Origin: Poseidonia sp.
GTDB taxonomy: Archaea; Thermoplasmatota; Poseidoniia; Poseidoniales; Poseidoniaceae
Direction: 5' to 3'
Assembly: GCA_965661285.1 (NCBI GenBank)
Contig: CBFIDD010000007.1
Coordinates: forward strand, 1-25,431
DNA: 25,431 nucleotides
Shown in pieces: positions 1-25,431 of the stretch. Below the pieces are notes generated by a model. That model had not been told where the DNA came from. It was given only the letters and a program-made list of their open reading frames with translations, and did no database searches. The position numbers and the translations under genes were made by a program. Each line of letters begins with the position of its first letter. Position 1 is the stretch's first letter.

Positions 1-235
1 ACCCTTGGAGATGCATTGTGCCTCCTTCACCAATTTCAACTTGCATTACGGCTGAATTGATTGAACATGCTTCAATAACTGTTGTTGAGGTGAGGATACT
101 AATTGCGGCATTGAAGTCCTCTAGAGTAGGCTCTATGCCCTTCTCTTCTTTCAATTCCTTTGTGAACTCCTTGAGGTATCCCGTGACGGCGAAGTTCTTC
201 ACAGGATTGTCCTTAACCTGCTCTTCTGCCATCAT
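1..235 (-). CDS. Hypothetical protein of the element, truncated by window edge (MMAEEQVKDNPVKNFAVTGYLKEFTKELKEEKGIEP...)
   Basis: Translated by hand: open from ATG at 235 to base 1. Preceded by GGAGGG and overlaps the stop of the upstream ORF (ATGA). Confidence 0.65.
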   Translation of the reverse strand, partial: MMAEEQVKDNPVKNFAVTGYLKEFTKELKEEKGIEPTLEDFNAAISILTSTTVIEACSINSAVMQVEIGEGGTMHLQG

Positions 236-411
236 CGACCCTCCAAAATAGATGTAACCTTACAGCCATTCTCATCCTTACAATCCAACCACTTTCTCGC
301 CTTTCGGTGATAGTACTGTAGTGTCTTGATAGTAGTCCCATTCAAGCCCTTCGTGAACTTCCAGCGATGAAGGGTAGACCTCCTCTTGAATGGATTTGAA
401 AATCGCTTCAT
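232..411 (-). CDS. Small basic hypothetical protein, 59 aa (MKRFSNPFKRRSTLHRWKF...)
   Basis: ATG at 411 overlaps the TGA of 411..632 (TGATG), with AGGGGTGG upstream. Its 3' end carries the SD and start of the next ORF. Confidence 0.5.
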   Translation of the reverse strand: MKRFSNPFKRRSTLHRWKFTKGLNGTTIKTLQYYHRKARKWLDCKDENGCKVTSILEGR

Positions 412-632
412 CAAAACCACCCCTGCTCATATCCACATCGATAGCACCAGTAGGAGAAGTGCTTGTATTCATCATTCCATTTCCTTGCTAGTCGAACTCG
501 GTAATTCCTACCATTAGATCTGAACCAACATTTTCCTGTCGGGCAAGGTGGGAAAGCGATGATTCTCCCATCTCGAACCACTGCACCCATCTTCTGATGC
601 CATTCGACATCGTACGGAACATCATCGTTCAT
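411..632 (-). CDS. Small putative zinc-finger protein, 73 aa (CPTGKC...CYRC)
   Basis: In ORF track. SD GGAGGTGG about 5 nt before ATG, ATGA overlap with upstream ORF, two Cys pairs. Confidence 0.65.
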   Translation of the reverse strand: MNDDVPYDVEWHQKMGAVVRDGRIIAFPPCPTGKCWFRSNGRNYRVRLARKWNDEYKHFSYWCYRCGYEQGWF

Positions 633-796
633 TCTTCCACCTCCTCTGCGTGGAGATCACAGCCTGCGGGACTGCCGTAAATGTAGTAATTACATGGGCA
701 GGCATCACAGCATTCTAAACACCAGTAGCATCCACAAGAATACTCAGTCCTGCTGAGATTACCACACGAAGTGCACCGGATTACTTTGCTACTCAT
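629..796 (-). CDS. Cys-rich microprotein, 55 aa, 10 Cys (MSSKVIRCTSCGNLSRTEYSCGCYWCLECCDACPCNYYIYGSPAGCDLHAEEVEE)
   Basis: Translated by hand (below ORF-track cutoff). SD GGAGGTG upstream, ATGA coupling at both ends. Confidence 0.65.
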   Translation of the reverse strand: MSSKVIRCTSCGNLSRTEYSCGCYWCLECCDACPCNYYIYGSPAGCDLHAEEVEE

Positions 797-951
797 TCAC
801 ACACCTCCTTTGAAGGGTGCAATGGATAAGATGCCTCACAGTATGGACAGAAGAATGCTGCTACATCGAATCCCCAAATGGATTCACGTAGATCATCAAC
901 CATCGGTTTGCCACATCGGTAGCAATTGACACGGATTTCGATGGTGTTCAA
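793..951 (-). CDS. Zinc-ribbon microprotein, 52 aa (MNTIEIRVNCYRCGKPMVDDLRESIWGFDVAAFFCPYCEASYPLHPSKEVCE)
   Basis: Translated by hand. TTG start overlaps upstream TGA, SD GGAGGTGA, CxxC...CPxC motif. Confidence 0.65.
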   Translation of the reverse strand: MNTIEIRVNCYRCGKPMVDDLRESIWGFDVAAFFCPYCEASYPLHPSKEVCE

Positions 952-1084
952 ACCATCACCTCCAAGAAGGTCTTGAGAACTGACTTGGCGTTACGATTGT
1001 TACCTTCTTCCAAGTCCTTCAGAGATTGCTCGATATTCTTGAGCAAACGAGTGGTAAAGATGTCATCGACCAGTCTATCGTTTA
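948..1084 (-). pseudogene. C-terminal gene fragment whose frame runs into the tRNA-Tyr 3' half (...INDRLVDDIFTTRLLKNIEQSLKDLEEGNNRNAKSVLKTFLEVMV)
   Basis: No start codon with SD downstream of the tRNA, yet the sequence is helical and protein-like and is coupled to the next ORF. The frame stays open through the tRNA 3' exon and intron. Confidence 0.45.
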
Positions 1085-1188
1085 TGGTCCCCGCTCCCAG
1101 ACTTGAACTGGGGACACCCTGATGTCTGCTGAGACGTTTGTTTTTACACAACTACAGTCAGGTGCTCTACCAACTGAGCTAAGCGAGG
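1085..1188 (-). tRNA. tRNA-Tyr(GTA) with 28-nt intron at canonical 37/38 position (intron 1124..1151), CCA encoded
   Basis: Acceptor stem CCTCGCT/AGCGGGG, discriminator A, then CCA. D arm GCTC/GAGC, anticodon stem CCTGA/TCAGG, anticodon GTA at 1153-1155, T arm CCCAG-TTCAAGT-CTGGG. Bulge-helix-bulge with central helix CTGT/GCAG. Mature length 76 nt. Confidence 0.97.
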
Positions 1189-1211
1189 CATATTGTCCCA
1201 CCTGCCTCCAC

Positions 1212-1218
1212 TACTTAA
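1212..1218 (-). promoter_or_regulatory. TATA-like box (TTAAGTA) of tRNA-Tyr
   Basis: Lies at -30 to -24 relative to the tRNA 5' end, the archaeal TATA position. Confidence 0.55.
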
Positions 1219-1413
1219 CCCTCATCAATCAACAGGGCAGTTTTTGCCACCCATTGGCGTCCGGGGAACAAGGGGTTTTCAAAGGTGGAGGGGTAGTCAT
1301 TAACACCATGCGTGGTGGGGAATTCAAGGTCTCAAAATCGGCGTCTCTGCCGCGGTCGCGACCCTCGCGGTTAAGAGGGGGAAGACAAGGCTCGCCAACG
1401 GAGGAGTGAAAGG

Positions 1414-2595
1414 ATGGGACCTTCAGGCACTTCAGGAAACGCGGTGGGTGGACCATCGGCGCACGATGCGGCGTTTGCCGACATGATTCAGGGGCTCAAG
1501 AACGACGCCGTCAACCGCGGCGCTACCTCCCTCATGGACGAAGAAGTCGGCACGCTGGGCGTTCCCGACCCACGCATACTCATCGTCGGCTGTGGCGGCT
1601 CGGGCAACAACACGCTCAACCGCATCACGCACCTTGGCGTCGAAGGCGCTGTGACCGTCGCCATCAACACCGACAAGCAGCATCTCGACAACACCCGAGC
1701 GCTGCAGAAACTCCTCGTCGGCCGCCACATCACCCGTGGACTCGGTGCAGGCGGCGACCCGTCCACCGGCCGCCGCTGTGCGGAAGCCGGCCGAGAGATG
1801 ATCAAGCGCATCGTCACCGGCGCCGACCTCGTGTTCATCGCCTCTGGACTGGGCGGCGGTTCAGGCACCGGCATCTGTCCCATCGTTGCTGAGGAAGCCA
1901 AAGCGGCCGGTGCCCTGGTCGTTGGCATCGTCACCACACCGTTCCACGTCGAGCGACGCCAACGCATGGCTCGCGCCCTTGAGGGATTGGAATCCCTGCG
2001 CCGCTGCGCCGACGCCGTGCTCGTGCTCGACAACAATCGTCTGCTCCACTTTGTGCCCAACCTCCCGCTTGACGAAGCCTTCTCCATCATGGACCAGCTC
2101 GTCGCTGAAATCGTGAAAGGCATCGTTGAGACCATTACGCTGCCTTCGCTCATCAACTTGGACTTCGCCGACATTCGCGCCATCATGGCCAACGGCGGCG
2201 TCACGATGATGCTCTACGGCGAGTCCGACCGAGGTCCCGAAGAAGTGGTTCACGAAGCGCTCAACCATCCGCTCCTTGATGTGGACATCACCGGTGCGAC
2301 CGGGGTGCTGATTCACGTTACTGGCGGACCCTACATGACGCTCGAAGCGGCCAATCAGGTGGTTGACCTGCTGACCGAGAAAGTGAGCGATAACGCCAAC
2401 GTGATTTGGGGTGCTCGTCAGGACGCTGGTTTCGGTGATACCATCAAGGTCATGGCCATCATCACCGGCGTGGGCGGCACCGACCTCAACACGGCTCGCA
2501 TGAAACCCGATGCGTTGGGCGAAGCCCTCCGGCTGACACGCCAGCAGCAGGCCGACCGTCCCAACAACATGGATTTCCAACGATGGAATGATTGA
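1414..2595 (+). CDS. ftsZ: Cell division GTPase FtsZ (archaeal FtsZ2 clade)
   Basis: Motifs GCGGSGNN, NTDKQHL, GLGAGG and GLGGGSGTG (tubulin signature), plus T7 loop SLINLDFAD. PFHVER and LDNNRLL-x2-VPNLP resemble haloarchaeal FtsZ2. SD GGAGGAG upstream. Confidence 0.96.
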   Translation: MGPSGTSGNAVGGPSAHDAAFADMIQGLKNDAVNRGATSLMDEEVGTLGVPDPRILIVGCGGSGNNTLNRITHLGVEGAVTVAINTDKQHLDNTRALQKLLVGRHITRGLGAGGDPSTGRRCAEAGREMIKRIVTGADLVFIASGLGGGSGTGICPIVAEEAKAAGALVVGIVTTPFHVERRQRMARALEGLESLRRCADAVLVLDNNRLLHFVPNLPLDEAFSIMDQLVAEIVKGIVETITLPSLINLDFADIRAIMANGGVTMMLYGESDRGPEEVVHEALNHPLLDVDITGATGVLIHVTGGPYMTLEAANQVVDLLTEKVSDNANVIWGARQDAGFGDTIKVMAIITGVGGTDLNTARMKPDALGEALRLTRQQQADRPNNMDFQRWND

Positions 2596-2651
2596 CGTAA
2601 CGCACACGCTATGAAGAAGGCTTCAAATGGAAGTCATTTGGTGGAATTACC

Positions 2652-3461
2652 ATGCGTCGCACCGCCGTGATTGCGTTCTTCCTCGTCGCCATGCTGCTCG
2701 TTCCCGTGCAGGCCGGTGACGTTACCGTTCAACAAGAACAGGAAGAAGACCCCAAGCAGCCCAACGCCAACAACACCACGATGTACCTCTATCACGACGG
2801 ATTTGCAGACGCTTGGTCCCACTTCAACACCAACGATACCGATTCCAATGCAGAGGGCGAGTACCGCGAGGACAAGGAGAACGGTGTCATCGACATCAAC
2901 CTGCGATTCCGCATGAAGCCCGACCTTGAAAAGCGACTCTTGATGACCGACAACGGAGAATATCGAGGCAATTTCAAGATTGACGTTGGCGGTGATTGGA
3001 CGAATGACAATAACGGAGCCTGCAACAACGACTGTGAGAACCTCAACATCACCGTCTTCCGGGGCGGTGCTGAGGTCTGGACCAATCAGTTCACTGGCAT
3101 TCAACAAGGCGAGCAGAACGTTCCCTTTGCTTTCGCCGTTTCTGAAGAACATAAGGAATGGAACGGACGAGACGACAACCCCATCATCGAAGTCAAAATG
3201 AAACTCAAGGGCAATTACCAATCTGGGGGTTTCTTTGGTGTTCCTTCTGGAGAACCAGCATGGTTCGCCATAAAACTCGGTGAAGAAAGCCGATTTGAGA
3301 TGCCCATCAGCGAAGACAGTTGGAGCGAAGAATTCCAAGCTGGCGATGACGGCATGATGGAGGAGGAAGACACCCCCGGCTTCACCCTCGTGGTAGCCTC
3401 GGCCGCTCTCGGTATGGCGCTCTTCGTCAACCAGCGACGAGAGAACGAAGACGAAGCGTGA
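2652..3461 (+). CDS. Secreted/surface protein with PGF-CTERM-like (archaeosortase) anchor
   Basis: N-terminal signal peptide (...VPVQA), acidic Asn-rich body, C-terminal TPGF + hydrophobic helix + RR. Confidence 0.8.
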   Translation: MRRTAVIAFFLVAMLLVPVQAGDVTVQQEQEEDPKQPNANNTTMYLYHDGFADAWSHFNTNDTDSNAEGEYREDKENGVIDINLRFRMKPDLEKRLLMTDNGEYRGNFKIDVGGDWTNDNNGACNNDCENLNITVFRGGAEVWTNQFTGIQQGEQNVPFAFAVSEEHKEWNGRDDNPIIEVKMKLKGNYQSGGFFGVPSGEPAWFAIKLGEESRFEMPISEDSWSEEFQAGDDGMMEEEDTPGFTLVVASAALGMALFVNQRRENEDEA

Positions 3462-3482
3462 TTTACGCCCGCTTTGAGCTAC

Positions 3483-4817
3483 TCAGAGCGCGTCGAGCAC
3501 CGACTGAGCGTTGAGTTCAACATCGGCTCGATCACCGGTTTTGAAATCGATCAGTCGACCCGTACCGGCTTCCAAATCTTCTGGCTTCACCACCAGCAGG
3601 TGGCTCGCACCAATGCCTTCAGTCCACTTGATGATGCGGCCGTAGTTCTTCTTCGAAAGCAGCAATTCTACCCGAGCACCGGCTTCACGTAGGGAAGCGA
3701 CCAGCGGTAAGAGCGCCATGTGGTCGGCCTTGTTGGGTGCGATGGCGATGTGCGGGCGTCCATCAGCCTCACCCGGTACGGCTTCCTCACGACCGGCCGC
3801 TTCGGCTTGGGCTTCAAGAGCGAGCAGAACACGGTCAAAGCCGAGACCGAAACCGCAGCAGGGGTCCAAATCCGGAAGGCCAAACAGGTGAAGCAATTTG
3901 TACGACCCGCCACCGAGGACCTGGCCTTCACCGCCAAGTTCCTCCACCTTCACCTCAAACACCATGCCGGTGTAGTAGTCAAGGCCACGAGCGACCGTCA
4001 GGTCCACCGCCATTGAGGGAGCAGCAGGCGCAAGGGCCGCAAGCGCCGTGAGGGTTGTCTCCAATTCGTCAAGCGCATCCAAGGACACGCCCTCCATGCT
4101 GGAGAGCAGTTCACGAGCCGGACCGAGGGTCTCCATCCCACCTTCAAGCGAAGCCAATGCACGCAAAGGTTCGGCGTTCGCTGCATCAAGACCGTGCGTG
4201 GTGAAGAGTTCGGACAGACCTGCATCGTCGCCCTTGTCGAGCAGGCGCATGGCGCTGGCGATGGGGGGCTCACCGGTGGTCGCATCCACCTCGTTCGAGA
4301 GTCCGAGTCCCGTGAGTGCGTCTTTGAGAACACCGACGTGGCCGATGCGAATCTCCCATCCCTCAAGCCCTGTGGCGTGCAACATGTTGACCGCTAGCGC
4401 CAGGACTTCGGCCTCAGCCAGCGGCCCCGAGGCCCCAATGAGTTCCACACCGTACTGGAAGAATTCACGATAGCGTCCGGTTTTGAATTCCTCATAGCGA
4501 TAGCACTGACCGAAGTAGGAGAGACGGAGCGGTTTGGTGTCCATCCGCATTTCCTCAGCGACCATGCGCATGACAGGTGCTGTCAATTCAGGGCGCAAGG
4601 TCAGGTCCCGCTCGCCCTTGTCTTGGAAGGCATAGAGCTGGTTGATGACACCGGGGCCGGATTTGGCCGTGAACAACTCAAGGGACTCAAACACAGGCGT
4701 CTGAACCCGAGAGAAACCGTGGCGCTGCGCCACATCCTCGAGCAGGTGCTCGAGCGCCAAGCGACGTTTCATCGCAGCGGGCGTGAAGTCCCGGGTCCCA
4801 CGTGGTCGCTGCACCAT
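3483..4817 (-). CDS. hisS: Histidine--tRNA ligase
   Basis: Motifs RPRGTRDF, LRPELTAP, YRYE...GRYREFFQ, RGLDYYTG, GGGSY, GFGLGFDR. Confidence 0.97.
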   Translation of the reverse strand: MVQRPRGTRDFTPAAMKRRLALEHLLEDVAQRHGFSRVQTPVFESLELFTAKSGPGVINQLYAFQDKGERDLTLRPELTAPVMRMVAEEMRMDTKPLRLSYFGQCYRYEEFKTGRYREFFQYGVELIGASGPLAEAEVLALAVNMLHATGLEGWEIRIGHVGVLKDALTGLGLSNEVDATTGEPPIASAMRLLDKGDDAGLSELFTTHGLDAANAEPLRALASLEGGMETLGPARELLSSMEGVSLDALDELETTLTALAALAPAAPSMAVDLTVARGLDYYTGMVFEVKVEELGGEGQVLGGGSYKLLHLFGLPDLDPCCGFGLGFDRVLLALEAQAEAAGREEAVPGEADGRPHIAIAPNKADHMALLPLVASLREAGARVELLLSKKNYGRIIKWTEGIGASHLLVVKPEDLEAGTGRLIDFKTGDRADVELNAQSVLDAL

Positions 4818-4888
4818 TGTTCTTAGCGTGCCGTTGAGGCTTCAAGACCCCTTCGCTTCAAGCCCCGGTTCAAGAGGGGTATTCCCGC

Positions 4889-5590
4889 TCATTCCTCTTC
4901 TGAAGAAGCACTCGGCCACAATTCCTCACCGTCCTCAAGCCCCCAACCGGGGCCGTCCGTTGAAGCCGCAGCGACCTCATCAGCGTCCTTCTCATCATCT
5001 TGTGACTGCGAGACCACGGCGTCCAAATCGGGCGCTCCGGGCACATCTGGAAGAACGATTTCGTCCTTCCCGGCAATTTCCTCGAGTTTCTCGATCAGTT
5101 CCCAATCGGGTTCCTCAGCGCCGGGCTGAACCCCCTTGTCCTGTCGCACCTGAACGAGTTCGGCTGCGTTGAGCACGTCGTCGTCACTCGCCACTTCTTC
5201 ACTCAGCGCCGTTTGGTCAAGCGGCCGAAGGTCTGCGTTGGCGTCTTCACCCTTGGCTTCGAACGTTGACGGTTCTGCGGGAGCGGCAACACCGAGTGAT
5301 TTCCAGGCATCCTTGACTTCGGTCGAGGCAGGAATCACAGCACGCGCCCGTTCCTCGGCCCTTTGACGCTCATAGGCCGCCTTGAGTTCGGCTTCTTCTT
5401 CGTCGGCACGCATGCGCGCCTCGACCTCCCGCCAGGTTCGCCGTTCCTCTCGAAGGCGGTCTTTCTCTTCCTGACGTTCAAGCATCAAGGGCGTGGGTTT
5501 GTCGTACCGCCTCCAAAAGAAGTAACTCACGCCGATGAAGAGCAGCGAAAGGATGAGCCCCGTCGTGAGCGTCTCCCACAACTCGGCCAT
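4889..5590 (-). CDS. Hypothetical protein: N-terminal TM helix, coiled coil, acidic tail
   Basis: 233-aa ORF 12 nt downstream of the transporter, with SD-like GGTGAGG and host-like codon style. Confidence 0.8.
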   Translation of the reverse strand: MAELWETLTTGLILSLLFIGVSYFFWRRYDKPTPLMLERQEEKDRLREERRTWREVEARMRADEEEAELKAAYERQRAEERARAVIPASTEVKDAWKSLGVAAPAEPSTFEAKGEDANADLRPLDQTALSEEVASDDDVLNAAELVQVRQDKGVQPGAEEPDWELIEKLEEIAGKDEIVLPDVPGAPDLDAVVSQSQDDEKDADEVAAASTDGPGWGLEDGEELWPSASSEEE

Positions 5591-5602
5591 CCAGCCTCAC
5601 CT

Positions 5603-7303
5603 TCAATCGGCCAGTTCAGCGTCCACCGTTGCCGCCAGATGCTCAAATCCGACGATCACATCACCGACTTGCCCGACGAGGATGTCGTCGCCACCGGGCA
5701 GTTCGGAGATGTCTGCGTCAGCACCCTCGGGCACGTTTCGGAACAAGGGTCGCTCGATGAGCTTCCGATTGAGGCCGATGAACAACGCAGCGACCACGCC
5801 CCAGAACAGGAGAATAATCGTCAGTCCTTTCGGGTTCGAGGGGTCCCACACGTTGGGCGTGTTGGCGATCATGTCCGAGAAATACGACGCCATCAGCACG
5901 AAGAAGAGAATTGGGAAGAAGATGTAAATCAGCACGTCCCACCAGCGTCCGACTTCCAAATCGTTGTCGCCGGTGTTGATGAAATCATCACGGAACGCCG
6001 AGACTCCAAAGCCGAGGTAGCCGGCGAAGCCCGGCGGAGCCGTGCCTTCGTCAACCGCCTTGCGCCACTTGATGTAGCCGTACTTCCAGATGGAGAACGC
6101 GATGAACAGACCCGAGAACATCAGGCCATAGCCCCAGATGTGGTCCTGCACTTCGAGGAATTCAGGGAAGGCCACGCCTGAACTGTCGAGTTGAATCCAC
6201 AGGATGGCGGAAGGCAAGCCGAAGATGAAGATGGCCAAACCGGTGATGAGCACGGAGCGCTCTCGCTCGTAGCCGTGGTCAACGAAATTTCGGACACAGA
6301 GCTCGACGGTGGAGATCATCGATGTGAGGGCAGCAAAGGACAGCGCGAGGAAGAACATCGCTGTCATGATGAGCGGTCCAATAGCGCCACCGGGAGCCTG
6401 AGCAAACACTTCTGGAAGGGCGAGGAAGGTGATGGCAGAGGACCCTCCGGTCACCGTGGCCAACGGGTCAGGGTTGACCGCGAAGATGGCCGAAAGCACC
6501 GCCAAACCGGCGATGATGGAGATGCTGTTGTTGGCGAGTCCCATCGTGAAGGCGTTGAGCACCGTGTCCTCGTCCTTTCGCATGTAGACAGCGTAGGTGA
6601 TGCACATGCCCATACCGGCCGAACACGACCACGCCGACTGCGAGAGGCCGTTGATCCACACTTCCGGTTCAAACAGCATATCGAAGTCCACGGTGAACAT
6701 GAACAGCGCACCGTCAAGGCTGCCGTCGCTGAGGTCCATCCACAGCGAGAGGAAGAGCGTCAGGAAGAGCAGGGCGAAGAGGGAAATCATGAGGTAGAAA
6801 TTCACCTTCTCAATGGCTTTTGCACCCTTCCAAATGGTGCCAAGCACCAAGAGGATGACAATGAATTGGAAGAAAATCACCTGGCCGGGGGATTGAAGGA
6901 AGGAATTCCAAACTTCGGTCGTGTCGACCTTTTCTCCGCTCAGTGCACCGGTGATGCCGAGTTGGAAATACTTCAGCGTCCATCCGGAAACCACGGCGTA
7001 ATAGAAGCCGATGGCGGTGGAAATCCACGCCGTCCACAGCCCCATCCATGCAAATCTGCGACCAGCAAAAATACGGAAGGTCCCGATGGTTCCCGTACGA
7101 CTCCGCTTGCCCATAGCGTACTCGGCGATGACGAGTGGAATGGACCACGCGAACAAGAAAATGAGCCAGGGAATGAGGAACGTTCCACCGCCGTTTGCAC
7201 CGACCATGCGGGGGAAACGCCAGATGTTCCCCGTACCGATGGCTGCACCGATCGAGGCGAAGATAAGACCGAGACGGCCGTTGAACTGGTCGCTTTCTCC
7301 CAT
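5603..7303 (-). CDS. Sodium-dependent transporter, neurotransmitter:sodium symporter (NSS/SNF) family, probable amino-acid uptake
   Basis: Signature GAAIGTGNIWRFP...NGGGTF and many TM helices. Confidence 0.93.
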   Translation of the reverse strand: MGESDQFNGRLGLIFASIGAAIGTGNIWRFPRMVGANGGGTFLIPWLIFLFAWSIPLVIAEYAMGKRSRTGTIGTFRIFAGRRFAWMGLWTAWISTAIGFYYAVVSGWTLKYFQLGITGALSGEKVDTTEVWNSFLQSPGQVIFFQFIVILLVLGTIWKGAKAIEKVNFYLMISLFALLFLTLFLSLWMDLSDGSLDGALFMFTVDFDMLFEPEVWINGLSQSAWSCSAGMGMCITYAVYMRKDEDTVLNAFTMGLANNSISIIAGLAVLSAIFAVNPDPLATVTGGSSAITFLALPEVFAQAPGGAIGPLIMTAMFFLALSFAALTSMISTVELCVRNFVDHGYERERSVLITGLAIFIFGLPSAILWIQLDSSGVAFPEFLEVQDHIWGYGLMFSGLFIAFSIWKYGYIKWRKAVDEGTAPPGFAGYLGFGVSAFRDDFINTGDNDLEVGRWWDVLIYIFFPILFFVLMASYFSDMIANTPNVWDPSNPKGLTIILLFWGVVAALFIGLNRKLIERPLFRNVPEGADADISELPGGDDILVGQVGDVIVGFEHLAATVDAELAD

Positions 7304-7312
7304 GCGACCACC

Positions 7313-9517
7313 TCAGTCCTCCCCGAGTTGGCCGACTTCAATCGCCTCACGAGGGGGACCAGATTCGAAGACCTTGTCTTCGTCATCATCGCTGAGCATG
7401 ATACGCAGGGCCACCGCCAATCCACCCCACACGAAGGTGGCGACGAGCGAGAAGGTGAAGAACGCTCCAAACACGCTGCCAAAGGCTGCACGGTAGGAGA
7501 CGTCGAGGACGAAATAATCGCCGTCCGCAGGGTACTGATAGAGGTCGGCGCCACCGAGTGTCGAAACGGTCGCCTTGTAGTGGACTTCACCCACGGCCGT
7601 TTCGGAAACGGGCAGCATGGCCCGCAACAGGGTACCGTTGCCCGCTGCGAGGGAACAACCACCATCGACCATCTCCACACCTGTGCTTTCCCACGGGGTG
7701 GTGGACCACTCGCGGGGACCGAAATCGCTCTGCATGCGGCTGGGCTTGACTTGACGCCACTGGATCATGGTGTCCTTTGTGCTGTAGGGGAATTGGTTCG
7801 AGACGCAGAGTTCGATGGGAATATCGCCCTCCTCTGGGATGTCGACCATCGTGGGCTCTTTGAGGTAGTTTTGCTGTGAAATGTTGGCGATTTCCAAGTC
7901 CGCTCGCTCGCGTGGGTTATCGGCGATTTCAGCGATGTAGAAGCCAAGACCGAGGTTGCGCACGGCAATGTGGTCGATGTCTTCAGGGCGCTGGTGGAAC
8001 GCCGTACCGATTTCTGAAGTGTAGCAGTACGAGCCGTGGACGCCGTAGTGCCAGTCGCAGAAATCACCCGAAGTGGGGTAGAGCGAAGAGGATTGGAGGT
8101 TGGCGTACTGCGTCATGTCAGCCATTTGCTGCCCGTGGTACTGGAGTTGGTTGTGGTCGGGACTTTGACAGTCGGTGCAGTGGCCCCACGGCCAGAGGAT
8201 GAGTTCGGAGTAGGAGTGGTGCGTCAAGGTCGACTTGAATTCGCTGGCGCCGTCGCCCACATCGTCGTTCATTTCCGTCAAGTCTTGAATGAACTTGGTC
8301 TCGGGCTCGGAGTTTCCACCCCACCAGTCTTCGTCGGTCACACCGTCGGCATCGTCGTCCTTGCCGTCGACGTGGTCTTCGTTGATCTGCCCGTCGCCGT
8401 CGTTGTCACGGTCGTCCACCGGGCCGTTGTAGACATCGTTGTTCGACCCGTCAAGCTCGCCTTCAGCGGGCGAACAGGTTCCTGGAATCAACGGTCCCGT
8501 CGCACCCAACGGTGCGCCCCATTCGAACTGGTAATTTCGGTTGAGGTCAACACCGTCGCAGTCCTCATCCACCTCTTCTTGGAGGTCAGGAAGCGGCGTC
8601 ACGCCGGTGAAGGTGTTGTCTCGGAGATTCTTCCTCCATCCACCGCTGGGACATGATTCCCATGCGGGCGCTGGACAGAAGACCTCGCGGTCGTAGATGT
8701 TGCCGTCAACGTTGAGCATGGGGATGATGTAGATCTCACGCGAGTTTACGAGGTCGGTAATCCACTGTTCAGAGTAATCCTCGTCCACGCCAAGGTCGCC
8801 GGGACCACAGTTGGTGCCGTCGCCGTTGGAATCCTGATATTCCGTAGCGAGCGCAAGACAGTCGCCGTCGTCGTCAAGTTGGCCGTCGCCGTTGGCGTCG
8901 CCCCAGGTGTCTTCGTCGACGAGCCCGTCGCCATCGTTATCGTAGCCGATGTTGTTGTAGGAGAAGGCGATGACTTCCAGTTGCATCATCGGTACCTGGT
9001 AGGACATCCACTCACGGGCGTGGTGGTTGCCGACGATCATCACGTCGTGTCGGTCGGGGTAGTTTCCAGTATCGCCTACAAAGTCGTTGTAGTCGCCACC
9101 CTGCACGTCAGCCGTGACTTTTATCCACGGAGAGGCGTGACCGTAATACCAACCTTCGTAGGCGTCGGCCGTCACTTCTTCACCGCGGGCATTGGTGCCG
9201 CCGTTCATGCCCTCGTAGAACGCAAAGATATCGGAATGGTCCTCGGCGAGCCGCATCATGCGTGTTTTCAGCGTCTCGTAGGTGTGGTACTGCTTGAACT
9301 GCAAAATTTCGTCGTTGGCTGGCGCCCATGGGAAAATCATGTTGATGTAATCGTCCGACCAAATGTCTTCGGGTGCATCGCCCGTGGCGGGTTCCTGAGC
9401 GTAGGCGTTCTCGGCAACCGGAGCGGCAAAGGAAAGCAGCAACGGGAGGACGATAAGAAAGCCCAGCGTTGGGCGAGGAGCGGTGGAGCGAAGAGCAACG
9501 GGCGCGGCTGACATCAT
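7313..9517 (-). CDS. Membrane-anchored extracellular M14 zinc carboxypeptidase
   Basis: Signal peptide; motifs HHAREW (HxxE), PMLNVDG, WRKN, GVDLNRNY, SEPET, HSYSE, SGDFCDW, TSEIG; Asp-rich DxDGDG inserts; C-terminal TM helix. Confidence 0.92.
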   Translation of the reverse strand: MMSAAPVALRSTAPRPTLGFLIVLPLLLSFAAPVAENAYAQEPATGDAPEDIWSDDYINMIFPWAPANDEILQFKQYHTYETLKTRMMRLAEDHSDIFAFYEGMNGGTNARGEEVTADAYEGWYYGHASPWIKVTADVQGGDYNDFVGDTGNYPDRHDVMIVGNHHAREWMSYQVPMMQLEVIAFSYNNIGYDNDGDGLVDEDTWGDANGDGQLDDDGDCLALATEYQDSNGDGTNCGPGDLGVDEDYSEQWITDLVNSREIYIIPMLNVDGNIYDREVFCPAPAWESCPSGGWRKNLRDNTFTGVTPLPDLQEEVDEDCDGVDLNRNYQFEWGAPLGATGPLIPGTCSPAEGELDGSNNDVYNGPVDDRDNDGDGQINEDHVDGKDDDADGVTDEDWWGGNSEPETKFIQDLTEMNDDVGDGASEFKSTLTHHSYSELILWPWGHCTDCQSPDHNQLQYHGQQMADMTQYANLQSSSLYPTSGDFCDWHYGVHGSYCYTSEIGTAFHQRPEDIDHIAVRNLGLGFYIAEIADNPRERADLEIANISQQNYLKEPTMVDIPEEGDIPIELCVSNQFPYSTKDTMIQWRQVKPSRMQSDFGPREWSTTPWESTGVEMVDGGCSLAAGNGTLLRAMLPVSETAVGEVHYKATVSTLGGADLYQYPADGDYFVLDVSYRAAFGSVFGAFFTFSLVATFVWGGLAVALRIMLSDDDEDKVFESGPPREAIEVGQLGED

Positions 9518-9651
9518 GCTATCGTTTGGCCGACGCCGTTTCAGTTCTTCAAGCGTTCGTGCAGGTGGATGTGGGCCTACAGCCCATGAGCAGGCCGAAA
9601 AACCTGCTTTGGAAGGGCAAAAAACTACTCAAATGACCCGGTGCGGCTACC

Positions 9652-10761
9652 ATGGACGGCCTATGGAACCCCGCTGCTGACTCGGCCTTGCGCGACGAGA
9701 TGTTCGGCTTCACCACCTACACCTTGCTGGCGCTGCTCGGCCTTGTGGGGATGATCGTGCTCGTTCGCTTGCTGGCCATGCGTTTTGGCCCGACCGTCTT
9801 GGGAACCATCATCCGTTCGGAAGCCATCAAGGGCAAAACCGTTCGAGATTCCGACAAGGCCTTGGGTACCGCTGTTGGGGTTGGTTTGGCGTATTTCCTC
9901 GTCACCGTCATGATCGACGACATGGAGCGTCTGGATTCACCGATTCTGATGCCGGATGTGGCGGTGAGTTTCCTCCCCGGCATCATGCAGTTCATCGTCG
10001 CCATCGCCGTGGTCGTGTGGGCCTTCCGACTGGTCAACATCGTTCAGGACATCGTGATGATGTTCGATACCGACGACCAAATGGACGGCACGGAAAAGAC
10101 CCTCATCTCTGCCCTGCAGAGCGTTCTTCGCTTCCTCATCATCTTCGTCGGTGCTGTCTTTGTCGCCGATTCAATGGGCTTTGACCTGACCTCACTGATC
10201 GCCGGGCTCGGTATCTCCGGACTCGCCCTTGCACTCGCGGCCAAGGATTCCATCTCCAACTTTTTCGGCGCCATCACGGTGCTGCTCGACCGACCGTTCA
10301 AGGTGGGCGATTGGATCAGTGTCGGTGCAGCAGAAGGTGAGGTCATCGAAATCAACCTGCGTACCACCCTGATTCGAACCTCAGCCGACACCATCATCAC
10401 CATGCCCAACGCCAGTCTGGTCAACACCCCCGTTGAAAACTGGGGCAAGCGACGGTGGCGCCGTTGGCAGACCCAACTCCATCTCGATATCAACGCCGAC
10501 GGTGACGCGGTGAACGCGTTTTGCGAGCGCGTGCTCAAGACGATTGAAGACCACCCCAAGACGCTCAAAGAAGACGCCTCGTTCTGTCAGGTCAGCATGA
10601 TTTCAGCCACGTCGCTTGATGTTGACCTCAACCTCTACTGGGACGTTTCGGGCCTTGTGGAGGAGCGTCAAGAACGCGCCAAACTCATCATCGACCTCAA
10701 GAACATCGCCGAAGACCTCGGCATTGAGTTCTACGACGGCCGTGTTCGCCAGCAGCGCTGA
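9652..10761 (+). CDS. mscS: Small-conductance mechanosensitive channel (MscS family)
   Basis: Motifs AGLGISGLALALAAKDSISNFFG, DRPFKVGDWI, G-V-EINLRTT, MPN. Confidence 0.93.
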   Translation: MDGLWNPAADSALRDEMFGFTTYTLLALLGLVGMIVLVRLLAMRFGPTVLGTIIRSEAIKGKTVRDSDKALGTAVGVGLAYFLVTVMIDDMERLDSPILMPDVAVSFLPGIMQFIVAIAVVVWAFRLVNIVQDIVMMFDTDDQMDGTEKTLISALQSVLRFLIIFVGAVFVADSMGFDLTSLIAGLGISGLALALAAKDSISNFFGAITVLLDRPFKVGDWISVGAAEGEVIEINLRTTLIRTSADTIITMPNASLVNTPVENWGKRRWRRWQTQLHLDINADGDAVNAFCERVLKTIEDHPKTLKEDASFCQVSMISATSLDVDLNLYWDVSGLVEERQERAKLIIDLKNIAEDLGIEFYDGRVRQQR

Positions 10762-10762
10762 A

Positions 10763-11959
10763 TCAAAACGGCGGCGGCATGCGTCGCTGATGAACGAAAT
10801 GAGCGGCCAGTGCCACACCCGCCGAACCGAGGACAAAGGGAATTTGGACGGGTCCCGAGCCGAGGAGGGCCGCTGCAATCGCAGCCCACATTCCGCCCCG
10901 ACGGACGGCATGAACGGTGCGCAATTCACCGAGTCGAGCCTGAATGCGAGAAACATCGAACAGCCAGCGGTCGCATTGGTCAGCCTGCTGTTGCAGACCG
11001 TAGGCGCGAGCCTCGGCCAACATCAAAAGCATGGCTTCGTAGCGCCAGATCCACACCCCGCCATTGGCGGTTGAGAGGCTGGCGCTCGACGTCCACGAAG
11101 CGGGAACAACCGCCCCCCATGCCCGGTAAAACGCCGCTCGTGATTCAGGCATGGCAAAGCCCTCCATCATCGAAAGGCGCTGTTCAAACATGGCGATGGA
11201 CGAGACGCCCGGGAGGCGTTCACTCGGGGCCAACAGGTGGTCGACCAGGGAGCGAGGACGAGGAACGAGCGCCATGTTCCCGTCAGCATTTGCGACCACA
11301 CCATCGAGTGAGAAATGCGTCGCCGGCAGCCCGACCACGTGCTTGGTGTGCGGGGCTCGCCAGAGGGTGGTGGTCTTGAGTTGGTCTTCGATGGCCTTGA
11401 GGCGCTCGTTCCAGCGGCGCTCCGTGTTCGGCGTGGCGTGGGCAACGAACGCAGCGTGGACACCCGCAGCGGTCCGGACAAGGTCGTGGGGACGTTGTGC
11501 CACGGCTTCGGTGGACAAGCACGTGTGCAACTCAAAAACTACAACTTGGTCGCCGTGCTCGTTTTTCTGCCCCGCTACGGGAAGGACGATTGGAGCATCG
11601 GCCAGCGCATTCGCCCAGGGGTCAAACAGGGCGAGCGTGGAAACATCTGTTCCCGTTTGGAGAGGAGAGAGGCACGCCGTCCATGTTCCGTTGAGGTGAA
11701 CGGTCACGCCGGAGCGGTGCTCAGCGACGACCTCAACCGAGGTGATGGTTGCTGGCCACTGACCCCAGCGGCCGCTTTGGTCCCGATTCCACCAGTCTGG
11801 ATTCAATGCATGCGTGTGGTCCCAGCCGTAGAGACGGCCCCAAGGCGAAGGCAAACCTTCTGCGAAGGTGGTCGGGTCGCAGGGGCGGTCAACCAAAGCG
11901 TGCGGAAACCACGGCGGATGAACAGCGGGTTGCGCCGAAGAATCGGTGGTCGCTGCCAT
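10763..11959 (-). CDS. Hypothetical protein with C-terminal TM hairpin (possibly degenerate APH/kinase-like fold)
   Basis: 398-aa ORF filling the gap between mscS and uppS. TTGAAG at -28 of the ATG and two hydrophobic C-terminal segments. Confidence 0.72.
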   Translation of the reverse strand: MAATTDSSAQPAVHPPWFPHALVDRPCDPTTFAEGLPSPWGRLYGWDHTHALNPDWWNRDQSGRWGQWPATITSVEVVAEHRSGVTVHLNGTWTACLSPLQTGTDVSTLALFDPWANALADAPIVLPVAGQKNEHGDQVVVFELHTCLSTEAVAQRPHDLVRTAAGVHAAFVAHATPNTERRWNERLKAIEDQLKTTTLWRAPHTKHVVGLPATHFSLDGVVANADGNMALVPRPRSLVDHLLAPSERLPGVSSIAMFEQRLSMMEGFAMPESRAAFYRAWGAVVPASWTSSASLSTANGGVWIWRYEAMLLMLAEARAYGLQQQADQCDRWLFDVSRIQARLGELRTVHAVRRGGMWAAIAAALLGSGPVQIPFVLGSAGVALAAHFVHQRRMPPPF

Positions 11960-12064
11960 GTTCCACCGAAGAACCGTTGCCCTTCAAACATGACGGAACG
12001 GGCGTTGCCTTGAGAGGGGAGCAATCAAACACCGTATGCACTCACGGACAGGCGGAGGGCGACC

Positions 12065-14184
<2,120 letters not shown>

Positions 14185-14973
14185 TCATTCGGCCTCCTGT
14201 ACGTCGTGGTGGTGGTGAGCATGGCCGTGAACAGGCTCGATACCGCGCAGATTGGCAAGTTCTTCAAGTCCCGGAAACGCGTCGGTAGCCCCGTCAAAAC
14301 GGACGGTCTCTTCGAGGTAGATCATGCGATGAGCGGTTTGGCGAATAGCGGCCAAATCGTGTGAGACCATCAAAATGGTCTTGCCTTCGTTGTGGCAGAG
14401 TTCGTCAAGCAGTTTCAGCAATGCATTTCGTGACGGCCGGTCAATACCGACCAGCGGCTCGTCGAGAAGGATGAATTCGGCTTCCGAGGCCAGGGCACGA
14501 GCGATGACCGCACGCTGACGTTGACCGCCCGAAAGACGACCAACATCCTTGTGTTGAACGCCTTCCAGACCCACCATGCGAATGGCTTCCTGCACGCGTT
14601 GCTGTCGCTTTGTGTCAAAGAAACTGAACATGTTGGAGACGTTCACCGTGCCCAATCGAACCAACTCGTTGACCGTCAATCGGATGTCCTTCGGAAGATT
14701 GGCAGCCGCTTGCGATACCCAACCGATCTTCCCAAAAAATTCCCGGGTTGACGGGGGTTGACCGTACAGGGAGACCGTTCCTTCCCGTGTCTTCAGCTCG
14801 CCCAGGATGGTCAGCAAAAGCGTCGATTTACCGCTCCCATTTGGCCCGACAATGCCAACGAATTCCCCACGCTCAATTCGGAGATTGATGTTGTTGAGCA
14901 CCTGAGCACCGGCGCGACTCACCGAAACATCCCGAACATCGAGAATGGGTGCCGTAGCGCTGGATTTTGCCAT
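14185..14973 (-). CDS. znuC: Metal ABC transporter ATPase (ZnuC-like) with His-rich tail
   Basis: Walker A GPNGSGKS, LSGGQRQR, LLDEP, VSHD; C-terminal HGHAHHHH. Confidence 0.93.
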   Translation of the reverse strand: MAKSSATAPILDVRDVSVSRAGAQVLNNINLRIERGEFVGIVGPNGSGKSTLLLTILGELKTREGTVSLYGQPPSTREFFGKIGWVSQAAANLPKDIRLTVNELVRLGTVNVSNMFSFFDTKRQQRVQEAIRMVGLEGVQHKDVGRLSGGQRQRAVIARALASEAEFILLDEPLVGIDRPSRNALLKLLDELCHNEGKTILMVSHDLAAIRQTAHRMIYLEETVRFDGATDAFPGLEELANLRGIEPVHGHAHHHHDVQEAE

Positions 14974-15011
14974 GACGCCATCCCACCCAACATGTACGTG
15001 GAGGCCTGTGT

Positions 15012-15113
15012 TTAAACCAACTTCGCCTTGAAATATGACACAAACAAACGGCCGGTGAGGACGACGAAGACCCCGCCGACAAACAGGAGAGGAACGAGAT
15101 CTGATTCATGCAT
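15012..15113 (-). CDS. Putative 33-aa single-pass membrane peptide (MHESDLVPLLFVGGVFVVLTGRLFVSYFKAKLV)
   Basis: Translated by hand. Strong SD GGGAGGAGGG 7 nt before ATG, hydrophobic core followed by basic residues, located between znuA and znuC. Confidence 0.55.
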   Translation of the reverse strand: MHESDLVPLLFVGGVFVVLTGRLFVSYFKAKLV

Positions 15114-15153
15114 GCCTCTACCCTCCTCCCTGTTTTTTCGGTCAACCCCGGAT

Positions 15154-17589
15154 TCAGCACCCTAGCCCGGTCTTCAGGTTCTCGAGGTTCTTGTTCATCA
15201 GCGAGAGATAATCATCCGAGCCATCCATTGGCGCCATTTCCATCGTGTAAAGCGTCAGCACGGAGACACCGTCGGGGAGATCGTCGGACACCGTTTGCTG
15301 CACCAAACTGGCCACAGCGTCGGCATTGGTGTACTCTTCAACATAGAAGACCGTAATCCCGTCTTCGTTGATTCGCTCCACCGCTTCAGCGATGTCGTCT
15401 GCTGAAGGCTCGCCTTCAGGGTCAAGTCCGTGGACGGTGACAAAGTCGAGTTCGTAGCGTTCGGCCATATAAGCGTAGGCATTGTGGTTGCTGACCACCG
15501 TGTTGGCTGAACAGGTGCCGTTCTCGCCGAAAGCAGCGTCAAATCCACTGTCGAGGGCGTCCAGTTCAGCGAGGTAAGCATCGGCGTTGGCTCGGAATGT
15601 GTCTGCACCGTCAGGGAAAGCCGTGCTCATCACGCCGACAACGACTTCGATTTGCTCCTTGAACGCCAATGGGTCAAGCCAGCTGTGTGGGTCGTAAGCC
15701 AGTGCTTCTTCGTCGCTGTGATCGTCGTGGTCGCCTTCCTCATCGTGGTCGCCTTCCTCGTCGTGGTCGCCTTCCTCATCATGGTCGCCTTCCTCATCAT
15801 GGTCGCCTTCCTCGTCGTGGCCATGGTCGTGGCCCGCATGGTCGGATTCGGAGAGAACGTGAAGCATAACGCCCGCAGGTAGGGCAACACCGTATTCGCC
15901 TTCTTCTTCAACGTGGAGGCCGATGAAGGCAATGCCCTCTTCGTAGTGGTCGTCGTCTTCGTCCATCATCTCGAACATCATCTCGACTTCTGAAGCGTTG
16001 AGGAAGCTATCGCTGTTGGCGTCGCTCATGTTGAACATCATGTGCATCATGCCTTCCATGAGTTCTTCCTCGGCCGATTCGTTGTCGTCGTAGGTTTCGT
16101 TGTCATCGTGGTGATCATGCTCCATGCCCATCATTTCGGAGAATTCCTCAAAAGAAAGCGCACTGTCGTTGTCTTCGTCAAATGCGCCAACAATGAATTC
16201 GCCAGATGGCATGCCCATGTCATCATCTTCCATGGCATCGATGTCTTCAATGAAGTGTTCCAATTCCTCAAGGGAGAGGCCCCCGCTGTTGTCAGCGTCC
16301 GATTCGTTGAACATTGTCATCAACATCTCAGCCATGTATTCTTCCATGACTTCTTCGAGCGGAGAGTGCTCCTCCTCGTGGTCGTGGTCGTCGTGATCGC
16401 CGTCGGTTTCATTTTCATCATGCTCGCCCTCTTCGTCGTCGTGGTCATCGTCGCCTTCCATGTTCCATGCCACCCAGAACTCGTCCCAGGAGAGGCTGCT
16501 GTCGTTGTTCGTGTCGAATTGTGACATGGCCTCTTCGGGCGTCATGTCGTCGTCGTGGTCGTCGTGCTCTTCCTCCATCCACATGTAGCCAGCTGCTTCG
16601 CAGTCTTCCTCGTTCTCGTACTCGTCGTGGTTCTCATGCGTGCTCATGTCGTGGCAACCGCCGTCGTGGTCGTCGTGCTCTTCTTCCATCCACATGTAGC
16701 CAGCTGCTTCGCAGTCTTCCTCGTTCTCGTACTCGTCGTGGTTCTCATGCGTGCTCATGTCGTGGCAAACACCGTGCTCATCGCCGTGTTCGTCGCCGTG
16801 GTCATGGTGGTGGGGGTGAGCACCTCCCATGGCAGCGATGGCCATGCGGAAGGTCTCCATGTCTTCAGCCTCAAATTCAAGCATGTATTCACCCTCTTCA
16901 AGATGGTAAACGTAAATCATCGTGCCTGAAGGGCAGCCCTCGCCGTTCTCGATGGTCTCTTCAGCCGAAACCAGGCCTTCTTCGCCGTGGTCATGGCCGT
17001 CGTGGCCGTCCTCGTCGTGGTCGCCTTCCTCGTCGTGGTGGTCCTCGTCGTGGTCGCCTTCCTCATCGTGGTGGTCTTCAGGGAAACCCAGGTTGTAGGT
17101 GCCGTCTTCGCCGTGAAGTTCACCGGCGTCTTCGGCGTGCTCAGCGAGCATGTGGATGTCCTCCGTTGCTGGACCGGTCAGCGATACGCAGAGGTCTTCA
17201 ACCATCATGGATTCGTAGTCAAGGTTTTCTTCGCCAGAGGGAAGAGCGTGCGTTGAGGTGGCGAGCGGCGCATCGGCTCCCATGGCGTCGAGCGCATCCT
17301 CAACCCACGGTTCAAGTCCGAGCCCGTGGTAAAAGAAGAGGTCAGCCGATTGAAGTCGAATCAAGTCTTGTGCAGATGGTTCATAATCGTGAACGGGAAT
17401 GTTGTCGCTGCTGATCATCTCAACGTCAACAAGGTCGCCGCCAACGGCGCTGACCATTTGTTCAATGTGGTAGGTCGAGACGATCACCGTGCCGCCGTCA
17501 TTGAGGTCTTCGCTCCCAAGGCAGCCTGCGAGGCTTGCAAGAATCATCATCAAGGCTGCAAAAATGGCACGGTTTGACTTTTGGCTCAT
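15154..17589 (-). CDS. znuA: Giant ZnuA/AdcA-type (cluster A-I) metal-binding lipoprotein, 811 aa, with His-rich and EF-hand insertion
   Basis: Start MSQKSNR with lipobox LAGC. Ligand motifs PVHDYEPS, DPHSWLDP, SNHNAYAY, plus GLDPEGEPS. The insertion of ~500 aa sits at the usual His-loop position. Confidence 0.9.
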   Translation of the reverse strand: MSQKSNRAIFAALMMILASLAGCLGSEDLNDGGTVIVSTYHIEQMVSAVGGDLVDVEMISSDNIPVHDYEPSAQDLIRLQSADLFFYHGLGLEPWVEDALDAMGADAPLATSTHALPSGEENLDYESMMVEDLCVSLTGPATEDIHMLAEHAEDAGELHGEDGTYNLGFPEDHHDEEGDHDEDHHDEEGDHDEDGHDGHDHGEEGLVSAEETIENGEGCPSGTMIYVYHLEEGEYMLEFEAEDMETFRMAIAAMGGAHPHHHDHGDEHGDEHGVCHDMSTHENHDEYENEEDCEAAGYMWMEEEHDDHDGGCHDMSTHENHDEYENEEDCEAAGYMWMEEEHDDHDDDMTPEEAMSQFDTNNDSSLSWDEFWVAWNMEGDDDHDDEEGEHDENETDGDHDDHDHEEEHSPLEEVMEEYMAEMLMTMFNESDADNSGGLSLEELEHFIEDIDAMEDDDMGMPSGEFIVGAFDEDNDSALSFEEFSEMMGMEHDHHDDNETYDDNESAEEELMEGMMHMMFNMSDANSDSFLNASEVEMMFEMMDEDDDHYEEGIAFIGLHVEEEGEYGVALPAGVMLHVLSESDHAGHDHGHDEEGDHDEEGDHDEEGDHDEEGDHDEEGDHDDHSDEEALAYDPHSWLDPLAFKEQIEVVVGVMSTAFPDGADTFRANADAYLAELDALDSGFDAAFGENGTCSANTVVSNHNAYAYMAERYELDFVTVHGLDPEGEPSADDIAEAVERINEDGITVFYVEEYTNADAVASLVQQTVSDDLPDGVSVLTLYTMEMAPMDGSDDYLSLMNKNLENLKTGLGC
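15725..15820. repeat. 18-bp tandem repeat x5 encoding (HDEEGD)n in znuA
   Basis: Unit tcRtggtcgccttcctcR starts at 15725, 15743, 15761, 15779 and 15797. Confidence 0.95.
16551..16768. repeat. 111-bp near-perfect tandem duplication encoding CHDMSTHENHDEYENEEDCEAAGYMWMEEEHDDHD
   Basis: Copies start at 16551 and 16662 and are nearly identical at DNA level. Confidence 0.95.
16986..17078. repeat. His/acidic coding repeats (HHDEEGDHDED x2, 33-bp unit, followed by GHD repeats) in znuA
   Basis: Translation EDHHDEEGDHDEDHHDEEGDHDEDGHDGHDH; boundaries approximate. Confidence 0.85.
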
Positions 17590-17603
17590 GTCTTTCGCTT
17601 TGC

Positions 17604-17654
17604 TATTACATATATAACAAATACTAATAATTAGAAACCTAGAAATTATTATGA
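17604..17654. promoter_or_regulatory. Divergent znuA/nikR promoters with two overlapping inverted repeats (putative operators)
   Basis: Very AT-rich spacer. TATTA-N16-TAATA (17604-17629) encloses the znuA TATA box (TTATATAT on - strand, 17610-17617). Perfect TAATAATT-N11-AATTATTA (17625-17651) overlaps TTATGA at -28 of the regulator ATG. Confidence 0.7.
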
Positions 17655-17676
17655 ATGAGTGCCCGCAGGGGGAAAC

Positions 17677-18102
17677 ATGAGCAAAATCATCTCGTTCAGC
17701 GTGGACGATGAGTTCGCAGGCGGACTTGAGGGCCTGATGGCGACGGCGGGCTACCAAAATCGGAGTCGATTCCTTCGAGACGCGGCCACCGCCTTCGCAG
17801 AAATGAAAGGACGAGGGGAACTGAACGACATGAGCGATGAGGAAGTGGTGGAAGGACACCTCATCGTCTATTATCAGCACGACGCCGAGGGCAAACTCCT
17901 CGAAGTTCGACACTCGGACCAACTGAACATCACCTCCTACAACCACAGTTGCCTTGCGCACAGTCACACCTGCGTTGACGTGCTCCATGCCATCGGCACG
18001 GCAAGCCGATTCCGAACCACCATCGAAACGATTCAAAACACACCCAACGTGGACAAAGTCACCTTCACCGCAGCACCGCTGCGAGACGAAGGGTGCTGCT
18101 GA
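17677..18102 (+). CDS. nikR: NikR-family ribbon-helix-helix metalloregulator
   Basis: RHH N-terminus (KIISFSVD...GYQNRSRFLRDA) and ACT-like C-terminus (GHLIVYYQH...EVRH...NHSCLAHSHTCVDV). ATG at 17677 preferred over GTG at 17659. Confidence 0.85.
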   Translation: MSKIISFSVDDEFAGGLEGLMATAGYQNRSRFLRDAATAFAEMKGRGELNDMSDEEVVEGHLIVYYQHDAEGKLLEVRHSDQLNITSYNHSCLAHSHTCVDVLHAIGTASRFRTTIETIQNTPNVDKVTFTAAPLRDEGCC

Positions 18103-18106
18103 ATCA

Positions 18107-18898
18107 TCACATCTCGGGCTCCGATTCAAGGTGTTCGTACTCGATGAGAACGACGTGCTCGACATCAATGGTGTCCTGACCTTCTTCGTAATTCACTCGG
18201 AGTTCATGAACCTCGTCAGTGTTGAAATGCACCGTTTTCCACGAGGCTGAACCGCCCTCTTCCACCGTGCCGGGTTGCGACTGACAGGCTTCTTGCGTCT
18301 CGTCGATGAGCGCCCACGACACCTCCACGTCCTGTCCACCCCCGATGTTGTTGATGAGTTCTGGATTGTGAACCGTGGACTCGATGACGATGACGCTGGC
18401 GGTTTCATCACCCACCTCCCGACGGGTGTCCAACGGCATGGTCAGAGGATCGTTGGTGGCCGATTCACGCCAAATGATGTGTTTTTCAATGCGAACGACG
18501 ACCTCGCTGAGATGACGTGAGTCGCTGCCGCGCTCATCAGTCGTGTCCTGGTAGTCTGCGATGAGGTCCAGTGCATGGAAGCCATGGTGCTTGAATTCCA
18601 CCTCAACCACGGTTGTTTGTGTGGCGTCCACCGTCTCAGCGACGTGGGTGCCCATGACCGAATAGGCGACAAAGGGCGATGGTGCAGTGGACTCGTTGAA
18701 ATCGAAGGACAGGACGGGGTAGTTCGTTTCCACGAGTTCGCCATCTTCCCACACCTCGACGATCGTCGCGTTGGTGGATTCGTAAACCGCCTCGTCGGCA
18801 TAAACGAAGTCGTTTTCGAGGTTCCCACCGATGCAGCCGGCCAGCATGCTCGAAAGCATGAGGGTGGCTGTCAAGGCGGTGCCGATGAAGAAGCGCAC
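18107..18898 (-). CDS. Hypothetical lipoprotein
   Basis: Lipobox MLAGC and acidic beta-rich body. GTG at 18898 chosen because TTAAGC lies at -29 and the longer ORF would overlap the divergent gene. Confidence 0.75.
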   Translation of the reverse strand: MRFFIGTALTATLMLSSMLAGCIGGNLENDFVYADEAVYESTNATIVEVWEDGELVETNYPVLSFDFNESTAPSPFVAYSVMGTHVAETVDATQTTVVEVEFKHHGFHALDLIADYQDTTDERGSDSRHLSEVVVRIEKHIIWRESATNDPLTMPLDTRREVGDETASVIVIESTVHNPELINNIGGGQDVEVSWALIDETQEACQSQPGTVEEGGSASWKTVHFNTDEVHELRVNYEEGQDTIDVEHVVLIEYEHLESEPEM

Positions 18899-19001
18899 GA
18901 AATTCCTCAGTACCGCCTCGTGCTTAAGGTCCGTGGTTGGCAACAACGAAGCGTGCAAGCCTCGCTGATTCCTTATGTACCCTAGGCGATTGGTTGGAGA
19001 C

Positions 19002-20213
19002 ATGAGCGACATCGAATGCCCGAATTGTAAACAAGTTTTCGAAATGGATGCGGCAGGTTATGCCTCCATCCAAAGTCAAGTTCGAACGGCTGAATTTGAA
19101 GCCGAACTCAACACGCGCTTGGAAGAGGCGAGGCGTACGCACGAGCTCGCGATTGAACTTGCCGAATCGACCATGAGCAAAAAGAAAGACGAGGAATACG
19201 CCAACAAAGAAAAGCAGATTCAGCGGCTCAAAGGCGAGCTGGAAAAGAAGGACATGGAGAAGCAAATGGCCGTGAACGAAGCCACGTCCACCCTGCAGAG
19301 TCAAATCTCAGACCTCCAAAACAAAGTCAACAACGCCGGTACGGAAAAGGCGCTGTTGGAAAAAACCCTGGTTGAAAAACACCAGATGGAACTGACCACG
19401 CGGGACAAAATCATCCAGATGAAAGAGGAAGAAATCGAGCTTCGCAAAGAGATGAAAATGAAACTCAGCACGAAGATGCTCGGTGAAACCCTGGAGCAGC
19501 ACTGCGAACTTGAGTTCAACAAACTCCGACCGACCGCCTTCCCAACGGCCTACTTCGAGAAGGACAACGATGCCTCGGGAGGCACGAAAGGCGATTACAT
19601 CTTCAAGGAAGCCGACGAAAACGATGTTGAATTCATCAGCATCATGTTCGAGATGAAGAACGAAGGCGAGACGACCAAGACGAAGAAGAAAAACGAAGAT
19701 TTCCTCGAAAAACTCGACAAGGACCGCAAGGCCAAAGGATGCGAATACGCCGTGCTCGTGTCCATGCTCGAGCCGGACAACGAGTTGTACAACGGCATCG
19801 CCGACATGTCACACAAGTACGAGAAGATGTACGTGGTTCGCCCGCAGTTCTTCATTCCCATCATCACGCTTCTGCGCAACGCTGCCCTGAAGTCGATTGA
19901 AATCCGAAACGAGTTGGCGGTCATCCGGTCGCAGAATGTCGACGTTGAGAACTTCGAGGCCGACCTCAAGGAGTTCCAAGAGAAGTTCAGCCGTAACTAC
20001 GACCTCGCCTCGCGCCAGTTCATGGAGGCCATCAAGCGGATTGACAAGTCCATCGACGAGTTGCAAAAGACCAAGGAACAGTTGCTCAAATCCGGAAATA
20101 ACTACCGCCTGGCCAACGACAAAGCCCAGGACCTCACGGTGAGGAAATTGACCCGCAACAACCCGACCATGCGAGAGAAATTCGACGCCGCGAACGACGA
20201 TTCGGAAGACTGA
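19002..20213 (+). CDS. DUF2130 family coiled-coil protein
   Basis: N-terminal CPNC, long coiled coil, and motifs LSTKMLGETLEQHC, FEKDNDAS-GTKGDYIF, SIMFEMKNE, YEKMYVVRPQFF. Confidence 0.85.
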   Translation: MSDIECPNCKQVFEMDAAGYASIQSQVRTAEFEAELNTRLEEARRTHELAIELAESTMSKKKDEEYANKEKQIQRLKGELEKKDMEKQMAVNEATSTLQSQISDLQNKVNNAGTEKALLEKTLVEKHQMELTTRDKIIQMKEEEIELRKEMKMKLSTKMLGETLEQHCELEFNKLRPTAFPTAYFEKDNDASGGTKGDYIFKEADENDVEFISIMFEMKNEGETTKTKKKNEDFLEKLDKDRKAKGCEYAVLVSMLEPDNELYNGIADMSHKYEKMYVVRPQFFIPIITLLRNAALKSIEIRNELAVIRSQNVDVENFEADLKEFQEKFSRNYDLASRQFMEAIKRIDKSIDELQKTKEQLLKSGNNYRLANDKAQDLTVRKLTRNNPTMREKFDAANDDSED

Positions 20214-20219
20214 GTCCCC

Positions 20220-21209
20220 TCAGCCCAGCCACGCCGTCAACTGGCCCTTCGCATCGGGCCACGCCGCCGGCTCCAACGCATCGGTCAGATGCAAGCCCGC
20301 CAAGAATTGTGCATGAATCGAGGCCCATTCTGTCTCATCCTCCAGCCCTCGCCATCGGAAGAGCGGTGCACCCTCTTGTTCTAAGCGGTCAACGAAACCA
20401 CGCTGCGCTGCAGAAATCAGCAGTACGGGCGTGCCCAATAGAGCCGCCTCGCTGGCGAGCGTGACCGATTGCGTGATGACGCCGTCATGAGCGGCCACTT
20501 CACGGTCGAGTCTCCACGGGTCGCCTTCGTAGCCGTTCTCATCGGCATTCGTGATCCTCAAACCGTCCAGCGCATCTTCCGGCAGGGCCACAATCTCATC
20601 CTCATCGTGAACCCCCCCGCCGGCCAAGCGACGAACCAGCACCCGAGGCGGAGAAGAAACGGCCGATGGACGGCGATGCGGTACGAGATGAACGTGGCCA
20701 TGCAGCCCGTCCAAGCGATGGACGCTGCCGCCAAACGAATCAAGGAAGCCACCGTCGAGGTCCGCCCGCCAGTGCGTCGGGACGACGACGTGCGTGGCGC
20801 TCTTCATGGCGAGCCGATGGGCGAGGTGGTTCACCTCGGTGTCCGTGATGTACCAGCGTTCCTCCACGCTTGAGCCTCGCCACCATCGGGGTTTGGCCGC
20901 CATCATCTCCAAGGCCGCCCCCACGCCCACGATGCGTTTCACGGGCCCTTGGCCGTCCTTGCCGGCGGCCTTGAGAAATCGCTGGACACTTCGCAGGCGG
21001 TAGACCGCTTTTCGCTTCCGCCCATCGCCCACGGGCCGAGGCACCCAGAGCGTTTGACGACGGGGCAAACGCCCGTCGCCCTGCTCGAGCATGGCCCGAA
21101 CTTCCGGACGCTCACACGCCACGATGAGGTCGGCCGTCGTGCCGTTTCGCAAGAACTCAGCCAGCAGCCGCACGTGGGCCGGATGGTCGAGAACCCAGCA
21201 GGTGCGCAT
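20220..21209 (-). CDS. DUF354-like GT-B fold protein (putative glycosyltransferase)
   Basis: N-terminal W-x-x-DHPAHV, TDTE, and TLASEAALLGTPV typical of DUF354/GT-B proteins. Confidence 0.7.
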   Translation of the reverse strand: MRTCWVLDHPAHVRLLAEFLRNGTTADLIVACERPEVRAMLEQGDGRLPRRQTLWVPRPVGDGRKRKAVYRLRSVQRFLKAAGKDGQGPVKRIVGVGAALEMMAAKPRWWRGSSVEERWYITDTEVNHLAHRLAMKSATHVVVPTHWRADLDGGFLDSFGGSVHRLDGLHGHVHLVPHRRPSAVSSPPRVLVRRLAGGGVHDEDEIVALPEDALDGLRITNADENGYEGDPWRLDREVAAHDGVITQSVTLASEAALLGTPVLLISAAQRGFVDRLEQEGAPLFRWRGLEDETEWASIHAQFLAGLHLTDALEPAAWPDAKGQLTAWLG

Positions 21210-21285
21210 GGTTGGGGGAAAAGGTGCCTGCCCTCAAGGCATCGCATGGGAGAAGTTGATGGGCGAGTTCGGTGGGTCGGTGTGC

Positions 21286-21657
21286 ATGAGCAAAATCGGC
21301 ATCAGCCCGCCCGGAACCAAAACCTACGCCCCTTACACACCCGCCGTGGTGGTCGGCAACCACGTCTGGCTCTCGGGCCAAATCAACATCGATGCCGGCG
21401 ACGACATCGCCTCCCAAACCCAAGGCACGCTTGACAAAATCGATGGTTTACTGGCCGAGGCTGGCGTCTCCAAGCACGACCTGGTGTTCGTCCAAGTTCT
21501 GCTCAAAACAATGGATTTCTACGCCCCGATGAACGATGTGTACGGTGCGTGGCTGGAAGGCGTGGACATCAAGCCCACCCGAGCCGCCTTTGCTGTTGAT
21601 GCCCTGCCCGCCGATGCCCTCGTGGAAATCGTCGTTCAAGCCGTGAAGCAGGATTGA
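21286..21657 (+). CDS. ridA: RidA/YjgF/UK114 family enamine/imine deaminase
   Basis: Motifs PYTPAV...LSGQ, MNDVY, PTRAAFAV-ALP...VEI; catalytic Arg present. Confidence 0.9.
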   Translation: MSKIGISPPGTKTYAPYTPAVVVGNHVWLSGQINIDAGDDIASQTQGTLDKIDGLLAEAGVSKHDLVFVQVLLKTMDFYAPMNDVYGAWLEGVDIKPTRAAFAVDALPADALVEIVVQAVKQD

Positions 21658-21658
21658 G

Positions 21659-21841
21659 ATGCCTGGCTCGCCCTACCTTGACCAACCGCCGAAGGGCTTG
21701 TGGACGTGGCCACGCTTGTTGCGCGTGGTGGGTCTGCCAACAACGGCCTTTCTGGCCGCCTGTGCCTATCACGGGGTGCTGCTGGAAGCGCTGGTCATCA
21801 TCACGGTAACGATGGTGGCGGTCAACTGGATGGTGCGATAA
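21659..21841 (+). CDS. Small membrane protein, 60 aa, two TM helices
   Basis: Starts 1 nt after the ridA stop and has two hydrophobic segments. Confidence 0.65.
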   Translation: MPGSPYLDQPPKGLWTWPRLLRVVGLPTTAFLAACAYHGVLLEALVIITVTMVAVNWMVR

Positions 21842-21880
21842 ATCGCGAGGATTGAAAGCCGAAAGCCTCTCCGTCACGTC

Positions 21881-23338
21881 ATGGAGACCTGGCCCGAAGC
21901 CTGCTTCAAAGCCTACGATATTCGCGGATTTGCCAACGGTGACGGCACGGGAGAATTGAACCCCGAGTTTGCCTACCGACTGGGCCGCGCCCTGGCGACC
22001 TACCTTGAATGCGAATCCTACGCCGTTGGGCGGGACATCCGCGATTCATCGCCTGCGCTCGCCACGCAACTCATGGCCGGTCTGGCCGACGGTGGCGTCG
22101 AAGTGTGGGACCTCGGCATCGTGTCGACCGGGTGCGTTTACCACGCCTGCTGGACGCTGCCCGTGAACGGTGGCGTGATGGTTACCGCCAGTCATTTGCC
22201 CATGCCCACGCACAACGGCTTCAAGATGTGCCGAGGCACCTTGCCGCTGGCCGGAGAAGAAATTCAGGAACTGAAAGACGTCTTCCTCAAGGGCGACTTC
22301 CGAGAAGGCGCAGGCGAGGTGGTCGACCACCCGCACATGGACGCCTACCTCGATGCCATCATCGCTTCAACCGGGCCGCTGGCCCGTACCGTCAAGGTCG
22401 CCGTGGATTGCGGCAACGCCGTGCCCGGGCCGTTCATGGTCGAACTGCTCGACAAGATGGGTGTCGAGCACGTTGACCTGTACTGCGACTGGGACGCCAC
22501 CGAACCCAACCACGGTGCCGACCCCACCCGACCCAAGAACATGGTCGACCTCGGGAAGGCCGTCGTGGACCACGGATGCGAATTCGGCATGGGTGCTGAC
22601 GGCGACGGCGACCGCATTGGAGCGGTTGACGAAGAAGGTCGTTTCATCTATCCTGACCGACTCATCGCGCTGCTTGCAGACGACCTGCTCAAGGACGAGG
22701 ACGAAATCCCCGAGGATGCAGCGGACGACGAACACCTGCGCATCGTCTACGACGTGAAGTGTTCCATGAACGTGGAACAAGCCATTCTCGAAGCCGGAGG
22801 ACGCCCCGTCATGGCTCGCACCGGCCACTCGTTCATGAAGCGGGTCTTGGCCAGTATGCCCGACTGCAAAATGGCGGCCGAAATGAGCGGCCACATCTTC
22901 CTCGCTGACCGTGGATGGTACGGCTTTGATTGCTCGCTCTACAATGCGGCTCGCCTCATCGAGCTGTGGTCGCGCCAAGCGCCCACCGGCGACGGCGGTC
23001 CTACCTTTTCGAGCGAACTCGACCGGCTCGCTCCGCCCTTGCCCACCACGGGTGAGGTCAAAGTGCCGTGCGCTGAGGAGGACAAGTTGGAGGTCGTGGC
23101 GACCATCACCGAGGCCTTTGCAGAAATGGAATGCTCCACCGTGGACGGTGTGCGGGTGCGATTCAACAACGAGGACGACGAATACGTCGGCTGGTACCTG
23201 GCGCGTAAATCCAACACCGAGCCGGTGCTCGTGATGCGAATGGAAGCGACCAGCGATGAACAACTGGCCACGATGAAAGCATTGGCCGACGAGCGGGTCA
23301 GCGGGATCATCAACATCGAGAAGCTGCTCAACGCCTAA
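21881..23338 (+). CDS. Phosphomannomutase/phosphoglucomutase
   Basis: Motifs FKAYDIRG, TASH (phosphoserine), DGDGDR (metal loop), AEMSGH, RKSNTEP. Confidence 0.95.
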   Translation: METWPEACFKAYDIRGFANGDGTGELNPEFAYRLGRALATYLECESYAVGRDIRDSSPALATQLMAGLADGGVEVWDLGIVSTGCVYHACWTLPVNGGVMVTASHLPMPTHNGFKMCRGTLPLAGEEIQELKDVFLKGDFREGAGEVVDHPHMDAYLDAIIASTGPLARTVKVAVDCGNAVPGPFMVELLDKMGVEHVDLYCDWDATEPNHGADPTRPKNMVDLGKAVVDHGCEFGMGADGDGDRIGAVDEEGRFIYPDRLIALLADDLLKDEDEIPEDAADDEHLRIVYDVKCSMNVEQAILEAGGRPVMARTGHSFMKRVLASMPDCKMAAEMSGHIFLADRGWYGFDCSLYNAARLIELWSRQAPTGDGGPTFSSELDRLAPPLPTTGEVKVPCAEEDKLEVVATITEAFAEMECSTVDGVRVRFNNEDDEYVGWYLARKSNTEPVLVMRMEATSDEQLATMKALADERVSGIINIEKLLNA

Positions 23339-23351
23339 GGAGAAATGAACC

Positions 23352-23783
23352 ATGTCTGAAGCCCTCCACACTCAATTTCTGCGCCTGATTGCCAACCACC
23401 CCGAAGCCCGCCCTGAAATCACAGGGAAACTGGGTAAAGTCAGAACCATCAGGAAATCCGTTTCCACAGGCGTCTACATGATTTACGTGGTGAGGGCGAA
23501 AACTGCTCGTGTTGAGATGTGGATTTACAGAGGCTCCAAACCTCACCATATTGACGAGGCAAAGGCCATCCACGAACATTTTGTTTCGAAAAGAGGGGCG
23601 ATTGAAGAGGCCTTCGGTGAACCCCTGGTTTGGAATCACGGTCGAAGGAAATCGGCCTATAGCATCCAGTTTGATTATGACGACTTCAATTTGGCAGACA
23701 CATCAAAGTGGAACACGTGGGCTGACGCCATGGTCACCGACATGAATCGGTTGGACGATGCCCTCAAGCCACACTACCTGTGA
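23352..23783 (+). CDS. DUF4268-like domain protein
   Basis: Pattern ARVEMWI...KAIHEHF...IEEAFGEPLVW...I resembles DUF4268. SD AGGAGA upstream; lower GC than flanks. Confidence 0.6.
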   Translation: MSEALHTQFLRLIANHPEARPEITGKLGKVRTIRKSVSTGVYMIYVVRAKTARVEMWIYRGSKPHHIDEAKAIHEHFVSKRGAIEEAFGEPLVWNHGRRKSAYSIQFDYDDFNLADTSKWNTWADAMVTDMNRLDDALKPHYL

Positions 23784-23786
23784 AAA

Positions 23787-24485
23787 TCAAATATCGCTGG
23801 TATCGATGTACGGCGCAATGGTGTAGTCGAAGACCATCAATTCAACGGTGTAGTCCACCGTTTCGCCACCATCGGAGCGCTGTCCACAAAGCGGGTTGCC
23901 CTCATTTCCTGCTTGCGCAGCCACCGATATGCTGACGGAATGGTCGCCAAGACCGGCACCCATGGAATCGATTTGAGCCTCAATCTCACTCATGGAGAGT
24001 CCGGAAACGACGGCTCCGACCATGGATTCGTTGTACCATATGGCCATGGCGTCGTGGGAGCCTGAACCACCATCGTTCTGTCCGTCAGCCGAGCCGTTGA
24101 ATTCGAGGTGGCTCGCTGTTCCTGTGATGGTGTCAGGCGCGTCAGAACCTGTGCACAGAGGACCATCGTTTCCGGTTTCGTCTTCACCGTAGGACATGCT
24201 GATGCGAACGCCCACGATGTTCAGTTCGTCGGCGTTGTTGACCGCATCGGTGTTGAATGTGTCCGACCACGTGTCGCCGTCAGCGATGGGTTCGGAACCC
24301 GAATCGAGGAGCACATAGGTGATCTCCCCGTTCACCTGGTAGTCAGCGACACCGCCGCCGAGGCTGCCGTCAGCACTGCCAGCGGCCATGCCGAAGTAGA
24401 TGGGGAACGCGAGGACGAAGAACAGAATGCTGCCGACCGTGATTTGAGCATCACGGTTTGTTTTCAGGTCTTCCATCGAGTACAC
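23787..24485 (-). CDS. Hypothetical membrane-anchored extracellular protein (start uncertain: 24476, 24485 or 24530)
   Basis: N-terminal TM helix and acidic Gly/Ser-rich beta domain with two PLC motifs. GGAGG lies 8 nt before GTG at 24485. Confidence 0.75.
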   Translation of the reverse strand: MYSMEDLKTNRDAQITVGSILFFVLAFPIYFGMAAGSADGSLGGGVADYQVNGEITYVLLDSGSEPIADGDTWSDTFNTDAVNNADELNIVGVRISMSYGEDETGNDGPLCTGSDAPDTITGTASHLEFNGSADGQNDGGSGSHDAMAIWYNESMVGAVVSGLSMSEIEAQIDSMGAGLGDHSVSISVAAQAGNEGNPLCGQRSDGGETVDYTVELMVFDYTIAPYIDTSDI

Positions 24486-24571
24486 ACGGTCGTCCTCCAA
24501 CCACTCCGATAGGGTAGCATTCTCTATCACTTTCGGTCAACGGCCCATGCAGACGCTCGCGCCCCGAGGGG

Positions 24572-25431
24572 TCAATCGCCGCCGTTTTCCGGGTCATCTT
24601 CGCCGCCCTCGCCCTCGCTATCGGCGTCGTCTTCGTCGTCTTCCTCATTGTCGTCGTCCTTCACCAAGGCGAGGAAGTTGTTGATGGCGGCAACGCCCAA
24701 GAACATCACGATGAGCAGCAGCGGGAAGCACAGCCAGTACATGTCAAAGGATTCTTCTTCAGGAGGTTCAGGCAAAACGAATTGCTCAACCTCCGTTTCG
24801 TTGCGCACCGATTCTACGGTCAGGTTGGCTTCTGCTCGCACTTCGAGAATCACGTAGAGTTCGACCGGCACCATCTCGCCCAGCGCCGTGATGGTGTAGT
24901 TCGTCTCGTTGGACGCTTCGGTCGGTGTACCGGAGATGCGACCGTTTTCGAAGGCGAGGCCCTTTGGCAGGGTTGGTGTGATGGACCACACGGGGTTTTG
25001 GTTATTGCCAAAGTAGTAAATCGGGGTCAACGTCGGCATCGTTTCGTTCACGTCGAGCACGACGCGGGTCACCGGGTAGCGAGCATAGAACGTTGGCTGG
25101 TTCACGGTTAAGTTGAACGTCGCAGAAGCCGAGCCGCCCGAATTGTTGGCCCAGACGGTGTAGGTTGTCTGGCTGAGGTTCGTGGTCGCCACGCCGACAA
25201 CGTACCCGTTCACGAAGATCAAGCCGGGTGGCAGGGCGGGTTCAATCGACCAGTTGTCGGCCACGCCACCGCTCAAAACAGGCACGATACGGCCGCGTGA
25301 GACGCCGTTGACCAGCGTGATCTCAGCCTCGGGGTAGTCGATGATGACGACCGGCTCGATGACTTCGATGGTGAAGGTTGTGTTGGCCGAGCCGCCCGAG
25401 TTGTTGGCCCATATCGTGAACGTCGTCTCAG
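24572..25431 (-). CDS. C-terminal part of a putative Ig-domain (He_PIG-like) repeat surface protein; 5' end outside window
   Basis: Frame open to the window end. Repeated WSI-P-LP-GL-F-NG-I-G-P and WANNSGGSA motifs, C-terminal TM helix and acidic tail. Confidence 0.85.
   Translation of the reverse strand, partial: ETTFTIWANNSGGSANTTFTIEVIEPVVIIDYPEAEITLVNGVSRGRIVPVLSGGVADNWSIEPALPPGLIFVNGYVVGVATTNLSQTTYTVWANNSGGSASATFNLTVNQPTFYARYPVTRVVLDVNETMPTLTPIYYFGNNQNPVWSITPTLPKGLAFENGRISGTPTEASNETNYTITALGEMVPVELYVILEVRAEANLTVESVRNETEVEQFVLPEPPEEESFDMYWLCFPLLLIVMFLGVAAINNFLALVKDDDNEEDDEDDADSEGEGGEDDPENGGD

Follow-up and report, generated by a model that had tools for sequence, protein, structure and literature searches.

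We asked which gene is represented by a reading frame that runs out of the 3′ half of a tRNA gene and into an apparently integrated element in a marine archaeon. The DNA analysed, called the window throughout, covers the first 25.4 kb of contig C7 in a 1.98-Mb genome assembled in eight contigs (G000); the hosts considered here are Ca. Poseidoniaceae (Marine Group II) MAGs, which are mesophilic marine archaea. Assembly of the element stops at the contig start, so that the window contains only 1.1 kb of it. The tRNA gene was identified with the Rfam model RF00005 (52.9 bits, E = 7.4e-10), and its anticodon loop has an insert of 31 nt; the match covers model positions 1–71 of 71 with a full cloverleaf and is above the gathering score of 29. 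ARAGORN called no tRNA at 1088–1188. Reading the Rfam alignment gave the exon and intron limits shown in Table 1; further, CCA is encoded in the tRNA-Tyr gene (1085–1087), and the gene, including its intron, is conserved in relatives. The GC content is 0.45–0.48 up to position ∼1200 and at least 0.6 from where the host gene ftsZ begins.

A preliminary description of this DNA, made from its letters, had noted that the frame, referred to here as ORF1, is open through the tRNA 3′ exon and the whole intron, that it has no start of its own after the tRNA and that it is coupled to the next gene, and had proposed that it is part of a gene other than an integrase that contains attP and is split by integration. 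We found that ORF1 is indeed open over 67 codons from stop to stop (948..1151, minus strand) and that the stop upstream of it is the TAG at 1152–1154, i.e. positions 35–37 of the anticodon loop. The coupling is likewise as described; the TGA stop of ORF1 (948–950) overlaps the TTG start of orf2 as TTGA, and a GGAGGTGA Shine-Dalgarno (SD) sequence lies 4 nt upstream of that start. The significance given to the intron did not hold up. The 12 further codons beyond the att core (Table 1) would be open by chance with a probability of ∼0.56, and the frame varies from 59 to 67 codons among copies of the element. Because openness is expected by chance and the length differs among copies, we conclude that the frame is open through the intron by chance and that this part of it has no role.

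Table 1. Positions of the tRNA-Tyr gene, the att core and the genes on either side of it in the window
Feature	Position	Strand	Description
tRNA-Tyr(GUA)	1088..1188	−	Exon 1, 1152–1188; exon 2, 1088–1123; read from the Rfam alignment
tRNA-Tyr intron	1124–1151	−	28 nt, canonical 37/38 position; limits read from the alignment
att core (attL copy)	1085..1111		27 bp: end of the T-stem 5′ strand, T-loop, T-stem 3′ strand, acceptor 3′ strand, discriminator, CCA
int(C)	948..1111	−	Core-encoded ...SSSLGAGT, 45 element-specific codons and TGA; in frame with Int(N)
Chance-open extension	1112..1151	−	Remainder of exon 2 and entire intron, up to TAG 1152–1154
orf2	793..951	−	52 aa, CxxC...CxxC, zinc-ribbon-like; TTG start, strong SD; sub-threshold zinc-ribbon Pfam matches
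orf3	629..796	−	55 aa, Cys-rich; ATGA overlap with orf2; SD; no family
orf4	411..632	−	73 aa; SD; no family
orf5	278..475	−	65 aa; no family
Rep N-terminus	2..235	−	Off the contig start; weak PF02407 match, E 0.11
Host ftsZ	1414..2595	+	Pfam Tubulin 140 bits, FtsZ_C 92 bits; chromosomal flank, tRNA 5′ side

The partner of ORF1 was found at the distal end of the element in other MAGs. As attB, attL, and attR, respectively, the empty site in G107 and the two element ends in G097 (contigs C3 and C5) share exactly a 27-nt core and diverge from one another on the expected sides. The locus at the start of G097:C5 (L043) runs on from the element into host DNA by way of a 27-nt copy of the tRNA 3′ end, and this host flank is homologous to what lies immediately behind tRNA-Tyr at the empty site of G107. 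An ORF in L043 (2521..3873, 450 aa) reads the core as ...SSSLGAGT and continues for 12 codons of host flank; ORF1 reads the core as the same SSSLGAGT and continues as INDRLVDD.... The part of this ORF that ends with the core, Int(N), is a 438-codon tyrosine recombinase gene that reads into the core in the same frame as ORF1. When the distal flank, the core, and the proximal flank were joined by script into an in silico attP, a single ORF of 483 codons was obtained for the G097 pair, for the G099 pair, and with the flank of the window. The preliminary description had proposed rebuilding attP in this way, and the outcome, a fusion in frame with ...SSLGAGTINDRLVDD..., bears out its view that attP lies inside a gene that is split by integration. 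Because the fusion is in frame, ORF1 represents the last 45 codons of int. We conclude that positions 1–1111 of the window are, with high probability, the attL end of a ∼10.8-kb element integrated in tRNA-Tyr and that ORF1 is the int(C) portion of its tyrosine recombinase gene.

In the source genome, the tRNA 3′ half does not recur over 13 nt or more, and neither tblastn nor a genome search detected Int(N); the pairing of the window with Int(N) therefore rests on near-identical copies in other MAGs. Low-GC contig ends of the source genome (C4 5′, C6 3′, and C7 3′) were considered as the continuation of the element and rejected, as their ORFs are, by reading, glycosyltransferase-like or large surface-protein-like. 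Within the same genus, a search with window positions 1–1090 matched 2 of 60 genomes, G000 itself and G013, in which the element match is 39 nt at one contig start; a second G013 match (C27) was discarded as chance-like similarity inside an unrelated, host-like coding region.

Int(N) matches the Pfam family PF00589 over residues 127–303 (E = 1.3e-5) with 25.5 bits, which is below the gathering cut-off of 27.1, and homologues that are 37–47% identical to Int(N) carry a precomputed PF00589 assignment. Six residues (Arg-176, Lys-199, His-263, Arg-266, His-289, and Tyr-299) are invariant in nine aligned homologues, down to 34% identity, and match the catalytic R-K-H-R-H/W-Y set of tyrosine recombinases, the roles being assigned by reading. 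An AlphaFold (AF2) model, built from this shallow alignment, is confident over approximately residues 1–280 and of low confidence after residue ∼285, with a pLDDT of ∼30 for residues 394–450. When this model was compared with the PDB using Foldseek, all matches listed were tyrosine recombinases (probability 1.00, E 7e-5 to 3e-3), namely lambda Int, Brujita Int, XerH, XerA, Tn1549 Int, XerD, and Cre. A sequence search with Int(N) against PDB chains gave no meaningful match, tblastn against 50,697 phage records gave none at E 1e-3, and Int(N) did not match PF16795 at E values up to 1. We conclude that the gene that reads into the core is, judged by its conserved residues and its predicted fold, a tyrosine recombinase. 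All of the catalytic residues, and the start of int itself, stay in Int(N), and the core-encoded residues (about codons 430–438) lie ∼130 codons past the catalytic tyrosine, in the low-confidence region of the model. The 45-residue int(C) contains no tyrosine, and it has no catalytic residues because all of these lie upstream of the att core. The preliminary description was thus right that the fragment is devoid of catalytic residues and wrong that the split gene is something other than an integrase.

A word-indexed search with Int(N) returned 24 proteins, of which we read 20, together with eight further members of the largest cluster (206 members; the eight are among the 15 members listed). 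Of the 23 close homologues read (14 from the search, the eight cluster members, and the query), 17 have the sequence in common up to ...SSSLGAGT and then continue into unrelated tails; the listed homologues have total lengths of 430–511 aa. The other close homologues include two with a variant core, four that stop or diverge at or within the core, and one chimera. Divergent tails after ...SSSLGAGT are as expected if Int(N) reads into different host flanks. In P0024, which is 47% identical, the core is in the same frame as Int(N). Five more distant relatives (P0025–P0029, 37–43% identical) end in ...VPAPRLELGTP and have no tail beyond it; this ending is the opposite-strand translation of the same tRNA-Tyr 3′ end and is present in two copies in P0027. 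A plus-strand ORF of the window (892..1122) ends likewise in ...VPAPRLELGTP. Thus, it is a family trait that the 3′ end of int overlaps the tRNA-Tyr core, whichever the orientation, and the 45-residue extension is specific to the clade of the integrase described here.

A tandem array is present directly after tRNA-Tyr in G107 (L044 10307–10501; period 83, 2.3 copies), and such an array is also found in L008, L016 (14060–14361), and L043 (3836–3930). The units, each of which has an inverted repeat inside it and closes with the final 13–15 nt of the tRNA, could be remnants of former att sites or a small structured repeat. It is this array that is translated into the variable, host-encoded tails of Int(N).

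This geometry shows the following course of events. The int gene of the free element must carry the attP core, which has the sequence of the tRNA-Tyr 3′ end, in frame close to the end of its 483 codons. Recombination with the tRNA gene rebuilds tRNA-Tyr and leaves the last 45 codons of int, with neither start nor SD, directly behind it, and Int(N) is carried to the far end (attR), where it reads from a few to ∼70 codons into host DNA. We further propose that full-length Int would be the integrating form, and loss or exchange of its tail could alter its activity, specificity, or directionality, by analogy with the integrase of phage Mx8. On the circle, int would lead into orf2–orf5 and rep on the same strand by way of the TTGA overlap. 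Integration would uncouple these genes from int, and the genes from orf2 to rep would then stand behind the tRNA gene in the same orientation, where they might be cut off from their promoter or transcribed by read-through from the tRNA, as the preliminary description suggested.

It is tempting to go further, and we do so tentatively, by placing attP in a flexible linker near the int end and regarding the tail swap as a switch of directionality or lysogeny, in a Poseidoniales family that arose independently of the SSV-type integrases. Full-length Int would then integrate, and the tail-less Int(N) would be biased towards excision, weakened, or altered in specificity; integration would reversibly swap a helical tail of 45 residues for host residues and, at the same time, cut the genes from orf2 to rep off from int. 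A different view of the tail is that the split is real and that the 45 residues are dispensable read-through, a neutral by-product of the position of attP at the int end, so that integration would leave integrase activity unchanged. This is possible, although we are inclined to doubt it. The proteins of the sister clade P0025–P0029 end inside tRNA-derived sequence and have no tail, the model is of low confidence throughout the region concerned (see above), and the tail matches no family. Against these points, the 45 codons would stay open by chance with a probability of only ∼0.12, and Mx8 provides, according to a review (PMC6070905), a precedent for a functional effect of a tail swap. Two variants of the tail were seen, whose DNA differs at 7 of 135 positions with three residue changes, a comparison that is uninformative on function.

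We consider it very improbable that ORF1 is instead an independent small gene, translated from an SD-less TTG (codon 36, which would give 32 aa) or by read-through from the tRNA, and that the shared frame is incidental. Past the tRNA, the in-frame start-type codons of ORF1 are TTG at codons 36, 47, and 63, GTG at codon 65, and ATG at codon 66, and there are no others. The earlier claim that ORF1 lacks a start of its own after the tRNA thus holds for ATG and GTG, neither of which occurs before codon 65, and is too strong for TTG, at which the frame may begin without an SD. The TTGs in themselves, the overlap of the ORF1 stop with the orf2 start, as in coupled genes, and the occurrence of the frame behind at least four different upstream contexts would suit a separate gene, as would its conservation. 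When 401 genomes of the order were searched in six frames with the 45 residues that follow the tRNA, eight matched, G000 included; six of the seven others belong to a sister genus and one to another genus of the family. The residues are 98–100% identical in six other MAGs (all or nearly all residues matched); the match in G209 covers only 18–19 residues. However, this conservation says little, as the copies are only 1–8% diverged in DNA. No SD precedes any of the start-type codons of ORF1, whereas orf2, orf3, orf4, and rep each have one, and the free element would necessarily translate ORF1 as the end of int, there being no stop between them. Further, no family, and no homologue that begins at such a start, was found; Pfam and PHROGs searches with ORF1 and orf2–orf5 gave nothing above threshold.

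The version of the preliminary description, in which attP lies in a non-integrase gene that is cut by integration, would agree with a 45-residue fragment devoid of catalytic residues and with the CHAT-domain protein found upstream of the core in G107 and G273, but it is hardly credible, as the distal-end gene that reads into the core in the frame of ORF1 is a tyrosine recombinase, and the CHAT gene is in another frame, stops 9 nt past the CCA, and lies on a contig with no other element gene.

The CHAT-domain gene itself may point to a second site. In G107:C2 and G273:C125, the core connects ORF1 with the 3′ end of a gene for a CHAT-domain protein of 1140–1157 aa, which reads the core in a different frame from ORF1 and offers it no long in-frame partner; the last 11 residues of the CHAT protein are encoded by the core and the element flank. 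The two loci (L040 1–5511 in G107:C2 and L039 1–5699 in G273:C125) are distinguished by a 51-nt indel that immediately precedes the core. A genome search did not find the matching attR of these junctions. Because these contigs contain no other element gene, and because the tRNA-Tyr site of G107 is empty, we read the junctions as putative attL sites at a second target. The stretch ...THILRHDSAT... of the CHAT protein was considered as an integrase box II and dropped, since this protein matches the CHAT domain (57 bits) and no recombinase. We also note that a 1.25-kb segment beyond the CHAT gene is 90–94% identical to G000:C2:442729-443974.

The element recurs in G097, G099, G113, and G400, in each case at tRNA-Tyr beside ftsZ and 92–99% identical to window positions 1–1230. 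G099:C2 (L034, 1–10917) contains the whole ∼10.8-kb element, from 8 nt inside the tRNA-derived repeat to the tRNA, and it shares its first 3816 nt, at 100% identity, with the start of G097:C5 (L043). Nearly all of its ORFs are on one strand, and several belong to no family. The full Rep homologue in L034 (423 aa) matches Viral_Rep (PF02407; 26.8 bits, cut-off 26) and, just above the cut-off of 21.5, RNA_helicase (PF00910, SF3 helicase; 21.9 bits). The element in L034 also has a 248-aa P-loop ATPase-like ORF, with a sub-threshold match. In size and gene set, it may be comparable to pleolipovirus-like elements or plasmids.

A mosaic boundary is seen in L034 at ∼7695–7701. The distal 7.7 kb of L034, with the structural genes and int, is 100% identical in G099 and G113 and, over 3.8 kb, in G097; these three MAGs, which have both ends of the element, may share samples and so do not count as fully independent. 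On the Rep side, identity among copies falls to 85–92% over 3 kb. Contigs of three sequencing runs show loose ends at L034 7695 or 7701. Apart from this, an opposite-strand joint between L034 4062 and 5590 occurs in one contig in each of three of four runs, and a search for inverted repeats at this joint found none. Many Poseidoniaceae MAG contigs start or end in or beside tRNA-Tyr (G004, G007, G013, G016, G017, and G023); such breaks in relatives fit a hot spot at which several coexisting forms disrupt assembly.

Neither an unsplit int nor an attP form was found in any collection that we searched. The INDRLVDD tail was absent from the 15 homologues and from the eight cluster members read (among 15 listed of 206), and a search with ORF1 for longer proteins scored none of 49 candidates, which is weak evidence. 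With phmmer, ORF1 matched five sequences of 59–132 aa among 1.84 billion representatives, none of them an unsplit int. No relative turned up in IMG/VR when it was scanned with orf4, ORF1, the Rep N-terminus, Int(N), and a 31-nt DNA pattern. A scan of JGI metagenomes with ORF1 gave at least 598 pattern stretches, from which one locus was confirmed, a further attL at a contig end; a pattern scan of genome contigs gave six loci, all of them copies already known. The 1110 nt of the element in the window are fully contained in 14 public marine runs of 13 studies. The Logan contigs of four runs stop at the core (for example, record 17 of X7 begins at L034:1, and two others, records 24 and 16, stop at 10795 and 10800), and no joint between the element ends is present among those listed; as contigs that end at the core, these data give no verdict on the circular form.

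Little has been described of the temperate elements of these hosts, which are mesophilic archaea abundant in the ocean; one survey found only 11 short, low-quality proviruses (PMC11706807). No earlier description of such an arrangement in Poseidoniales was found in the open-access literature that we searched. For genome analysis, the arrangement means that a 27-bp core breaks MAG assemblies at tRNA-Tyr and that gene callers report the halves of int as unrelated proteins with variable ends. Further, the position of the cut spares the enzyme, and thus both tail-swap directionality and independent origins of attP within int become testable. If the tail swap did act as a switch, it would be a non-suicidal answer to the paradox discussed for suicidal integrases.

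Among known systems, the Poseidoniaceae elements named Charybdis are described, in part of the account (bioRxiv 10.1101/2025.08.03.668216), as circular elements of Poseidoniales of ∼4.6 kb with no recognisable replication gene, some of which carry an integrase and are integrated beside tRNA genes in Ca. Poseidoniaceae MAGs. The element studied here is unlike these, as far as the description of Charybdis sets it apart, in its ∼10.8 kb and in its HUH/SF3-helicase Rep. With classical integrases of the lambda, pNOB8, and SNJ2 types, Int shares its predicted fold, the putative catalytic residues, and a target at the tRNA 3′ end. In those systems, however, attP lies beside int, which is intact after integration, whereas the frame of int crosses the core here.

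The suicidal integrases of SSV1/2, pTN3, and pT26-2 are also archaeal, with attP inside the ORF, a tRNA target, and a gene split into int(N) and int(C); according to passages of a review (PMC8371274), they belong to PF16795, form one monophyletic group from hyperthermophiles, and have a catalytic Int(C), and both halves are inactive pseudogenes. Int resembles them in that the attP core is inside the int ORF and the gene is partitioned on integration. It differs in that it has no PF16795 match, its catalytic domain is in Int(N) and not in Int(C) and is not parted from its start by the split, the cut falls ∼130 codons after the tyrosine, and its Poseidoniaceae hosts are mesophilic marine archaea and not hyperthermophiles. 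The reconstructed gene shows attP within int in a tyrosine recombinase lineage other than the PF16795 group. The passages of the same review on archaeal tyrosine recombinases make no mention of Mx8 or of Poseidoniales (PMC8371274).

The closest arrangement is that of phage Mx8, in which, according to a review (PMC6070905), attP lies within int and integration creates a new int 3′ end, by which the enzyme is not inactivated and its specificity is changed. [quoted passage not shown] This likeness is one of arrangement. Unlike Mx8, a tailed phage of the bacterium Myxococcus xanthus, the present system would combine such an exchange with an archaeal host, an element of ∼10.8 kb, and a rolling-circle-type Rep.
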